Sequence record: OZ335961.1
Strand: one strand, 5' to 3'
DNA length: 64,000 nucleotides
DNA from: a phage
Position numbers and translations under genes: made by a program. The notes under the pieces are model-generated. The model ran no database searches and was not told the DNA's origin. It saw only the letters and a list, made by a program, of their open reading frames with translations. Shown here in pieces: positions 1 to 64,000 of the stretch. Position 1 is the stretch's first letter, and each line of letters opens with the position of its first letter.

Positions 1-498
1 TTCTTTGAGTACTATAAGCAATCAAAGTATGAAACATACAGTGAAATTATTGAAAAGGAAAGAAACGCACGCTTTGAATCTGTCGCCCTGGAACAACTCC
101 AGATAGTTCATATATCATCTGAGGCAGACTTTAGTGTGGTGTATTCTTTCCGCCCTAAAAACTTAAACTATTTTGTTGATATTATAGCATACGAAGGAAA
201 ACTACCTTCAACAATAAGTGAAAAATCACTTGGAGGATATCCTGTTGATAAAACTATGGATGAATATGCAGTTCATTTAAATGGACGTCATTATTATTCC
301 AACTCAAAATTTGCTTTTTTACCAACCAAAAAGCCTACTCCCGAAATAAATTACATGTACAGTTGTCCATATTTTAATTTGGATAACATCTATGCTGGAA
401 CAATAACCATGTACTGGTATAGAAATGATCATATAAGTAATGACCGCCTTGAATCAATATGTGCTCAGGCGGCCAGAATATTAGGAAGGGCTAAATAA
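1..498 (+). CDS. t: holin T, C-terminal part (5' end outside window)
   Basis: Frame 1 open from base 1 with no stop; C-terminus ...ICAQAARILGRAK recognised as T4 holin. Confidence 0.85.
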   Translation, partial: FFEYYKQSKYETYSEIIEKERNARFESVALEQLQIVHISSEADFSVVYSFRPKNLNYFVDIIAYEGKLPSTISEKSLGGYPVDKTMDEYAVHLNGRHYYSNSKFAFLPTKKPTPEINYMYSCPYFNLDNIYAGTITMYWYRNDHISNDRLESICAQAARILGRAK

Positions 499-771
499 TT
501 ATTTGTTCGTATACATCTCTAGATATCGATATACACCCTCAAAACCCTCGTTGAATTCGTCGATGAGGGTTTTCTTATCTTCTTGAGTTAATTCAGAAAC
601 AATTTTACGGAATGAATTCTGATTCAACTTTCTACCTTCATGCGTTACTCCAATCTCATTCAGAAATGCAATAAAATTAGCGCGATTCTCAACAATATCT
701 TCTCTGGAAAATTTAATCAAAATAGACGCAACAGTAATAATTTCACGAACTGTATCAATATTTTTATTCAT
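499..771 (-). CDS. asiA: anti-sigma70 factor AsiA
   Basis: 90 aa, MNKNIDTVREIITVASILIKFSRED... recognised as T4 AsiA. Confidence 0.9.
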   Translation of the reverse strand: MNKNIDTVREIITVASILIKFSREDIVENRANFIAFLNEIGVTHEGRKLNQNSFRKIVSELTQEDKKTLIDEFNEGFEGVYRYLEMYTNK

Positions 772-783
772 TAACTATACCAC

Positions 784-936
784 TCAATTAGTTGACTTTA
801 CTATAATATCATCAGACGCTTGATTTGTAAACTGGTCTGTGTTATTTTCTTCAAAAATTTTTTCTACGAATTCCTTGAACGACTCACGTTCCTGAGCTAC
901 ATTATGCTCGATTACCTTTTCAAGATTATGACTCAT
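784..936 (-). CDS. small hypothetical protein (50 aa)
   Basis: ATG overlaps arn stop region; below the 60 aa track cut-off, read by hand. Confidence 0.35.
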   Translation of the reverse strand: MSHNLEKVIEHNVAQERESFKEFVEKIFEENNTDQFTNQASDDIIVKSTN

Positions 937-1211
937 TCAAAATAATCTTCAATTTCATAATCATGGACATAAACCATTATAGTTTTTAATACATCATCAA
1001 TACTTTTTCCTGGAGCTGGAATTACGTAAAAATATCCTGCTTTTGAGAGGTCTTTATAAGTTCCAACTAAGAAATCATTATTCTCAAGATGTAGTTCTTC
1101 AACTAATTCATTAACAATTGAGTGGTATAAATTTGGTAGAAACTTATATAGCTTTTCTAGAATATCAATTTTGATTGTGTATTGAACCACAGACTGAGAA
1201 TCAATAATCAT
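933..1211 (-). CDS. arn: Arn, anti-restriction (McrBC inhibitor)
   Basis: 92 aa, size and sequence recognised as T4 Arn; position between asiA and motA. Confidence 0.8.
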   Translation of the reverse strand: MIIDSQSVVQYTIKIDILEKLYKFLPNLYHSIVNELVEELHLENNDFLVGTYKDLSKAGYFYVIPAPGKSIDDVLKTIMVYVHDYEIEDYFE

Positions 1212-1294
1212 AGACCTTCCCCTTATGTTTCTGTTTGCGATTAGATTCTTTAAACGCTTTCTTCTTATCCTTATGGACAGAAGCTTTATTAAAA

Positions 1295-1513
1295 TTATGT
1301 TTTGCGACTAAATTGTTCATAGTGCTGAATTACCTCTCTCAAACATTTGCATGTGAATGAAAACTTTTTAGCTACACCACATTCAAATATATGTTCTCTT
1401 AAATCACGTGTATCAGTATATCCCATCTCAACGATAAAATGTCTTATTAAATTTTTATCTTTATCATTAAGAGAATTAAAATAATCGGATTTTGAATTAA
1501 TTTCCCTGGCCAA
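1295..1513 (-). CDS. hypothetical protein (72 aa)
   Basis: ORF in co-directional packed cluster. Confidence 0.5.
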   Translation of the reverse strand: MAREINSKSDYFNSLNDKDKNLIRHFIVEMGYTDTRDLREHIFECGVAKKFSFTCKCLREVIQHYEQFSRKT

Positions 1514-1793
1514 ATTGAATCACCTTCAGTTGACGTTTTAGTTCTTTTATCATTTCTTCGTTCATCGCAATATAAAGATCACGTAAAGCTGGTTTTAGCA
1601 TTCCATTTATTGGAGAACTAAATGGACATACATAATCTTTTCCTACAAGCTTTTTAGTGAATTCCATATCGCAGAACTTAAATCCTGGTTCATTGGCATA
1701 AATTCCCCAATTAGTTGACATCATTTTATTGGCATATTCCAATGCCTGGATTTGATTCATAATTCCATCAATTTGAAACTTTTTAATATTCAT
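1497..1793 (-). CDS. hypothetical protein (98 aa)
   Basis: ORF in co-directional packed cluster. Confidence 0.5.
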   Translation of the reverse strand: MNIKKFQIDGIMNQIQALEYANKMMSTNWGIYANEPGFKFCDMEFTKKLVGKDYVCPFSSPINGMLKPALRDLYIAMNEEMIKELKRQLKVIQFGQGN

Positions 1794-2254
1794 TAGTAAA
1801 GGTCCTCAGAGTAAAGTTCTTTTTCACTACCACCGCGTTCAATACGTACTTGTCCAGCATAAGTTGCAATAATCATTGCTTCTTCACGTGTCCAATAATT
1901 ACTATACTGATCAATAAACCCTTGGTCATCATCACAAACTTGCTGAGTAACTAATTGAGGTTTAACTACATCTAAAACTTCTGCCATATCTTTAGAATAA
2001 TGACGAGCACCTGGAATAACAAGAGTTCGTCCATCTTTTAATTTAAAACGGTTGGCTGCGCAAACAATTCGTCGTTGATACTTTTGGTTTTTATCCCAGT
2101 ATGCGGTCTGCCAACAGATTTCAGGAACTTCATCTAAAACATTTTGTTCTGTGTATTCACCACTGTAAGAAGCTAATTTAGCAGCCAAACTTTCTGGGGT
2201 CTCACGTGACAAAGCTTTATCTAACAGAGCTAAACGTTCTTTAAAAGTTTTCAT
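1793..2254 (-). CDS. hypothetical protein (153 aa)
   Basis: ORF, stop/start overlap with neighbours. Confidence 0.55.
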
Positions 2255-2580
2255 TTAAACCATCCTTTAATACGCTGCCACAAAGTTTTCTGTTGAGCTT
2301 TGTTAACACCAATTGATCGAATAACTGGTTGAGATTCCTGGAATTCTTTATAATCAGCAAGGTAAATTTCGTAAGCTGCATCCGTAAATGAACTTATCGC
2401 CGCCATAAAATTATTGCGAATACCTACTGGAGCATCTTTACTTTCACGAATAATCATGTATTTACCAGTCTTAATCTTTACAATACTTCCAAGATAAGCT
2501 CCATGGTACCAGATGTCCCACCCCTCTTGAGTGGGTTCTGCACAACGACGAAGTTCATTAACAATTTCTAACTTGTTCAT
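2251..2580 (-). CDS. hypothetical protein (109 aa)
   Basis: ORF immediately downstream of motA. Confidence 0.55.
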
Positions 2581-2590
2581 TATTTATTCC

Positions 2591-3226
2591 TCACAGTTCA
2601 GATGCTACGGTGATTACTGCTTCAATGTTTTCTGCCGAGCGTTTAATGTCAAGATACACATTACCGTTTTTAGCGATTTTACATGACATTCCAATATCAG
2701 TAAATTTCTGAATATGATGTTCCATCATTTTGTATCCAAAAATTCGCATATTTCCGTTGTTGTTAATTTCAAAATTGCGAATTCCGTGAGTGCGTTTTTC
2801 TAAAATAGCAAGATAGTTACTACGGTAAGTTTCAACTTTTTTAAGAACAAATCCATTTTCATCTAAAAGTTTTAACATGAGGTCTTTATCTTCTTCCATA
2901 TCGGAAGTAATCTCACGAGCTTTACGAGTTGCTCGTTTTTTCAGTAGTTCAGGAGCATTTTCCTGCGCGTATAAAGTTGCTGCATTTGAAATAATATCCT
3001 GAGCTTCACCTGTAATGATTAATCCATCACCAGATTTCTCCACCAGGCCTTTTTTAATCAATACCCCAATATTACTATTAACTACTGCGTTACCTAAATC
3101 TGGATGCACCTCACGAACTTCTGCAGCTGTAATGAAATCTTTCTTAGCAATGGTAATTAAAATCGCAGCAGTTTTTTCATTCAGAACATCGTTAGAAGCT
3201 TTGATGATGTAAGTTACTTTAGACAT
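2591..3226 (-). CDS. motA: MotA, activator of middle transcription
   Basis: 211 aa, recognised as T4 MotA; early promoter directly upstream. Confidence 0.9.
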   Translation of the reverse strand: MSKVTYIIKASNDVLNEKTAAILITIAKKDFITAAEVREVHPDLGNAVVNSNIGVLIKKGLVEKSGDGLIITGEAQDIISNAATLYAQENAPELLKKRATRKAREITSDMEEDKDLMLKLLDENGFVLKKVETYRSNYLAILEKRTHGIRNFEINNNGNMRIFGYKMMEHHIQKFTDIGMSCKIAKNGNVYLDIKRSAENIEAVITVASEL

Positions 3227-3267
3227 TTTCTAATCTCCGTAATTCTGTATCAGTAGTTGATAGTTGT

Positions 3268-3297
3268 ATAGTACCACAGTATGCTTTGGTTGTAAAC
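3268..3297 (-). promoter_or_regulatory. T4-type early promoter
   Basis: minus strand TTTACA -17 nt- TGGTACTAT, leader with GGAG before motA ATG. Confidence 0.7.
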
Positions 3298-3322
3298 CGT
3301 TTTGTGAAAAAATTTTTGAAAT

Positions 3323-3350
3323 AAAAAAAGGGAGAGCCGAGGCTCTCCCT
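3323..3350 (-). terminator. intrinsic terminator hairpin
   Basis: GC-rich inverted repeat gggagagcc/ggctctccc followed on minus strand by T7 run. Confidence 0.7.
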
Positions 3351-3354
3351 AAAA

Positions 3355-3504
3355 TTACTGCATGACTGTGATAACTGTCATGATAACACGTTGAATTCCG
3401 AACGCAAGAAGACCTCCTGCTACGGCAGGAACAACACCTAAACCCGCCAGTAAAATGCTACCAGATACTAATGCAGCGCTTGTAATACCAATGAATGGAC
3501 TCAT
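3355..3504 (-). CDS. small membrane protein (49 aa)
   Basis: ATGA overlap with gp52 stop; hydrophobic; hand-read. Confidence 0.45.
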   Translation of the reverse strand: MSPFIGITSAALVSGSILLAGLGVVPAVAGGLLAFGIQRVIMTVITVMQ

Positions 3505-4829
3505 TTGATTTCCTCTAAATCTTTAGTGTATTCTGTAACTACATCAGTAGTTTTCCAATATTCGTTTTCTTCTTTTTTGGCTTTAGCTTCTTCAGCAAGT
3601 TTTTTTGCTTCGTCAGAAGTCATATGAAAAATATTCATTCCAACTAGTTTATCAACATAAGAAGAATACATATCAATTTTAGAAAGTTCTTCTGTCAGTT
3701 CTTTGCGAGTTTTACCTTGTACAACAATTTCACCTGAAATTACTTTCTTAATGAAATGCGCCTTGGCAAAGGCTAAACGAAATGCTGATTCAGTTTCTTT
3801 TATTTTGTTATCAATTCGTTTTTGGACATAAGTTTTACGAACTTCAACGAAGTCTTTGATTAAATCAACTACGTTATCGTAAACTTGTAGCTTTCCTTTC
3901 TCATTAATAACGGTGATATTCTGGGAACGACGCTCAATCAACCCGAAGTCTTTCATAATTTTCGCGTGCCGTTCTTCTTCGTTATCACTCAAAGAGTATT
4001 CTTTACGGAATTTAACTTTGAATCCAAAACCATGCTCACCACAAGCATCATCCCACGTAATGAAGCCTTTATCTTCAAGCGGGTCTAAAATTTTGCTCAC
4101 GTAAGTTTCACGATCATACTTATATGGAATCTCAGTGATATTCATTTGAGTTCGTGAAGTAAACTTGTACGTTCCACGAATTTCATATTGACCATCAATT
4201 TCAACGACTTCACCACGAAATTCTGGGAATTCTACCTTCGGTTTAGTTACTTTCTTTCCTTGAAGAGCTTGCAATACAGCTTTCTTGACAGAAGAAACAC
4301 TATGAGGAAGAATGTAAGTTGCATAACCAGTTGCAATACCGGAAACACCATTAAGAAGAACAGTAGGAATAATAGGCAAATAGAAAGCAGGCGGAATGTG
4401 TTCTTTATCTTGATGTACCGGAGCATATTCAGTATCTTTATATACGTTATAGAAATTTTTACTTACACGAGCAAAAATATAACGACTTGCCGCTGCTTTT
4501 TGAACGGTACGAGAACCAAAGTTTCCTTGACCATCTAACAAAGGAAAGTTATTATTCCAAGTGTTAGCCATCAAAGCGCCCGCGTCTTGTGCAGAGTTTT
4601 CACCATGATGATATCCAAGGTCCGCTACACCACCTGCAATAGAAGCGAGTTTGTGAAACTTATCTTTATTTCCTCGTGCCAAATCAAGAGCTCGAGCAAT
4701 AACAAATCGTTGAACTGGCTTAAATCCATCAATCATATTTGGGATAGCACGATTTTCAACCGTGTACATAGCATAAGCCAATGCTTCATTATCAATGATA
4801 CTTTTTAAATCGCGATTATTCAGTTGCAT
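3501..4829 (-). CDS. 52: DNA topoisomerase II medium subunit (GyrA-like)
   Basis: 442 aa, recognised as T4 gp52. Confidence 0.92.
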   Translation of the reverse strand: MQLNNRDLKSIIDNEALAYAMYTVENRAIPNMIDGFKPVQRFVIARALDLARGNKDKFHKLASIAGGVADLGYHHGENSAQDAGALMANTWNNNFPLLDGQGNFGSRTVQKAAASRYIFARVSKNFYNVYKDTEYAPVHQDKEHIPPAFYLPIIPTVLLNGVSGIATGYATYILPHSVSSVKKAVLQALQGKKVTKPKVEFPEFRGEVVEIDGQYEIRGTYKFTSRTQMNITEIPYKYDRETYVSKILDPLEDKGFITWDDACGEHGFGFKVKFRKEYSLSDNEEERHAKIMKDFGLIERRSQNITVINEKGKLQVYDNVVDLIKDFVEVRKTYVQKRIDNKIKETESAFRLAFAKAHFIKKVISGEIVVQGKTRKELTEELSKIDMYSSYVDKLVGMNIFHMTSDEAKKLAEEAKAKKEENEYWKTTDVVTEYTKDLEEIK

Positions 4830-4866
4830 AAATTTACCATACTAGTGAATGTAGTGCCATAATAAC

Positions 4867-4974
4867 ATCAGAAATGAAAAGCACGACTTGAATTAATCCG
4901 AACATTACTCCATAATATAGTGCTACCAATAAAGTAGCAAGGGCTAATGAATAGCCCAAGATTTTCTTAATCAT
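4867..4974 (-). CDS. small hydrophobic protein (35 aa)
   Basis: hand-read ORF upstream of gp52. Confidence 0.3.
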
Positions 4975-5125
4975 TAGTAGATAACAACACAAATGTTAAA
5001 TATGCACACATACCCTGGGCTAAAGCTTGTGAAAACACACTGCTAGCATCGATACAGATAGTTAAAACACATGCTACTATCCAACAAATAAATGAAATAA
5101 CTCCTAATAATTTTGCAATATTCAT
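4967..5125 (-). CDS. small membrane protein (52 aa), ac-like by size and position
   Basis: ATG with GAGGAAAAT SD; hydrophobic; T4 ac lies between ndd and 52. Confidence 0.4.
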   Translation of the reverse strand: MNIAKLLGVISFICWIVACVLTICIDASSVFSQALAQGMCAYLTFVLLSTND

Positions 5126-5212
5126 ATTTTCCTCACTGGCGTCCGAAGACGCCTTTGGTTTTAAGATTGTTACGATAGAACTGCATCACATGTTCGTTAT
5201 GGAAATTACTCA

Positions 5213-5668
5213 TTAATATGCCTGCAAAACAAATTTAAAGTTATCAGCCAACATACGGTTCATTTCTTCAAGCGTTTGATACTCAGAATGATGATTACGA
5301 GTAAACGCCAAAGCTAACTGACCTTTTCCAAATCCCGTCGTCAGAGGTTTCATCTTAGAAGCAGGCAAATAAAATACTGTGTATGGAACATTGTTATTTG
5401 CAATAGTACGCGCAAGCTGAGACCGACGTTGACGAATATGACTTAGAACTGCACTGAACCCTTGCTTAGAACGCTGATTACCTACATAAAATCGCGCAGA
5501 TACACATGGACTATCAAATGGACCACCAAATTTGCTCACTAAAAAGTAAAATCCAGGTTTAGACAAAATGTCTTTATGCGGAGTTCCAAAAACCCATTCA
5601 CCGCCCTTGATTGTACCAATAACGGTTGCGCCTGCATTATTCAGATCAGTAACAGTCATGTATTTCAT
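5213..5668 (-). CDS. ndd: Ndd, nucleoid disruption protein
   Basis: 151 aa from [14 protein letters not shown]..., GAGGAAATTA SD; track start extended upstream. Confidence 0.85.
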
Positions 5669-5728
5669 ATTAATTTCCTCTAAATTATTTTCTACTCCAA
5701 GGCCGCATGAATACACACGGCCAATAAA

Positions 5729-5944
5729 TTAATCGTCACAGTCGACGCTCAATTCCCAGAACTCTTCTACGGTATAAGTTTCAGTATCATTTTCAATACA
5801 GAAACGCTCATTACTGTTGTTTTCTAAAGTAGCGTTAACTGTCATTTTCTCGCTAGTGCTCTTAAGAGGTGAAATACGAATTAACTGATCACCATTATCT
5901 AAACAAAAAATTTCACCAACTTTTACATCTTTAAAAATTTTCAT
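5729..5944 (-). CDS. hypothetical protein (71 aa)
   Basis: ORF with GAGG SD. Confidence 0.5.
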   Translation of the reverse strand: MKIFKDVKVGEIFCLDNGDQLIRISPLKSTSEKMTVNATLENNSNERFCIENDTETYTVEEFWELSVDCDD

Positions 5945-5952
5945 AATTCACC

Positions 5953-6060
5953 TCAAGGAGTATAAAATCCGAATGCAGTTGTTGACCATCCCATCCAATA
6001 CGGAAAATTTGCACCAATGTAAAACATGAGAATATAAAACCAACCGCTCAGCAAATTCAT
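5953..6060 (-). CDS. small membrane protein (35 aa)
   Basis: hand-read, Trp/Phe-rich hydrophobic. Confidence 0.35.
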   Translation of the reverse strand: MNLLSGWFYILMFYIGANFPYWMGWSTTAFGFYTP

Positions 6061-6257
6061 CATTTTACACCATTCCAAATTGTTTCAACTACAGATTTTA
6101 AGCCATTTTGGTGAATATCCATTCCGACAACTGCCATCAAATAAATTCCAACTACAACTGAACCTAAGGCGAAAATCAGCATGAAAATGAATAAAGCCGG
6201 AAAAATATTATCGAAAAACCATTCAACAAATGTAAAAGCACTGCGTTTACGCTTCAT
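6060..6257 (-). CDS. small membrane protein (65 aa)
   Basis: ATG MKRKRSAF with GAGGAAAAT SD; TM helix. Confidence 0.5.
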   Translation of the reverse strand: MKRKRSAFTFVEWFFDNIFPALFIFMLIFALGSVVVGIYLMAVVGMDIHQNGLKSVVETIWNGVK

Positions 6258-6264
6258 ATTTTCC

Positions 6265-6378
6265 TCACATAAATCCAAAGTAAGCGTTTAATACATCAAT
6301 CATTAAAACGATTGGGAATATACTCAAAACTACTAGTATTATAACTACATTCCATATAGCTTTAACAATCTTTTTCAT
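6265..6378 (-). CDS. small membrane protein (37 aa)
   Basis: ATG MKKIVKAIW after GGAGG; track ORF 6265..6513 runs through the promoter. Confidence 0.45.
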   Translation of the reverse strand: MKKIVKAIWNVVIILVVLSIFPIVLMIDVLNAYFGFM

Positions 6379-6406
6379 TTTCTGTTCCTCCGTAGTTGAT
6401 AGGGTA

Positions 6407-6436
6407 ATAATACCACAGAGGAACAGTCTTGTAAAC
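6407..6436 (-). promoter_or_regulatory. T4-type early promoter
   Basis: TTTACA -17- TGGTATTAT on minus strand. Confidence 0.65.
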
Positions 6437-6443
6437 AACTTTT

Positions 6444-6542
6444 TTAAAAATATTCGTAATAAATGTGAATACCAACTACTACCGCTGAAACTTGCGCAAC
6501 CCACCACGCACAAGCAATAAGCACAGAATTCAAAATTTTCAT
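6444..6542 (-). CDS. small membrane protein (32 aa)
   Basis: hand-read, GAGG SD. Confidence 0.3.
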   Translation of the reverse strand: MKILNSVLIACAWWVAQVSAVVVGIHIYYEYF

Positions 6543-6621
6543 AATAACCTCATCACAAAAGTAAATACTAAACAAATCAATGGAATACTAATTAACCAAA
6601 CAAAACACCACCATAATGAAC

Positions 6622-6894
6622 TCATAGTTCAATCTCAGCGATTTTCATTTCATTACTATTAATAGCCGCTTTAAGACTATCTGAAAGAATTACATCCCAG
6701 TGGTCATTCATATGACCATTAACTAAGCGTGTAATTTCTTCGGGAGTTGAAAAATAAGGCGTATCAGACTCCCAGTGTGATAATCCCAAACGAGTATAAA
6801 TCATGCCTTCATCATCGCTAGAATATTCAACTGACACAAACTCATCAGTTATTTTATGTTTAGCGTAATAAAATTTAAATTTCATTTTACTCAA
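6622..6894 (-). CDS. hypothetical protein (90 aa)
   Basis: ORF. Confidence 0.55.
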   Translation of the reverse strand: MSKMKFKFYYAKHKITDEFVSVEYSSDDEGMIYTRLGLSHWESDTPYFSTPEEITRLVNGHMNDHWDVILSDSLKAAINSNEMKIAEIEL

Positions 6895-7097
6895 TAATCC
6901 GCTAAAAGATCGACGATTGTATCACGAAGACATTTATTCGCAATACGTTTAAGAGCAATTTCAGTTTCTGGAGCATTTTGAATAATCATCGAATTCAATT
7001 CAGCCTCAGCAAACTGAAGTTCTTTAACTAATTCAGCTTTATATTTTCCTTGCCCTTTCTTAGCTTTTGCTCGTTTTAATTCAGCCGTAGTAAACAT
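6891..7097 (-). CDS. hypothetical protein (68 aa)
   Basis: true ATG after conserved leader GGAGAATAAA; track extension translates the promoter. Confidence 0.5.
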   Translation of the reverse strand: MFTTAELKRAKAKKGQGKYKAELVKELQFAEAELNSMIIQNAPETEIALKRIANKCLRDTIVDLLADY

Positions 7098-7131
7098 TTT
7101 ATTCTCCAAATCCGTATCAGTTGATAGTTGT

Positions 7132-7161
7132 ATAGTACCACAGTCCTTGTGGTATGTAAAC
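7132..7161 (-). promoter_or_regulatory. T4-type early promoter with spacer dyad
   Basis: TTTACA -17- TGGTACTAT; spacer has CCACAAGGACTGTGG dyad. Confidence 0.7.
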
Positions 7162-7177
7162 CGTTTTGTGAAAATTT

Positions 7178-7735
7178 TTAAATGGAAAGATACCATCCGT
7201 TGTAGTTGCTTTTTCTTACAACCTTACGAAGGTCTTCTCTATCACCGATGAACTTCGGAGTGTACTGGATGACACCTGGATGAATTTCTTTAGTGTTGAA
7301 TATAATTATACAGTCAGCGACCTGATGATTCAGAATGGGCCCTAGATTTATTCCAGAACCATATGGATACTCTCCGCTGCATCCTGTTGTTACAGAAATC
7401 CAACGTGAGTCAGTTTGATGTGTCTTAACTTCTACACGAATCCCGCAGTATCTTGGATGCGCCAATACATCCCATGCGTATGTATACGGGTCATTAACAT
7501 CCTCTTGGCCTTTGTTAACATACCCGCTTAGCCAATCTGCTACAAAAAACTCTGCGTACACCGCGATACGACATCTTTCGATAACTTCTGCTTTATCCTG
7601 GTTCGGGTTTTGTTTTAAAGAGTATCTTGTTGTATCAGCAATTTTGACCTTCATTTCACTAGTCAAGTCACTGTTCGATAGGGTAAATGTCGGAATCTGA
7701 AATAGTCTCTGTAAACCCGGATTCGTTTTCTGCAT
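7178..7735 (-). CDS. denB: endonuclease IV (DenB)
   Basis: 185 aa; size and position between ndd and rIIB. Confidence 0.75.
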   Translation of the reverse strand: MQKTNPGLQRLFQIPTFTLSNSDLTSEMKVKIADTTRYSLKQNPNQDKAEVIERCRIAVYAEFFVADWLSGYVNKGQEDVNDPYTYAWDVLAHPRYCGIRVEVKTHQTDSRWISVTTGCSGEYPYGSGINLGPILNHQVADCIIIFNTKEIHPGVIQYTPKFIGDREDLRKVVRKSNYNGWYLSI

Positions 7736-7997
7736 TTAGACTTTCCTTTTTACCGCTGAGATAAGCGTTATATACTTTAAGAGTGCCGTAATAAATTCGG
7801 TCATTTTCATCTAAAGACTCACGGTCAAGTTCATCGAGTTCCTTTTTATCCATGACTATAATATCATTGCAGTAAAGAAACCCAAGTTTTTCGTGACCAA
7901 ACTCAAATTTATTGCAGTACACAATATTAGCGTGATGATTTCCGTGCAGTTTAATCTCTTTTATGTCGGAATCACCGATATTCATACAATAAATCAT
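7668..7997 (-). CDS. hypothetical protein (109 aa)
   Basis: ORF; overlaps denB 5' end. Confidence 0.45.
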   Translation of the reverse strand: MIYCMNIGDSDIKEIKLHGNHHANIVYCNKFEFGHEKLGFLYCNDIIVMDKKELDELDRESLDENDRIYYGTLKVYNAYLSGKKESLNAENESGFTETISDSDIYPIEQ

Positions 7998-8016
7998 AAT
8001 TTTTCCTTAAAACAAA

Positions 8017-8031
8017 AGGGCCGAAGCCCCT
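8017..8031 (-). terminator. UUCG-tetraloop hairpin followed by U-rich tract
   Basis: minus strand GGGGCUUCGGCCC then UUUUGUUUU. Confidence 0.55.
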
Positions 8032-8035
8032 TATT

Positions 8036-8230
8036 TTATTTGAATTGTGCAATTCTTTTTTCTAAACAATCTGCGTAAGATTTCATTGAGATGAACTGTG
8101 AAAGCAGTAATTCTTGCTCAACTTCATTAATCGTTAGAAACTTTGTGCTTTCTAAAAATTTGCTCAGTGCATTAATTTTGAGCATTAATTGATCGTATTC
8201 TTCTTTTACTCGTGCTTGATAACCTAACAT
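8036..8230 (-). CDS. hypothetical protein (64 aa)
   Basis: ORF downstream of rIIB. Confidence 0.5.
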   Translation of the reverse strand: MLGYQARVKEEYDQLMLKINALSKFLESTKFLTINEVEQELLLSQFISMKSYADCLEKRIAQFK

Positions 8231-8246
8231 AATTTTCCTTAGTTAA

Positions 8247-8258
8247 GGGCCGAAGCCC
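8247..8258 (-). other. UUCG-tetraloop RNA hairpin
   Basis: gggccgaagccc at rIIB stop. Confidence 0.5.
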
Positions 8259-9197
8259 TTATTTAAATTGTTCAGTAACGTCTTCAACTACTTCGTATTG
8301 GCAAGTACGCATTTTAGCATCGTTGTAATCAATCGGAATTGATACTACATCACGCGGATGCACTTTAACTTTTACAACTCGGCTGGTTGAACTGCCAAAG
8401 TGACGAATATAAGATTTAGAACATACATGCAGACCGCGAGAACAAGTTTGTGTATCATCGTCATTCACACGAGTACGTGGCATTTTAACTACTTTACCAG
8501 GACTGTTATCAAAAGTATTTGAATGGCAGTCAAAGTAATTACTGCGAACTACTTTCCAAGCATAGAAGTAGCCGTCTTCCGTAATTTCAATATCGTTTGC
8601 TACCAAGAAATCAAAGAGTCGAGATACCGCCTTTTGGCTCGGGTTTTCTAACAGATTTTCCAAGAACGGAAAATAAAATTCAAAGTTTTCGCCTTTTTCC
8701 ATCGAATCGAGAATACGATCAACTAAACCAGACCGCAATTCAATATTTTGATAGAACAAGCTTCCACCTTCAATTCGAACATCACCAGAAATATATTTTT
8801 CAACAGCGCGACGAACGTTAATTTTTTGCGCTGCTTCTTCCAATTTATCTGCAACAAGCAGATTAAGAATTTCCTGGAAGTTTGAATGAGTATTAGGAGT
8901 TGCGTTATAAGTTACACCGTCAACAGTAATTGAAATGAATTTTTTAGATGCATTCCAAATAATGTCAGATTTAGCAACTGGAGCAATAGCTGTATCGCTA
9001 TTAACTTTAACAGTAATGTCACCGCTAATAGTAACTTTGGAACGCTCAGCTTCTTCAGCATTTTTCAAAACACGACGGATTGTGTCAACCGATACACCTT
9101 GCCAATCAGCCAATTCCTGTTGGGTGTAATTACCACTTAAATACAGTTTAACAATTTCAGCTTGTTCGTTTTTGGTCAGGCATTTAATATTGTACAT
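8259..9197 (-). CDS. rIIB: rIIB membrane-associated protein
   Basis: 312 aa; recognised, adjacent to rIIA. Confidence 0.9.
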   Translation of the reverse strand: MYNIKCLTKNEQAEIVKLYLSGNYTQQELADWQGVSVDTIRRVLKNAEEAERSKVTISGDITVKVNSDTAIAPVAKSDIIWNASKKFISITVDGVTYNATPNTHSNFQEILNLLVADKLEEAAQKINVRRAVEKYISGDVRIEGGSLFYQNIELRSGLVDRILDSMEKGENFEFYFPFLENLLENPSQKAVSRLFDFLVANDIEITEDGYFYAWKVVRSNYFDCHSNTFDNSPGKVVKMPRTRVNDDDTQTCSRGLHVCSKSYIRHFGSSTSRVVKVKVHPRDVVSIPIDYNDAKMRTCQYEVVEDVTEQFK

Positions 9198-9208
9198 AAT
9201 TTTCCTTA

Positions 9209-11386
9209 TTAGGCCGCAAGGGCCTTCATAGTTTTAGCGATTTGGGAAACTTCATCATCACTTAAAGAGTTGCGATAACCGATGAAGTCGGAAACAATAC
9301 GGAATTTCTTGGTAAACTCAGCAACCATTTTATCACTGTTTTTTGAAGCATTATTTGATAATACATCAAAAAGATTAGTTACTGTCCAGATGTCATGACC
9401 GATGGTATCTTTTCCACCATTGAAATATACACCCTGTAATGAACTAACCATATTAGCGAGTCGTGTATATTCTTCAGAAACTTCATCTACACTGAAGTAC
9501 TTCATCATAAAATCTAGTTCAGGATACTTGATAATTTTATCAATATATCGTTTAGCTGAACTTGAATAACCTACATACTTATCATAATCTACATCATCAA
9601 AAGCATCTACATATAAATCACGCAAAGTTTCAAAAATACATTGGCACTGACCAAGTTCTTTTACCTTTTTCTGCAAAAGCGGACGAATAACATAAAATTC
9701 ATTAATGCCAATAAGATTAGCCATACGAATCAAAATATTCGTAGATGGATGACAAAGCGATGTAGTACCATCCATAGAGAAAATATCAGAACGATGCATG
9801 TATGCTACATAACCAGTAATTTCATCTGCTTCTGACGTAAGTGTAAACAATTCCTCTTTTTCCCAGCGCCCGTCTTTAATTTCAAACTTAAATGCAGTGG
9901 CAGCTTTAGGACGAGGAGCTGTACTTTTTACTGCCTTTGGAATATAACTTTTAACTAAAGCTTCAATTTCTGACAAATAATGAATGTTAACTTCATCACT
10001 TTCAAACATTGCCATAATATCAGGGAGTAAATCAATCTGCGATTCTACTTCCGGATTAATAAACAGAAGACGCTCATTGTGATGAATATTCAAAGTGTTA
10101 TTAAATTCGCTATCATCTAATGCACGTGCTAATCCACGGACAATATTAACACGATTTTTAATATTATCAATAACAATATTAATTTTTGTCGTATTAATAC
10201 CAAACAGACGATAACTTGATGCAACGGCTGAAGTTTCATGGCTTTGCTTAATGCGTTTCAGTCGAGGGTCAAGATTTACTTCATACACAACTCCTGCATT
10301 GCATAACTTACTGTCAGGTTCAAACATGCTCTGCATCTTCTTATATGACAGATTTTTAGTCGTAAATTTGACTGAATTACTAATCATATAATCTCGAGCA
10401 GAATATCCCATCTTCATCAATTCACGGTATGTATGACGAGGAGACGTAGATTCTTTAAATCGTTTTACATCTTCATTGAATGCCTTCTCACTAAGCTCTT
10501 TAACACGCTCAATAATATTTTTACGAGTACGATCATCTAGTGAAAGAGCTTCGCGTGATGGAGCAATATCCAGTGAACCCATTGGAAACTTAATGTAATT
10601 CACTTCATTGCGGATGCTTAACCAGTTACGGTCTCTAATAACACCATCGATAGGATAAACAATACCACCATAGATAGCATACAATCCACCACGATCTGGC
10701 CAGTATCTTTCTGGATTTACGCCGTAATAGTCATCAAAATCCGGAAAATAATCAATTTCGCGGTCAAGACCATTAATGATAGCCAAATCTTTGAATGGTC
10801 GCATGATATAAGAAACTTCATAAGCAAAGTTTCTAAAGTCTTTTTCTTCAACTGGAACTACGATTTCAATACCAGTTTTATCATCTGGACCCATTTCTTT
10901 TACAAACGTAGGTTTAATCTGCGGACCGTCACCATCCATGTAAGCTACATAACCACGAATTTCACCTTTATGATATGAAGTAATACTAAACGTATCAGTA
11001 TAACTAAACGGAGATTTAGAACCTAAACCAAATCCACCAATGAAATCGTTAGATTCAGCCTTAGATGAACTGAAGTATGAATTATACAACCCAGGAGAAT
11101 TATCATCACCCTGAATATCAAAATCGCTCATACCTGGACCAAAATCTCGACAAACAAATCGCGGATCTAATCGTCCTGGAACTTGAATGATAAATTTTTC
11201 AGGATTTCCATTGAGAGCATGGGCATCAATCATGTTGGTAATTAATTCACGAACTACTGCGCGAATCTTGTTTGTATACAAATCAGATGACAGAATTTTG
11301 AATACTTTAGGAGATGCTGTGATGCTAAATGCTTTTGATTTAGAACCATTACCAAGAATTGTTTCTTTTTCAGTGGTGATAATCAT
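9209..11386 (-). CDS. rIIA: rIIA protein
   Basis: 725 aa; recognised as T4 rIIA. Confidence 0.92.
9211..9225 (-). other. intercistronic RNA hairpin
   Basis: aggccgcaagggcct between rIIA and rIIB. Confidence 0.45.
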
Positions 11387-11396
11387 AATTTCCTCA

Positions 11397-11600
11397 TTAA
11401 TTCATATTGCGTTTAATAACTTCAGCAACTTCTAGTAGTTCATCTTTAGTTGCAGTGTCGGATTGAATTTTATCTCTAATATCCTTAAAGCGGTTTTTAA
11501 ACTCTTCGGCTTCTCCCATATCGAAAAAGCGTTGAATGATTCTATATTCTCGATGAACTGCTTTATCAAAAAGTTCTAAATTTACTCTATATGATTTCAT
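11397..11600 (-). CDS. hypothetical protein (67 aa), rIIA.1 position
   Basis: ORF between gene 39 and rIIA. Confidence 0.55.
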
Positions 11601-11625
11601 TTCAATATCCTCATTTGCCCAATTA

Positions 11626-11655
11626 ATTATACCACATCCTTGTGGTAAAGTAAAC
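11626..11655 (-). promoter_or_regulatory. T4-type early promoter
   Basis: TTTACT -17- TGGTATAAT; spacer dyad CCACAAGGATGTGG. Confidence 0.7.
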
Positions 11656-13472
11656 TACTGGCTCATCCATTCTTTACGAAGGTCAGCATTATCCCCCATG
11701 AGCATTTCAAAAAGCTCTTTCCAGTTCTCAGGAAGTTTAACAACATCATATACCGGATTTTGAATCATCTCACGATATTCAGATTTTTCCAAAGAGCCAA
11801 GTCCCTTAATATAACGGATGCTATGTTTAGGTAGAGCATCTTTGGCACTCTCATATTCAGCGACTGTATAAAACCATTCTTGTTTTTTACCGACCTGAGC
11901 GATGATTACAGGAGTTTTGACGAAGCGAATTCTTCCTTGTTCAAACAGTTCTGGCCAATTACTAAAAAATCCGAGCAGAGAAGGATAAATGCTTCCTAGA
12001 CCATCATGGTCAGCATCAGTCATAATAGCAATATTATGATAATTCAAGTTTTCAGCCTTTTCACCAAGAACTAATCCAGTGATTGCGCAAATATCAAACA
12101 GTTCTTTGTTTTTAAGCATATCAGCATATGACATACCCCAACTGTTGAGAACTTTACCACGTAATGGATAACCACCATGAAGTTCTTTATCACGAACATC
12201 AATAAGATATCCGATAGCAGAATCACCCTCAGTCAAGAAAAGAGTAGTGTCAGCGTCTTTACCACAAAGATTCGCTTTAATATGTTTATGAACTTTAGCT
12301 TTAGAAGCCTTTTTAGCTGCTTTAGTTTCTGCTGCTTTTTCTGCTGCCAATTTACGAGCCAAGGCAGCTTCAATAATTGGCATTAAAATTGCTTCATTAT
12401 TTAAAATAGCGCGTGAAATCTTTTTAGCATCAAGCTGAATATGACTACGAATTTCACCAAATGGAGAAGTCAAACGCTCTTTAGTCTGAGAATCAAATCG
12501 CATGTTTTTCATATCACGAACAAACATAACGATAGTCAAACATTCTTTAACACGTGCTTTAGTTACATCAATTTTGAATTTACGTTTGATTTGTGGAATA
12601 AGGTCTTCACAAATATCATCCATAACACAATCAATGTGATGGCCACCATTCTTAGTATGAATGTTATTGACGTATGTTAATTGACGAAAACCATCCGGTG
12701 AACGACCAACCGCAATAGAACAATTTTCTTGTTCTTGAACAATAGCATGCTCATCATATTGGCGTGCATATTTCTTAAAATTACCCTGAACCTTTTTACC
12801 ATTAAAGGTAAATTGAATATCAGGATAAACTACTGCAAGTGTCTGGAGACGATCCAGTGTAATGTCAAGATAAACTTGAGATAGCTCATTAGTTTCAAAT
12901 GACATAAAATCAGGAATGAAAGTAACGCGAGTTCCTTTCCATTTTCCAGGAATATCTTCCCATGATTTATTTTCCATGCCATTTGAACAACGAACTACAA
13001 TATTATTTTGACCGTCGCCAGTTTCACCGACAAACATCACAGAAAAAATGTTAGTTAAACTAGAACCAACACCGTTCATACCGCCAGTGACACGTTCTTT
13101 ATCATCACCGAAATTACCACCTGCTTTTGGAATAGTCCAGGCAGCAACAGGACCAGGAATTTCTTCACCAGTAGGTGTTTTAACCATCGCTTGTGGAATA
13201 CCACGACCGTTATCTTCAACTGTTACTTGATTGTTTTTAATAGTAACATTAATTTTATTTGCGAATTTAAACTTAGTACGAATACCTTCATCTACCGAGT
13301 TATCGATAATTTCATCAATAAGCTTAACAAGACCAGGTACATACTGAACACTTTCCCATTTACCAAACAGAAAGCGCTCATGCATTTCATTAGCGGAAGA
13401 GCCAATGTACATGCCGCTACGCTTTTTGATATGTTCAATATCGCTCAGAATTTTAATTTCATTCTTAATCAT
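11655..13472 (-). CDS. 39: DNA topoisomerase II large subunit (GyrB-like), uninterrupted
   Basis: 605 aa from ATG with GAGGA SD; N-terminus MIKNEIKILSDIEHIKKRSGMYIGS recognised. Confidence 0.9.
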   Translation of the reverse strand: MIKNEIKILSDIEHIKKRSGMYIGSSANEMHERFLFGKWESVQYVPGLVKLIDEIIDNSVDEGIRTKFKFANKINVTIKNNQVTVEDNGRGIPQAMVKTPTGEEIPGPVAAWTIPKAGGNFGDDKERVTGGMNGVGSSLTNIFSVMFVGETGDGQNNIVVRCSNGMENKSWEDIPGKWKGTRVTFIPDFMSFETNELSQVYLDITLDRLQTLAVVYPDIQFTFNGKKVQGNFKKYARQYDEHAIVQEQENCSIAVGRSPDGFRQLTYVNNIHTKNGGHHIDCVMDDICEDLIPQIKRKFKIDVTKARVKECLTIVMFVRDMKNMRFDSQTKERLTSPFGEIRSHIQLDAKKISRAILNNEAILMPIIEAALARKLAAEKAAETKAAKKASKAKVHKHIKANLCGKDADTTLFLTEGDSAIGYLIDVRDKELHGGYPLRGKVLNSWGMSYADMLKNKELFDICAITGLVLGEKAENLNYHNIAIMTDADHDGLGSIYPSLLGFFSNWPELFEQGRIRFVKTPVIIAQVGKKQEWFYTVAEYESAKDALPKHSIRYIKGLGSLEKSEYREMIQNPVYDVVKLPENWKELFEMLMGDNADLRKEWMSQ

Positions 13473-13526
13473 CACTTATCCTCGTTTGGTTTCGGGAATA
13501 TTATACTCCAATAATCATAAAGCTAA

Positions 13527-13540
13527 AGGCCCGAAGGCCT
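13527..13540 (-). other. UUCG-tetraloop RNA hairpin
   Basis: aggcccgaaggcct upstream of gene 39. Confidence 0.5.
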
Positions 13541-13541
13541 T

Positions 13542-13814
13542 TTATTTAAAACGGATAGTTGAATCCTTGAAGAATAGACCAGAACATACGGTTCCTTCTA
13601 CTTTCTGCCCGGTAGGTCCAATAGCGCGAAATCCAGTATGTTGGAAATCATTTTCAGAGCAACCGAACCAGTTATATCCAGTGATTTCAATATTAGTAAA
13701 ACCGCTTGAAGACAAAACTTTGGTTGCATTATCAGCATCAGTGCATCCTGCTAAAGACACTGCTAATACTAATGCCGCGATAGAACGATTAACATATTTC
13801 ATAATTTCACTCAA
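13542..13814 (-). CDS. putative lipoprotein (90 aa)
   Basis: signal peptide with lipobox LAGC. Confidence 0.55.
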   Translation of the reverse strand: MSEIMKYVNRSIAALVLAVSLAGCTDADNATKVLSSSGFTNIEITGYNWFGCSENDFQHTGFRAIGPTGQKVEGTVCSGLFFKDSTIRFK

Positions 13815-14178
13815 ATTTAATGGCTTGAAGGAGACTAATAATTCTCAAGCGACTTCTTTCATCTTTAACTGTAAAAGAAAGAGGGTCACCAGATTTCATA
13901 GTGATAGTACATTCAAAATCAAAATCTTCAGGAACTTCTTCGAAGAAGTCAAATTCTTCATCATAAATTAGAACATTACTCTGAAAACTGTGAAGAATTT
14001 TTCCATCATTTCCAGATGCTGTACTAATCATTGTAACATTATGGCCTTTCATATCTTCAACGATAAATTCACTTGTAGATATTACGACATTAATAGAACC
14101 ATTCCTATAAATAGAAGAAAGTAGATATTTCTTTTCTTCACCTTCGCGAACACGATATTTCTTACCGATTTTAAACAT
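13807..14178 (-). CDS. hypothetical protein (123 aa)
   Basis: ATG MFKIGKK; track start is GTG. Confidence 0.5.
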   Translation of the reverse strand: MFKIGKKYRVREGEEKKYLLSSIYRNGSINVVISTSEFIVEDMKGHNVTMISTASGNDGKILHSFQSNVLIYDEEFDFFEEVPEDFDFECTITMKSGDPLSFTVKDERSRLRIISLLQAIKFE

Positions 14179-14180
14179 AA

Positions 14181-14357
14181 TCACCCTTTAAGTAAGTCGT
14201 AAAAACCACCATTCACATGCTTAGGAGCAGAAGGCCGACGAGTAGACAAACGATGACATTTAGGGCAAACATCATTTTCTCGTTCAGAAATCTTTTTAAT
14301 TTTTTCATATTTATGGCCGCAATCTTCGGATTGGCATTTATAATCATACATTGGCAT
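14181..14357 (-). CDS. FmdB-like zinc-ribbon protein (58 aa)
   Basis: hand-read; MPMYDYKCQSEDCGH...CPKCH, AAGGAA SD. Confidence 0.45.
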   Translation of the reverse strand: MPMYDYKCQSEDCGHKYEKIKKISERENDVCPKCHRLSTRRPSAPKHVNGGFYDLLKG

Positions 14358-14359
14358 AA

Positions 14360-14779
14360 TTATTCCTTAAAGTGAGCTTTCAACATCTGGTACAAGGACC
14401 ATGCCTGTTCATTATTTTCAATAGTAACTTTCATGACAGGAAATGCTGTGAAATCTTCTATTTGTTCTTGCTCTTCCTGCTCTTGCTCTTCAGCTGCCTG
14501 ATATGGATTTTCAACTTCATTAAAGAATTCAGCTTCATTCGATGAAAGCCAAATAAAATCTTCATCCAAAATATCTTTACCAGAAGATAGTACTAAATTT
14601 CCAGCAAATGACATAATTTTAATAGGACGCCCAAGAGCATCCACATCTAAAATTTTAAAAGGATGCATACCTAAACGGCGTGCATAGATTCCGTTATCAG
14701 TATGGTCTTTAATAAAATTTTCTTGAGCTTGTTTATTTTTAAATTGATACCATTTATTAACTTCAAATTTAATAGCCAT
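14360..14779 (-). CDS. hypothetical acidic protein (139 aa)
   Basis: ORF; [10 protein letters not shown] stretch. Confidence 0.5.
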
Positions 14780-14994
14780 TAATAAATTTCCTTCCAGTAA
14801 GTTGTACCGTCTTCAGTGATTTCACGGAATACACCGTAAATTGGTTGTTTATCACCAACCTTTTCATACACATAAACCGAAGTCAAGTGAGTAAACTTAA
14901 CGGTATGTTCCTTTTGAACTACTACCAAATCTGGATCGAATAACACATCTTCAAATTCGTCATTAGTGCAGTTCTGAACAATTTTACGTTTCAT
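14779..14994 (-). CDS. hypothetical protein (71 aa)
   Basis: ORF; size and position like T4 cef but not recognised by sequence. Confidence 0.5.
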
Positions 14995-15093
14995 TACAAT
15001 TTCCTCATTAATTGAACATTGGAGCGATGCGTTTCAGAAGAGTGGCAGCACCTTTGGCAAATTTTCCATTTTATTCTCCAAGTTATTTTCTGT

Positions 15094-15136
15094 ATCAGTA
15101 GTTGATATTGATATAGTACCATAATCAACTACTGAT
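15094..15136. repeat. perfect 13 bp inverted repeat in a degenerate promoter cassette
   Basis: atcagtagttgat ... atcaactactgat flanking 17 bp. Confidence 0.6.
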
Positions 15137-15166
15137 GTATATAGTTTTATGAAAAAATTTTAAACT

Positions 15167-15655
15167 TTATGCATAGAGAGCTTTGCTGTAATGTTTAATC
15201 CAGCTTTCAGGAATGACTTTGTATGTTCCTAAAAATACCACATTATACAGCTTAACACCGTCTTCTACCCACTGATCGGTAATGTATGCGCACATAGCAC
15301 GAGTATAAACAGCCACACCATCATCTTTGATAAATTTAAATTCACAGGGAGCAATGAACTTAATAGCCTGACCGAGTTTCCACTTAAAGTCTACACCTAC
15401 ATGTGACGTATCAATCGTTTCAATTCCTTTAGCAGGAACAGCTTTCAAAAACGCAGACTCAAGAAATTTCGCACGAACATAGCCAAACTGAGGTTTAGAC
15501 TTTCCATCTTTAGGAATGATACGCACTTTTACTTCAGAATCTTCATCTTTAACACCATGTTTAAGCTGAATGCTTACAATTTCAACCAATTTTCCTGCTG
15601 CTTTAGAACGGGATTTATCAGATACACGAGCAATTTCACCAATATTAATAATCAT
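15167..15655 (-). CDS. motB: MotB-like protein
   Basis: 162 aa, position upstream of dexA cluster; symbol by size and position. Confidence 0.5.
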   Translation of the reverse strand: MIINIGEIARVSDKSRSKAAGKLVEIVSIQLKHGVKDEDSEVKVRIIPKDGKSKPQFGYVRAKFLESAFLKAVPAKGIETIDTSHVGVDFKWKLGQAIKFIAPCEFKFIKDDGVAVYTRAMCAYITDQWVEDGVKLYNVVFLGTYKVIPESWIKHYSKALYA

Positions 15656-15699
15656 AGTTATCTCTCACTTGTTAAAAAGATTTTATACTCCACGGGACC

Positions 15700-15729
15700 A
15701 TTATACTCTGGTCCCAAGAGTTTGTAAAC
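15700..15729 (-). promoter_or_regulatory. T4-type early promoter with stem-loop
   Basis: TTTACA -17- TATAAT; dyad GGGACCA/TGGTCCC encloses -10. Confidence 0.7.
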
Positions 15730-15731
15730 TA

Positions 15732-16274
15732 TTAATTCAAAATAGCTACCACTGCACTACGAGGTACTACGCTAAAATCACCTGCATGAACAACGTTCAG
15801 AAGTTCAACGCCATCTTCAATCCACTGGTCTGTTACCCAACCGCAGACCGAAATAAATGGGGTCTTAATAGCTACAGCACGAGTTAGAAGGTCAGTAGGA
15901 TCGCATTCTTGGAAGAGGATAAGCTCTGCTTCAAAGACTATAGTTTTAATTACTTCATCATTATCTAAGCGTTGTGCTCGAATCACGTAAGCTTTATTCT
16001 TATCATGCCAATTACTTTTTGAAAAACTTTTAACCACAAACTCACCTTCACCAAAAACACTAGTCAATGCTTTATAACCCAAACTTAATTCAGTAGTTTT
16101 AATTTCAGTTTCAACCAGTTTGTAGGTTTTGCCAATTTCGATGGTCCGAGCAGTCATAAAGGTTTCCTTAATTTCTAATGGTTTAACAAGAGTGCCGTAC
16201 ATGCTTGCTATATCCATATCAAATATTTTATCTATAGGATTTGGGGTGTATTCAGGATTATAATTAAATTTCAT
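15732..16274 (-). CDS. hypothetical protein (180 aa) sharing C-terminal domain with MotB-like protein
   Basis: shared motif TDQW(V/I)EDGV.L.NVV. Confidence 0.55.
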   Translation of the reverse strand: MKFNYNPEYTPNPIDKIFDMDIASMYGTLVKPLEIKETFMTARTIEIGKTYKLVETEIKTTELSLGYKALTSVFGEGEFVVKSFSKSNWHDKNKAYVIRAQRLDNDEVIKTIVFEAELILFQECDPTDLLTRAVAIKTPFISVCGWVTDQWIEDGVELLNVVHAGDFSVVPRSAVVAILN

Positions 16275-16276
16275 AA

Positions 16277-16777
16277 TTATCTCATTTCAATAAAATCTAT
16301 AAGTTCAGCATGGGATTTACGGAACATTACTTGATGCCCGCCAATGATAACTTGGTCATCTGGCACTTCGTATACAGCAAGATAAAATCCTTTAGAAGAT
16401 AATTCTTCACGCTCTTCTCGTGTGAACCATCTCATCATATCATATTCGCTAGCGAAAGCAAAATGATAAAGAGCTATAAACCATCCTGGAATATGATATT
16501 CTACTCCAACATAATCTTTCTTGAACTTAGTATTAATTACTATATTAGCGTTTTTAACTAATAGTTTATCTTCATGTGGTACAGGAATTCTTTTATTATC
16601 ATCGCTATGATGCATAAAATTAGGTCTACTATAACCTACACGTAATAGCCACTCTTCGCTCCATGAATCTATTATACTCCTGTACGGCGTTATTTGAACA
16701 CAAAGATTTCGACGTATTGTTATAGCATCTTCATAATCAAGAATACTAAACGATGATTCAACACGATAAATTTTCAT
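16277..16777 (-). CDS. hypothetical protein (166 aa)
   Basis: ATG MKIYRV after GAGGAT; track extension overlaps promoter. Confidence 0.5.
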   Translation of the reverse strand: MKIYRVESSFSILDYEDAITIRRNLCVQITPYRSIIDSWSEEWLLRVGYSRPNFMHHSDDNKRIPVPHEDKLLVKNANIVINTKFKKDYVGVEYHIPGWFIALYHFAFASEYDMMRWFTREEREELSSKGFYLAVYEVPDDQVIIGGHQVMFRKSHAELIDFIEMR

Positions 16778-16804
16778 TTTATTATCCTCAGTAGCTATGG
16801 TGTT

Positions 16805-16834
16805 ATAATACCACAACTAACCGAGGAAGTAAAC
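16805..16834 (-). promoter_or_regulatory. T4-type early promoter
   Basis: TTTACT -17- TGGTATTAT. Confidence 0.65.
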
Positions 16835-16840
16835 AACTTT

Positions 16841-17524
16841 TTATCGTTTTGTTTGAAGAGACAGAGGATCGCACTCTTCCTCTGACGGAGCATCTTCAAG
16901 ACCCATAGCATATCGCAAAGCATACTTCATCATCAGGATGTCTTTTGCACAGTCATGAATAGAATCATGTGCAACGAATCCATCTAAAGTTCCCTTTGGA
17001 AGAGGACACGTGGTCATATCACGAACAAGCAGAAGTGCTTCAATTCTGGTACGAATATCACGCTGATTCCAGAATTTACATGGTTCTAACTTAAATGTGT
17101 CAAGTTCATTCTCGGAAACGCCGTTAAGACGTTGAATATCGCGAATGAGATCGACTAAAATTGGAAAATCAAACGACATTCCACGGCACCAGCCTTGAGA
17201 TTTCCAAGGATCGATATTATGCGCATTGATGTAATCATTAAATTTTGCAATACCATCGATAGTGCTTACATCTTCATCTGATGGCGCAATATTTTTTCGA
17301 GCTTCAGGAGATTGATTTTTCCACCATTCGATAGTGCTTTTAGTAAAAAGACGTTGTCCTTTTTGGCTTTTTAAATCAAATTTGATTTTAATGCCACGCG
17401 AAACTAATTCATCAAATGTTTCAACTACTTCTGGATTAGGGTCAAAGGCAATAACAGCCAAATCAATAACAGCTGCCTTTTCACCGCTTCCCATTGTTTC
17501 AAAATCTATAATAAAATCAAACAT
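16841..17524 (-). CDS. dexA: exonuclease A (DEDD family)
   Basis: 227 aa; recognised. Confidence 0.85.
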   Translation of the reverse strand: MFDFIIDFETMGSGEKAAVIDLAVIAFDPNPEVVETFDELVSRGIKIKFDLKSQKGQRLFTKSTIEWWKNQSPEARKNIAPSDEDVSTIDGIAKFNDYINAHNIDPWKSQGWCRGMSFDFPILVDLIRDIQRLNGVSENELDTFKLEPCKFWNQRDIRTRIEALLLVRDMTTCPLPKGTLDGFVAHDSIHDCAKDILMMKYALRYAMGLEDAPSEEECDPLSLQTKR

Positions 17525-17799
17525 TAAATTTTCCTCGCTAAATCGCGAATTTGACCTACAGTATAATCTTGGATATAAACTTTATTAATGGGCTCATCAA
17601 TAAATTTTGCCATAGATTCAATATCTTTTTGTATCTCTTCAAGACTGTATACTATCTTTAAAGCTTTTTCGCGAATAGTAACATTATCAGGTCCTGAATT
17701 TTCTTGAATGACAGCTTTAACGTTTGTCATAAGAGATTTAAACTGATGCAAACTTAATTCAATCATTAATAACCGCCTTATAAAGATGGCTAATTTCAC
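17524..17799 (-). CDS. hypothetical protein (91 aa)
   Basis: ORF. Confidence 0.5.
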   Translation of the reverse strand: MKLAIFIRRLLMIELSLHQFKSLMTNVKAVIQENSGPDNVTIREKALKIVYSLEEIQKDIESMAKFIDEPINKVYIQDYTVGQIRDLARKI

Positions 17800-18004
17800 C
17801 TAAAACATAATCACTGATTGTAACAGTTTTCACTTCACCGCAAAAGAATTCTAATGCAATCAAATCTCGTTCAATTTCTTCCAATTGAAGCATTAACTTG
17901 CCTGATTCAATTTTCACATTTTTGCGATTTTTACTATAAGCTATTTCATAAATTTCGCTCACTTTATCTTGAAGCAGATAAAACTGGTCTTTAGTTATTT
18001 CCAC
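17759..18004 (-). CDS. hypothetical protein (81 aa)
   Basis: ORF. Confidence 0.45.
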   Translation of the reverse strand: MEITKDQFYLLQDKVSEIYEIAYSKNRKNVKIESGKLMLQLEEIERDLIALEFFCGEVKTVTISDYVLGEISHLYKAVIND

Positions 18005-18025
18005 GAATAGCTTCCTCGAATTTAA

Positions 18026-19345
18026 TCATACGTAAAACACATCATAACGACCACGAGTGACACCAACATAAAGAAGCTGCTGAGCTAGTTCAGCGTCTGC
18101 GTAATGAATACAAGGTGTATAGATGAAAGCACGGTCTACAGACATACCCTGAGCTTTATGGAATGTTGATGCAGGAAGTGCTTTCACTTTACTAAACTGT
18201 GATTTAGCATCCCAAAAATCACTCCACGGAGCTTTTCCACCTTTATTCCAATTTTTATAAGTTTCTGCCGTTTTACCTAAAAATAGGTTAAATTTATACA
18301 GCTCTTCATCAGATGAAATTATTTTAATCTTTTCACGATAATATTCATCATCGCCGTAAGTTTCTACTGTTAAATCCCAATGACGAATTAGATATTCTCC
18401 AGAAACACCACGAGCTTTAACAAATGTTGATGTATACTCTGCTTCTATAATACGAACTAATTGCCCGTTATTAAAAATAATTTCTGACACAGGCTTTCCA
18501 TCAATTTTATATGTTTTAATTAATGGTTCCTGCATTACAATAATTTCACCAACGATAAAATCTTTATCAGTTTCAAAAATCTTTTTGCGAATAATGCTAT
18601 TTAACTTGTCGACAGATTTATTCGTAAATGCCATTACGCGATTTTCAAACAAATCATCTAGTGATTTTACGATTGAAAAATAATTTACCATAAAATCGCG
18701 TAAAGCGGTATCACCAGTAAATCCACGTACTCCATGCCCGTCAACAACTTTATCATAAATCCACTTACCATTACGAACATCAGTAGCTACATCAATAATA
18801 GGAGCATTACTGCGTTTAACTTCAGTGAGTTCACACTGATAAAAATCTTTGTGCGTAAAGAATGGACTGATATAAGCAGTGTTTTCTCCTGGGTCAACGG
18901 GTCTAATTTGCTTATTATCGCCTATTCCAATTATAGTACACCATGGCGGGATAGTTGAAAGCAGAATTTTAAATAGCTTTCTATCATACATTGACACTTC
19001 GTCGCAGATTAATACTCTACATTTAGCTAAATCCGGCACTTCTTTTTGTTCAAAAAGAACGTTTTCTTCATATGTTACTGGGTTAATTTTGAGAATACTG
19101 TGAATAGTACTCGCTTCTTTCCCTGACAGTTTTGAAAGAATCTTTTTAGCTGCATGAGTAGGAGCTGCTAAAATAATGCCAGTTTCGCCCGTAGATATTA
19201 AGGCTTCAATGATGAACTTAGTAAGAGTAGTCTTACCAGTACCAGCAGGTCCATTAATAGTTACATGATGTTTCTTTTCTTTAATAGCCCTCATAACGAT
19301 GTTAAAGGCATTTTTCTGACCTTCGGTCAAATCATCAAATGTCAT
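18026..19345 (-). CDS. dda: Dda DNA helicase (SF1)
   Basis: 439 aa, Walker A GPAGTGKT; recognised. Confidence 0.92.
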   Translation of the reverse strand: MTFDDLTEGQKNAFNIVMRAIKEKKHHVTINGPAGTGKTTLTKFIIEALISTGETGIILAAPTHAAKKILSKLSGKEASTIHSILKINPVTYEENVLFEQKEVPDLAKCRVLICDEVSMYDRKLFKILLSTIPPWCTIIGIGDNKQIRPVDPGENTAYISPFFTHKDFYQCELTEVKRSNAPIIDVATDVRNGKWIYDKVVDGHGVRGFTGDTALRDFMVNYFSIVKSLDDLFENRVMAFTNKSVDKLNSIIRKKIFETDKDFIVGEIIVMQEPLIKTYKIDGKPVSEIIFNNGQLVRIIEAEYTSTFVKARGVSGEYLIRHWDLTVETYGDDEYYREKIKIISSDEELYKFNLFLGKTAETYKNWNKGGKAPWSDFWDAKSQFSKVKALPASTFHKAQGMSVDRAFIYTPCIHYADAELAQQLLYVGVTRGRYDVFYV

Positions 19346-19653
19346 CGTAAATTCCCTGCAATTGGTATACTAACAATACGCCCAGTATCTAAAATTCGCC
19401 GATATAATCTTTGTGTGTCTACATCAGGCTTAACATGTTTAACTTCTATTTTATTAAACCAAAACTTACGTGGAGTCTCGACTAATCTCGGAATTCCCAT
19501 ACCTAAAGCTAGTCGATACTGATCTTTAAGAGTTGTAAATACTTTATCAGCAATCTCCCTTTCAAAAAATACAGCAGGACGATGTTCATCAAGCGGAACA
19601 GGCACTGCAAATCCATCTTTATCTCTATACACTATCGCATATACATAAAACAT
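19342..19653 (-). CDS. hypothetical protein (103 aa)
   Basis: ORF. Confidence 0.5.
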   Translation of the reverse strand: MFYVYAIVYRDKDGFAVPVPLDEHRPAVFFEREIADKVFTTLKDQYRLALGMGIPRLVETPRKFWFNKIEVKHVKPDVDTQRLYRRILDTGRIVSIPIAGNLR

Positions 19654-19654
19654 A

Positions 19655-20401
19655 TTATCCTCGGATAAGTTTAAAAATTGAACAATTTAGCGGGTATCCT
19701 CTTTTCAGTTTAAGTTTATCAATAAAAGACAAGTTTTGATACCGCTCTACACCTTGAATAATTTTATCACACATATCATATTGCATTTCTGCTTCTGACA
19801 ACTTTTTCACAGTTTTCCAATCCGAGCCTTTAAGAAGAACGTTCAATTTAACAACTTCAGCGCCTTCTGCTATACGAGAACCATCAATACGAGCTTTGAG
19901 TGCTATAATCGTTAGCTTAACGTCAGAGGTTTGTTTTGATTTAGAAAGCTGAGAAATGTGTTCAATTCGGTTTTCACGTTTTTTCTGTATAGCTTTAATT
20001 TGATTATAAGTCTTTTTGATTTTAGCCCATTTCTTTTCATCTAAATTTAGTTTATGAACTTTTTTCGCAGATGAACGACCAATTCGCAAAGCAAATAAAT
20101 CACGCTTTTCAATCAACTCTTCTAAAGTATAATCAGAACGAAATGTATTATACTTTTTCTTTACTGCAATAACATTCCCTTTAATGTATCCAACGTTATT
20201 ATCAAAACGTTCTAATGATAATTTCTCTCCTTCAATACGATTATCAAAAGGTTCTCCCGAGTAAGCGCAAACTTTCTGATCTAAAATGTTCTTAATATAA
20301 TTGAAGTCTAAGTTAAAATCTTTAGAACGTCTTTTAGCAGATGCCTGAGTGTGCTCTAGACGACGTGTAATTTTACGAATTTGATTTTTAGACAGTTTCA
20401 T
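19655..20401 (-). CDS. Srd-like protein (248 aa)
   Basis: size and position between dda and modA; sequence not recognised. Confidence 0.45.
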   Translation of the reverse strand: MKLSKNQIRKITRRLEHTQASAKRRSKDFNLDFNYIKNILDQKVCAYSGEPFDNRIEGEKLSLERFDNNVGYIKGNVIAVKKKYNTFRSDYTLEELIEKRDLFALRIGRSSAKKVHKLNLDEKKWAKIKKTYNQIKAIQKKRENRIEHISQLSKSKQTSDVKLTIIALKARIDGSRIAEGAEVVKLNVLLKGSDWKTVKKLSEAEMQYDMCDKIIQGVERYQNLSFIDKLKLKRGYPLNCSIFKLIRG

Positions 20402-20431
20402 ATTTTTCTCACGGACGGGTTAACTACTTAT

Positions 20432-20461
20432 ACTATAACATTTTTACTTCAGCTTGTAAAC
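20432..20461 (-). promoter_or_regulatory. T4-type early promoter
   Basis: TTTACA -17- TATAGT. Confidence 0.6.
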
Positions 20462-20517
20462 AACTTTATGAAAAATGCTTTAAAACTTTCATGGTATAAT
20501 GAATCTAAGTCCTTCCA

Positions 20518-21120
20518 TTATAGATTAAATCCTTCAAAATCAAGAGTATAGATAGTGTATGTTGAATACTTTTTATACTCGTATCTATCCGCAATTCTAA
20601 ATACACTTCCAGCTGGTATCATTACTTCTTGTTCATCTGAAACTAATTCCATATTACGATAGCGATGGCTATCTGGAAACTTAAAACTTGGACTATATTC
20701 TTTACAACGTAAAGCTTTTATAGCATACTCCTGAAAATTAAACACCATAGGAGCTTTGAATTCAAAAATAACTTGTGTGTTGTATTCTAATCCAGAAGCA
20801 AAATGTAGAGCTATATTTTTATCATATGAAGCTGATACTACTTTATCAAATGTAATAATATCAATTCCTTGATTTAACACCTGCTTAGTCTCAACTGGAA
20901 CACCTCTCCAAAGAGGTTTATCGTTTGGAACCAAACGAGATTTGATTATTTCATTTAACCAAGAATGATCGTCTGGCTTATTAGTAATACAATGAATTAA
21001 AAGTTCAATTTCGGATAAATTAAATCCTTCGGAAAGTAATTCTTCACGAATAGAAGCACGCACCGATGCATCCATTGATTTGATTTTAAAATCTTTTAAT
21101 TGCATTGCTGAATATTTCAT
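20518..21120 (-). CDS. modA: ADP-ribosyltransferase ModA
   Basis: 200 aa; R...S...E motifs (LWRGVPV, EQEVMIP). Confidence 0.8.
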   Translation of the reverse strand: MKYSAMQLKDFKIKSMDASVRASIREELLSEGFNLSEIELLIHCITNKPDDHSWLNEIIKSRLVPNDKPLWRGVPVETKQVLNQGIDIITFDKVVSASYDKNIALHFASGLEYNTQVIFEFKAPMVFNFQEYAIKALRCKEYSPSFKFPDSHRYRNMELVSDEQEVMIPAGSVFRIADRYEYKKYSTYTIYTLDFEGFNL

Positions 21121-21740
21121 TCAACTACCTCAATATCATACACTTTAAATGTTCCAAATGAATCGTGTAATTTTTCTTTTGAAATAGAAGTTATTTTATA
21201 CTTTCCAATTGGAATCATCCATTCTTGTTCACGTACAATCATCATTAAGTTATCAGTACGTTCTGAATCTAATCCATCAGTATCTTCATATGTATACTTA
21301 AACTCAGTATTAGGAGAAGAAAGTATAATATCGCTGATATGGTCAGAATAATTAAAAGCTTTATCAGTTTTTAAGCGAAATATTATTTCAGTGGAATATT
21401 CAACATAAGAAAAACCGCATGCTGTGTGCAAACTAGTAGTAAATGAATCTACTCTATTCGTTGAAAACACTTCTCCAACTTGTAAATCTTTAATGAGTTC
21501 TTTTGTCGATTTTGATATACCACGATATAGCTGATAAGGCGATTTAGTTAAATGCTTTTTAACGATTTTATTCAACTGCCGATGAAGGGCTTCATTCTTT
21601 TTGGCTTCCATACATTGCCAAAGAACTGACTGTTCGAAGTCAGTAAATTTTTCACAGACCTTTTTATACATATCATATTGAAAATCGACACTTTCAGCTT
21701 TTATAGATAACTGTTCAACATCTGCGAGATTAATAATCAT
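21117..21740 (-). CDS. modB: ADP-ribosyltransferase ModB
   Basis: 207 aa from ATG after GGAGG; LYRGIS, EQEWMIP. Confidence 0.8.
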   Translation of the reverse strand: MIINLADVEQLSIKAESVDFQYDMYKKVCEKFTDFEQSVLWQCMEAKKNEALHRQLNKIVKKHLTKSPYQLYRGISKSTKELIKDLQVGEVFSTNRVDSFTTSLHTACGFSYVEYSTEIIFRLKTDKAFNYSDHISDIILSSPNTEFKYTYEDTDGLDSERTDNLMMIVREQEWMIPIGKYKITSISKEKLHDSFGTFKVYDIEVVE

Positions 21741-21766
21741 GATAGCCTCCATATACTTCAGAAGCT

Positions 21767-21796
21767 ATCATATCATTGTTAGGAAGGAAAGTAAAC
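21767..21796 (-). promoter_or_regulatory. T4-type early promoter
   Basis: TTTACT -17- TATGAT. Confidence 0.55.
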
Positions 21797-21807
21797 AACT
21801 TTTTGAA

Positions 21808-21990
21808 TTATTTTGCCCAGGGAGCCCAGGGCGGAGGGTCAAGATGGTATGAAGCTAGTTCTTCTAGAAGAGCATCTGGGGCTTCAATTCCATAATTCTG
21901 TAATACTATACGGTACTCTTTCTTATAATCACTAGAATCATTCTGGATATTCGTAGAATGATTATCTTCTAACATCTCAAATAAATCCAT
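21808..21990 (-). CDS. hypothetical protein (60 aa)
   Basis: ORF. Confidence 0.4.
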   Translation of the reverse strand: MDLFEMLEDNHSTNIQNDSSDYKKEYRIVLQNYGIEAPDALLEELASYHLDPPPWAPWAK

Positions 21991-21998
21991 ATTAATTC

Positions 21999-22481
21999 CT
22001 AGCGATAAAAACCAAAATAACGATTAGCTTCAATAATCTTTCTTTCTTCTTCAGACATTCTCCAGCGTAGTCCAACATCAAAATGAGCCCAGACCATCTT
22101 AACAAATGCATTTATATCTTTAATATCTTCAATAATGAATGATTTACTTTTAGAAGGTTGACCTGCTAAATTAAGTGCTAATTTAACTTTATCGTCTTCA
22201 AACAGGTCAAAAAGACCATATTCATGGGCTCTTTTATAGCCTTTAATAGTTAAAGCTTCAGAAGAAGAAAAAGGTGAATCAGTATTCTGCAAAATATCTT
22301 CAGTATGCTTTATAATTAGAATAACATTTTCTGGATATTTTCTTTCTTTTATATCTTTAATTAAAAAATCCGGATTTTCTGCTAAAGGAATAATTAATGA
22401 GCACTTTTTATCAAGTGTATTTACCGATTTACCTTCTTTAGACATAAATTCTATTGAATAATGTTTTGCTACTTCAATCAT
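21999..22481 (-). CDS. hypothetical protein (160 aa)
   Basis: ORF. Confidence 0.55.
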
Positions 22482-22634
22482 GTGATTTCCTCTTGCCTAC
22501 TAATGGGCCGTCAGGAATTTTGTTTTCCTGGATATATTTCTCATTTTCTTCCATCATTTTACTGCCAATTTTAAGAAGCAAATCCAGTGCTTCATTTGCT
22601 TTAGCCTTGGCCTCTTCTAATGTCATATCTCTGT

Positions 22635-22838
22635 TCATGATTTATCCCCATAGATATCTCTCATCAATTTAAGCGCTGAGCGTTCTAATTTCTTTTCTTT
22701 CTCAGCACTAATCATTGATTTCATCCATTCTTCTGATTCGTTCTGCATTTCTTTATTTGCTTGTTCAACCCAACCATCGTCAATGTACATTGAGTTTGGT
22801 CTATTAAACCATTCAAGCATTTTCTTCAGAACTTTCAT
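22635..22838 (-). CDS. hypothetical protein (67 aa)
   Basis: ORF. Confidence 0.45.
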
Positions 22839-23310
22839 TTGTTTTACCTAAAACAACAGTAGGAGCATCATCAAATTCATGAATTTTTAGCAAATTTGGA
22901 TGTAAAATATTCCACACAGAAGAAATAAAGTATGATAAAGCATCTTCACTTGCAATTATAAATTTATTTCCTTTATCTATTTTCCAACTATATACTGAAT
23001 CATACGAATAAAAAGATAAAGGTTTATCATTATATTGTTCTGCGCTAACATTAATGTATTCTGATTTAGTAAATGCTTCAATTGCTCTAAACGGAATATT
23101 TGGTACAGTTTCAATAATACCAATCTTTTTAAGTTTTATTTCAGCATCTTCTGGAACTGGCATTGAAACGAAATTTTCTACGAGATACATTGGGTCACAA
23201 TAACCCTTATCAATCATTACTGCTACGGTAATTGGAACGTCTTTAGCAAACGACAAACTATTACTGCTAATATACATTTCAAACAAAATCGCTTCCATAA
23301 TTTTCCTCAA
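22813..23310 (-). CDS. hypothetical protein (165 aa)
   Basis: ORF. Confidence 0.55.
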
Positions 23311-23645
23311 TCACAAGATGTAGATGAACAACTAGAATCACAAGAACTTCCACACGAATCGCCTGCCCATACATGAACAGGAACATTAGTGTCATATGAA
23401 TCAGAATTAGACTGTGTATTCTGCGCATTAGATGATGCAGGTGTTGACCAGCGCCAAGGATTTTTATAATATTCTTGGGCTTCTTCATAAGTCATAGTAA
23501 CTGCTTCTACTGTTCCATCTCCCATATAAACATATTCAACTACAGTTAAAGGAAGGTAGTCATTTGAAATAGGAACTACACCTTCTCCGGGAGTTGTAGA
23601 GAAAAAATCCGTAAAGAAACTTTTAAACCAATTAAAGATAAACAT
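23307..23645 (-). CDS. hypothetical protein (112 aa), Cys-rich C-terminus
   Basis: ORF ending [15 protein letters not shown]. Confidence 0.5.
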
Positions 23646-23857
23646 TACAAAAAGCCTCTTTGAAATTCGACTCTTTGAAATCCACCCCAGTCAGTGTATC
23701 GCATTTCAGCATTGAACTCGACTGAACCATCTGTATGCATCATGAATGAATGCGTGACGATATCACAATCCCAGCTTTTCATACCCCATTTATCAGAGAT
23801 AGCTTTATCAAGAACCTTCTGGAGGTCTTCATTTGGTTTAATCCAACGATTTAACAT
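23645..23857 (-). CDS. hypothetical protein (70 aa)
   Basis: ORF. Confidence 0.5.
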   Translation of the reverse strand: MLNRWIKPNEDLQKVLDKAISDKWGMKSWDCDIVTHSFMMHTDGSVEFNAEMRYTDWGGFQRVEFQRGFL

Positions 23858-23883
23858 AGTGCTCTCCTCTATAAGATAATTCT

Positions 23884-23913
23884 ATTATACCATACTCATT
23901 GTGGAAAGTAAAC
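23884..23913 (-). promoter_or_regulatory. T4-type early promoter
   Basis: TTTACT -17- TATAAT. Confidence 0.65.
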
Positions 23914-23923
23914 CGGTAAAATG

Positions 23924-23947
23924 AAAAAAGGACTCCCGAAGGAGTCC
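23924..23947 (-). terminator. intrinsic terminator
   Basis: hairpin ggactcc-cgaa-ggagtcc followed on minus strand by U6. Confidence 0.7.
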
Positions 23948-23953
23948 CTGAAT

Positions 23954-24199
23954 TTATTCACCAGTTACTTTCCACAAATCTTCGTTTGCAGCAATCCACG
24001 CAGCACGTTGATTTTCTTCATATACAGTAGTATATGCTGCTTTTTCTGAAGGGAATATCTGATAATGAGCGCCAGAAATTTTGTGAACGTCAGAATAAAG
24101 AGGGAAAGCTACAGAAATTTCTTTTCCTTCAATTTTCTTATTTCCATCTAATTTCTGCTCAAATGTTTTAATATTAACATAACCGCGAGTACTAGCCAT
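23954..24199 (-). CDS. soc: small outer capsid protein Soc
   Basis: 81 aa MASTRGYVNIKTFEQKLDG... recognised. Confidence 0.88.
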   Translation of the reverse strand: MASTRGYVNIKTFEQKLDGNKKIEGKEISVAFPLYSDVHKISGAHYQIFPSEKAAYTTVYEENQRAAWIAANEDLWKVTGE

Positions 24200-24229
24200 G
24201 TAATTCTCCTTTTATTTAAATTACATGAC

Positions 24230-24237
24230 TATTTATA
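24230..24237 (-). promoter_or_regulatory. T4 late promoter
   Basis: minus strand TATAAATA upstream of soc ATG. Confidence 0.6.
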
Positions 24238-24271
24238 ATAAATTCTCACAGCTTTTAAGCTGTCGTTTATA

Positions 24272-24790
24272 TTAATAGCCTCGGTCTTGACGAGCGAAGT
24301 TTTCGGCATTTTTTAGATAATAAAGTTTAAAGATTTCTTCAGCCGTAAGACCGAGACCTTGGAACATGTTCAGAACAAAATGAAGAATATCAATCATTTC
24401 GAATTTAATTTCCAACTGATCTTGTGGAGATAAGTCAGTAATCAGAGTTTCACGGCGTTCACCATGTTGAGATTTCCACGGCTTCCATACAGCAGATGCA
24501 TCTTTTTCGCCATTGCTCATACCACCAAGAGAAGTCAGAAGTTCGCGGAATTCATCATCAATATAATCTTTTTGATTACGCAGCCAATCAACAACTTCAC
24601 CTGCAGTAGCCAAATCATCAGGATGACGGTTATATTCAGGTTTATCTTTAGCTAAACGAACCTGCAGAGATTTCTGCATATCAAGCATAACTTGCAGCGG
24701 GTCTTTTTCATCACCGAGAATATCCCAGTATTCATTTTGAGCTTTATCAGCGCCTTCAATCAGTTGACTACATTCGTTGAAATGTGGCAT
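24272..24790 (-). CDS. 56: dCTPase/dUTPase (MazG-like)
   Basis: 172 aa; recognised as T4 gp56. Confidence 0.85.
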   Translation of the reverse strand: MPHFNECSQLIEGADKAQNEYWDILGDEKDPLQVMLDMQKSLQVRLAKDKPEYNRHPDDLATAGEVVDWLRNQKDYIDDEFRELLTSLGGMSNGEKDASAVWKPWKSQHGERRETLITDLSPQDQLEIKFEMIDILHFVLNMFQGLGLTAEEIFKLYYLKNAENFARQDRGY

Positions 24791-24791
24791 G

Positions 24792-25442
24792 TTATTTTTC
24801 CTTTCTTATGAAGTTTTCTATCATATGTCTATAGCAGATATTAGGATAACCTGCCTTGACAGCTATTTTATTAAATTTTGTGCGCTTAGGTCTATTATTA
24901 TAAACCCATAATTCATAAAGCGCATCATAACTATTCCATATTTCTCCTCGCCTAGGATTTGGTAAACCATATCGAGGCGAATTTTTACCGCTAAATCTTC
25001 CTTTTCGGGCTTTACTCATATTAGTCTTGGCTTCATCGGATATAATTTTACCTTTATGAGCTAGACGCATTTTGGCTTTAGTTTCTTCTGGAGTCTTTTT
25101 GCCTTTAATCCATGACGGCTTACCATATCTAGGATTATTTTCACCCGAGAAAAGAACAGAGTTTTGGATTTTAAGGGTTTCTATTAATCTACTTGTTAAT
25201 TTAACACCTTTATTATATCGCATTAAATTTACAGCATAATGCAATCCTCTCACATCTGGATATATTTTAGTTAATAATCTATGAGCTATAAAATGCTCAC
25301 GCGCAGTTAACTCAACAAGATTGTTTTTGCCATCTGCTCCTCCCATACATCTAGGAATTATATGATGGCGTTCTTTATATCCGCCAAGATGCCGGCATTT
25401 AGCTTTTGTAATTAAAGCCGAGTAAATTTTTTGGTAATTCAC
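24792..25442 (-). mobile_element. free-standing HNH homing endonuclease gene (216 aa)
   Basis: HNH motif ERHHIIPRCMGG...N...EH..H, two NPRYG repeats and NUMOD3-like KTPEETKAKM. Confidence 0.8.
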
Positions 25443-25512
25443 ATATATCCTTTCAATTCATGGATTAGTAGATTAATTATACAATAAATATATAAAGCAA
25501 TAAGGAGGATAT

Positions 25513-25713
25513 ATGGTACAAAAATTAATGGCACTTGTAGATGCCATAAAAGGTAATAAAAGACGTATAGCTTTTACTATTTCTGCTATGATAGGAATTT
25601 TACTTTGGAATTTTGTTTTATCGCCAGTTGCTATTGCTCATGGTGTTAGTATTCCAGTAATTACTCTCGATACATTCGTAGATTTAGCATTTGCTTTAGT
25701 TGGGTTAATTTAA
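25513..25713 (+). CDS. small membrane protein (66 aa), plus strand
   Basis: AAGGAGG 7 nt before ATG; hydrophobic; no competing minus ORF. Confidence 0.5.
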   Translation: MVQKLMALVDAIKGNKRRIAFTISAMIGILLWNFVLSPVAIAHGVSIPVITLDTFVDLAFALVGLI

Positions 25714-26738
25714 ATCTTAGCATATTTAGATAGCCGCATTTTGGCCATCAACCCTTGGGCAATATTATTTTTCATATATTCCATAATTTGTTCAGGGGTT
25801 GCACCTTCCTTTCTAATCATATCATTAACATCTTTTGATTTCCAGGGAGATTTGTCCCAAAACATAACCCTTTCTCCTGCATCAACCAATTTAGTCATTC
25901 GTTTAATAGTATCAGGGTGACGAGGTTCATTATCTAAAACCCATACACGTCTATCTTTAAATGGAACAATTTCTAGGTCTAATTGACCACCCGTAATAGC
26001 TATACCATTTTCAATAAAAAGTGAATCTATAGGTCCTTCTAGAACATATACATCACCATCTTTGACTCGTTCAACTCCATAGATTTTTGTTGCCTCAGGA
26101 TAAGCTTTGATGGTGATATATTTTTGAGGAGCATCTTTCTTTAATGCACGTCCTTGAAAAGACTCAGCTTTTCCGTTAGCATTATAAATTGGAATAACAA
26201 GACGAGGCTCAGATATTTCCTTTTTATATGTTCCTGGCGCTATACTATTAACTAATTTAGGCCATTCGGTTGTAAACCAAAGATATTTCCATTTATCCTT
26301 TGGAATACAACGAGCTTTTACATATTTTATAATTGGATGGTCTTCCGCCAGTTTATCTAATCTAATGCATGACGGAAGAGATTTAATTATTTTCTTCTCA
26401 GGCTGCTTAGGAAGTTCTTTAGGTTTTTCTACTGGACGACTTTTACCTTTTTCTTTTCTTATTTCAAAGATATACTCACGATATAAATCAGGTTCAAACT
26501 CCTTTAAATATATTCCGATTGGTGCATGATAGTTACAGTTATAACAATGAATATTTCCTTCATTATTATCACCATAATACCATCCACGGGCTTTATTTTG
26601 GTCGGTTTTTGAATCTCCACAAACAGGGCATCTAAACCGTAATTTAAAAGTTGAACTATTATTTACTTGTGCGAATTTAGGTAAATGAGCCAATGCACGG
26701 TATGCAAACTCATTATCAATCCAAGGTATTGATGACAT
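25710..26738 (-). CDS. 61: DNA primase
   Basis: 342 aa; zinc ribbon CPVCGD...CYNC; recognised as T4 gp61. Confidence 0.92.
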   Translation of the reverse strand: MSSIPWIDNEFAYRALAHLPKFAQVNNSSTFKLRFRCPVCGDSKTDQNKARGWYYGDNNEGNIHCYNCNYHAPIGIYLKEFEPDLYREYIFEIRKEKGKSRPVEKPKELPKQPEKKIIKSLPSCIRLDKLAEDHPIIKYVKARCIPKDKWKYLWFTTEWPKLVNSIAPGTYKKEISEPRLVIPIYNANGKAESFQGRALKKDAPQKYITIKAYPEATKIYGVERVKDGDVYVLEGPIDSLFIENGIAITGGQLDLEIVPFKDRRVWVLDNEPRHPDTIKRMTKLVDAGERVMFWDKSPWKSKDVNDMIRKEGATPEQIMEYMKNNIAQGLMAKMRLSKYAKI

Positions 26739-26740
26739 TT

Positions 26741-26905
26741 TTACTCTTCTTTTTCTTTAGATTCCTCTTTTTTCTTTTTAGGAATCTGTTCAGGACCTTT
26801 ATTTACTACAGCGCCTGACGTTGTTCCAGTGGAGATATTTTCAGGATTACCACCTGAGTCTCCAGCTACCATATCTTCTTTAATAAATTCTTTATATGTT
26901 TTCAT
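26741..26905 (-). CDS. small hydrophilic protein (54 aa)
   Basis: hand-read ORF between gp61 and next gene. Confidence 0.35.
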   Translation of the reverse strand: MKTYKEFIKEDMVAGDSGGNPENISTGTTSGAVVNKGPEQIPKKKKEESKEKEE

Positions 26906-26906
26906 A

Positions 26907-27533
26907 TTAACCTCTATTCATAAAAGCATTAAAAATTTGGTCATCAATAGAAACATTTACTTTAGACTGTTTTTCTGATGGTAATTCATATCCACATATT
27001 ACAATTTTGTGATCAATATCAAAATACACAGAAGCAATATGATTAATGATGTTTTCAGTAAAGTCTAAATCAACATCAATATCTTTTTGACCACAGCCCA
27101 AAGGATAAATAATGCGAGTAATTCGATTATCTTTAACAAAGATTCCACCGACATACTCTGTTCTGCGTTTAAAATCTACACGCCGACGAAATGAAAAATA
27201 TTCAGGCTCTTTATGAGCTCTGCTCATAGGACACAACGAGTAACTAGAATAAGAGATGTCAAATCCTACGCCTTCAATATGAGCCAAAGTATCATGATTA
27301 AACCAATTATAATCGTACGCCAAATCCATTAGATTATAATATGTAAAAGGCACTGGATTAACATCATTAGTCACAAGCACGTAATTAGCAATTGCTATAA
27401 TTTCATTGTTTTTAACGAATACAAACCGTGATTGATGGGAATGACCTGGACCCGCGTTTTCACGATTAATGATATAACACTGGGCACCTTTATATTTGTA
27501 TGTATCTTTGCACTTGTGCATTTGATAGAGCAT
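26907..27533 (-). CDS. hypothetical protein (208 aa), 61.1/61.2 position
   Basis: ORF between gp61 and sp. Confidence 0.55.
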   Translation of the reverse strand: MLYQMHKCKDTYKYKGAQCYIINRENAGPGHSHQSRFVFVKNNEIIAIANYVLVTNDVNPVPFTYYNLMDLAYDYNWFNHDTLAHIEGVGFDISYSSYSLCPMSRAHKEPEYFSFRRRVDFKRRTEYVGGIFVKDNRITRIIYPLGCGQKDIDVDLDFTENIINHIASVYFDIDHKIVICGYELPSEKQSKVNVSIDDQIFNAFMNRG

Positions 27534-27826
27534 TATTCACCTACCACTTCAGCGATGATATTTTTATTATTAAAGTTTTTATCACAATACAGAACATAAT
27601 TATACTGCATTACACCACCAGATTTAAGCTGTTTTTGCACTTCAGCTTTCATTTCAGGACGATCACGCTCAACGATATTCATAATATCCGCTTCAATTTG
27701 AATTTCAACTTCAGTCTGATCTGCAGTCATAGACCATTCGCACAAATCTTTGTCATAACCCGCCATAGCAGGCTGAGCAGCGCAAGAAGATAAAGCAAAA
27801 ATTGCAGCAAAGATAAATTTTTTCAT
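27533..27826 (-). CDS. sp: Spackle periplasmic protein
   Basis: 97 aa with signal peptide; recognised. Confidence 0.85.
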   Translation of the reverse strand: MKKFIFAAIFALSSCAAQPAMAGYDKDLCEWSMTADQTEVEIQIEADIMNIVERDRPEMKAEVQKQLKSGGVMQYNYVLYCDKNFNNKNIIAEVVGE

Positions 27827-27854
27827 GATAATCTCCTCAGTAGTTTATGTTTAT

Positions 27855-27884
27855 ATAGTATCTCAATTTCCAACAAAAGTAAAC
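27855..27884 (-). promoter_or_regulatory. T4-type early promoter
   Basis: TTTACT -17- TACTAT. Confidence 0.6.
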
Positions 27885-28138
27885 TATTTTATTTCCTCAA
27901 GTTCGTTAATCAATAAAAGTTCTCTGACGCTAAAAACAAAGAAAAATGTGTTCCCATCAACCAGAGCATGACCGCTAATAGAACACCCTCTGCGGAATTT
28001 AGAAACTTCACAATCTAGAACTGTAAAGGGTTTTAATCCTATGACTTTAGCTATGCGTCTATTCAGTTCACAACCACTTGCGAATTTTTCCAAATCTTCT
28101 TCTGATTTAAACTGATATTCTCTATTAACTAGCATCAT
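27884..28138 (-). CDS. hypothetical protein (84 aa)
   Basis: ORF. Confidence 0.5.
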   Translation of the reverse strand: MMLVNREYQFKSEEDLEKFASGCELNRRIAKVIGLKPFTVLDCEVSKFRRGCSISGHALVDGNTFFFVFSVRELLLINELEEIK

Positions 28139-28169
28139 TTTCTTTTCTCCGCGATTAGCTGATAGAATT

Positions 28170-28199
28170 ACTATAACACAACTCTATCAGCTTGTAAAC
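28170..28199 (-). promoter_or_regulatory. T4-type early promoter
   Basis: TTTACA -17- TATAGT. Confidence 0.6.
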
Positions 28200-28201
28200 T
28201 A

Positions 28202-28486
28202 CTATTTTACTAGCATCAATAACTGTTTCTCTAACTTAATAATTTTACGAAAGTATCTTTTGCATTGACGAATCTGCCGCTTCGTAGGGCGCACAGCAAA
28301 CTTAATAAATTCCACTCGACCAAATGGAGGACTTTCTTCTGCTGGAATATCTAACACCAATTCCCACGTATCTGCAACAAGTGCTTTGAATTGAGTATTT
28401 TTCCTGACATTATACGGAGTAGGTTTAAATAAAACAATATGCATATTACCCTCGGCAATCCACTTCACATACTTTCTTGTCATCAA
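28202..28486 (-). CDS. hypothetical protein (94 aa)
   Basis: ORF. Confidence 0.5.
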   Translation of the reverse strand: MMTRKYVKWIAEGNMHIVLFKPTPYNVRKNTQFKALVADTWELVLDIPAEESPPFGRVEFIKFAVRPTKRQIRQCKRYFRKIIKLEKQLLMLVK

Positions 28487-28628
28487 TGAAAGCTTTAACT
28501 AATGCTTTATTAACTTCAGCATATTGAGTAGTAGCCCATTGAACGTCATCTTTCATCATTGTGATTTCTTTAGTAAACATGCTTTCATTCTTAAACCACC
28601 CCATAAAAACTACCTTTACCAATTCCAT
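28446..28628 (-). CDS. dmd: Dmd antitoxin (discriminator of mRNA degradation)
   Basis: 60 aa MELVKVVFMGWFKNESMF... recognised. Confidence 0.85.
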   Translation of the reverse strand: MELVKVVFMGWFKNESMFTKEITMMKDDVQWATTQYAEVNKALVKAFIDDKKVCEVDCRG

Positions 28629-28657
28629 AACAATCTCCTCATTTAACCAACAAGACT

Positions 28658-28687
28658 ACTATACCATAGTCTTGTCGGCTTGTAAAC
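28658..28687 (-). promoter_or_regulatory. T4-type early promoter with stem-loop
   Basis: TTTACA -17- TATAGT; dyad CAAGACTA/TAGTCTTG encloses -10. Confidence 0.65.
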
Positions 28688-30114
28688 TAAAATTTTAATT
28701 CATTTGCCAAAGCATCTAACTGAGCTCGAGCGGATTCGTTTCTTTGATAGCGGTTCTGTTCAGCCTGAATCTGCTGTGAACCTGCTACTTCGTTCACTTC
28801 GGTTGGAGTAGAATCTTGCTCAATTTCTACCCATTTTTGATTTCCTTTTTGAACACCCATCAAAAACTTATTCCATTTATTCTTATCACCATATCGTGAT
28901 TTGATTTGCTTAATGAGTTGTTGTTCAGCGGCTGCTAACTCCTCGGTTTCAATGACCGCAAGCATAAAATCGGCTGTTGCTGGAAGACCGGCAGATTCTG
29001 CAATATCGCTCATGTTAACATCAGAAGAATCCCAAGCTTGCTTACCAACCTGTGCTGCAGTCCAAAGAACAGTTTCGGTTTCAACAGCCAGAGCACGCAA
29101 TTCTTCTGCGATGGCTTTAACAGTTGTGTAACTATTTTCTGAATAAACTCTGATGCGACAAGATTTACAAATACCCAGATAGTCAACAATAATGATTGTT
29201 GGAACAAAATTCTTCTTGAGCTTTAATTCGTTTAAAAGCGATCGAAATGTATTAGCGTCTGCTCCACCAGTAGGATATTGCTTAACGATTAAACGACCGA
29301 GAGTAGATTTCTCACGCCATTTTTCCATTTTTCCTTTATACTCAGCGTAAGAAATATGCCCATCATCAATGTCATCAAGAGAAACATCAAGCATGTTAGC
29401 GTCAATACGCTTAGCACAAACTTCTTCTGCCATTTCCATGGAAATGTAAAGAACATTATGTCCGAGCTGCAAATAATCTGCTGCCAATGAACACAGACCT
29501 AATGACTTACCGACGTTAACACCAGCCATTAAAACGTTCAGTGTTCCAGTTTCAGCTCCACCTTTAGTAATTTTATTTAGAATTTTGAGTCTAAATGGAA
29601 CCTTACGAGCTTTATTCATATAAGATAGCCAACGTGCTTCGTAGTCATCCATCCAATCATGACCAACGTAACTATCAAATGAAATTGATAATGCTTGGCG
29701 CATGATGTCAGGAATAGCACCTACATCTGGCATTTTCTTATTTCGTTTTTCCGGAGGAAGCTCAGCATTAGTTTGAATTTCAATTATTTTAGACGTAGCA
29801 TTAAACATCGCCCTTTGCTGAACATATTTTTCTGTTTCTTTTACTAACCAGCTATGGTCTTCTGGAGAATCGGCTAGTTTCGAAATAAGTGTTTTTACAC
29901 CAGAATATTCTGTTTCAGTAAATGAACTATTTTCTAATGCAACATTTAACGCATTAATAGATGGAACGCTATGGTATTCATTAACATGAGATTTAATTAA
30001 TTTGAATGTATTTTTAGCTGGACCACTTTCAAAATATTCTGAATCCATATATGGCCAAACTTTTGAAAAATAAGCTTGATCAAATATGAGATGAGAAAGA
30101 ATAATTTCTACCAC
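28687..30114 (-). CDS. 41: replicative DNA helicase (DnaB-like)
   Basis: 475 aa, Walker A GVNVGKS; recognised. Confidence 0.93.
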   Translation of the reverse strand: MVEIILSHLIFDQAYFSKVWPYMDSEYFESGPAKNTFKLIKSHVNEYHSVPSINALNVALENSSFTETEYSGVKTLISKLADSPEDHSWLVKETEKYVQQRAMFNATSKIIEIQTNAELPPEKRNKKMPDVGAIPDIMRQALSISFDSYVGHDWMDDYEARWLSYMNKARKVPFRLKILNKITKGGAETGTLNVLMAGVNVGKSLGLCSLAADYLQLGHNVLYISMEMAEEVCAKRIDANMLDVSLDDIDDGHISYAEYKGKMEKWREKSTLGRLIVKQYPTGGADANTFRSLLNELKLKKNFVPTIIIVDYLGICKSCRIRVYSENSYTTVKAIAEELRALAVETETVLWTAAQVGKQAWDSSDVNMSDIAESAGLPATADFMLAVIETEELAAAEQQLIKQIKSRYGDKNKWNKFLMGVQKGNQKWVEIEQDSTPTEVNEVAGSQQIQAEQNRYQRNESARAQLDALANELKF

Positions 30115-30123
30115 ACTTACTCC

Positions 30124-30468
30124 TTAAAAGAATTTAAATTTTTTCTTTGACCTTTTATTAAATGCATCTTGTAGTTGCATTGTAATACATTTTTCTACAT
30201 GAGGAGCTAACTCAGCTTTTCTTTCTTGGTCAAGAACAGCAAAGTCCATTACGACTTTTCCATCAACCCAATCTAATTTTGTCACATACACAATGTGTGT
30301 AGAACCATCTTCTAGTTTAATGACAATCTCCTGGATAACATTTTCCATGGCAGATTTAATTATCTTAAGAGATTCACTAAAAAGACGTTCTTTTCTTTCT
30401 TCTTCCCCCTCCGAAGAGGGGGATTCATCGATAATTTCTAGATCTAAATCTAAATCATCTTTATTCAT
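30124..30468 (-). CDS. 40: head vertex assembly protein gp40
   Basis: 114 aa from ATG; track start is GTG; position between uvsX and 41. Confidence 0.7.
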   Translation of the reverse strand: MNKDDLDLDLEIIDESPSSEGEEERKERLFSESLKIIKSAMENVIQEIVIKLEDGSTHIVYVTKLDWVDGKVVMDFAVLDQERKAELAPHVEKCITMQLQDAFNKRSKKKFKFF

Positions 30469-31642
30469 TAAATTCTTCCATATCACTTAACTGATCTAGG
30501 TCAGTTTCTAAATCAGCTGCTGATTTACTTTTACTTTCTGGAGATTTAAATTTTTCAACCTTTGAGTTAATCAATTCATCAACTTCAGCTTCAACAATTT
30601 CATTACTATCAATAGCACCTAACTGATAAGCACGTTTAATAGCATCTCGGAATGGTTGATGCTTAAATAAAGGACCCCAGAATGTAGTGCAATTGGTATC
30701 TTTTGCACGCCAAGATTTTTCTTCGCGAATCATCTCGCCAGTTTCTTCGTCAAGAAATTCACGAGCATACCAGCCATTTTTAGGTTTTACCACAAATCCT
30801 AATTCAAGAGCCATATCTAACAATCCAGAATAAGGATCGATGCCACCGTCAAATTTAACATCAATAAAGAATTTACTTTTTTCTTTAACTGTACGAGATT
30901 TTTCTACATTTAAAACAAATTGATACCCCTGAAGATCGGAACCATCTTTAATCTGGCGCTTACCGATAATGAATACAGTATCAGCCGAATACATTACGCC
31001 TGTACCACCTGTCATCACGGTTTTACTAAACATTTCAATTGTTTCAATTGTATGGTTAACCGCAACACATGGAATGTTTTTAATACTAAAATAAGGAGTA
31101 ACAATACGGAATAATGACTTCAGTGATTTAGCACGAGTCATATCTGCCACAGATTTTTCATTCAAGGCATCTTCCGTTTCTTTCTTAGAAGCCATATTAC
31201 CGATTGAGTCGATGAATACAATAACTTTTTCACCACGCTCAATAGCTTCAAGCTGATTCACCATATCAATTTTCAGCTGTTCAACTGACTGGATTGGTGT
31301 ATGAATTACTCGTTCCGGGTCAACTCCCATGGATCGCAAATAAGCTGGAGTAATACCAAATTCGCTATCATAGAATAGACATACCGCGTCAGGATATTTG
31401 TTCAAATACGCCGCAACCATAGTCAAAGACATATTTGATTTAAAGTGTTTAGAAGGACCTGCAAAAATGGTTAAACCAGACTGCATACCACCATCAATCG
31501 CACCAGAAATAGCGATATTAAGCATTGGGATTTTTGTACGAATTACATCCTTTTCATTAAAGAATTTAGATGTAGTCAGTTCAGCAGTCATTTTAGAAGT
31601 GGAAGCTTTAATCAAACGGGATTTTAAATCTGCAATAGACAT
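30461..31642 (-). CDS. uvsX: UvsX recombinase (RecA-like)
   Basis: 393 aa; recognised. Confidence 0.92.
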   Translation of the reverse strand: MSIADLKSRLIKASTSKMTAELTTSKFFNEKDVIRTKIPMLNIAISGAIDGGMQSGLTIFAGPSKHFKSNMSLTMVAAYLNKYPDAVCLFYDSEFGITPAYLRSMGVDPERVIHTPIQSVEQLKIDMVNQLEAIERGEKVIVFIDSIGNMASKKETEDALNEKSVADMTRAKSLKSLFRIVTPYFSIKNIPCVAVNHTIETIEMFSKTVMTGGTGVMYSADTVFIIGKRQIKDGSDLQGYQFVLNVEKSRTVKEKSKFFIDVKFDGGIDPYSGLLDMALELGFVVKPKNGWYAREFLDEETGEMIREEKSWRAKDTNCTTFWGPLFKHQPFRDAIKRAYQLGAIDSNEIVEAEVDELINSKVEKFKSPESKSKSAADLETDLDQLSDMEEFNE

Positions 31643-31719
31643 TCATTTTTTCCATAGGCATCATTATATTTTCCTCACTGGTTAAAGATAGAGTAATTAT
31701 AACACAATAAATTTAGGCA

Positions 31720-32568
31720 TTAATCAACTGCTATTGGATGAATAGCATTAAACTTATGAAATGCTTCTGATTTTTCTTTGCGCGAAACACACATACGAAG
31801 AACTTTTAATGGCTCGTCTTCTTCACCCAACGATTTTCTCTTTTCAATATTCGATGTTTTCCAACGAGCTTGCTCTGGAAACTCTCTATTGATTTGCTCA
31901 AGAGCTCTATTATGTTTTGAATTACTACGAATTGAACTACATCCGCCAGGAGCTTGCGCTTTTCCGGATACAACCAGATATTTGAACAAGGCCAAATGTG
32001 GATAACCTTGATTAATTAAATTGAGAAATGCATACATATCTTCGCATAAATCAATTTTTCCATACCCAATTTGTTCTGTTGTAAGTTTCCCAAGGTCATA
32101 CCATGTATTCGTGAATCCATATGAATTTTCACGATAATTACCCCAAGATGAAGTAATTTTAAAAATAGGTAAACGAGCATGACCGTGATAATACCCACAA
32201 TCCATGGCATCTTCAACGTATTGAATCAATTCATAGAACTGTTCACGAGTTAATTGATTAATTTTATCTACGCAGCGACGATCATCTTTCTTTCGCATTG
32301 AACTCATACGAATAGTAGTATCATCATCAATCATCCAAATTCGTTGACCTGCATACATATCAGTAATTGCTTTACGAGTACCAGCAATTCCGTTAACATC
32401 ATCAGGAATAGTTATAATTTTAGCTCTAGACCCGTAAGCGTCATAATAAGCTTTTTCTTCGTGTTCACGTACTACAATATGAGGTTCATAATCAGTCGGA
32501 AACATGTCAAGGGCAGAAACTGCCCCTACGCGTTGATAGCTTGGAATTACGAATTGAATCATTTCCAT
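31720..32568 (-). CDS. putative DNA glycosyltransferase, GT-A-like (282 aa)
   Basis: DxD-type motif WMIDDDTT; between uvsX and gene 42. Confidence 0.55.
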   Translation of the reverse strand: MEMIQFVIPSYQRVGAVSALDMFPTDYEPHIVVREHEEKAYYDAYGSRAKIITIPDDVNGIAGTRKAITDMYAGQRIWMIDDDTTIRMSSMRKKDDRRCVDKINQLTREQFYELIQYVEDAMDCGYYHGHARLPIFKITSSWGNYRENSYGFTNTWYDLGKLTTEQIGYGKIDLCEDMYAFLNLINQGYPHLALFKYLVVSGKAQAPGGCSSIRSNSKHNRALEQINREFPEQARWKTSNIEKRKSLGEEDEPLKVLRMCVSRKEKSEAFHKFNAIHPIAVD

Positions 32569-33299
32569 TCACCGTTATAATCTTTTTTCGCAATATGAGT
32601 TTCGCCAGTTTTCCACCAATGGTCAACCAAATAAAAATGACGGGAATACACATGAAGGCTCCCGACATTCCATATAATGGAACCTGCTTTATACTGACGA
32701 GTTGAATCACCTGCATTCAAATCAGATACTAATTTATCTAGTACGTATTTTTGCCATGCATAATCATTACGGAATCCGAAGACTACGTCATTTGAACGCA
32801 TGCTTACTACTGCATTGACTTTCTTATCACGAATCAGGTACTGTACTGTATTCGTACACATGAAATCTGACATACCATCTTTATTGTAGTCAAACTGCAT
32901 GGATGGACGAGTATAAATCATGATACCACGCCGAGAATCAGGGTTTTGACCAAGTTCAGCTAAACACATATCATACTGGGCATAGTTATCTTCTGACCAG
33001 ATAGCCCAACCATAATTCGAGTTAATTTCGCCTTTAGAAGATGCTACCTGTTGCCAAATCTTCGGTGTTTCACCCGGAATATCTTTAACAAACAGACTTT
33101 GAGACTTATACCATTCAAGTTCACGTTGAATGTATTCATCATTAAGAGCGCCAAAAATAAAAGGTTCATCTGCTACAAATGATGCACCAATAATTTCAAT
33201 AGTTTTAACACCAGTTTTATCAATTACGAAATCTTTTTCCTTTAATGCAAGACCCAAATCAAGACGGATTTCTTCAACTGTCATATAATCGTTAATCAT
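32559..33299 (-). CDS. 42: dCMP hydroxymethylase
   Basis: 246 aa; recognised. Confidence 0.92.
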   Translation of the reverse strand: MINDYMTVEEIRLDLGLALKEKDFVIDKTGVKTIEIIGASFVADEPFIFGALNDEYIQRELEWYKSQSLFVKDIPGETPKIWQQVASSKGEINSNYGWAIWSEDNYAQYDMCLAELGQNPDSRRGIMIYTRPSMQFDYNKDGMSDFMCTNTVQYLIRDKKVNAVVSMRSNDVVFGFRNDYAWQKYVLDKLVSDLNAGDSTRQYKAGSIIWNVGSLHVYSRHFYLVDHWWKTGETHIAKKDYNGEWK

Positions 33300-33452
33300 T
33301 TAAACCTCAATTGATGCATTCATATTTAACTTGTAACAGTAATAAACCCCAACCTATAATAAGTGTCGGAATCATACAAGGAACCGTTACGCTATAGTAT
33401 ATACTTATTATAATCATCAAAATTAAAAGCAATACTGCTAAAATTTTGCTTT

Positions 33453-33704
33453 TCATTCCTTCTCTCTGATGATAATTACTTGGTTTTGCTGTGCAGATTT
33501 TTTAGTTTCACCCGCAATTGACCAAATAAATGTAATAAACCAACCAATAATTGACCAATTAAACAGTAAAGATGTGAAAAAGATTCCTACTGTCGATTTT
33601 GACCCACGCATCAAGGCGATGAACCACGGAAGCATGTATATAATAATAGCCAACACGCCTGAAACTAAAACCATAAAAATTGAACCTGCTACTAAAGTTT
33701 CCAT
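33453..33704 (-). CDS. imm: Imm superinfection immunity membrane protein
   Basis: 83 aa, two TM segments; position next to 42. Confidence 0.8.
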   Translation of the reverse strand: METLVAGSIFMVLVSGVLAIIIYMLPWFIALMRGSKSTVGIFFTSLLFNWSIIGWFITFIWSIAGETKKSAQQNQVIIIREKE

Positions 33705-33711
33705 GTTTTCC

Positions 33712-34092
33712 TCACTTAGTCAAATTTTTTACACATGAATTATAAGAATTCACTACATACTCCATTGGAGCATTTTTACCAGTACGCCATTGGTAATTAT
33801 TAGCCCAATTAGCCCAAAGTTCGGCGCAGTAGTTTTCAATTTTTTCTTCGCGTGTAATTACATCTGAATTACGATATGCTTGAGCAGATTCATCTGGACG
33901 AATAGCTTCGTCAAAATTCGCCTGCATTTGTTCTACTGTCTGCTTTGGAGCTTCTTTATAACATTTAACATTAGGATTATAAAATTTACTTGAACAGTTT
34001 ACAATTTTTCCTACATCAGACTGATTTACTACCGGTCCTTGAGCTACACAGCCAGTAAGACCCAATGTAATAACCAAAATAGCAATTTTCAT
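33712..34092 (-). CDS. putative lipoprotein (126 aa)
   Basis: signal peptide with lipobox LTGC. Confidence 0.55.
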   Translation of the reverse strand: MKIAILVITLGLTGCVAQGPVVNQSDVGKIVNCSSKFYNPNVKCYKEAPKQTVEQMQANFDEAIRPDESAQAYRNSDVITREEKIENYCAELWANWANNYQWRTGKNAPMEYVVNSYNSCVKNLTK

Positions 34093-34102
34093 AATAATTT
34101 CC

Positions 34103-34360
34103 TCAAATACAAGTAGTAATTACTCCAGTAGTGCTTACACAGGTATTACCTAATTGAACACCAAGCGTTCCATTAGTATTCATATGAAGATTATCATCAA
34201 TTTTTGTTGATACTTTACCATTCATGTGAATAACAGTATTAGATTCAATCACATTCTGAGTGTCATTTTCAATATCAATAAATGGAACAGCTGCTAATGC
34301 AACTAGAACAACTGCTAATGCAACTAAACACGCTGCTAAACAACCATAAACAGTTTTCAT
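34103..34360 (-). CDS. small membrane-anchored protein (85 aa)
   Basis: ATG MKTVYGC after conserved leader; track extension translates promoter. Confidence 0.5.
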   Translation of the reverse strand: MKTVYGCLAACLVALAVVLVALAAVPFIDIENDTQNVIESNTVIHMNGKVSTKIDDNLHMNTNGTLGVQLGNTCVSTTGVITTCI

Positions 34361-34394
34361 TTTATTCTCCAAATCCGTATCAGTTGATAGTTGT

Positions 34395-34424
34395 ATAGTA
34401 CCATGGAAGAACAGAGATGTAAAC
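34395..34424 (-). promoter_or_regulatory. T4-type early promoter
   Basis: TTTACA -17- TGGTACTAT. Confidence 0.7.
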
Positions 34425-34506
34425 CGTTTTGTGAAAAAATTTTTAATGAATTTACAGGACCTAGAATCATCTATTTTTCCTAAGTATAGATTTATATTAC
34501 TTGTAT

Positions 34507-34528
34507 GAAAAAGGGACCCGGAGGTCCC
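34507..34528 (-). terminator. intrinsic terminator
   Basis: hairpin gggacc-cgga-ggtccc followed on minus strand by U-run. Confidence 0.65.
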
Positions 34529-34541
34529 TAGATTTATTCTA

Positions 34542-37238
34542 TCAGCCAAACAGGAAGTCTAACGAAGCTTTTTCCTCATAGTCCATACCTGCCGATTCAC
34601 ACATGCCCGCAAGTGGTTTAACAAACGATTTTTGGAACAAAGTTGAGTAGTCAATCCAAGACAGTACGTCAGAACGAATTTCTTTTGGAAGTTCTGTGCC
34701 TGATGGCCAAGCAATGCACTTGTCACCAAATGGATTTCCCTCACGTAACGGAAGAACCATTACCTTATTTCCATCCAAAATTGGAGCTACACCTAAACCG
34801 CTAACAGCTCGACGATAAGTTAGCACACCACGAATATGGAACGGACATTTAAATCCTGGCCAACCTTTATCATCATATTTCGCTATATCGTTCGCAGTTT
34901 TTACTTCAGCAATAACTTTATAGTCAAGTTGACGATATTCTTTCTCAAAGTTCTTGTAGTATTCTTGGACAGACTCTTCACCTTCCTGAAGAATACGACG
35001 AATACTTTCTTCGAGAGCTTCTTGTACTGCTTTTGGTGTTGAACTCTGTTGAGTTTCCATACCCATAATTTTTAGATGCGGTTCGGCAAATCGCTTATCT
35101 TCCATATCATAAACGTTCAGAGCATAACGTTTTTTCGCTTTCCAAAATCCACCGACACCCTTTGAACCAAGCGGAGGGCAAGAAATAGCTTCACGGTCCA
35201 TATGCATCAGATGCTCGCGGTTATTCATATAATCACATAACTCACGATATGCAACATCAATCATAGGTTCCATCTTTTTCTTACCAAACTGATTCATGAA
35301 TTCAACTAAATCATTTTGTTCTTTAAAGCGATCAAGACCTACTTTTTCAATAACTTTATCTACACAAACATATACAGAATCAGTATCACCTGCTGCGATG
35401 AAATCTTCACCATTAGTTCCACATACTTTATTCAGATATTCATTAATTTTGCGAGCAATCCACTGAATACCGACTTGACCGAAAATTGTGATAGCAGTAG
35501 CATTTCGCAAATCATAGTAACGGAAATGAATATTACCAAGAGCACCATAAAGACTGTTAATAAGAATTTTACGGTTCAGCTGATTTGTGTTAGCAAGTGT
35601 AGCTGCTTTTTCACATTCTTCGATCAGACTATTAAGAACAGATTCGGTGTAATTCGATAATTCGTTTAAGAAATCATCATTGAACTTAACATATCGTTCA
35701 ACTTCTGGTTTAGTTGAGCAAGACCCTGCACCTTTCATAATAATCTTTTTAATAGCTTCGGCATTCATTTCTTCAGCGAACATTTTCTTTTTCCAATCTT
35801 TACGCTGGAAAAATACTTTAGCGATTTCCTTTGGAATGATACCTTCTTGGTGCTTATCATACATCCATCCATTCGGAGAACAAGAATATTCATCACTTGG
35901 CTTAGGAGCTGTTCCTGCGATATATTCATGAATTGGATGAACTTTAAACTGCCCACGAATAGTCTCAGGACTAATGTTAACCTGACGAATAATGCTAGGA
36001 TACAGAGACGTCAAGTCAAAACTCATAATGTATCGACGAGCAATCGGTTTAGGTTCAAACACAAATGCACCTGGAAAACTCTGTTTAACGTGCGAACCTT
36101 GTTGAGGAATAACCTTATGTTCACCTTTCAGTGAGTTAAAAATAATAGCATCCCAAGTTTTAATAGGACTCATTACACCAGAAAAAGGCATTTTAGCGTA
36201 ATAAGACATACTTAAAACTAGATCGATAAACCCACGAATTTTATCAATTGCTTGAACTGATTCTACGTCAATGATGTTATAACTAATGTATCGTTGATGA
36301 TTAGTCTCACGAAGTTTATTAATAGGACCATCATACGGCAATTTACCTTTTTTGGTTTCATGTTGAGCAACTGATTCCAAAGAGAACGATGGCAAATTAG
36401 TAAATGCGAATTTCTTGTACAAATCTAAATAATCAAGAATAGATACGCCATCAATAGAATAAATTTCTTTGCTACCGTACATATTTTGAATTAGTTTAGA
36501 TTTTACTCGACCGATTGGAGAGAAGCGTTTCATACTACGTTCACCGAGAACCATTTTAACGCGATTCATGATATACGGAACGTCAAATCCCTCAATATTC
36601 CAACCGGTAAAAATAGCAGGTCGTTTCTGTTCCCAGAGATTAATATATTCCATGAGCATATCACGCTCATTATCAAATGGCATATAAATTACTCGGTCAA
36701 GAATTTCTTGAGGAACTTCATCACCACCTTCACAGTCAAGCTTAGCAGCTAACTTTGCATCCCATTTTGATACTGAACCGTACATTGAATTCAACAAATC
36801 AAAGACGTAAAAACGGTCGTCAATTGAATCATAATGAGTGATAGCATCAATTTCATATTCTGCTTTCATTGGGTCAGGAAATTTATCACCAGTAACCTCA
36901 ATGTCACAGTTAGCTACACGAACAAATTTTCGGTCATAAACAATTTCTGAACCATATGTATCACTGATATAAGCGAGTTTAAAATCGTTCATACCGAGAG
37001 CTTCGAGACCGATGTCTTCCATTCGCTTCATCCAGTCTCGCGCATCTTTCATTGATGGAAATTTTTGAGGAGCGCAATTTTTACCATAAATGTCTTTGTA
37101 TTTTGACTCTTCCTTACAATGCCTAAACATAGTCGGAAGATATTCTACTTCACGAGTACGTTCCTTTCCGTTTTCATCAATATAACGTTCAACAATATTA
37201 TTTCCGACTGTTTCGATAGAGATATAAAATTCTTTCAT
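34542..37238 (-). CDS. 43: DNA polymerase (family B)
   Basis: 898 aa; recognised. Confidence 0.95.
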   Translation of the reverse strand: MKEFYISIETVGNNIVERYIDENGKERTREVEYLPTMFRHCKEESKYKDIYGKNCAPQKFPSMKDARDWMKRMEDIGLEALGMNDFKLAYISDTYGSEIVYDRKFVRVANCDIEVTGDKFPDPMKAEYEIDAITHYDSIDDRFYVFDLLNSMYGSVSKWDAKLAAKLDCEGGDEVPQEILDRVIYMPFDNERDMLMEYINLWEQKRPAIFTGWNIEGFDVPYIMNRVKMVLGERSMKRFSPIGRVKSKLIQNMYGSKEIYSIDGVSILDYLDLYKKFAFTNLPSFSLESVAQHETKKGKLPYDGPINKLRETNHQRYISYNIIDVESVQAIDKIRGFIDLVLSMSYYAKMPFSGVMSPIKTWDAIIFNSLKGEHKVIPQQGSHVKQSFPGAFVFEPKPIARRYIMSFDLTSLYPSIIRQVNISPETIRGQFKVHPIHEYIAGTAPKPSDEYSCSPNGWMYDKHQEGIIPKEIAKVFFQRKDWKKKMFAEEMNAEAIKKIIMKGAGSCSTKPEVERYVKFNDDFLNELSNYTESVLNSLIEECEKAATLANTNQLNRKILINSLYGALGNIHFRYYDLRNATAITIFGQVGIQWIARKINEYLNKVCGTNGEDFIAAGDTDSVYVCVDKVIEKVGLDRFKEQNDLVEFMNQFGKKKMEPMIDVAYRELCDYMNNREHLMHMDREAISCPPLGSKGVGGFWKAKKRYALNVYDMEDKRFAEPHLKIMGMETQQSSTPKAVQEALEESIRRILQEGEESVQEYYKNFEKEYRQLDYKVIAEVKTANDIAKYDDKGWPGFKCPFHIRGVLTYRRAVSGLGVAPILDGNKVMVLPLREGNPFGDKCIAWPSGTELPKEIRSDVLSWIDYSTLFQKSFVKPLAGMCESAGMDYEEKASLDFLFG

Positions 37239-37296
37239 AGATATTCCTTAGTTTATAGCCCGAGTTATTAGGCTCTTGATATATTATACTCCAAAT

Positions 37297-37315
37297 AAGG
37301 GGCCGAAGCCCCTTG
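37297..37315 (-). other. UUCG-tetraloop RNA hairpin
   Basis: aaggggccgaagcccctt overlapping regA stop. Confidence 0.5.
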
Positions 37316-37316
37316 C

Positions 37317-37685
37317 TTAATTACCAATCGTATATTTAGGAACGAGTTTCCATTCATGTTTTTGTTTAAAAGAAATAACTCGGAAGTTATTAGTTAAATC
37401 TTTCATAAAAGTTCTTTGACCAGGAACGATTTCAATCAGTCCCCAATCTTCTAACAGCCACGCAATCGAATCACGGCGAACTTCATCTTCTTCTGTCATT
37501 TCAACCTGACGGCCATCCATACGAAGCATTTCTTTAAAATGAACGATATAGTATAGTCCTTTTTTCTGAAGAATGTGGCAGGACTGATACAGAACTTTAT
37601 CTTTATTATTAGCAATTCCCATACGAGTCAAAGTTTCTTTTACTTTCAGAAAATCTTCAGGTTTTTTAAGAGTAATTTCAATCAT
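37317..37685 (-). CDS. regA: RegA translational repressor
   Basis: 122 aa; recognised. Confidence 0.9.
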   Translation of the reverse strand: MIEITLKKPEDFLKVKETLTRMGIANNKDKVLYQSCHILQKKGLYYIVHFKEMLRMDGRQVEMTEEDEVRRDSIAWLLEDWGLIEIVPGQRTFMKDLTNNFRVISFKQKHEWKLVPKYTIGN

Positions 37686-37686
37686 T

Positions 37687-38250
37687 TTACCATTCCAATG
37701 CTAGTTTTTTGAGTTGTTTCTGTTCTTTTACGTTCTTAGTCACTTCTTTCAAAAAATCATCCGTGACTAAACCTTTTAGTTCTTTTAATACTAAAGGAAG
37801 TTTTCCATTTTTAGTAAGAATTGATTTATAGTTAATTGCATCATTTGTATTAACTTGATACCGCTTAGCAAGTAACTTAATAATCAATACTTCGGTAGAA
37901 TCTTCGACCAGTTTTGCCCATTTACCATATCTTTTACCCCGAGGAACAGCAGCCATCAGATAATTAAAATGGGCTTCATCGCTTAAACCTGATCCAATTA
38001 AATTCATAGCATATACAGCTGGCATGCATTCAGGAAATTGTGATAATGCATTCTCAACCATGTATTTTGAATAATCTTTTTGAGCAATAGAGCATTTAGT
38101 TTTATTATTAATAGCTCCAATTATTTCAAAAAATTCATTTTCAGCTTTTTCCTTAAAAGAATCAGCAGCAGATTGGACAGCTGTCCAATCTTTTGAATAC
38201 CAAGCAACTTGATGCTCGTTTAATTGAATATCATCTTCAAATAAGCTCAT
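37687..38250 (-). CDS. 62: clamp loader small subunit
   Basis: 187 aa; recognised. Confidence 0.9.
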
Positions 38251-38251
38251 A

Positions 38252-39211
38252 TCACTTCCACTGCATTTCGCATGCCAATTGAATGAAAAGATATGCTAAA
38301 TGTAATTCCGTATTAGCCGCAATTCCATGATACTGGTTATTTTCACCAACAATTTCATACATACGAATAATACTTTGCGGAGTTACGCGTGTATAGATTT
38401 CTTCGGCAAGTTTACCTACGAACCACGAATAATCAGCTGCATATTTTGGCGCTAAAGCTCTGAGCTGTTTAACATCTTTATTTTTGAGAGATTCAAGAAC
38501 ATCATCAATAGCACCACGATCGTTAGTAACCAGTGATAAAATACCAGCATCCAAAACACCTTTAGATGAATAACTATCGAGCTCGCCAATAGTTTTACGA
38601 AAATCAGGAAAATTCTTTTTAACCAAAGCTGCTACAACTTTCATATCAGCTATAGCAATTCCTTCATGCTTACAGATTTCAGTCAATCGACGAATCATCT
38701 GCTTCATCATTTCAATTTTATCTTCATCGGTTGGTTGACCGAATGTAATAACTCGACAGCGTGATTGAAGTGGTTTAATAATACCATCAATATTGTTAGC
38801 AGTAATAATAATACTACAGTTTGAACTATAAGCTTCCATAAATGAACGAAGATGTCGCTGAGACTCTGCTAACCCTGAACGGTCAAATTCATCAATAACG
38901 ATTACTTTTTGACGACCATCAAATGAAGCTGCGCTAGCAAAATTAGTCAAAGGACCACGAACGAAATCAATTTTACAATCTGACCCATTTACAAACATCA
39001 TATCAGCATTTACATCATGACACAATGCTTTTGCTACAGTTGTTTTACCTGTTCCTGGAGAAGGAGAATGAAGAATAATATGTGGAATCTTACCTTTACT
39101 TGTAATAGATTTAAAGGTTTCTTTATCAAAGGCGGGAAGAATACATTCATCGATAGTAGATGGACGATATTTCTGTTCAAGAATGTGTTCTTTTTCATTT
39201 ACAGTAATCAT
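38252..39211 (-). CDS. 44: clamp loader ATPase subunit
   Basis: 319 aa from [11 protein letters not shown] with GAGGAA SD; track start is TTG. Confidence 0.9.
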
Positions 39212-39246
39212 AATTTCCTCATTCAAGTTTTAGTGTAAATTATAAA

Positions 39247-39258
39247 GGGCCGAAGCCC
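39247..39258 (-). other. UUCG-tetraloop RNA hairpin
   Basis: gggccgaagccc between 45 and 44. Confidence 0.5.
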
Positions 39259-39262
39259 TTTA

Positions 39263-39949
39263 TTAAAAATCGTGGGTAGAATCAGCTTCAAGAGCTACTA
39301 CATAATTCGCATGTTCACCTTCAAATTTAGCAGCGCCTTGTTTACCTTTTGCCCAGAGCAGAAGTTTATAATTTCCTGGTTGCATTTTCATATTTGCCAT
39401 ATTGATAATGAAATTAAATGTATTTTCACCATCATAATCACCAAGAGTCAAAGAATATTTAACACGGGTCAAAGCAGAATCTTCTACTTTGTTAAAACCG
39501 TTAATTACGATTTTACCTTCTTTTACTGTGATAGCAATTGTATCAATCTGCAGACCGCGAGATACACGCAACAGCTGTTGAAGGTCTTCAGCTTTAATTT
39601 CGGTAACAACAGATGCTACCGGGAATGGAATTGGTTTATTAGGAGCAACTACTGTACTTGGATCGGCTGCTGGCCAAAAAATTGTTGAACGAGCATCAGC
39701 AATTTTAATATTTCCATCTTCTGACTGGGAAATTTCTGCATCGTCATTAACTAGGGACAGAATACCGAGAAAACCGTTCAAATCGTAAATTGCTACATCA
39801 AAATCAATGGTGTCAGAAATATTTGCTTCCGCATAAGTTGTACCATTAACTGCGCGAGTCATAATAAATTGACCGGATTTAAGCATAATACCAGAGTTAA
39901 TAGTAGCGAAATTTTTAAGCAGAGCAGTAGTATCTTTAGACAGTTTCAT
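39263..39949 (-). CDS. 45: sliding clamp
   Basis: 228 aa; recognised. Confidence 0.92.
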   Translation of the reverse strand: MKLSKDTTALLKNFATINSGIMLKSGQFIMTRAVNGTTYAEANISDTIDFDVAIYDLNGFLGILSLVNDDAEISQSEDGNIKIADARSTIFWPAADPSTVVAPNKPIPFPVASVVTEIKAEDLQQLLRVSRGLQIDTIAITVKEGKIVINGFNKVEDSALTRVKYSLTLGDYDGENTFNFIINMANMKMQPGNYKLLLWAKGKQGAAKFEGEHANYVVALEADSTHDF

Positions 39950-40004
39950 GTAATTTCCTTCAATTCAAATGAGATTTAATTTTATAACTAATTTAATAAA
40001 GCAA

Positions 40005-40394
40005 TTAACGATTAAAATCGGCAGCAATTGTTTCCGCAACAAGTTGAGCAGCAACAATTAGACGTTCATCTGCATTACCGCAATAATCATCTTCAAGGCG
40101 TTCACCACATGAAGTCATAATAAATTTAGCACCAGCATTTAAAGATTCTGTCGTATGTTTGCGCATTAGTTCAATCCATTTATTGCTTACTTCACGATCG
40201 ATAGCTTCATAATACGCATGACGAGCAGGTGCAGATTTAATTTTATTCTGAATAACTTCCATCGCGTTATCAGAAAGAGACAAAACCCATGCTCGACGAA
40301 TTTTATTTTGATTTTGTGGATTTGATTCAGAACGCACGTGTTTTGGCTGAATATCTTTTACATCAACAGTATAATTCACAGTAATTTTAGTCAT
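40005..40394 (-). CDS. rpbA: RNA polymerase-binding protein RpbA
   Basis: 129 aa; recognised. Confidence 0.85.
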
Positions 40395-40403
40395 AATACA
40401 CCT

Positions 40404-40592
40404 TTAGTCATAATAATCAGTAACAGTCCAAGCTTCATTTCTGTTGGACATTATTTTCGTATATTCTGCTTTAAATGCATTCTTAAGCATAGATTCAGTA
40501 ACTATATGCTCTTCATTAGAAAAATTATTTCTCAGAATATATCGTTTTATTTCAGGAATAGTTAATAGATGCTGTCCAGTTGAATATTCCAT
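40404..40592 (-). CDS. hypothetical protein (62 aa)
   Basis: ORF. Confidence 0.45.
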   Translation of the reverse strand: MEYSTGQHLLTIPEIKRYILRNNFSNEEHIVTESMLKNAFKAEYTKIMSNRNEAWTVTDYYD

Positions 40593-40647
40593 GTTTTTCC
40601 TCCATAGAGATTATACTCTAATAAATTAAAGCATAATCTCTTATAAA

Positions 40648-42330
40648 TTAAACCATTACAGTAAATCGACCAACTTTCTTCATTTGAAGATGTTGACCGT
40701 ATGCTTGCGGGTCATGGTCTCTATGTGAAATAACAAAAACATTAGTATTTTTTAAACTATCTAAAATAGTTGAAATAGCTTTTACGCCTTCAACATCGGT
40801 TGCTGAATCAAAAACTTCATCAAGAATTAATGTGTTTATTTTAACACCTGAAACTTTTTCGGCAATATCACGCCAAGTAAATAAAAGAGCAATATCAATT
40901 CGTGCTTTTTCGCCTTGACTGAATGAAGCATAACTAAAATCTTCGCGACCACGGGATTTAATTGTCTCATTAAATTCTTCATCTAATGTAAACACATAAT
41001 CCGCTTCCATTATTTTAAGATAATGGTTAATCTGCTTATTAAATAATGGAATGTACTTTTTAATAATAGCACCTTTAATACCAGAATCTTTGAGCATATC
41101 AGTCAAAATTCCTCTGTGGTATTTTTCCATTACTAAATTAGTTTTTGTCTTAACAATTTTATCAAGTTCTTCTTGAAGCAGTGCTATTTCATCAGCATGG
41201 TCAATAAACTCGGATGATGCTTTTTCTATAGCCGCTTTAACTTTTTTAGCTTTATCTACCGTCGTGATTAGAGATTGCTTTTTATTGCGAATATCATTCG
41301 CCAACGTCTGTTGGGTTTTAATATTATCTCGGTATTCATCAACAAGAACTTTTAAATTATCACGATGTGTTGAAAGCTGTTCAAACGAATGCGTGCATTC
41401 AGAAACTTTATCTTTAATTTTAGAAACAACTTTATCACCGGAACTTAATTGTGACAAACAGGTTGGACATAATCCACCTTCGTGATACATATTAATGACT
41501 TTATTATACGAGTCAATTTTTGATTTAATTAAAAATGCTTCTTGACCGATTTTATTAAATGCATCAGTTGGATCTTCATCCAAAACAATATTAACTAATC
41601 TTTCATTAGCTTCTTCTATTTCCGATTTTAACGTTCTAGCTTCTTTTGCCAAATCATCATACATATTCTGCAGACGAGTAAGGTTATCACCAGTTAATTT
41701 TTTCTGGCGTTCAACGTTATCATTATATATTTTAATTTGTTGGATAATACTATCTTTTTTAACATCAAGCACTTGGTTTTGTGAATTTAATTCACGTATT
41801 AGTGCTTTATTAAGCTTATCCATTTCAGCTAATGTTCCTACCTCGAGCAGGTCTTCGACAAGCTTTCTTCTTGCAGGAGTGGATAGGCCCATAAAAGGGG
41901 TATATCCAGCCGTGCCGAGTACGACGATCTGTTTGAAACTGGCATATGACATTCCGATAAGCTGTTCAAATTCTGCTTGGAAATCTTTACTGCTGGCAGA
42001 TTCATTAAGACGTGTACCGTTAACGGTGATTTCGAAAACATTCGGTTTTTGTCCTCTTTTGATATAGTACTTTTTCTCATCATATTCCATCCACAGTTCA
42101 ACTAAAAGTTCTTTCTTATTTGTGCTGTTTATTAATTGACCTTTCTTTACATCGCGGAATGGCTTGCCAAAAAGCCCAAATGTGATGGCTTCTAACATAG
42201 TAGACTTACCACCACCATTTCGCCCAGTAATAAGAGTTTTTTGAACCTTATCTAGTTGAATATCAATAGGATTTCCACCTACTGACATTATATTTTGATA
42301 CCTAACTCGGTTTAGTTTAAAATTCTTCAC
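40648..42330 (-). CDS. 46: recombination nuclease subunit (Rad50-like)
   Basis: 560 aa, Walker A GRNGGGKST; recognised. Confidence 0.92.
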   Translation of the reverse strand: MKNFKLNRVRYQNIMSVGGNPIDIQLDKVQKTLITGRNGGGKSTMLEAITFGLFGKPFRDVKKGQLINSTNKKELLVELWMEYDEKKYYIKRGQKPNVFEITVNGTRLNESASSKDFQAEFEQLIGMSYASFKQIVVLGTAGYTPFMGLSTPARRKLVEDLLEVGTLAEMDKLNKALIRELNSQNQVLDVKKDSIIQQIKIYNDNVERQKKLTGDNLTRLQNMYDDLAKEARTLKSEIEEANERLVNIVLDEDPTDAFNKIGQEAFLIKSKIDSYNKVINMYHEGGLCPTCLSQLSSGDKVVSKIKDKVSECTHSFEQLSTHRDNLKVLVDEYRDNIKTQQTLANDIRNKKQSLITTVDKAKKVKAAIEKASSEFIDHADEIALLQEELDKIVKTKTNLVMEKYHRGILTDMLKDSGIKGAIIKKYIPLFNKQINHYLKIMEADYVFTLDEEFNETIKSRGREDFSYASFSQGEKARIDIALLFTWRDIAEKVSGVKINTLILDEVFDSATDVEGVKAISTILDSLKNTNVFVISHRDHDPQAYGQHLQMKKVGRFTVMV

Positions 42331-42590
42331 AAAAGATTCCTTTTAATGTATCTTTTAGACCATTCTATCATATCATCATAATCTAAAAAGTATTCATCAA
42401 ATTCAGCCATGCAAACAACACCTTGCGCTGCTTTTGATGTGATATAAATTATTCCAACATATCTAGAATCTTCTTCGGTGTAATCAATATTTGCTATGAA
42501 TTCATCGTTAATGTCAAATGTCGAAAACTTCACAATATGCATCCTTAATACAAGATACAGCCATATCTTGTAATGATTTAGGTGTGTCAT
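42327..42590 (-). CDS. hypothetical protein (87 aa)
   Basis: ORF. Confidence 0.5.
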   Translation of the reverse strand: MTHLNHYKIWLYLVLRMHIVKFSTFDINDEFIANIDYTEEDSRYVGIIYITSKAAQGVVCMAEFDEYFLDYDDMIEWSKRYIKRNLL

Positions 42591-42777
42591 TATCTAAAAT
42601 GTTGAAGTTAAAAGATACAGCCCAATCAGTGCAGACCGTAACCTTTTTAATACAATTATCTTCAACCTCTAGCGGTTCAAACCAATATTCAATAATTTCT
42701 TTATGCCCAATATCATCTTTTACTTCGCATTCAAAATGCTGACTCATCATAACATTTTTAAATTCATCAAAAGTCAT
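42514..42777 (-). CDS. hypothetical protein (87 aa)
   Basis: ORF overlapping neighbour. Confidence 0.45.
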   Translation of the reverse strand: MTFDEFKNVMMSQHFECEVKDDIGHKEIIEYWFEPLEVEDNCIKKVTVCTDWAVSFNFNILDNDTPKSLQDMAVSCIKDAYCEVFDI

Positions 42778-43793
42778 TGTGTTGCCTCTACATATAACTG
42801 ATTTGCATATTGAATAAGTGCTTCGCGGTCAGAATCAGTGATGTCTGGAATTGCATTAATGTATTCTTCCATCAACATCTGAAGAGATTGAACTTCAACT
42901 TCTTCACTATCATCTGACTCGACAGAGTTATCAATCTTTGACACAACTCGTAATGAATGCACAACTTTTTCTAGTTCAGATTCGAACTTCGTTAGATTTT
43001 TGTCTACTTCAGTTACTATAACACGCACTGATAGATTTGTAAAATCTTTATAGTCAATTTTTCCCTTAAATGGATACTGAATTCGACGATGCCAGGTGGT
43101 GTTGTTTGGAATAAATTCCATTCGTTCTGTTTCTGTATCAAACATCCAGAACCCGCGAGGGTCATTCTCGTCACCTGCAGTTAGTGTCCATGGTGTCCCA
43201 ATATATCTGACGTTAGCAGCCTCAGAGATAGTATGGAAGTGACCAGACCACACTTCCTTATAAGTCTTAAGGAAATCAGGTTCAAGACCGTGAGATTTCA
43301 TTCCTTTATAAAAATAAAATCCATTCAGTTCCCAGTGACCAACACAAAAAGAAGCAGATGAAGTTTTGATGTGTTCAAGAATTTCACCAGTATTTTCTTC
43401 GCACATCCAAGGAATTAAATCAATCAAACATCCGTCAAAATCTACTGTAGTAGGCTTATCATATACTTTAACATTAGGATATTTAGCCAAAAGCTCAGTA
43501 GAAGCATTTGGAGTTAAAGTATTTTTAAAGTGCATATCATGGTTTCCTACAACAGTATGTAGGGTAATACCAGCATCATCAAGCATTTGAACTATTTCAC
43601 GGGCGAATTCCATAGTTTTATGCGTGATTGCTTTTCGCACATCAAAAATATCGCCGTATTGAATCCATGCAGTAATTCCATTTTTCTTAGAATATTCTAT
43701 TGCTTGTTTAATTCCATCCAACTGAATGGATTGAACCCACTCATCATCGGCTTTAACACCTAAATGCCAATCACCTAAATTTAAAATTTTCAT
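42774..43793 (-). CDS. 47: recombination nuclease subunit (Mre11-like)
   Basis: 339 aa; phosphoesterase motifs; recognised. Confidence 0.92.
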   Translation of the reverse strand: MKILNLGDWHLGVKADDEWVQSIQLDGIKQAIEYSKKNGITAWIQYGDIFDVRKAITHKTMEFAREIVQMLDDAGITLHTVVGNHDMHFKNTLTPNASTELLAKYPNVKVYDKPTTVDFDGCLIDLIPWMCEENTGEILEHIKTSSASFCVGHWELNGFYFYKGMKSHGLEPDFLKTYKEVWSGHFHTISEAANVRYIGTPWTLTAGDENDPRGFWMFDTETERMEFIPNNTTWHRRIQYPFKGKIDYKDFTNLSVRVIVTEVDKNLTKFESELEKVVHSLRVVSKIDNSVESDDSEEVEVQSLQMLMEEYINAIPDITDSDREALIQYANQLYVEATQ

Positions 43794-43956
43794 ATATCAA
43801 GAACCGTCATTGAAATGCAAAATAAAATTATTGAAATAAATCCATCTGGAGTGCTAAAGAACCCAATCCAACACGCTCTAGTGAATAGATAAAATGCGAG
43901 AAAAAGTATCACATATCCAAGAAATATCATTATATCAAACTCCGTATAAAGCTAAA

Positions 43957-43968
43957 GGGCCGAAGCCC
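43957..43968 (-). other. UUCG-tetraloop RNA hairpin
   Basis: gggccgaagccc at a-gt stop. Confidence 0.5.
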
Positions 43969-43969
43969 T

Positions 43970-45172
43970 TTATTTTGTAATAATGTCAAACTGTTCTTTA
44001 AAACAGAAGCTTGAATCTTGATGCTGATACAAAAATTCATAAGCTTTTTCACGTTCACGGTCATAAAGATTTCGGTCAGATGACAGTTCTTTAATACGCT
44101 CAAATGTTGATTCCATGTCATTTTCATCAAACCAAACGATACCGCTATCATGAGAAATTAACGGAGTATTATCAACACGGAATTTTAAATTTTCGCCAGT
44201 AGATTTCCAAAATACCGGAATTGTTCCACACGCACCAAGCTCGAGATGAGTATATTCTAAAGAACGTTGTAGATATTTTTTATCTAATTTACTCAGCTGA
44301 TAACCAAATCCGGATTTACTCATGCGTTCAAGCATTTCGCTATTTACATAACGGTCAAGAATTTGCGTTGGCAAATTAGGAGCAATTTTAATTTGGTCTA
44401 CTTGATGAAGACGATAATACTCGTATGGAATTCCTTTTTCTTTAATAGGAATGAACGCTGGAGAACGTTCCAGACCTTCCATAATAGTACTTAGTCCTGC
44501 AGGTTTAAGATGTTTTTCGTGAAAATCAAACATCTGATAAAAGCCTTTCCATGTAGTCGTACGACCAATCCAACGGTTGACATTCATGTTAATTTCAGAA
44601 ACATCTTTCCAGTAGGTTGATCGAACCTTCACAATATCCATAGGAGGCTGAAAGTTGTATACAGTCGGTGCTTCTTCAATATCATCAAACAGTGAAACAG
44701 TTTCTGGATACCATTCTTTCATCAAAACTTTATTAAAATCGCCATTATCAGAATGACTAAAAATAACATCAGCTCGACGAACAGTTTCTTCTAATCCCAA
44801 ATTTCGGCGCAAAGAAAGAGAAGAATGGTCATGTTGATAAACTACAACACGAACCGAAGGTTTAATGTTATCAATAATTTTTTTATAGTTATTAATAGTG
44901 TCTTCTTCGACTGAAGTAGCAGGAACTGAATTGATAATTAGAATATCACAATCATTTACCAGCTTAAGTGTTTTATCGTATTCTTTTGCCAATAAAACCG
45001 GAATTGAAAATGATTTATAATCATGCGCGCAATTACGGGTAAATGATTTATCTTTAGCATAAACCAAAGTTACTTCATGACCATTTTTAATAAACCAATC
45101 ACGTTGCTCAAGAGAAAATTTAGTTACGCCACAACCTTCAAGACCTCGAGCCATAAAAATGCATACTTTCAT
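43970..45172 (-). CDS. a-gt: DNA alpha-glucosyltransferase
   Basis: 400 aa; recognised. Confidence 0.88.
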   Translation of the reverse strand: MKVCIFMARGLEGCGVTKFSLEQRDWFIKNGHEVTLVYAKDKSFTRNCAHDYKSFSIPVLLAKEYDKTLKLVNDCDILIINSVPATSVEEDTINNYKKIIDNIKPSVRVVVYQHDHSSLSLRRNLGLEETVRRADVIFSHSDNGDFNKVLMKEWYPETVSLFDDIEEAPTVYNFQPPMDIVKVRSTYWKDVSEINMNVNRWIGRTTTWKGFYQMFDFHEKHLKPAGLSTIMEGLERSPAFIPIKEKGIPYEYYRLHQVDQIKIAPNLPTQILDRYVNSEMLERMSKSGFGYQLSKLDKKYLQRSLEYTHLELGACGTIPVFWKSTGENLKFRVDNTPLISHDSGIVWFDENDMESTFERIKELSSDRNLYDREREKAYEFLYQHQDSSFCFKEQFDIITK

Positions 45173-45189
45173 TTAATATCCTCATTGTT

Positions 45190-45221
45190 TTGGTTTATTT
45201 TACCAAAAATTTATAAAGCAA
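45190..45221 (-). promoter_or_regulatory. possible MotA-dependent middle promoter
   Basis: minus strand ATTGCTTTA (MotA box) -11- TAAAAT upstream of a-gt. Confidence 0.35.
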
Positions 45222-45224
45222 TAT

Positions 45225-45240
45225 AGGAGCCGAAGCTCCT
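45225..45240 (-). other. UUCG-tetraloop RNA hairpin
   Basis: aggagccgaagctcct. Confidence 0.45.
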
Positions 45241-45415
45241 ATCCGCATAATACACCATACAGAGGCTCATTAGAGCTTCTAAATTTTATACGTTTATGTG
45301 TTATAGTTCCTTTTGCTTTAGCTTTATCATGAGACTCTTTAAAGCGTCTCATCATTTCTACTTTAAAGGAACGAATTTTATTATAATCTATTTCAGAAGT
45401 CTGGGCGTTCATCTT

Positions 45416-45622
45416 TCACAGTTGCCACCATTTTTTGACTTGATAAGAATCAACCCACACTTTCATATTAGGGTCTGCTCTTACAATAGGAGGATTAACT
45501 TCTTTAATTGAACTATCATGGTATTCCTTTTCAGAAATTTTCACGCAAAGATGACCATTCAAAGATTCAGTAAATCCTGCATTAATTTTAAGACGCTTGA
45601 ATTTTACGTGTGTAAGCATCAA
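45416..45622 (-). CDS. hypothetical protein (68 aa)
   Basis: ORF. Confidence 0.4.
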   Translation of the reverse strand: MMLTHVKFKRLKINAGFTESLNGHLCVKISEKEYHDSSIKEVNPPIVRADPNMKVWVDSYQVKKWWQL

Positions 45623-45905
45623 TCATATCCTCAATCTGCGATCTAGTAGTCTTCCAAAGAATACTAATGAGTTCATCGTTATATGGCTGTTTTAGAATAT
45701 CCCGACTTTTCTTGATAGCATATTCGTATTGAGCAAAATTATTGTTTTCAGCTGCAATCTGAGCGTGCTTATAAAGACGGTTCAGTTCGCGTTTGTTTTT
45801 AGACAATAACTTATTTGCTTTTCTTTCTGCTTCAAGACGGTTCTTTTCTTCAATAGAAGAAATAAGCTTTTCCACTTCATCATTAATTTCGGGTTTATCA
45901 GTCAT
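45588..45905 (-). CDS. hypothetical protein (105 aa)
   Basis: ORF. Confidence 0.5.
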   Translation of the reverse strand: MTDKPEINDEVEKLISSIEEKNRLEAERKANKLLSKNKRELNRLYKHAQIAAENNNFAQYEYAIKKSRDILKQPYNDELISILWKTTRSQIEDMIDAYTRKIQAS

Positions 45906-45906
45906 A

Positions 45907-46125
45907 TTATTTCTCTAATATAAAATAAAAATCATCATCTGTTAAATGATACCGATAGTTTAATTCTACACCATTAGATTTAAAAGCGGTATCATACGGA
46001 TTTTCTGGATCAATATCAATGTCAAGAGCTAAAACTTCCCTGAGATACATTTTAAGTAAATAGGGAATAGCTTCAACTTCAGGTATTTCTTCCAAGAATC
46101 CGGAGAGGTTAATCGTTAGCCTCAT
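45907..46125 (-). CDS. hypothetical protein (72 aa)
   Basis: ORF. Confidence 0.5.
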
Positions 46126-46666
46126 ATAAAAAATCCAAACTAGGAGAATCGTCTACAACACTTTTCTTTTCAGCCCCCGGTGTTCTATAGGTTGATTCTT
46201 CGTAATGCGTCATTTTATCGTAGATGTCTTGAATAAAAGTTTCATCTACTAACGCAACCATATCGTCGTCACGACTGTCATAGACATTGTGAACGAAGTA
46301 ACTGTATTTCTTTGCAACTTCCTTACGTTCTTTTTTAATACGTTGGACGAATGCATTAAAACAAGCTTGAGTTATATATGCATGTGGGTTTTTATATTTC
46401 GTTTCATCAAAATTATGAAGTCCCTTAATAGAAGCTTCTATACCATCTGCAATCATTTCTTGTTTCCAGGATTGGGTGTATCCTGAAAAGTTGAAACGTT
46501 TAGATAAGCCTTCTGCGATAAGCATAATGGCTAATCCGATAGTATCATTCTGACGAACTACTTTATTTGGGTCTTTATTATTTGCTAATTCTGTTTTCCA
46601 ATCAATAATAGCTTGTAAAAGCTCTTTATTGTTTACGTAATTATATTTAGGCTTAGTTTCTGACAT
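46109..46666 (-). CDS. 55: late sigma factor gp55
   Basis: 185 aa from [14 protein letters not shown] with GAGGTG SD; recognised. Confidence 0.9.
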
Positions 46667-46744
46667 TTTCACCTCTTAGCTCAATTCATAGATCTATTAT
46701 ATCATAATATTTGAAGATCTATCTTAAAGCATAGAGGGTATCAG

Positions 46745-47014
46745 TTATCTAAGTAAGCAGTATGCTTGGAATACTTTCTCCATCATCTTTTTAAATTCAT
46801 GAATATCTATATAATGACTAGTTAAATCAGCATGATATAAAAAGTCTAAAAACTTTTCATGTGTGCTAACATATTCACTTTCATTTAATTCAGAAACATG
46901 GCTTTCCCAATATCCAACACCAGTCTTATTTGGGAAAAATGAAATTTTCATGTATTGGTCAACATAGAAAATGCCATAATTTTCAATAGTAATAGAAATA
47001 TTAATAAATTTCAT
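46745..47014 (-). CDS. hypothetical protein (89 aa)
   Basis: ORF. Confidence 0.5.
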   Translation of the reverse strand: MKFINISITIENYGIFYVDQYMKISFFPNKTGVGYWESHVSELNESEYVSTHEKFLDFLYHADLTSHYIDIHEFKKMMEKVFQAYCLLR

Positions 47015-47232
47015 GCATTCATCAACTTAGCCGCTTCAAGAGCTGCATCTAGTGAATCAAACTGGTCAACGTATTCAATCAATTCGCCATAATTAGCGTA
47101 TAACCACCATTGGCTAAATTCATACTCAAGGATGAATCCATTTCCTTCAATTTGAGTTAAACCAATGCCATTTGTATTTACTTCATATCCGGCAAGACGT
47201 AAATCGTTAATAAGAGCTTCGTTCATATTCAT
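47011..47232 (-). CDS. hypothetical protein (73 aa)
   Basis: ORF. Confidence 0.5.
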   Translation of the reverse strand: MNMNEALINDLRLAGYEVNTNGIGLTQIEGNGFILEYEFSQWWLYANYGELIEYVDQFDSLDAALEAAKLMNA

Positions 47233-47555
47233 ACCTTAGCAATTTTCAGGTCAGCAAATTTTTTCTTGCGTTGATTTTTCATACGACGAATAGTTTTATC
47301 AGAAATTTCATGCTTTTGATAAGCTTTAGATTCTACGCCAAAAGCTTTAACATCAAATTCTGACAAGATATATTGAACCAACAATTCGCGGACAGTATTG
47401 CGTCCAATCTTCTGATCGTTCTGTTTCATCGTCTGATGAAGCTCTTTTTCCCATTTATCCAAAATTTGAGGAGTTACAATATCGCCTTTTTCTAGCAAAG
47501 AAACTACTTTATCATATGCATAAGAATTGATGGCGTTTTTAATTTGAATAGTCAT
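47229..47555 (-). CDS. hypothetical protein (108 aa)
   Basis: ORF. Confidence 0.5.
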   Translation of the reverse strand: MTIQIKNAINSYAYDKVVSLLEKGDIVTPQILDKWEKELHQTMKQNDQKIGRNTVRELLVQYILSEFDVKAFGVESKAYQKHEISDKTIRRMKNQRKKKFADLKIAKV

Positions 47556-47595
47556 ACATTATCCTCAATTACATTAAAATTTTATTATCCAAAAA

Positions 47596-47609
47596 GGGCC
47601 GAAGCCCTT
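47596..47609 (-). other. UUCG-tetraloop RNA hairpin
   Basis: agggccgaagccct. Confidence 0.45.
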
Positions 47610-47808
47610 AGCTAAACTGTTTGGCACCCTTCCAGCCTTCGTACATCATTGCAGCTGATATTAATATTGCTCCTGCGCATTTTGAATATTTGTGATTCCA
47701 AAACCAATTTAGAAAAACTTCGTCATCAATACCTTGGGCTATCATATTTTCAAAGAACTGGCGACGAGCTTCAGCAATTCGTTGCGATAATTTAGATTCA
47801 GGATTCAT
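47608..47808 (-). CDS. hypothetical protein (66 aa)
   Basis: ORF. Confidence 0.45.
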   Translation of the reverse strand: MNPESKLSQRIAEARRQFFENMIAQGIDDEVFLNWFWNHKYSKCAGAILISAAMMYEGWKGAKQFS

Positions 47809-47946
47809 TTAAATTTTCCAGTTACCATTTTCATCAATAAATTTAATCCAGTCATTTACTGACCACTTGGTCGTATCGCCTTTGGAGCAACATTTAAAGT
47901 GTATAATCCTTGTTTAAAAAGCATGCGTTTGATATTCATATTTTCC

Positions 47947-48240
47947 TCAGCTGTAACGATAGCACTCGTTTGATTTACGCTTAGCAACTCGTTGAGAAGT
48001 ATTATAATCAAAATCATCATCAATGTAAACTGATTTTTTCAACTTTCTTACTTCACCACGTAATTGACGATTTAGCTCATCTTTAACTTCTGAATCAATG
48101 CCTTTCATTCTACGCCATTTATCTGAGCGAAAAATGTTTTCAACCATATCTTTATAACTTACACCATCAGGAGCTTTACGCTTTCCGAAATAGTCATAAT
48201 CACGAACTTTCAAGTCTTTACGACGATACGTTTTACCCAT
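47947..48240 (-). CDS. hypothetical basic protein (97 aa)
   Basis: ATG MGKTYRRKDL; track start is GTG. Confidence 0.45.
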   Translation of the reverse strand: MGKTYRRKDLKVRDYDYFGKRKAPDGVSYKDMVENIFRSDKWRRMKGIDSEVKDELNRQLRGEVRKLKKSVYIDDDFDYNTSQRVAKRKSNECYRYS

Positions 48241-48409
48241 GGAGTTTAATTTCCTTAGCAACTGAACTAAATACAGCACGATCACAAATCAAGTGTTTAT
48301 TCCATTTAAGTAAAATATAGTGAACCTCAAAATCATCTACTGCTGTAACAATAACAATATGTCCGTTAACACGATAATACTGATCTCTTTTAATCTCTTT
48401 ATCAACCAT
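48233..48409 (-). CDS. small hypothetical protein (58 aa)
   Basis: hand-read, GAGGA SD, overlaps next gene start. Confidence 0.4.
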   Translation of the reverse strand: MVDKEIKRDQYYRVNGHIVIVTAVDDFEVHYILLKWNKHLICDRAVFSSVAKEIKLHG

Positions 48410-48439
48410 ATCAAATCCTCAAAGGCAATTCATATGTTA

Positions 48440-48469
48440 ATAATACCACAGTTTGAACTTCCTGTAAAC
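48440..48469 (-). promoter_or_regulatory. T4-type early promoter
   Basis: TTTACA -17- TGGTATTAT. Confidence 0.65.
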
Positions 48470-48542
48470 AACTTTGTGAAAATTATTTTAGGGAACGATA
48501 AGAAGGGAACGATAGCTTAGAATGGTAATATACAGAATGTGA

Positions 48543-48564
48543 GAAAGAAAGGCCCAGAGGGCCC
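48543..48564 (-). terminator. terminator-like hairpin after nrdH-like gene
   Basis: ggccc-agag-ggccc followed on minus strand by UUUCUUUC. Confidence 0.45.
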
Positions 48565-48567
48565 GTC

Positions 48568-48876
48568 TTAATCTTCTATGATATCTCTATCATATCCAAG
48601 TGAAATGAGAGTTTCTTTGAAGTGTTTAATGTTCTTTTGTCTAGAATCATTGATGAAAATGACTGGATAACGAATGTTAAGAGATGTGAATCCAGCGCGT
48701 TTAGCAAGAGATACAATCAGTGGACGATCATACTCAATCTTACCATTATTTGTAAGAACTTTATAGAAAGTAAAAGGAGCATTGAGCTCCTTTAGAAGTT
48801 TTGTAACTGATTGACATCCAGGACAACGACCTACTTCATCTGGAATTCCATAGACTTCAATCTTGTTTTGTTTCAC
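48568..48876 (-). CDS. glutaredoxin-like redoxin (NrdH-like)
   Basis: 102 aa, CPGC motif, adjacent to nrdG/nrdD. Confidence 0.6.
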   Translation of the reverse strand: MKQNKIEVYGIPDEVGRCPGCQSVTKLLKELNAPFTFYKVLTNNGKIEYDRPLIVSLAKRAGFTSLNIRYPVIFINDSRQKNIKHFKETLISLGYDRDIIED

Positions 48877-48878
48877 AA

Positions 48879-49091
48879 CTATTCCTTACTAAGAACAGCA
48901 TTCAGTTTGTTAGTAATTTTATCCAGACGCTCATTGAACTCGCTAGAAGACAGTCCTTTTTCTGGAGAAATCAAACTAATCACGAAAAATATAGCAATAA
49001 AAGGAATAAGAAAAATAGCTCCAACTGCCATAAACAAAAAGAATGTTACTGTTGTAAGAAAATCAGCTAAACCTTTACGAAATTTATACAT
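48879..49091 (-). CDS. small membrane protein (70 aa)
   Basis: hydrophobic ORF. Confidence 0.5.
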   Translation of the reverse strand: MYKFRKGLADFLTTVTFFLFMAVGAIFLIPFIAIFFVISLISPEKGLSSSEFNERLDKITNKLNAVLSKE

Positions 49092-49206
49092 ATTTTACCC
49101 TTAATTGATTAACCAAGCATTGATAAGCACTAAACTATATTGTGAATAAAATTCTGGACCAAAATGAAAAATCATATCATTTATAGTGTCCATAATATAA
49201 TTCAAT

Positions 49207-49677
49207 TTAATCATGTTTCCACACCCCATCGGTATTTGACCAAAGTCGCTGATTATCTGATCCTCGCCACAGCTTTTTGGTCGGAAGATTTTTCTCATAC
49301 TTCCCATCAATAATAACATCAACATATTTAAGCATTTCTAGTTGTTTAATATCTTCAAACTTATATCCTGTCCACAACCAAATGCTTTTATTGGGATAAA
49401 GATTTTTTACTGTTTGAACAATGCAATGAACAACATCTCGGTTATCAGGATAGAGGGGGTCTCCTCCAGTTATAGTTAATCCTTCTATATAATCATTATT
49501 CAAACATTCAATTAATTGCTCTAGTGTTTCACCAGTGAATGGAATACCATTTCTAGCATTCCATGTTGATTTATTATAACACCCCTCGCATTTATGCAAA
49601 CAACCTGTAACGAAAAGAACGACCCTGCATCCAGGGCCATTCACAAAATCGCAAGGATAAAATCTATCATAATTCAT
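49207..49677 (-). CDS. nrdG: anaerobic ribonucleotide reductase activating protein (radical SAM)
   Basis: 156 aa, CxxxCxxC; recognised. Confidence 0.9.
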   Translation of the reverse strand: MNYDRFYPCDFVNGPGCRVVLFVTGCLHKCEGCYNKSTWNARNGIPFTGETLEQLIECLNNDYIEGLTITGGDPLYPDNRDVVHCIVQTVKNLYPNKSIWLWTGYKFEDIKQLEMLKYVDVIIDGKYEKNLPTKKLWRGSDNQRLWSNTDGVWKHD

Positions 49678-51491
49678 TGGTGTTTAACCCTATGCATGAT
49701 TTCTTTATTTTTGCCGAGATTAAATCCGCGTTCGTTCGGATTTCCCAAATAACCACAAGTTCTTCTTATTGTGTTCATCTTTTTAGGATCAGTTTCTCCA
49801 CAAATAGAACAAACAAATCCGTTTTCAGTAGGAGTCATTTCATGTGTACTTCCGCATGTAAAACATTTATCTACTGGCATATTAACACCAAAATAATCTA
49901 AATGTTGTGCAGCATAATCCCATACAGCCTCAAGACCTTTTAAGTTATTTTTCATATCAGGAAGTTCAACATAAGAAATGTGACCACCTGTCGCAATGAA
50001 ATGATATGGTGCTTCTCGAGAAATCTTTTCAAACGGAGTAATATTTTCTTCTACTGAAACGTGGAAACTGTTAGTGTACCAGCCTTTATCAGTAACATCC
50101 TTTACACTTCCATATTTTTCAGTATCAAGTTTACAGAAGCGATAGCACAGGTTTTCAGCAGGTGTAGAATACAAACTAAAAGCAAAACCGGTTCTTTCAG
50201 TCCACTGTTTAAGACGAGCATTCATTTTAGTCAAAATTTCCTGTCCAATATCACGACCGACAAGAATATTCAATTCGTGAATACCAATGTATCCTAGGGA
50301 CACTGAACTTCTACCGTTTTTAAATAACTCAATTATGTCGTCATCAGGTTTAAGACGAACCCCGAATGCACCTTCTTGGTAAAGAATAGGAGCAACAGTC
50401 GCTTTAACTCCTTTTAAGGAACTAATTCTACACATCAAAGCTTCAAAACACAAATCCATTCGTTCATTGAACAATTCGGCAAATTTCTGTTCATTGAATT
50501 GTGTTCCAATATAAGAATCTAACGCAATGCGAGGAAGATTTAGTGTTACAACGCCAAGATTATTACGTCCATCAAGAATTTCATTACCAGTCGAATCTTT
50601 CCATACACTTAAGAAACTACGGCAACCCATTGGAGAAACAGGAATAGATGAACCGGTGATAGCTTTATTGTTCTTAGCTGAAATAATATCAGGATACATT
50701 CTTTTGCTTGCACACTCTAGAGCAAGCTGCTTAATATCATAGTTCGGATCGTCTTTATAAAGATTGACACCCTCTTCAACGAACATAACAAGTTTAGGGA
50801 AAATAGGAGTTATCCCATCACGACCAAGGCCTTTAATACGATTTTTCAGAATTGCTTTCTGAATCATTCGTTCGGTCCAGTCAGTTCCCGTACCAAACGT
50901 AATTGTTACAAAAGGCGTTTGTCCGTTTGAACTAAAGAGAGTATTTACTTCGTATTCATAAGCTTGGAATGCATCGTATACGTCTTTTTCTGTTTTAGAT
51001 TGGGCGTAATTCAACGCATCAGCGATTTGCCATTTTTCTGCATCCTCAATATGTTTTGCATAGGTGCGTTTAACATAAGGAGAAAGTACTTTATCTACAT
51101 TCGCAAAAGTCGTTCCGCCATATTGATGAGAAGCAACCTGTGCAGTAATTTGTGCCATAATTGCAGTAGCAACGCCGATTGATTTAGGAGTTTCAATCTG
51201 TGCATTACCGAGCTTAAATCCGTTTTCAAGCATTCCTTTTAAATCTACTAAACAGCAATTAGTAAATGGAAGAGCAGGGGAATAATCAATATCATGGAAA
51301 TGGATAATTCCGCTTTCATGCGCTTTCATAATAAAAGACGGGACCATATTTTTGGCAATGTGTTTAGACACAATACCAGCCATAAGGTCCCGTTGAGTTG
51401 GAAAAACACGAGAATCTTTATTAGCATTCTCGTTCAAAAGGTCTTTATTAGTTTTATGAATCAATCCTTCAATTTCTTTTTCAATTGTCAT
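49674..51491 (-). CDS. nrdD: anaerobic ribonucleoside-triphosphate reductase, uninterrupted
   Basis: 605 aa, glycyl-radical C-terminus RTCGY. Confidence 0.93.
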   Translation of the reverse strand: MTIEKEIEGLIHKTNKDLLNENANKDSRVFPTQRDLMAGIVSKHIAKNMVPSFIMKAHESGIIHFHDIDYSPALPFTNCCLVDLKGMLENGFKLGNAQIETPKSIGVATAIMAQITAQVASHQYGGTTFANVDKVLSPYVKRTYAKHIEDAEKWQIADALNYAQSKTEKDVYDAFQAYEYEVNTLFSSNGQTPFVTITFGTGTDWTERMIQKAILKNRIKGLGRDGITPIFPKLVMFVEEGVNLYKDDPNYDIKQLALECASKRMYPDIISAKNNKAITGSSIPVSPMGCRSFLSVWKDSTGNEILDGRNNLGVVTLNLPRIALDSYIGTQFNEQKFAELFNERMDLCFEALMCRISSLKGVKATVAPILYQEGAFGVRLKPDDDIIELFKNGRSSVSLGYIGIHELNILVGRDIGQEILTKMNARLKQWTERTGFAFSLYSTPAENLCYRFCKLDTEKYGSVKDVTDKGWYTNSFHVSVEENITPFEKISREAPYHFIATGGHISYVELPDMKNNLKGLEAVWDYAAQHLDYFGVNMPVDKCFTCGSTHEMTPTENGFVCSICGETDPKKMNTIRRTCGYLGNPNERGFNLGKNKEIMHRVKHQ

Positions 51492-51961
51492 TTTAAACTC
51501 TTTCTAAGCTGCTTCTTAAATGAAGCTATTAATTGTGTTTTAGTGTCAGATTCATTATATTCAAATCCTCTTTGAAGCATCTCAGCCATCATTTCCTCTT
51601 TTCCTAAACGAGAAAATTCCTTTGATTTATCTCCAACGAAGTTAGGGTGAATATTATTTTGGGTGTAATCGGATTTTAAATAAGTAAGTAAATTTTCTAA
51701 CCATTCAAGATAATCAACACCTTGTCCCTTTAAGCCAGAACGATTGAATTTATGCTTCATTTGACCTTCTGCAGCATTACAGAGATTACAGAGCAATCCA
51801 CGTACCTTTCCTGCTTTTGGTCCATTTAATTCATGGTCATGGTCAAGGTGATTAGCTTGAACATCAGGATTTAGTTCTCGTTGGCAAATTAAGCATTTAC
51901 CGTTTTGTGCATCATAAAATTTCTGTTTTTCTTCTTTGTATAATTTGCCAGTCAATAACAT
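51488..51961 (-). CDS. 49: endonuclease VII (Holliday junction resolvase)
   Basis: 157 aa; HLDHDHELNG...CNLCN; recognised. Confidence 0.9.
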   Translation of the reverse strand: MLLTGKLYKEEKQKFYDAQNGKCLICQRELNPDVQANHLDHDHELNGPKAGKVRGLLCNLCNAAEGQMKHKFNRSGLKGQGVDYLEWLENLLTYLKSDYTQNNIHPNFVGDKSKEFSRLGKEEMMAEMLQRGFEYNESDTKTQLIASFKKQLRKSLK

Positions 51962-52003
51962 AATAAAACCCTTACCTTGAATAGATAAGGGTATTTATTA
52001 TTT

Positions 52004-52180
52004 TCAAGTATTGTAAAACATTCGATGCAATCGCTTATATTGTCGAATCATCTTTTTAGTAGGACGAGAATAAGTTCCTATACAAGTGGTCATATTAGGG
52101 TCAGTAGGACTTCCTTTAATAAAAAGTTTCCAAACCTTACCACCATTTAACTTTTCAGTATAAATTAATTCGGTTTTCAT
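52004..52180 (-). CDS. small hypothetical protein (58 aa)
   Basis: hand-read, TAATG overlap with upstream gene. Confidence 0.35.
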   Translation of the reverse strand: MKTELIYTEKLNGGKVWKLFIKGSPTDPNMTTCIGTYSRPTKKMIRQYKRLHRMFYNT

Positions 52181-52644
52181 TAAAACGCTCGGTCAGAAAA
52201 AGAAATTTGAGTTTCAAGCCATTCAATATATTCTGCCGCAGCTTGCATCAAATTTCCTTCATAACCATCGTTATTTTCTTGTGCAGCTAATTTAGCTAAT
52301 GCATATGAAATACGTTCACCTTGAAAAGCGGCTTTAGGTTTATGAATAGCTTGATCAATTCGTTCTACAACTTCTTCAATTTCGCCATTTTCTGCGGATT
52401 CAGTATTCCACAAGCACCAATACGTAATTGGCTTATCATAGATGTTAACAATCTTTCCATCAGAAAGTTCAATTTCAATAATTCCAGTATCAGGTTCTAT
52501 ATCATCTTCGCATTCTTTTGCAAGTTCACGAACTTTAAAGACAGTACCTGCACTAAGTTCCGGCCAGTAATTACACAGCCCTTTATCAGCACGATTAATT
52601 CTAAACCACTTATCTACTGCAATCATATCCCATCTCCATATCAA
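52180..52644 (-). CDS. hypothetical protein (154 aa)
   Basis: ORF. Confidence 0.55.
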   Translation of the reverse strand: MIWRWDMIAVDKWFRINRADKGLCNYWPELSAGTVFKVRELAKECEDDIEPDTGIIEIELSDGKIVNIYDKPITYWCLWNTESAENGEIEEVVERIDQAIHKPKAAFQGERISYALAKLAAQENNDGYEGNLMQAAAEYIEWLETQISFSDRAF

Positions 52645-52749
52645 TTAAGTCATTTATCGTTGGTTCATTATATACTGTTTCTTCATCAGTGTAAACCGGT
52701 TCTTCCGGCTCTGGCTCTACTGTTTCCCATCTAGCCGCCCACCAAGGTT

Positions 52750-53070
52750 TTATAGCGTAATCCATTCTCGTATTGTCTGAGTTACTACACGTTCACGGGG
52801 CTCAACTAGTTCAACAGTCGGAACTGCATAATACCAGTCAGAATGGTAAGAACCTGAGCGAGATTCATTTACAGACACATGAACGTTATGTTTTGGACTA
52901 AAATAAACGCACTGCCGATATTGGCATTTGCCATCTTGTACCCAATCTTCTATTTCGATAGGTTTAAGATAATCCGAAAAATCGAAATCATAATTTTCTG
53001 AAAATGCATCATGGTCTTCGATGATTTCACTCAGAACTGCATCAACATCTAATTTATTTTCAATAGTCAT
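52750..53070 (-). CDS. hypothetical protein (106 aa)
   Basis: ORF. Confidence 0.5.
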   Translation of the reverse strand: MTIENKLDVDAVLSEIIEDHDAFSENYDFDFSDYLKPIEIEDWVQDGKCQYRQCVYFSPKHNVHVSVNESRSGSYHSDWYYAVPTVELVEPRERVVTQTIREWITL

Positions 53071-53375
53071 TTGTCACACCACCAATTCGATACTTCAAAA
53101 TCAGGTTCACCGTTTTCCCAATACCAAGGACCTACCGGATGCCAATCACCATGCTCATCTTCTTCAAATTCTTCAGATTCAAGCCCAACATATTGCCATT
53201 GGACTTCATAAGCGGTATCACCGATTACAACCGTGTTCTCACCATACGGATTAGCCACAACAAAGTCAATACCTTCTGCTTTAGCCAACCAAACCATGTA
53301 TTCATAGAGTTTATATTCTAGGTCGTCTTCGGTGCCATCACCTAGAAAAATGGTTTGTTCGTTTAACCCAATCAT
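53067..53375 (-). CDS. hypothetical protein (102 aa)
   Basis: ORF. Confidence 0.5.
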   Translation of the reverse strand: MIGLNEQTIFLGDGTEDDLEYKLYEYMVWLAKAEGIDFVVANPYGENTVVIGDTAYEVQWQYVGLESEEFEEDEHGDWHPVGPWYWENGEPDFEVSNWWCDK

Positions 53376-53560
53376 AATTCCACCATAAATTCAAATAACT
53401 GGTCGCGTACACAAGTATCAGTCCAACCCCATTCGTTGGCTTCTTCTTTTAACCAATCCGGGAGATTTGCTAATACGGTTTCTTTACTAGGGGCAGGAGT
53501 ATCAAACTCTCTCGCCAACTCTCTTGCGCAGGTTTTATAGGCCATATCAAATTCAGTCAT
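53372..53560 (-). CDS. hypothetical protein (62 aa)
   Basis: ORF. Confidence 0.45.
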   Translation of the reverse strand: MTEFDMAYKTCARELAREFDTPAPSKETVLANLPDWLKEEANEWGWTDTCVRDQLFEFMVEL

Positions 53561-53820
53561 TTGAAATATGCTCGCAGTTCGTCAAAGCCGCCAATAGAAG
53601 TTCCATCAGGAGCAAATACCTGAGGCATGGTCAAACCAATTTGAGTATCACGACCTAGTTTCGTCAGAAGCTCAGCGATTTTCTCATCATCAAAAACACC
53701 TTTTTCCGGCATAATGTTGATAAATTCAAACGGCTGTTTCTTCACAGTCAAAAGACGTTTTGCATTATCGCAATATACACATTTATGGATGTTGCTATCA
53801 TAACCATATACTTTAAACAT
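53557..53820 (-). CDS. nrdC: thioredoxin
   Basis: 87 aa, CVYC active site; recognised. Confidence 0.88.
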   Translation of the reverse strand: MFKVYGYDSNIHKCVYCDNAKRLLTVKKQPFEFINIMPEKGVFDDEKIAELLTKLGRDTQIGLTMPQVFAPDGTSIGGFDELRAYFK

Positions 53821-53821
53821 A

Positions 53822-54079
53822 TTATTCCTTAATTCCTAGTACTTGTTTAAAAGTCTCGTCGTAATCAAGACTTTGGCCCGTTTGTTCTTTATGTTTGTAT
53901 ATAATATCACTTACTTCTGATAGCATATTTTTATATGAACGAGTTAAAGCAGATTTAAGCACGCTGTATCTATCAGGAAATTTACCATGTTCATTATAAT
54001 ACGCTATTGCTAATTCACGGACTGCCTTTTCAGCAATCTCCATATATTCTTTACGCTTGGTCATTTTCTTCTCGGTCAA
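53822..54079 (-). CDS. hypothetical protein (85 aa)
   Basis: ORF. Confidence 0.5.
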
Positions 54080-54368
54080 ATCGGTGTTTGCAATGACGAC
54101 ATTTATAACGAAGATTACTAGTCTGCCAATGGACTAATTGAACCTGTTCAGTACCGCATTCAGGACAATTAGGAACGTTTTTAGAAGCCCTTTCGCGACG
54201 TTCAACCATAGCCATAATGGCATCCCAAGCTGGAGGTTTAAAGTCTAAATCATCACAATCATGAATCTTTCCACGCATTTCCAGATCGTCTTCTTCACCA
54301 TCCATAATAATTTTAATTAGACTGGAATTACTTGAAGCTGCGATATCTTCTAATAGACGCTTTTTCAT
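54051..54368 (-). CDS. hypothetical zinc-ribbon protein (105 aa)
   Basis: CPECG...CRHCKH. Confidence 0.5.
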
Positions 54369-55294
54369 TTTAATACCTCAATAGCATTACGTAAACCATT
54401 TGCTTTTGCATTAAGAGCTTTTAACAATTTGGTGTGTTCGTCAATCTGGGCTTCAACTTCAATTAAGCGAGCATTGAGATATTCACGTTCTTCGCTCAAG
54501 TTATCAATCTTTTCTACTTTAGGCTCTTTTACAACTGTCTTATATGTATTAGGGTTCTTCAGTTTAATTAGAATGCGTGAACTGTATAACATTGAACCAT
54601 TATCTTCGGTTTCGTCATACATTTCTACTACGTCCATGATTTTTAACATCATGCGGAGTTTATAAGACAACGAACGAATAGTTTTGTTGTGCTTATTAAT
54701 TTCTCTAGAGTTCATGGTGCCGAGATTACGTGAGTAATAATAAGGAACCTGGATATTAATTAACACTGATGAACCACCTGGCTTATGTGTTACTTCATCA
54801 GCAATAACCCAGTCCTTAACATGAACTGTATTTGTACGGTCATCACCAGCGGTAAATAGTTTGCGAGCATGCTTAAAAAGCATATTCACTTGGGTATTGA
54901 ATTGACAAGCAAATTTATCAGCAAATTTAGTTTCAGGAATGGTAGATAACCAATCAGCCAAATGGGTCTTTTTAACATCGTTAACAATAGTAAATTCAAC
55001 CAAATCGGTTATAGATGTCGTAGATTTAATGAAGCTCGGCTTCATAAAGTTTTTAATGTTATCGCGAGCTACAGTAGAAGATAACATACGAGAACGTTTA
55101 AACCATTCAAGCAAATTGCCTAACGAATGAGAATAAGCGTTTTGAGTATCTTTACAGATATGATTTTCCTGACCAACATATTGAAGGAAATCACGAAGAA
55201 TATTATTGATTACTGCTCTGTGTCCGATCTGATAATTACGGTGTTTAGTAATAAGACTATCAAAATAATCAATATAATGTTTACGAGTTTTCAT
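54365..55294 (-). CDS. coiled-coil protein, paralogue family member A (309 aa)
   Basis: shares A(S/R)(K/R)L motif and C-terminal coiled coil with next three ORFs. Confidence 0.55.
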   Translation of the reverse strand: MKTRKHYIDYFDSLITKHRNYQIGHRAVINNILRDFLQYVGQENHICKDTQNAYSHSLGNLLEWFKRSRMLSSTVARDNIKNFMKPSFIKSTTSITDLVEFTIVNDVKKTHLADWLSTIPETKFADKFACQFNTQVNMLFKHARKLFTAGDDRTNTVHVKDWVIADEVTHKPGGSSVLINIQVPYYYSRNLGTMNSREINKHNKTIRSLSYKLRMMLKIMDVVEMYDETEDNGSMLYSSRILIKLKNPNTYKTVVKEPKVEKIDNLSEEREYLNARLIEVEAQIDEHTKLLKALNAKANGLRNAIEVLK

Positions 55295-55346
55295 GTTCTT
55301 CTCACTTGGTTAATGATTTATACTCCGAGCCATCCTTGGCTTTAAA

Positions 55347-56348
55347 TTACTTAATTAACTGTAAAGCTTGTTCCAAACGGTCAAGACGATTAACAGATTC
55401 TTCCCAAATCCTTTTAGCCTGCTCATAATCTTTCTGCGCTTTATTAGAAATTTCTAGAGCTTCTTTATAAGCTTTTTCTAATGCAATAACTTCTGGACGA
55501 ATTTCTACCGGTTCAGGTGAATCATCAAGACATTCCATTAGTTCCTCAAGGGTAGTTTCTTCTTTAGGAGTATTCACAATTTCATCACATTTTTGTTGGT
55601 AAATTTCTTTATCAGTCGGTGAGTACGCACACTTTACTTCACGGAGACTAACTACAATTTTATATCCTTCCCAACCGCATATATTCTTAAAAGGATAAGT
55701 ATAAATATTTTCTACTGTTTCCATACAAAGTAATGCGGTCTCTAACTGACGAGTTATATCGCTAGCAATTGAGAAAAATTTATTAATGTTCTTTTGATTA
55801 GCTTCTGGTGTAAAAAATTCATAATTCACAAAAATAGCTGCTTTATTTTTATCAAGCTCATATTCTTTTATGATAATCATATCAGAAGCCCAAGGATGAA
55901 TTTGACGATAATCACCATAGCATAATTTAGAAGCTGATTTTAGAAGTTGCTTCTTGAAAAGTCTGAAATTACTAATCCAACGACGAGTAAAAATATTCTC
56001 AGGGTCTTCTTTATTATTAAGATGATAAGAATTAACATCACCGAACCAATTATATCCTACTACATCTTTAGTTCGTTTAATTTCTTTCCCAAATTTACTA
56101 AGAATATCTCTGTTGACTAAGTATGAAAGAAGACGAGAACCTTTAAAGGTTTCCTTAATATCATCTTTATATTCGCAACTAGAAATTTTATGAACTTCAT
56201 GAATAAATTTGCCGGAAGAAACAATACTTGCATCAGTATTGTTGAGCCACTGATTGATAATAGAAAGAACACTATTCTGACTAGACATAGATTTAACTTT
56301 ATCATCAATAACGCTATTGAATGATTTGATATATTCGTTACGAGTCAT
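55347..56348 (-). CDS. coiled-coil protein, paralogue family member B (333 aa)
   Basis: ATG MTRNEYIKSF after GGAG; track extension overlaps promoter. Confidence 0.55.
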   Translation of the reverse strand: MTRNEYIKSFNSVIDDKVKSMSSQNSVLSIINQWLNNTDASIVSSGKFIHEVHKISSCEYKDDIKETFKGSRLLSYLVNRDILSKFGKEIKRTKDVVGYNWFGDVNSYHLNNKEDPENIFTRRWISNFRLFKKQLLKSASKLCYGDYRQIHPWASDMIIIKEYELDKNKAAIFVNYEFFTPEANQKNINKFFSIASDITRQLETALLCMETVENIYTYPFKNICGWEGYKIVVSLREVKCAYSPTDKEIYQQKCDEIVNTPKEETTLEELMECLDDSPEPVEIRPEVIALEKAYKEALEISNKAQKDYEQAKRIWEESVNRLDRLEQALQLIK

Positions 56349-56376
56349 ATTAATCTCCTCAGTAGAAAGTAAGAAC

Positions 56377-56406
56377 ATTATACCACATCCTTGTGGCGAA
56401 GTAAAC
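56377..56406 (-). promoter_or_regulatory. T4-type early promoter
   Basis: TTTACT -17- TGGTATAAT; spacer dyad CCACAAGGATGTGG. Confidence 0.7.
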
Positions 56407-57434
56407 TAGTTTAGTGCATTTAGTGCATTGCTCAGTTTAGAACGTTGCTTCGTAAGATTTTTGACTTTTTCTTGAGCTTTTTCTAGCATCTTTTCAGCTT
56501 CTAACACTTCATTAGTTGCTTTAACGAGTTCATCATCTACTGCCTTGATAGACTTCTCAATCGCATCCGCGTGCCATTTTTCAACAGGTTTAAGACTCGG
56601 ATTTTCAACAGGAAGAAAATTCACTTTATTGAATTTCCATGCATCCTCATTACCTGAGCTATACATCCAAAATTTAGGATCGTTTGATGAGCAATTGGAT
56701 AAATTTAAGTTATAGTTATCTTGTACTTCCTGTTTTTTCTCTTGCGGGATTTCGTCCTTTCTCAAAAAATCATATTTAAATGAAACGATCATATCAAGTT
56801 CATATGTTGTTGTGTCTAATTTAAATCGCTCAAAACGGGGTAAAATCTTAGACTGAACAGCGGCAACAACATCCATATACTTAAATGCTTCTGTCAACTG
56901 CGATTTAAGGCATTCGCAAATTGAAAGAGAATTTTTTGTATTAGGTTTAAAGCTAATTCGTGCAGTTCTGTTATTTTCTTTTAATGGTCTTACTTCCATC
57001 TGAAGAGTATAACCATCAAATTTCAGGTTCTTTAAATTAATGTCAGAACCTTTTAATCGACTAGCCGTCGACAAAATTTGCTTTAATTGTTTACGGAATA
57101 GAGCAATAAATCTCCATTCAATACGATAATGATTTGGATTGAAAAATCCAGATGATAAATCGACCTTACTTTGACCAACGCCTTGAACAAATAGAGGATT
57201 TTTATAATCAATAGTTTTACAGAAATCGGTGAGCTGCTCACGAGCCGTCATTTGTGTAATATACCCCGCTTTACTAAAATTACTCACCCATTCACTGCTA
57301 TTTAGATATTTAAAGTGATGAATAGCACGATTAACTTTATCAGGGTCTAAATTATTTTCACACAAAAATGTCATAACATTACGAGTATCGCTGGCAATAC
57401 GAACCATATCTTCAATTTGAGAACGAGTTTTCAT
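56406..57434 (-). CDS. coiled-coil protein, paralogue family member C (342 aa)
   Basis: paralogue by shared motifs. Confidence 0.55.
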   Translation of the reverse strand: MKTRSQIEDMVRIASDTRNVMTFLCENNLDPDKVNRAIHHFKYLNSSEWVSNFSKAGYITQMTAREQLTDFCKTIDYKNPLFVQGVGQSKVDLSSGFFNPNHYRIEWRFIALFRKQLKQILSTASRLKGSDINLKNLKFDGYTLQMEVRPLKENNRTARISFKPNTKNSLSICECLKSQLTEAFKYMDVVAAVQSKILPRFERFKLDTTTYELDMIVSFKYDFLRKDEIPQEKKQEVQDNYNLNLSNCSSNDPKFWMYSSGNEDAWKFNKVNFLPVENPSLKPVEKWHADAIEKSIKAVDDELVKATNEVLEAEKMLEKAQEKVKNLTKQRSKLSNALNALN

Positions 57435-57442
57435 GGTGTTCC

Positions 57443-58354
57443 TTAAGATTTAAGTAAATCAACAATTTTAATTAACTTTTCACGCTCGGATTTAGCTTTA
57501 CTACTCAATCCAGATAGTCTGAAAATTTCATCATCATATTGTTGAATAGAAATATTCAGCTCTTCAATCTGTTTATTAAAATAATCAATTTGTTCAGAAT
57601 GTTTTTCGTTACTACGAACTGGTACAGGTTTCGTAGGCAATGTAGTTGAACTGGATTCATCCGGGCGGTAAATTAAAATACAACTTGAACCAATAGGGCA
57701 TTTTGCACCAGATGAATATTCTAATGTTCCAGATTCTTTTAAAACTTCAAAAGCTAAACAGAGATGATGCCCCATATTAATATAATCTGTAGAGCGAGCT
57801 CTGATGTAATAATCATCGCCACGAATACTAAATTTAAAGCATTTAAGGTCTTCTGTATTATTGGTCTTAAAAATCATTTGTTTATCTAGACCTTTAGCTA
57901 ATCGAGCGCCCAATGCTAATAATCGTCGTTGATTTTCCCACAAATCCGCAATCATTTGATCGAATGATAATTTCGGCATTAGTCGACCGTAAAGGTCATA
58001 TCCTTTATTATAATTACGAAGGATTTCACTCGCGTTAATACGAGACAATGCTCCAATTTTATTAAGGGCTTTCATAATGCGATTAGATAAACTCATTCCA
58101 GACCCGTTTGTTCGCTGCAAATGTTTTTCTAATCCAAATCCAATATCAACTTTAAACTTATCTAAAATTTCTGCATGAACATCTCTGTCAATAACATTCA
58201 AATCCAAAGTTGGGTTAAATCTATGAAAAAATTTATCTGGCTCTCCACGGCGAAATACAGTCCATTCATTCATCATTTTTTTATTAACTAAAGATTTAAT
58301 TACTGCATTGACATTATTAATTACTACTGACATATTTTCCTCACTCAATTTCAA
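57443..58354 (-). CDS. coiled-coil protein, paralogue family member D (303 aa)
   Basis: paralogue by shared motifs. Confidence 0.55.
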   Translation of the reverse strand: MKLSEENMSVVINNVNAVIKSLVNKKMMNEWTVFRRGEPDKFFHRFNPTLDLNVIDRDVHAEILDKFKVDIGFGLEKHLQRTNGSGMSLSNRIMKALNKIGALSRINASEILRNYNKGYDLYGRLMPKLSFDQMIADLWENQRRLLALGARLAKGLDKQMIFKTNNTEDLKCFKFSIRGDDYYIRARSTDYINMGHHLCLAFEVLKESGTLEYSSGAKCPIGSSCILIYRPDESSSTTLPTKPVPVRSNEKHSEQIDYFNKQIEELNISIQQYDDEIFRLSGLSSKAKSEREKLIKIVDLLKS

Positions 58355-58748
58355 TTTTACTAAATATACAGAATAAGATGGAACAGACTATATAAGCACC
58401 ACACACAGATTGAACTAATACCATTCCAAAGAACCAAACAATATTATCAAACAATGTCTGTTTTACGTCGAAAGGACGTAAACTTACAGTAATATTATCA
58501 CCTTTTTCTATTGAAGAATACATCTCTGGGGAAATATATTCACTAAATCTATAACCGTCTTTGAGTTCATATACGGCAATAAACGATAAACTAGACCCTT
58601 TTCCTTGCGTTCCTGTAATGGTATTAACTACAGTAACATCATAATCTTTATAATGCATATAATCATTAATTGCGTAATAACCATATGCAACTACTACACA
58701 TAAACAACATATCAATAAATTCAATCTTCTAATTATCAACCGTTTCAT
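58341..58748 (-). CDS. membrane protein (135 aa)
   Basis: N- and C-terminal hydrophobic helices. Confidence 0.5.
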   Translation of the reverse strand: MKRLIIRRLNLLICCLCVVVAYGYYAINDYMHYKDYDVTVVNTITGTQGKGSSLSFIAVYELKDGYRFSEYISPEMYSSIEKGDNITVSLRPFDVKQTLFDNIVWFFGMVLVQSVCGAYIVCSILFCIFSKIEIE

Positions 58749-58803
58749 AATAATCTCAATTAAAAGGGCTTAGAACCATTATACCATCCTTGGTATAAAG
58801 CGG

Positions 58804-59331
58804 TTATGCGAGTACCGTCTTTAACCGTTCTTCAAACTTCCGAAGAGTATTTTGGCGTTCAGCTCTTTGCTTTTTGTAAGTTTCAATACGCTCTGAAATG
58901 AGAGTGTATCGTTCATTTACTGATTCTTTCATAAAATCAGGAATTTCACGAGAAGCTTTAATCTCGTCAAATTTATCAATAACAGCTTGCTCTTCAGCAA
59001 TTAAGTTATCATACATTAAAATATCTTTCTTGATGAACTCAATATCTTCTTGAGTTACACGAGATAATTTAGATGCTTTATCCTTTTTGTACTGTTCATT
59101 AGTATCACGAGACCAGTGTAATGTACGATTTTTATTCGTATTTTTGTAAATTTCTACAATACCAATCTCATCAATAATAACGATCCAATTCCAACGGGAT
59201 TTGTAAATTTGTCCTCCATCAACAGTGATTTCACCTCCGATTGAGATGTCGTTAAAGAACTTGCTTTGTGCTTCAGATTTAAATTTACCATCGTTGTAAT
59301 TTACCAAGTTGAAAATATCTTTAGCGTTCAT
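58804..59331 (-). CDS. hypothetical protein (175 aa)
   Basis: ORF with GGAGG SD. Confidence 0.55.
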   Translation of the reverse strand: MNAKDIFNLVNYNDGKFKSEAQSKFFNDISIGGEITVDGGQIYKSRWNWIVIIDEIGIVEIYKNTNKNRTLHWSRDTNEQYKKDKASKLSRVTQEDIEFIKKDILMYDNLIAEEQAVIDKFDEIKASREIPDFMKESVNERYTLISERIETYKKQRAERQNTLRKFEERLKTVLA

Positions 59332-59359
59332 TTTGTGTTCCTCCGTAGTTGATAGTTGT

Positions 59360-59389
59360 ATAGTACCACAGAGGAACAGTCTTGTAAAC
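59360..59389 (-). promoter_or_regulatory. T4-type early promoter
   Basis: TTTACA -17- TGGTACTAT. Confidence 0.7.
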
Positions 59390-59391
59390 CA

Positions 59392-59706
59392 CTAAAAGAA
59401 ACTTCTTTCACAATTTTTTCCACTGAACCAAGCGCTCACTGCTTTCTTAGTCTCAGGAGCAGTGTTATCCATAAACCATTCAAAGGCAGCCTTTTTGTGA
59501 TTCTGGAGGGCTTCTCGGGCTTTAATCTGCTCACGGTCTATTAACACTAACATATGAGCCTTTCTTGTCACCATGGGCTTCTTATGATTTTTTGAATACT
59601 CCCAGTCATTTGTCCATCGCATTGTCGTTGCGAACTGAAATACAGCTTCTTTAATCTTAGTTTCGTAAATTTCACGAGCCTTTGAGTATAACATCACTAC
59701 CTCCAT
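59392..59706 (-). CDS. hypothetical protein (104 aa)
   Basis: ORF. Confidence 0.5.
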   Translation of the reverse strand: MEVVMLYSKAREIYETKIKEAVFQFATTMRWTNDWEYSKNHKKPMVTRKAHMLVLIDREQIKAREALQNHKKAAFEWFMDNTAPETKKAVSAWFSGKNCERSFF

Positions 59707-59794
59707 TCACCAGTTTAATTCTAGTCATCTTTTTAACGGCAGTCCATATAATCTATTTCTGAACTGCCTTTTGTCATAGAAGTCCTCTTATGAA

Positions 59795-60763
59795 TTATTT
59801 CAGAAGAGTAACCTCAGCGATTTCTTCCCAACCGTTTTTGTCGGTCATAATAAAGTCAGCAAGATAAAGAGCAGTACGCAGTGAAACATTGCGTAAACGA
59901 TTAACATTAACTTTCATCCATGATAATGCTTTATAAGTTTCTTCATCAGAAAGACCGCGCTTTTGCATCATGTCAGTTGAAAGAATAACATCTTCAACCC
60001 TGACCATAATTTCTTCATTAGTGTGAACACCCAAATCCAAATAAACCGAGCGGGACACTAATGCTTGTAAATGTGGAGCAAGTTTAGTACCACGGTCTAA
60101 TTCGCGGTCAATGTCAACGTTTGTGATAAAAACAATCGTTCCTTTAAATTCAAACTCACGCTCAATGCCTTTTTCTTCTAAGTAAGAAGACGCAGTACTC
60201 CAGCAGACTTTACGGGTCTCTCCAGTGTCCAGAGCGGCTTTTAGAAGATTAAGAATATCCATATCAGAGAAAACATCCACATCATCAATCAAAAGGACAG
60301 AATTCTCTTCACGATTATTCCAAAGCTGCTCATAAAGACCAATACCAGAGATTTTACCATTAATGCTTTTATATTCAATGTATCCAATATCATTTGCTTT
60401 ATTCAAAGCTTTATCTAAAGAATACGTTTTACCAATACCTGCAGCGCCAGAGATAATCAATGAACGAATATTTCCATTAATAATACCATTCGTCATCATT
60501 CCCATAACATTAAATCTTTTATTAATGCGGGTTTTCATATCTTCATACGATTCTTTAACTTCTTCAACTTTTACACCATCATATGAAATATCTGATTTGT
60601 AAACCCAAACACCGCGACGTTTACCGTCAATTTCAACAAAAACTTTACCATCTCCTTGTGCATCTACCGGAGCATTATCTGGGAACCATTCGCCTAAGAG
60701 CTCAAAAGTTCCAGAGATTTCTTTACCGAAGTAGATACCCTTATTGATAGTTACAGTTTTCAT
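59795..60763 (-). CDS. P-loop NTPase (322 aa)
   Basis: Walker A SGAAGIGKT, Walker B VLLIDDVD; ATG after GGAGAATAAA leader. Confidence 0.6.
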   Translation of the reverse strand: MKTVTINKGIYFGKEISGTFELLGEWFPDNAPVDAQGDGKVFVEIDGKRRGVWVYKSDISYDGVKVEEVKESYEDMKTRINKRFNVMGMMTNGIINGNIRSLIISGAAGIGKTYSLDKALNKANDIGYIEYKSINGKISGIGLYEQLWNNREENSVLLIDDVDVFSDMDILNLLKAALDTGETRKVCWSTASSYLEEKGIEREFEFKGTIVFITNVDIDRELDRGTKLAPHLQALVSRSVYLDLGVHTNEEIMVRVEDVILSTDMMQKRGLSDEETYKALSWMKVNVNRLRNVSLRTALYLADFIMTDKNGWEEIAEVTLLK

Positions 60764-60799
60764 TTTATTCTCCAATTTCACATTTGTTTTGATAGGGTA

Positions 60800-60829
60800 A
60801 TAATATCACACTACTACCCTACTGTAAAC
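60800..60829 (-). promoter_or_regulatory. T4-type early promoter with stem-loop
   Basis: TTTACA -17- TATTAT; dyad TAGGGTA/TACCCTA encloses -10. Confidence 0.65.
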
Positions 60830-60832
60830 AAT

Positions 60833-61096
60833 TTATTTTAATGTTTGCCAAATTTTTACTGCTTCGCGACGAGATACTTCTACAGCTCCAAGTTCTACGG
60901 CTTTTTGGCGTCGGCGAGCATGTAAGTCATAATGTTTAATGCGTTTATCTTGAAACCAAGAACGTTTCATTCCTATTGCTTCTGCCATTTTATGAAGCTC
61001 TTCAATATCTCCATCAGTGAACATATGACAATTTTTAGTTGGATGACCGCGAAGTTTCCATCCATGATTCATTAAAACATCTACGTAAACTGTCAT
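60833..61096 (-). CDS. DUF4031-like protein (87 aa)
   Basis: pattern YVD...H....HM..D...ELH..A..IG; family assignment from memory. Confidence 0.5.
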   Translation of the reverse strand: MTVYVDVLMNHGWKLRGHPTKNCHMFTDGDIEELHKMAEAIGMKRSWFQDKRIKHYDLHARRRQKAVELGAVEVSRREAVKIWQTLK

Positions 61097-61242
61097 TGAT
61101 TCTGCTCCAAATATGTTTCTATAATTTTCTGAGCGAGATAAACTGCGTTATCTTCAGTTGCATCTTCTAAGAAATTTTCAAAATAAGCTGAAATTTCTTC
61201 TGTGTCAATCAACTTTTTTACTTCAATTAACGTAGTTTTCAT
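61093..61242 (-). CDS. small hypothetical protein (49 aa)
   Basis: hand-read; ATG after conserved leader; ATGA overlap with next gene. Confidence 0.4.
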   Translation of the reverse strand: MKTTLIEVKKLIDTEEISAYFENFLEDATEDNAVYLAQKIIETYLEQNQ

Positions 61243-61276
61243 TTTATTCCCCAAATCCGTATCAGTTGATAGTTGT

Positions 61277-61306
61277 ATAGTACCATAAAGCTTTATGCTT
61301 GTAAAC
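61277..61306 (-). promoter_or_regulatory. T4-type early promoter
   Basis: TTTACA -17- TACTAT. Confidence 0.7.
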
Positions 61307-61330
61307 CGTTTTGTGAAAAAATTTTGAAAT

Positions 61331-61354
61331 AAAAAAGGGAGCCCGAAGGCTCCC
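61331..61354 (-). terminator. intrinsic terminator
   Basis: hairpin gggagcc-cgaa-ggctccc followed on minus strand by U6. Confidence 0.7.
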
Positions 61355-61356
61355 TA

Positions 61357-62370
61357 TCATTTATAATAACTTCGATGGTTTTCAAGATAAATCCTCTCAA
61401 GGAAGTCATCCCAGAAACCCATGTCTACTTTTTGCTGCATACCGTTCTTAGAAGCTTCAATGGATGCTGCTTCTACTTGATCGACCACATCTTCCAAAAA
61501 CTCTTGAACAGTTTTAAATGGATGTTTACCCAACTTCACGTCGAGAATAAATGGAGCGTCTTGAAGTGGATAGACTAAGTCACCAGTTTTGTAAATTTCC
61601 AATAGTTGGAGTCCACCACGGCAAGCATGACTCAGAGCTTTCCAGTCAATGCCCTCATTCGCTTCAGCCTTACGAGCACGTTCGCCGTATTCAGCATCAA
61701 GTTTATTCAAAGATTGCTTAAGCTCGATAAGAGAAAGCGTTGTTTGATATTTACGACCCAACACAGTGTAGAACGTTTGTGGGCCTGTTTTCTCATGATT
61801 ATGGAATACCCATTCACAGAATTCGTTCTCTGGAAGACGATGCTTAATATCTTCTACCTTAGTTCGACGTTGCTTAATGGAACCGTCTTCTTGATAATCA
61901 ACCCATTGGTCAGGGATTTGACTAACTACTTTCAATACATCACGTAATGCGGCCAAACGAGAACCCTTGACGCCGTATTTAGAAGCTTGCTTGCGAACAT
62001 ATCCTAAATAGGATTTCATGTTAGTCGTATAAAAACGAGAACGATTGTCTTGAATAAACTTCCATACATCAGGCAAATCAGATTTAACCACTAACTCAGG
62101 TGGAGTGTGGAGCATATCCAATGCTACAGTTTCACCATCTGCTGCTAATTTAAAGAAATATTTAAGACTGTATAGTTCATGGTCAATATCATCTTTAGTG
62201 TTTTTAGATGATGTGTTGTTAGTGTTTTTACTCATATGCTCTTTAACATTTCCGATAAGAATATCGCGAGCACGAGGAACAAAAATTTCTTTAAAATCTA
62301 CATCAGATTCTGGAGTAGAAGTTCCATAAAGATGACTACCAAAATAGCTTTTCATTACTGTTTTCATCAT
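61357..62370 (-). CDS. Pol-beta-superfamily nucleotidyltransferase-like protein (337 aa)
   Basis: N-terminal GSHLYGT-x5-SDVD signature. Confidence 0.55.
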   Translation of the reverse strand: MMKTVMKSYFGSHLYGTSTPESDVDFKEIFVPRARDILIGNVKEHMSKNTNNTSSKNTKDDIDHELYSLKYFFKLAADGETVALDMLHTPPELVVKSDLPDVWKFIQDNRSRFYTTNMKSYLGYVRKQASKYGVKGSRLAALRDVLKVVSQIPDQWVDYQEDGSIKQRRTKVEDIKHRLPENEFCEWVFHNHEKTGPQTFYTVLGRKYQTTLSLIELKQSLNKLDAEYGERARKAEANEGIDWKALSHACRGGLQLLEIYKTGDLVYPLQDAPFILDVKLGKHPFKTVQEFLEDVVDQVEAASIEASKNGMQQKVDMGFWDDFLERIYLENHRSYYK

Positions 62371-62828
62371 TCAGCCTTATATTCAATAACAGGACATACT
62401 TTAGCTTTACGTGCTTTTAAAAATTCGACGATAATAGATTTCTTGGGTTGAATAGGAGGTAAACCTTTATACGCCCTATCAATATTTTCTACATGTAAAG
62501 CATAATCCTTTTTCCATTTATAATCTTTATATTTTTCATGCAGTTGTGCAGGAATAACAAATGAACCAATAATAAGTAAAACAAGCAAAATGGCAAGTGT
62601 AAATGCTGATGGAATAAGAGTCCATAAACTACCAAAAATAAGCCATTTCTGTATGATTTCTGCGCAGATAATAGTTAGACCTGTGAGTACAGTACATCCG
62701 AAAAAAGAAACGAAAAATGTAGGGATAACAATAGACCAAAAGTATGCACATAATGTCTTAGGTCGTTTCCATTCGTCGTTAAACATTTTGAATAATTTAT
62801 AATGCCAAGAGTTTTCATTAATAATCAT
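62367..62828 (-). CDS. membrane protein (153 aa)
   Basis: multiple hydrophobic helices. Confidence 0.5.
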   Translation of the reverse strand: MIINENSWHYKLFKMFNDEWKRPKTLCAYFWSIVIPTFFVSFFGCTVLTGLTIICAEIIQKWLIFGSLWTLIPSAFTLAILLVLLIIGSFVIPAQLHEKYKDYKWKKDYALHVENIDRAYKGLPPIQPKKSIIVEFLKARKAKVCPVIEYKAE

Positions 62829-62830
62829 AA

Positions 62831-63352
62831 TTATCCTTTCATTGAAGGTGTAACAGTTGTTAAATACTTAATCATAGCTTCAGCTTCTGATTTTGATAAT
62901 GAAATTTCTCCATTGTTTTGACGAATAGAAATAAAATCCGGATGATGGTCACCACCAGCTTTTAAAATACACATATAAGTATCAGTTTCATCTTCAATAT
63001 CTGAAATGATTGAAGCAGTTCCACATGAATGTGGTTTTTGATAAATCAATACAGCTTTTCTTCCACCGTTTGACTGTTCATAAACTTTTAACACATCAAA
63101 CAAATCACTTCTTTTATCAATAGCTAAGATGTTGTTTTCATCTTCAATGTTAAATCCTTCGGATACTTCATAAAGTGTCACCCATAAATCGCCAATATCA
63201 ATAACAGCGTTCACTTTTCCATGACTTTCAAGAGCATTACAAATTTTCTTGATTTCATCATAACTCATTTTAATAATATCATCTCCTTGAATAAGAAAGA
63301 TGTCATTTTTAAATTCAACACGAATTAAACCGCTTTCACTTGAAATAAACAT
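62831..63352 (-). CDS. hypothetical protein (173 aa)
   Basis: ORF; paralogue of next ORF. Confidence 0.5.
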   Translation of the reverse strand: MFISSESGLIRVEFKNDIFLIQGDDIIKMSYDEIKKICNALESHGKVNAVIDIGDLWVTLYEVSEGFNIEDENNILAIDKRSDLFDVLKVYEQSNGGRKAVLIYQKPHSCGTASIISDIEDETDTYMCILKAGGDHHPDFISIRQNNGEISLSKSEAEAMIKYLTTVTPSMKG

Positions 63353-63358
63353 ATTTCC

Positions 63359-63913
63359 TCACTTTGAAATCATAGTTGGAATGACAGAATCAAGATAAGT
63401 CTTTAGTAAAACAGCTTCTTCTTTGTTTAATACAACAACATTAACATCATTTACCGATTGACGAATAGTTAAGACATCTCCTTCTTCGTAACACTTTGAT
63501 ACATTTAAAACAGTTTCATAATTTTGATTACAAGCGTTAGTAATAATAGCATTGCAATTTTTAAACCATTTTAAACTATGTTTTCTTTCATTAGAATAAT
63601 AAAAATATTTAATCTTAGCTATAAAATTATCCCAATTATTAATTGATAAGCATATTGACTCGCTTTCAATATTAAATCCTGGGCATAAAGAATAAAAATG
63701 AATTTTATGCTCATCATTGATGCTTACAATTTTATCAGTATAAGGTTTTTCAATTTGGGTTAAATGAATGATTTCGCTAGGAGTAAAATATAGCATATCG
63801 TCTTCTTGTGTGAAACGATACATATTATTTACTTTTTCTATAGCCAATTCACCAAAAAGTGAACTAACTTCTAATACTAATCGTTTCATATTGATTCTCT
63901 TCGACTCACTCAC
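63359..63913 (-). CDS. hypothetical protein (184 aa)
   Basis: ORF; shares GFNIE and YL..V.P motifs with 62831..63352. Confidence 0.5.
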   Translation of the reverse strand: MSESKRINMKRLVLEVSSLFGELAIEKVNNMYRFTQEDDMLYFTPSEIIHLTQIEKPYTDKIVSINDEHKIHFYSLCPGFNIESESICLSINNWDNFIAKIKYFYYSNERKHSLKWFKNCNAIITNACNQNYETVLNVSKCYEEGDVLTIRQSVNDVNVVVLNKEEAVLLKTYLDSVIPTMISK

Positions 63914-64000
63914 AATTACATACTCCTTTGAATAATATCAATAATGTTGTTCACCAGATTATAAGTAAACATTGGGTAATTATATTGAATCATCACATAC

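Follow-up and report, generated by a model that had tools for sequence, protein, structure and literature searches.

Distant tandem paralogues nrdC.3 to nrdC.6 of a T4-like phage as candidate inhibitors of host immune proteins

Four similarly sized open reading frames (ORFs) follow one another on the minus strand of a 64,000-nucleotide stretch of phage DNA (OZ335961.1; the window), raising the questions of whether they descend from a single gene and what their products might do. A preliminary description of the sequence read them as serially duplicated, diverged coiled-coil proteins, in a pattern associated with host-range, exclusion or anti-defence functions. We examined gene identity, homology, predicted structure and natural variation at this locus.

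Gene identities and the early-transcribed block

The four ORFs (309, 343, 342, and 303 aa) occupy exactly 54365 to 58354, as previously described. Judged by sequence, they are, in the same order, the T4-type early genes nrdC.3, nrdC.4, nrdC.5, and nrdC.6 of a Tequatrovirus (T4-like) phage. The DNA of the region is 95–97% identical to that of hundreds of Tequatrovirus genomes, and the gene order, with the array between nrdC.2 and nrdC.7, is that of ime09, T4T, and Bas37. The gene names used here were taken from the ime09 and T4T annotations.

57443..58333, minus strand: nrdC.6, 296 aa from the ATG at 58333 (M8), the start annotated in T4; Pfam PF26899 (Phage_T4_Y05B), phrog_2257
56406..57434, minus strand: nrdC.5, 342 aa; Pfam DUF7235 (PF23882), phrog_2351
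55347..56348, minus strand: nrdC.4, 333 aa from the ATG at 56348 (M11); Pfam PF26897 (Phage_T4_Y04OP), phrog_1435
54365..55294, minus strand: nrdC.3, 309 aa; phrog_1435

The mechanically called ORFs of nrdC.6 (303 aa, TTG start, reaching 58354) and nrdC.4 (343 aa, reaching 56378) likely contain the true starts, M8 and M11, internally; M11 of nrdC.4 is invariant among the homologues and corresponds to the start annotated in T4. Identity to the T4T proteins is 97.6% for nrdC.6, 93% for nrdC.5, 90% for nrdC.4, and 60% for nrdC.3. For nrdC.5, the 93% identity to T4 NrdC.5 (Y05A_BPT4) extends over the full 342 aa at the same genomic position, and the protein matches Pfam DUF7235 with an E-value of 1.3e-125.

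A promoter-like sequence lies within the array, immediately before the MTRNEY start codon of nrdC.4.

56377..56405, minus strand: putative sigma-70-like promoter with an extended -10 element (TTTACT, 17 nt spacer, TATAAT, TG upstream), a consensus match only

Similar TGGTATAAT-type elements lie upstream of nrdC.7 and nrdC.8. Together with the match upstream of nrdC.4, they are consistent with early transcription of the region.

nrdC.3 to nrdC.6 are homologous

Pairwise alignment bore out the expected similarity beyond the coiled coil for nrdC.3 and nrdC.4 (BLASTP E 1e-6), and for no pair that includes nrdC.5 or nrdC.6. Plain pairwise comparison, a check put forward with the preliminary description, misses these two proteins, which would have failed on the refuting condition given there; more sensitive methods were required. 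Profile-profile comparison using hhalign linked nrdC.3 with nrdC.4 (98.2% probability) and nrdC.4 with nrdC.5 (93.9%, E 1.6e-7 over 247 columns, after removal of a chimeric contaminant). A superprofile of the nrdC.3, nrdC.4, and nrdC.5 families matched nrdC.6 at 96.2% (E 2.5e-9). When nrdC.6 was combined with the Karamvirus family, the match rose to 97.6% (E 2.6e-12) and was colinear, with the helix that bears the shared central motif included. Intermediate sequences of other T4-like phages had been added to the profiles that linked nrdC.6. Direct comparison of the nrdC.6 profile with each single family (nrdC.3, nrdC.4, or nrdC.5) gave no significant match, and a merged nrdC.3/4/5 HMM in plain HMMER did not detect nrdC.6, so that profile-profile comparison with intermediates was needed for this member.

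An early profile match between nrdC.3 and nrdC.5 proved to be an artefact of P0056, a naturally occurring nrdC.5::nrdC.3 chimera that had been included in the nrdC.5 set. All profile comparisons were repeated without this sequence.

An alternative to common descent is that four unrelated ORFs of comparable size lie side by side, and that their resemblance reflects chance and low-complexity coiled coil. In its favour, BLASTP returned nothing for 4/6 pairs, with nrdC.3 and nrdC.4 the only significant one; the E-values for nrdC.3/nrdC.6 and nrdC.4/nrdC.5 are only 10–36; PHROGs and Pfam hold three separate families; and one early profile match was the chimera artefact. However, the cleaned alignments are significant and colinear across 135–256 columns of the globular part, well outside the coiled coil, while 31 unrelated ORFs of the window, used as controls, reached a profile probability of at most 2.2%. 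The families are also bridged by the intermediate sequences P0235 and P0239, and the predicted folds match (see below). We consider the chance explanation extremely improbable.

These results show that nrdC.3, nrdC.4, nrdC.5, and nrdC.6 are homologous, old tandem paralogues. Identity between paralogues is 15–27% (about 15–25% in comparisons with nrdC.5), and similarity declines with distance along the array, in the order nrdC.3~nrdC.4, nrdC.4~nrdC.5, and nrdC.6. The closest paralogue of nrdC.3 is nrdC.4, and nrdC.6, the first gene in the direction of transcription, is the most diverged. An exhaustive representative search returned only 19 clusters, and thus no large hidden family or cellular homologue; scans of IMG/VR that started from the Klebsiella, Enterobacter, and Acinetobacter proteins scarcely widened this diversity. 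The superfamily is found only in T4-like phages (Straboviridae). Neighbouring proteins of 230–270 aa in Klebsiella, Enterobacter, and Acinetobacter phages were considered and rejected as members.

Copy number differs by genus, being four in Tequatrovirus, three in both Mosigvirus and a second diverged group of T4-like phages, and one in Jiaodavirus and Karamvirus (one genome each). With one superfamily recovered by profile-profile comparison and predicted fold, and with copy number varying among genera, the proposal of serial duplication and divergence is supported. In the second diverged group (loci L006–L015), the nrdC.5-like gene is overlapped at its start by a 71-aa ORF, which was rejected as a frameshifted N-terminus; this ORF encodes an unrelated small protein that looks like two hydrophobic, transmembrane-like segments.

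Predicted architecture and the search for enzymatic features

The central motif noted earlier, LxxxA(S/R)(K/R)L.xG(D/S), occurs once per protein at an equivalent position in all four; nrdC.6 carries only a relaxed form, with GARL instead of A[SR][KR]L.

54842..54880, minus strand: central motif of nrdC.3, LFKHARKLFTAGD (aa 139)
55911..55946, minus strand: central motif of nrdC.4, LLKSASKLCYGD (aa 145)
57045..57077, minus strand: central motif of nrdC.5, ILSTASRLKGS (aa 120)
57887..57922, minus strand: central motif of nrdC.6, LLALGARLAKGL (aa 145), relaxed form

A relaxed motif expression gave four matches in the 31,553 aa of six-frame ORFs of the window, all in these proteins; as it was composed after the motifs were known, this count attests to their rarity but does not amount to an independent test.

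The C-terminal coiled coils of the preliminary description are likewise supported in every member. Over the last 49 aa of each protein, 71–93% of the residues at heptad a/d positions are L, I, V, M, or A (p <= 0.011 by shuffling in every case), and AlphaFold2 predicts long terminal helices. The same heptad test on the neighbouring nrdC.8 gave 43% at a/d (p = 0.39), that is, no heptad pattern.

54368..54514, minus strand: coiled coil of nrdC.3, last 49 aa; 86% hydrophobic a/d, reached in 0/2000 shuffles
55350..55496, minus strand: coiled coil of nrdC.4, last 49 aa; 71% a/d, p = 0.011; AlphaFold2 helix 295–342
56409..56555, minus strand: coiled coil of nrdC.5, last 49 aa; 93% a/d, reached in 0/2000 shuffles
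57446..57592, minus strand: coiled coil of nrdC.6, last 49 aa; 71% a/d, p = 0.0025; AlphaFold2 helices 249–281 and 285–296

We modelled nrdC.4 (pLDDT 81.6) and nrdC.6 (pLDDT 74.7) using AlphaFold2. The two models share a fold and domain order, with an identical succession of secondary-structure elements. Foldseek matched the nrdC.4 model to a model of JS10 NrdC.6 over its full length (E 1.6e-5), and both window models retrieved a common set of uncharacterised proteins from T4-like phages of Acinetobacter, Pectobacterium, Enterobacter, and Serratia. The TM-scores were modest (0.40–0.49) because the domain orientations differ. Each protein is predicted to consist of a helical domain at the N-terminus, an alpha/beta domain in the centre, a flexible linker, and, as its fourth part, the C-terminal heptad coiled coil. 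The central domain opens with the conserved motif-bearing helix; in the nrdC.4 model, the motif lies in the helix pair H129–140/H142–152, before the central beta-hairpin.

This central domain gave weak scores against phage tail terminators (lambda gpU/DUF3168-like fold), at 4–15% identity. Nitroreductase-fold proteins and other alpha/beta sandwiches score equally, and, unlike tail terminators, the nrdC proteins are early, non-structural, and equipped with additional N- and C-terminal domains. We rejected membership of the tail terminators and regard the similarity as a generic fold resemblance.

Pfam and NCBIfam contained no family above the curated cut-off except the family's own DUF entry, PADLOC gave no match, and PDB sequence searches returned marginal or compositional matches only. 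The superfamily-invariant residues are mostly hydrophobic. As far as sequence can indicate, the family shows no sign of an enzyme. That the proteins are enzymatic or metabolic rather than binders, for example restoring or protecting NAD+ as in NARP pathways, seems improbable to us.

Variation, neighbours, and a candidate anti-defence role

Within Tequatrovirus, nrdC.1 and nrdC.8–nrdC.10 are at least 98% conserved; the corresponding values are 61–98% for nrdC.3, 88–96% for nrdC.4, 90–96% for nrdC.5, and 93–98% for nrdC.6. Two allele classes of nrdC.3 exist, differing in the central domain only. The window carries the non-T4 class, and its divergence from T4 NrdC.3 is confined to that domain. 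Frameshifted, deleted, and chimeric arrays occur naturally. The variability of nrdC.3–nrdC.5 and the natural disruption of arrays may point to an arms race and to genes that the phage can do without.

The suggestion of a host-range or anti-defence role is borne out by experiment for T4 nrdC.5: plasmid-expressed T4 nrdC.5 restores plating of a deletion phage on dsr1 cells (Srikant 2022, PMC9391042). For Dsr1, a bacterial SIR2 NADase, the trigger is the major capsid protein of the phage, which acts through a TPR sensor (PMC12803255). The experiment concerned the T4 allele, 93% identical to that of the window, and one Dsr1, from ECOR17 (PMC9391042), and the effect on Dsr1 could be indirect. For nrdC.3, nrdC.4, and nrdC.6, which in the window are distant paralogues of T4 NrdC.5 with the same domain order, motif, and coiled coil, we infer such a role; their paralogy with an anti-Dsr1 gene makes them good candidate inhibitors of further defences.

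The neighbourhood contains further anti-defence genes. The neighbour gp49.2 is a published inhibitor of OLD, nrdC.1 is a published inhibitor of Septu, and bas37_0203, the nrdC.8 orthologue, of Druantia III. The nrdC.8 protein of the window is 99.4% identical to Bas37_0203. Like the array, these genes belong to the early-transcribed, dispensable block between gene 49 and nrdC.10, and their products are small proteins without known domains, each disabling one host defence. Unlike the array, they are single-copy, encode 80–175 aa, and are unrelated in sequence (no profile matches). The accessible part of the HIDEN-SEQ screen of T4 and Bas37 reports nrdC.1 and the nrdC.8 orthologue and does not mention nrdC.3, nrdC.4, or nrdC.6, so that this part holds no reported phenotype for the three genes against the defences tested there.

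The reading that we favour, at a probability of roughly 0.6, is that the locus is an old paralogue array in which each member is a non-enzymatic, coiled-coil-oligomerised inhibitor of a host immune protein, duplication having broadened the range. Each paralogue would be produced early in infection and act stoichiometrically, oligomerising through its C-terminal coiled coil. Its fast-evolving central domain would bind a particular host immune protein and keep it inactive, before the late-expressed trigger of that protein appears. Duplication and divergence would then have widened the range of defences, or defence variants, that are disarmed. The direct binding mode is suggested by the lack of enzymatic features and by early expression. 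A functional analogy only is offered by DSAD1 of phage SPbeta, a DSR2 inhibitor. According to two reports (PMC11087589, PMC11263360), DSAD1 blocks a SIR2 NADase by binding rather than by catalysis, and the C-terminal sensor of DSR2 recognises a late structural protein. We found no sequence or fold relationship between DSAD1 and NrdC.5, for which binding is putative, and the targets differ (DSR2 and tail tube for DSAD1; Dsr1 and capsid protein for NrdC.5).

A more specific version, which we regard as doubtful, would make the array a diversified set of proteins that block sensors. The target of NrdC.5 would be the TPR sensor with which Dsr1 detects the capsid protein, and the variable central domains of nrdC.3, nrdC.4, and nrdC.6 would adapt these paralogues to other clades of this widespread sensor, found in Avs7 and in fusions to a nuclease, kinase, or NADase, or alternatively to other pattern-recognition defences. 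The conserved coiled coils would permit homo- or hetero-oligomeric, multi-headed inhibitors, and the weakly tail-terminator-like central fold could represent virion-protein mimicry, acting as a decoy.

It is also conceivable, if rather unlikely, that the proteins are paralogues of which only nrdC.5 acts in counter-defence, while the others serve host takeover or regulation, for example by binding host housekeeping proteins. Experimental support is limited to nrdC.5, the low identity between paralogues leaves room for diverged functions, and nrdC.6 is markedly better conserved in Tequatrovirus than nrdC.3–nrdC.5, a less arms-race-like pattern. Against this stand the location of the array inside a run of demonstrated anti-defence genes, the dispensability of the genes, which are lost or frameshifted in nature, the cassette-like replacement of the nrdC.3 central domain between alleles, and the genus-dependent copy number.

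The four genes and the anti-Dsr1 function of nrdC.5 are already known. The unification of the four families appears to be new, and with it the resulting prediction for nrdC.3, nrdC.4, and nrdC.6. T4 is the reference lytic phage, yet these three genes are annotated as hypothetical; their paralogy to an anti-Dsr1 gene makes them, and their Straboviridae relatives, testable counter-defence candidates. It also suggests roles for the parts of the proteins, with the hypervariable central domain providing specificity and the N-terminal domain and coiled coil forming a scaffold. The locus also illustrates, from nature, the way in which tandem duplication, allele exchange, and loss may extend the anti-immune repertoire of a phage, which is relevant to host-range prediction for therapeutic T4-like phages.

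Gene identities and layout

Judged from its sequence, the window is a segment of a Tequatrovirus (T4-like) genome. Positions 54000-58800 match 689 phage records; of these, 465 align with the greater part of the query at 80-97% identity. The four genes of the array were named from the ime09 and T4T annotations:

54365-55294, minus strand, nrdC.3
55347-56378, minus strand, nrdC.4 (mechanical ORF)
56406-57434, minus strand, nrdC.5
57443-58354, minus strand, nrdC.6 (mechanical ORF)

The array is transcribed towards lower coordinates, starting with nrdC.6 and continuing through nrdC.5 and nrdC.4 to nrdC.3. Upstream of it lie nrdC.7 and nrdC.8, and on the downstream side nrdC.2, nrdC.1, and nrdC. 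Compared with their T4 counterparts, the proteins are 97.6% (nrdC.6), 93.0% (nrdC.5), 90.1% (nrdC.4), and only 60.3% (nrdC.3) identical. Both mechanical ORFs are probably slightly overlong. The true start of nrdC.4 is most likely M11 (MTRNEY, ATG at 56348), which all homologues conserve and which the T4 annotation also uses; upstream of it are a Shine-Dalgarno sequence and an extended -10 promoter-like site. That of nrdC.6 is most likely M8 (ATG at 58333), matching the T4 annotation.

A nrdC.6 homologue of Shigella phage Sf25 (P0122, 378 aa) is annotated about 80 residues beyond the usual length; its start may have been mis-called, its N-terminus may be extended, or the upstream gene may be fused to it. 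The nrdC.2 gene (54051-54368, minus strand), whose start overlaps the nrdC.3 end by 4 nt, encodes a small zinc-ribbon protein with weak matches to many zinc-ribbon Pfam families, and varies to an unusual degree within Tequatrovirus (63-96% identity).

Evidence for a common origin

The central motif, LxxxA(S/R)(K/R)L.xG(D/S), occurs once in each of the four proteins (residues 139, 145, 120, and 145), with a relaxed variant (LGARL) in nrdC.6. Among all six-frame ORFs of the window, a relaxed regular expression matched these four sites only, a post hoc test that indicates the rarity of the motif. In the last 49 residues, L/I/V/M/A occupy 86%, 71%, 93%, and 71% of the heptad a/d positions (shuffle p ≤ 0.011 in each protein), compared with 43% (p = 0.39) in the neighbouring control nrdC.8, and the AlphaFold2 models of nrdC.4 and nrdC.6 end in helices of ~45 residues. 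The motif counts, heptad statistics, and predicted helices therefore indicate that the preliminary description of a shared motif and C-terminal coiled coils was accurate.

Pairwise similarity was recovered in part: BLASTP detected nrdC.3 and nrdC.4 (27% over 226 aa, E about 1e-6), and the remaining pairs went undetected. PHROGs places nrdC.3 and nrdC.4 in phrog_1435, with nrdC.5 and nrdC.6 in separate families, and Pfam is likewise split into Phage_T4_Y04OP (PF26897), DUF7235 (PF23882), and Phage_T4_Y05B (PF26899). We compared profiles built from collected homologues and from loci of more distant T4-like phages. Early profile matches between nrdC.3 and nrdC.5 were spurious, arising from a chimeric protein (P0056) inside the automatically collected nrdC.5 set; the hhalign comparisons below were made without it.

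Profile-profile comparisons (probability; E-value; columns where recorded). The 3/4/5 superprofile is the joint profile of the nrdC.3, nrdC.4, and nrdC.5 families.
hhalign, nrdC.3 and nrdC.4: 98.2%; 4.5e-14; 211
hhalign, nrdC.4 and nrdC.5: 93.9%; 1.6e-7; 247
hhalign, nrdC.3 and nrdC.5: 50%; 1.7e-4; 232, colinear
Karamvirus family and nrdC.6: 93.2%; 2.8e-7
Karamvirus family and 3/4/5 superprofile: 96.3%; 1.9e-9
nrdC.6 and 3/4/5 superprofile: 96.2%; 2.5e-9
nrdC.6 + Karamvirus and 3/4/5 superprofile: 97.6%; 2.6e-12

Against each single family, nrdC.6 gave no significant hhalign match (1.5-6.6%, E 0.0055-0.035). When 1.84 billion representatives were searched exhaustively in HMMER, the merged 3/4/5 profile matched only 19 clusters, including the intermediates P0235, which matches the nrdC.3, nrdC.4, and nrdC.5 profiles, and P0239. 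The nrdC.6 link was built from these intermediates and the single-copy relatives of Klebsiella phage PKO111 and Enterobacter phage Entb_43. The PKO111 member, a 324-aa ORF (L018:13154-14128) unannotated in RefSeq (NC_031095, about 61059-62033), is linked to P0239 (95.6%) and the nrdC.4 profile (72%). In the alignment of nrdC.6 + Karamvirus with the 3/4/5 superprofile, 193 columns are colinear, and the two groups pair at the SR-LS/ALSR helix as well as at the motif helix. The 31 unrelated window ORFs (≥ 180 aa) used as controls reached at most 2.2% probability against these profiles.

The predicted structures independently agree with the profile homology. The nrdC.4 and nrdC.6 models (pLDDT 81.6 and 74.7) share one order of elements: the helical N-domain is followed by a helix pair at ~130-152, next come two beta-hairpins with a long helix between them, and a disordered linker then leads into the long terminal helix. 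In Foldseek searches of viral models, nrdC.4 matched JS10 NrdC.6 over its full length (E 1.6e-5), and the two models had in common their matches to uncharacterised proteins of 300-370 aa from T4-like phages of Acinetobacter, Pectobacterium, Enterobacter, and Serratia. Similarity decays along the array with distance, as expected for serial tandem duplication. The proposed serial duplication and divergence is thus supported by profile links for all four and by the agreeing predicted folds of nrdC.4 and nrdC.6; we put the probability that all four are paralogues at about 0.9, and the duplications are ancient.

Copy number, allelic variation, and loss

Tequatrovirus carries four copies. A second diverged T4-like coliphage group (loci L006-L015), which protein matches to phages such as JS10 suggest to be Dhakavirus-type, has three (in the order 6, 5-like, 4) and lacks both nrdC.3 and nrdC.7. 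Mosigvirus mogra has three (6-like, 5-like, 3-like), Jiaodavirus and Karamvirus have one each (a single genome per genus), and Acinetobacter phage Konradin has one weak candidate. At ~6850-7190 of each L006-L015 locus, a conserved 67-71-aa ORF with two hydrophobic, transmembrane-like segments (by eye) lies between nrdC.6 and the nrdC.5-like gene, whose start it overlaps; Tequatrovirus instead encodes a membrane protein of 135 aa, nrdC.7, on the upstream side of nrdC.6.

Across Tequatrovirus, conservation is ≥ 98% for nrdC.1 and nrdC.8-nrdC.10 but lower in the array, with identities of 61-98% for nrdC.3, 88-96% for nrdC.4, 90-96% for nrdC.5, and 93-98% for nrdC.6. The nrdC.3 gene falls into two allele classes that are 60% identical overall (window 54365-55294 versus T4T L032:7557-8483): 84-92% in the N-domain, 80-100% in the coiled coil, and only 32-72% in residues 76-275. 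This pattern suggests that the central domain has been exchanged as a cassette.

The array is visibly dispensable in nature: nrdC.4 is frameshifted in one genome and lost from another lineage, in which remnants of nrdC.5 and nrdC.3 are fused. In the former (L008:8001-9033, IMGVR_UViG_2974742932_000001), nrdC.4 consists of two overlapping ORFs (8001-8582 and 8557-9033), apparently a frameshift pseudogene or a sequencing error. In the latter (L033:4570-5900, ENA ERZ28629209 scaffold_6, 167 kb; also L034), nrdC.4 is deleted, and P0056, a natural chimera, joins residues 146-274 of nrdC.5 to residues 129-309 of nrdC.3, preceded by a 115-aa ORF at the position of the nrdC.5 N-terminus. This nrdC.4-less array is present on four contigs.

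Anti-defence context and proposed role

A T4 deletion clone was unable to infect ECOR17 owing to the SIR2-domain defence protein Dsr1, and K-12 carrying dsr1 could be infected again once nrdC.5, an early gene, was expressed (Srikant et al., eLife 2022, PMC9391042). According to a 2026 preprint (PMC12803255), Dsr1 has as its sensor a TPR domain that Avs7 also carries, and the trigger is the major capsid protein of the phage. The suggested anti-defence role thus holds for nrdC.5 through its T4 orthologue and is extrapolated to the others: the window's nrdC.5 allele is likely to counteract Dsr1, and nrdC.3, nrdC.4, and nrdC.6 stand an even chance of being counter-defence factors.

The neighbours include further inhibitors. 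gp49.2 inhibits OLD (PMC13096335), as reported from T6; the 106-aa ORF at 52750-53070 (minus strand) corresponds to it by size and position only. According to one preprint (bioRxiv 10.1101/2025.11.20.689424), nrdC.1 inhibits Septu and bas37_0203 inhibits Druantia III. Window nrdC.1 (53822-54079, minus strand) is 98.8% identical to T4 nrdC.1. Window nrdC.8 (58804-59331, minus strand) is 99.4% identical to bas37_0203, which occupies the nrdC.8 position in the Bas37 genome; it is unrelated to the four paralogues and lacks the heptad pattern. The gp49.2-position ORF, nrdC.1, nrdC.5, and nrdC.8 make the block an anti-defence island.

We propose that the four proteins would be made early in infection and oligomerise via the C-terminal coiled coil, and that the variable central domain would bind an immune protein of the host and shut it down before the late trigger builds up. 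Direct binding is a tentative part of this proposal, somewhat less likely than not; the action of phage SPbeta DSAD1 on DSR2 is alike in logic only. Duplication, allele exchange, and loss would then fit the repertoire to the defences that each phage lineage meets.

The genes themselves, the nrdC.5 phenotype, and the Pfam union of nrdC.3 with nrdC.4 were already known. A literature search of limited coverage found no paper whose main text names nrdC.3 or nrdC.6 and none describing the four as one family; such a description may exist. Our analysis unifies three database families with single-copy relatives in other Straboviridae, and thereby makes a concrete prediction about three T4 genes that are still uncharacterised.
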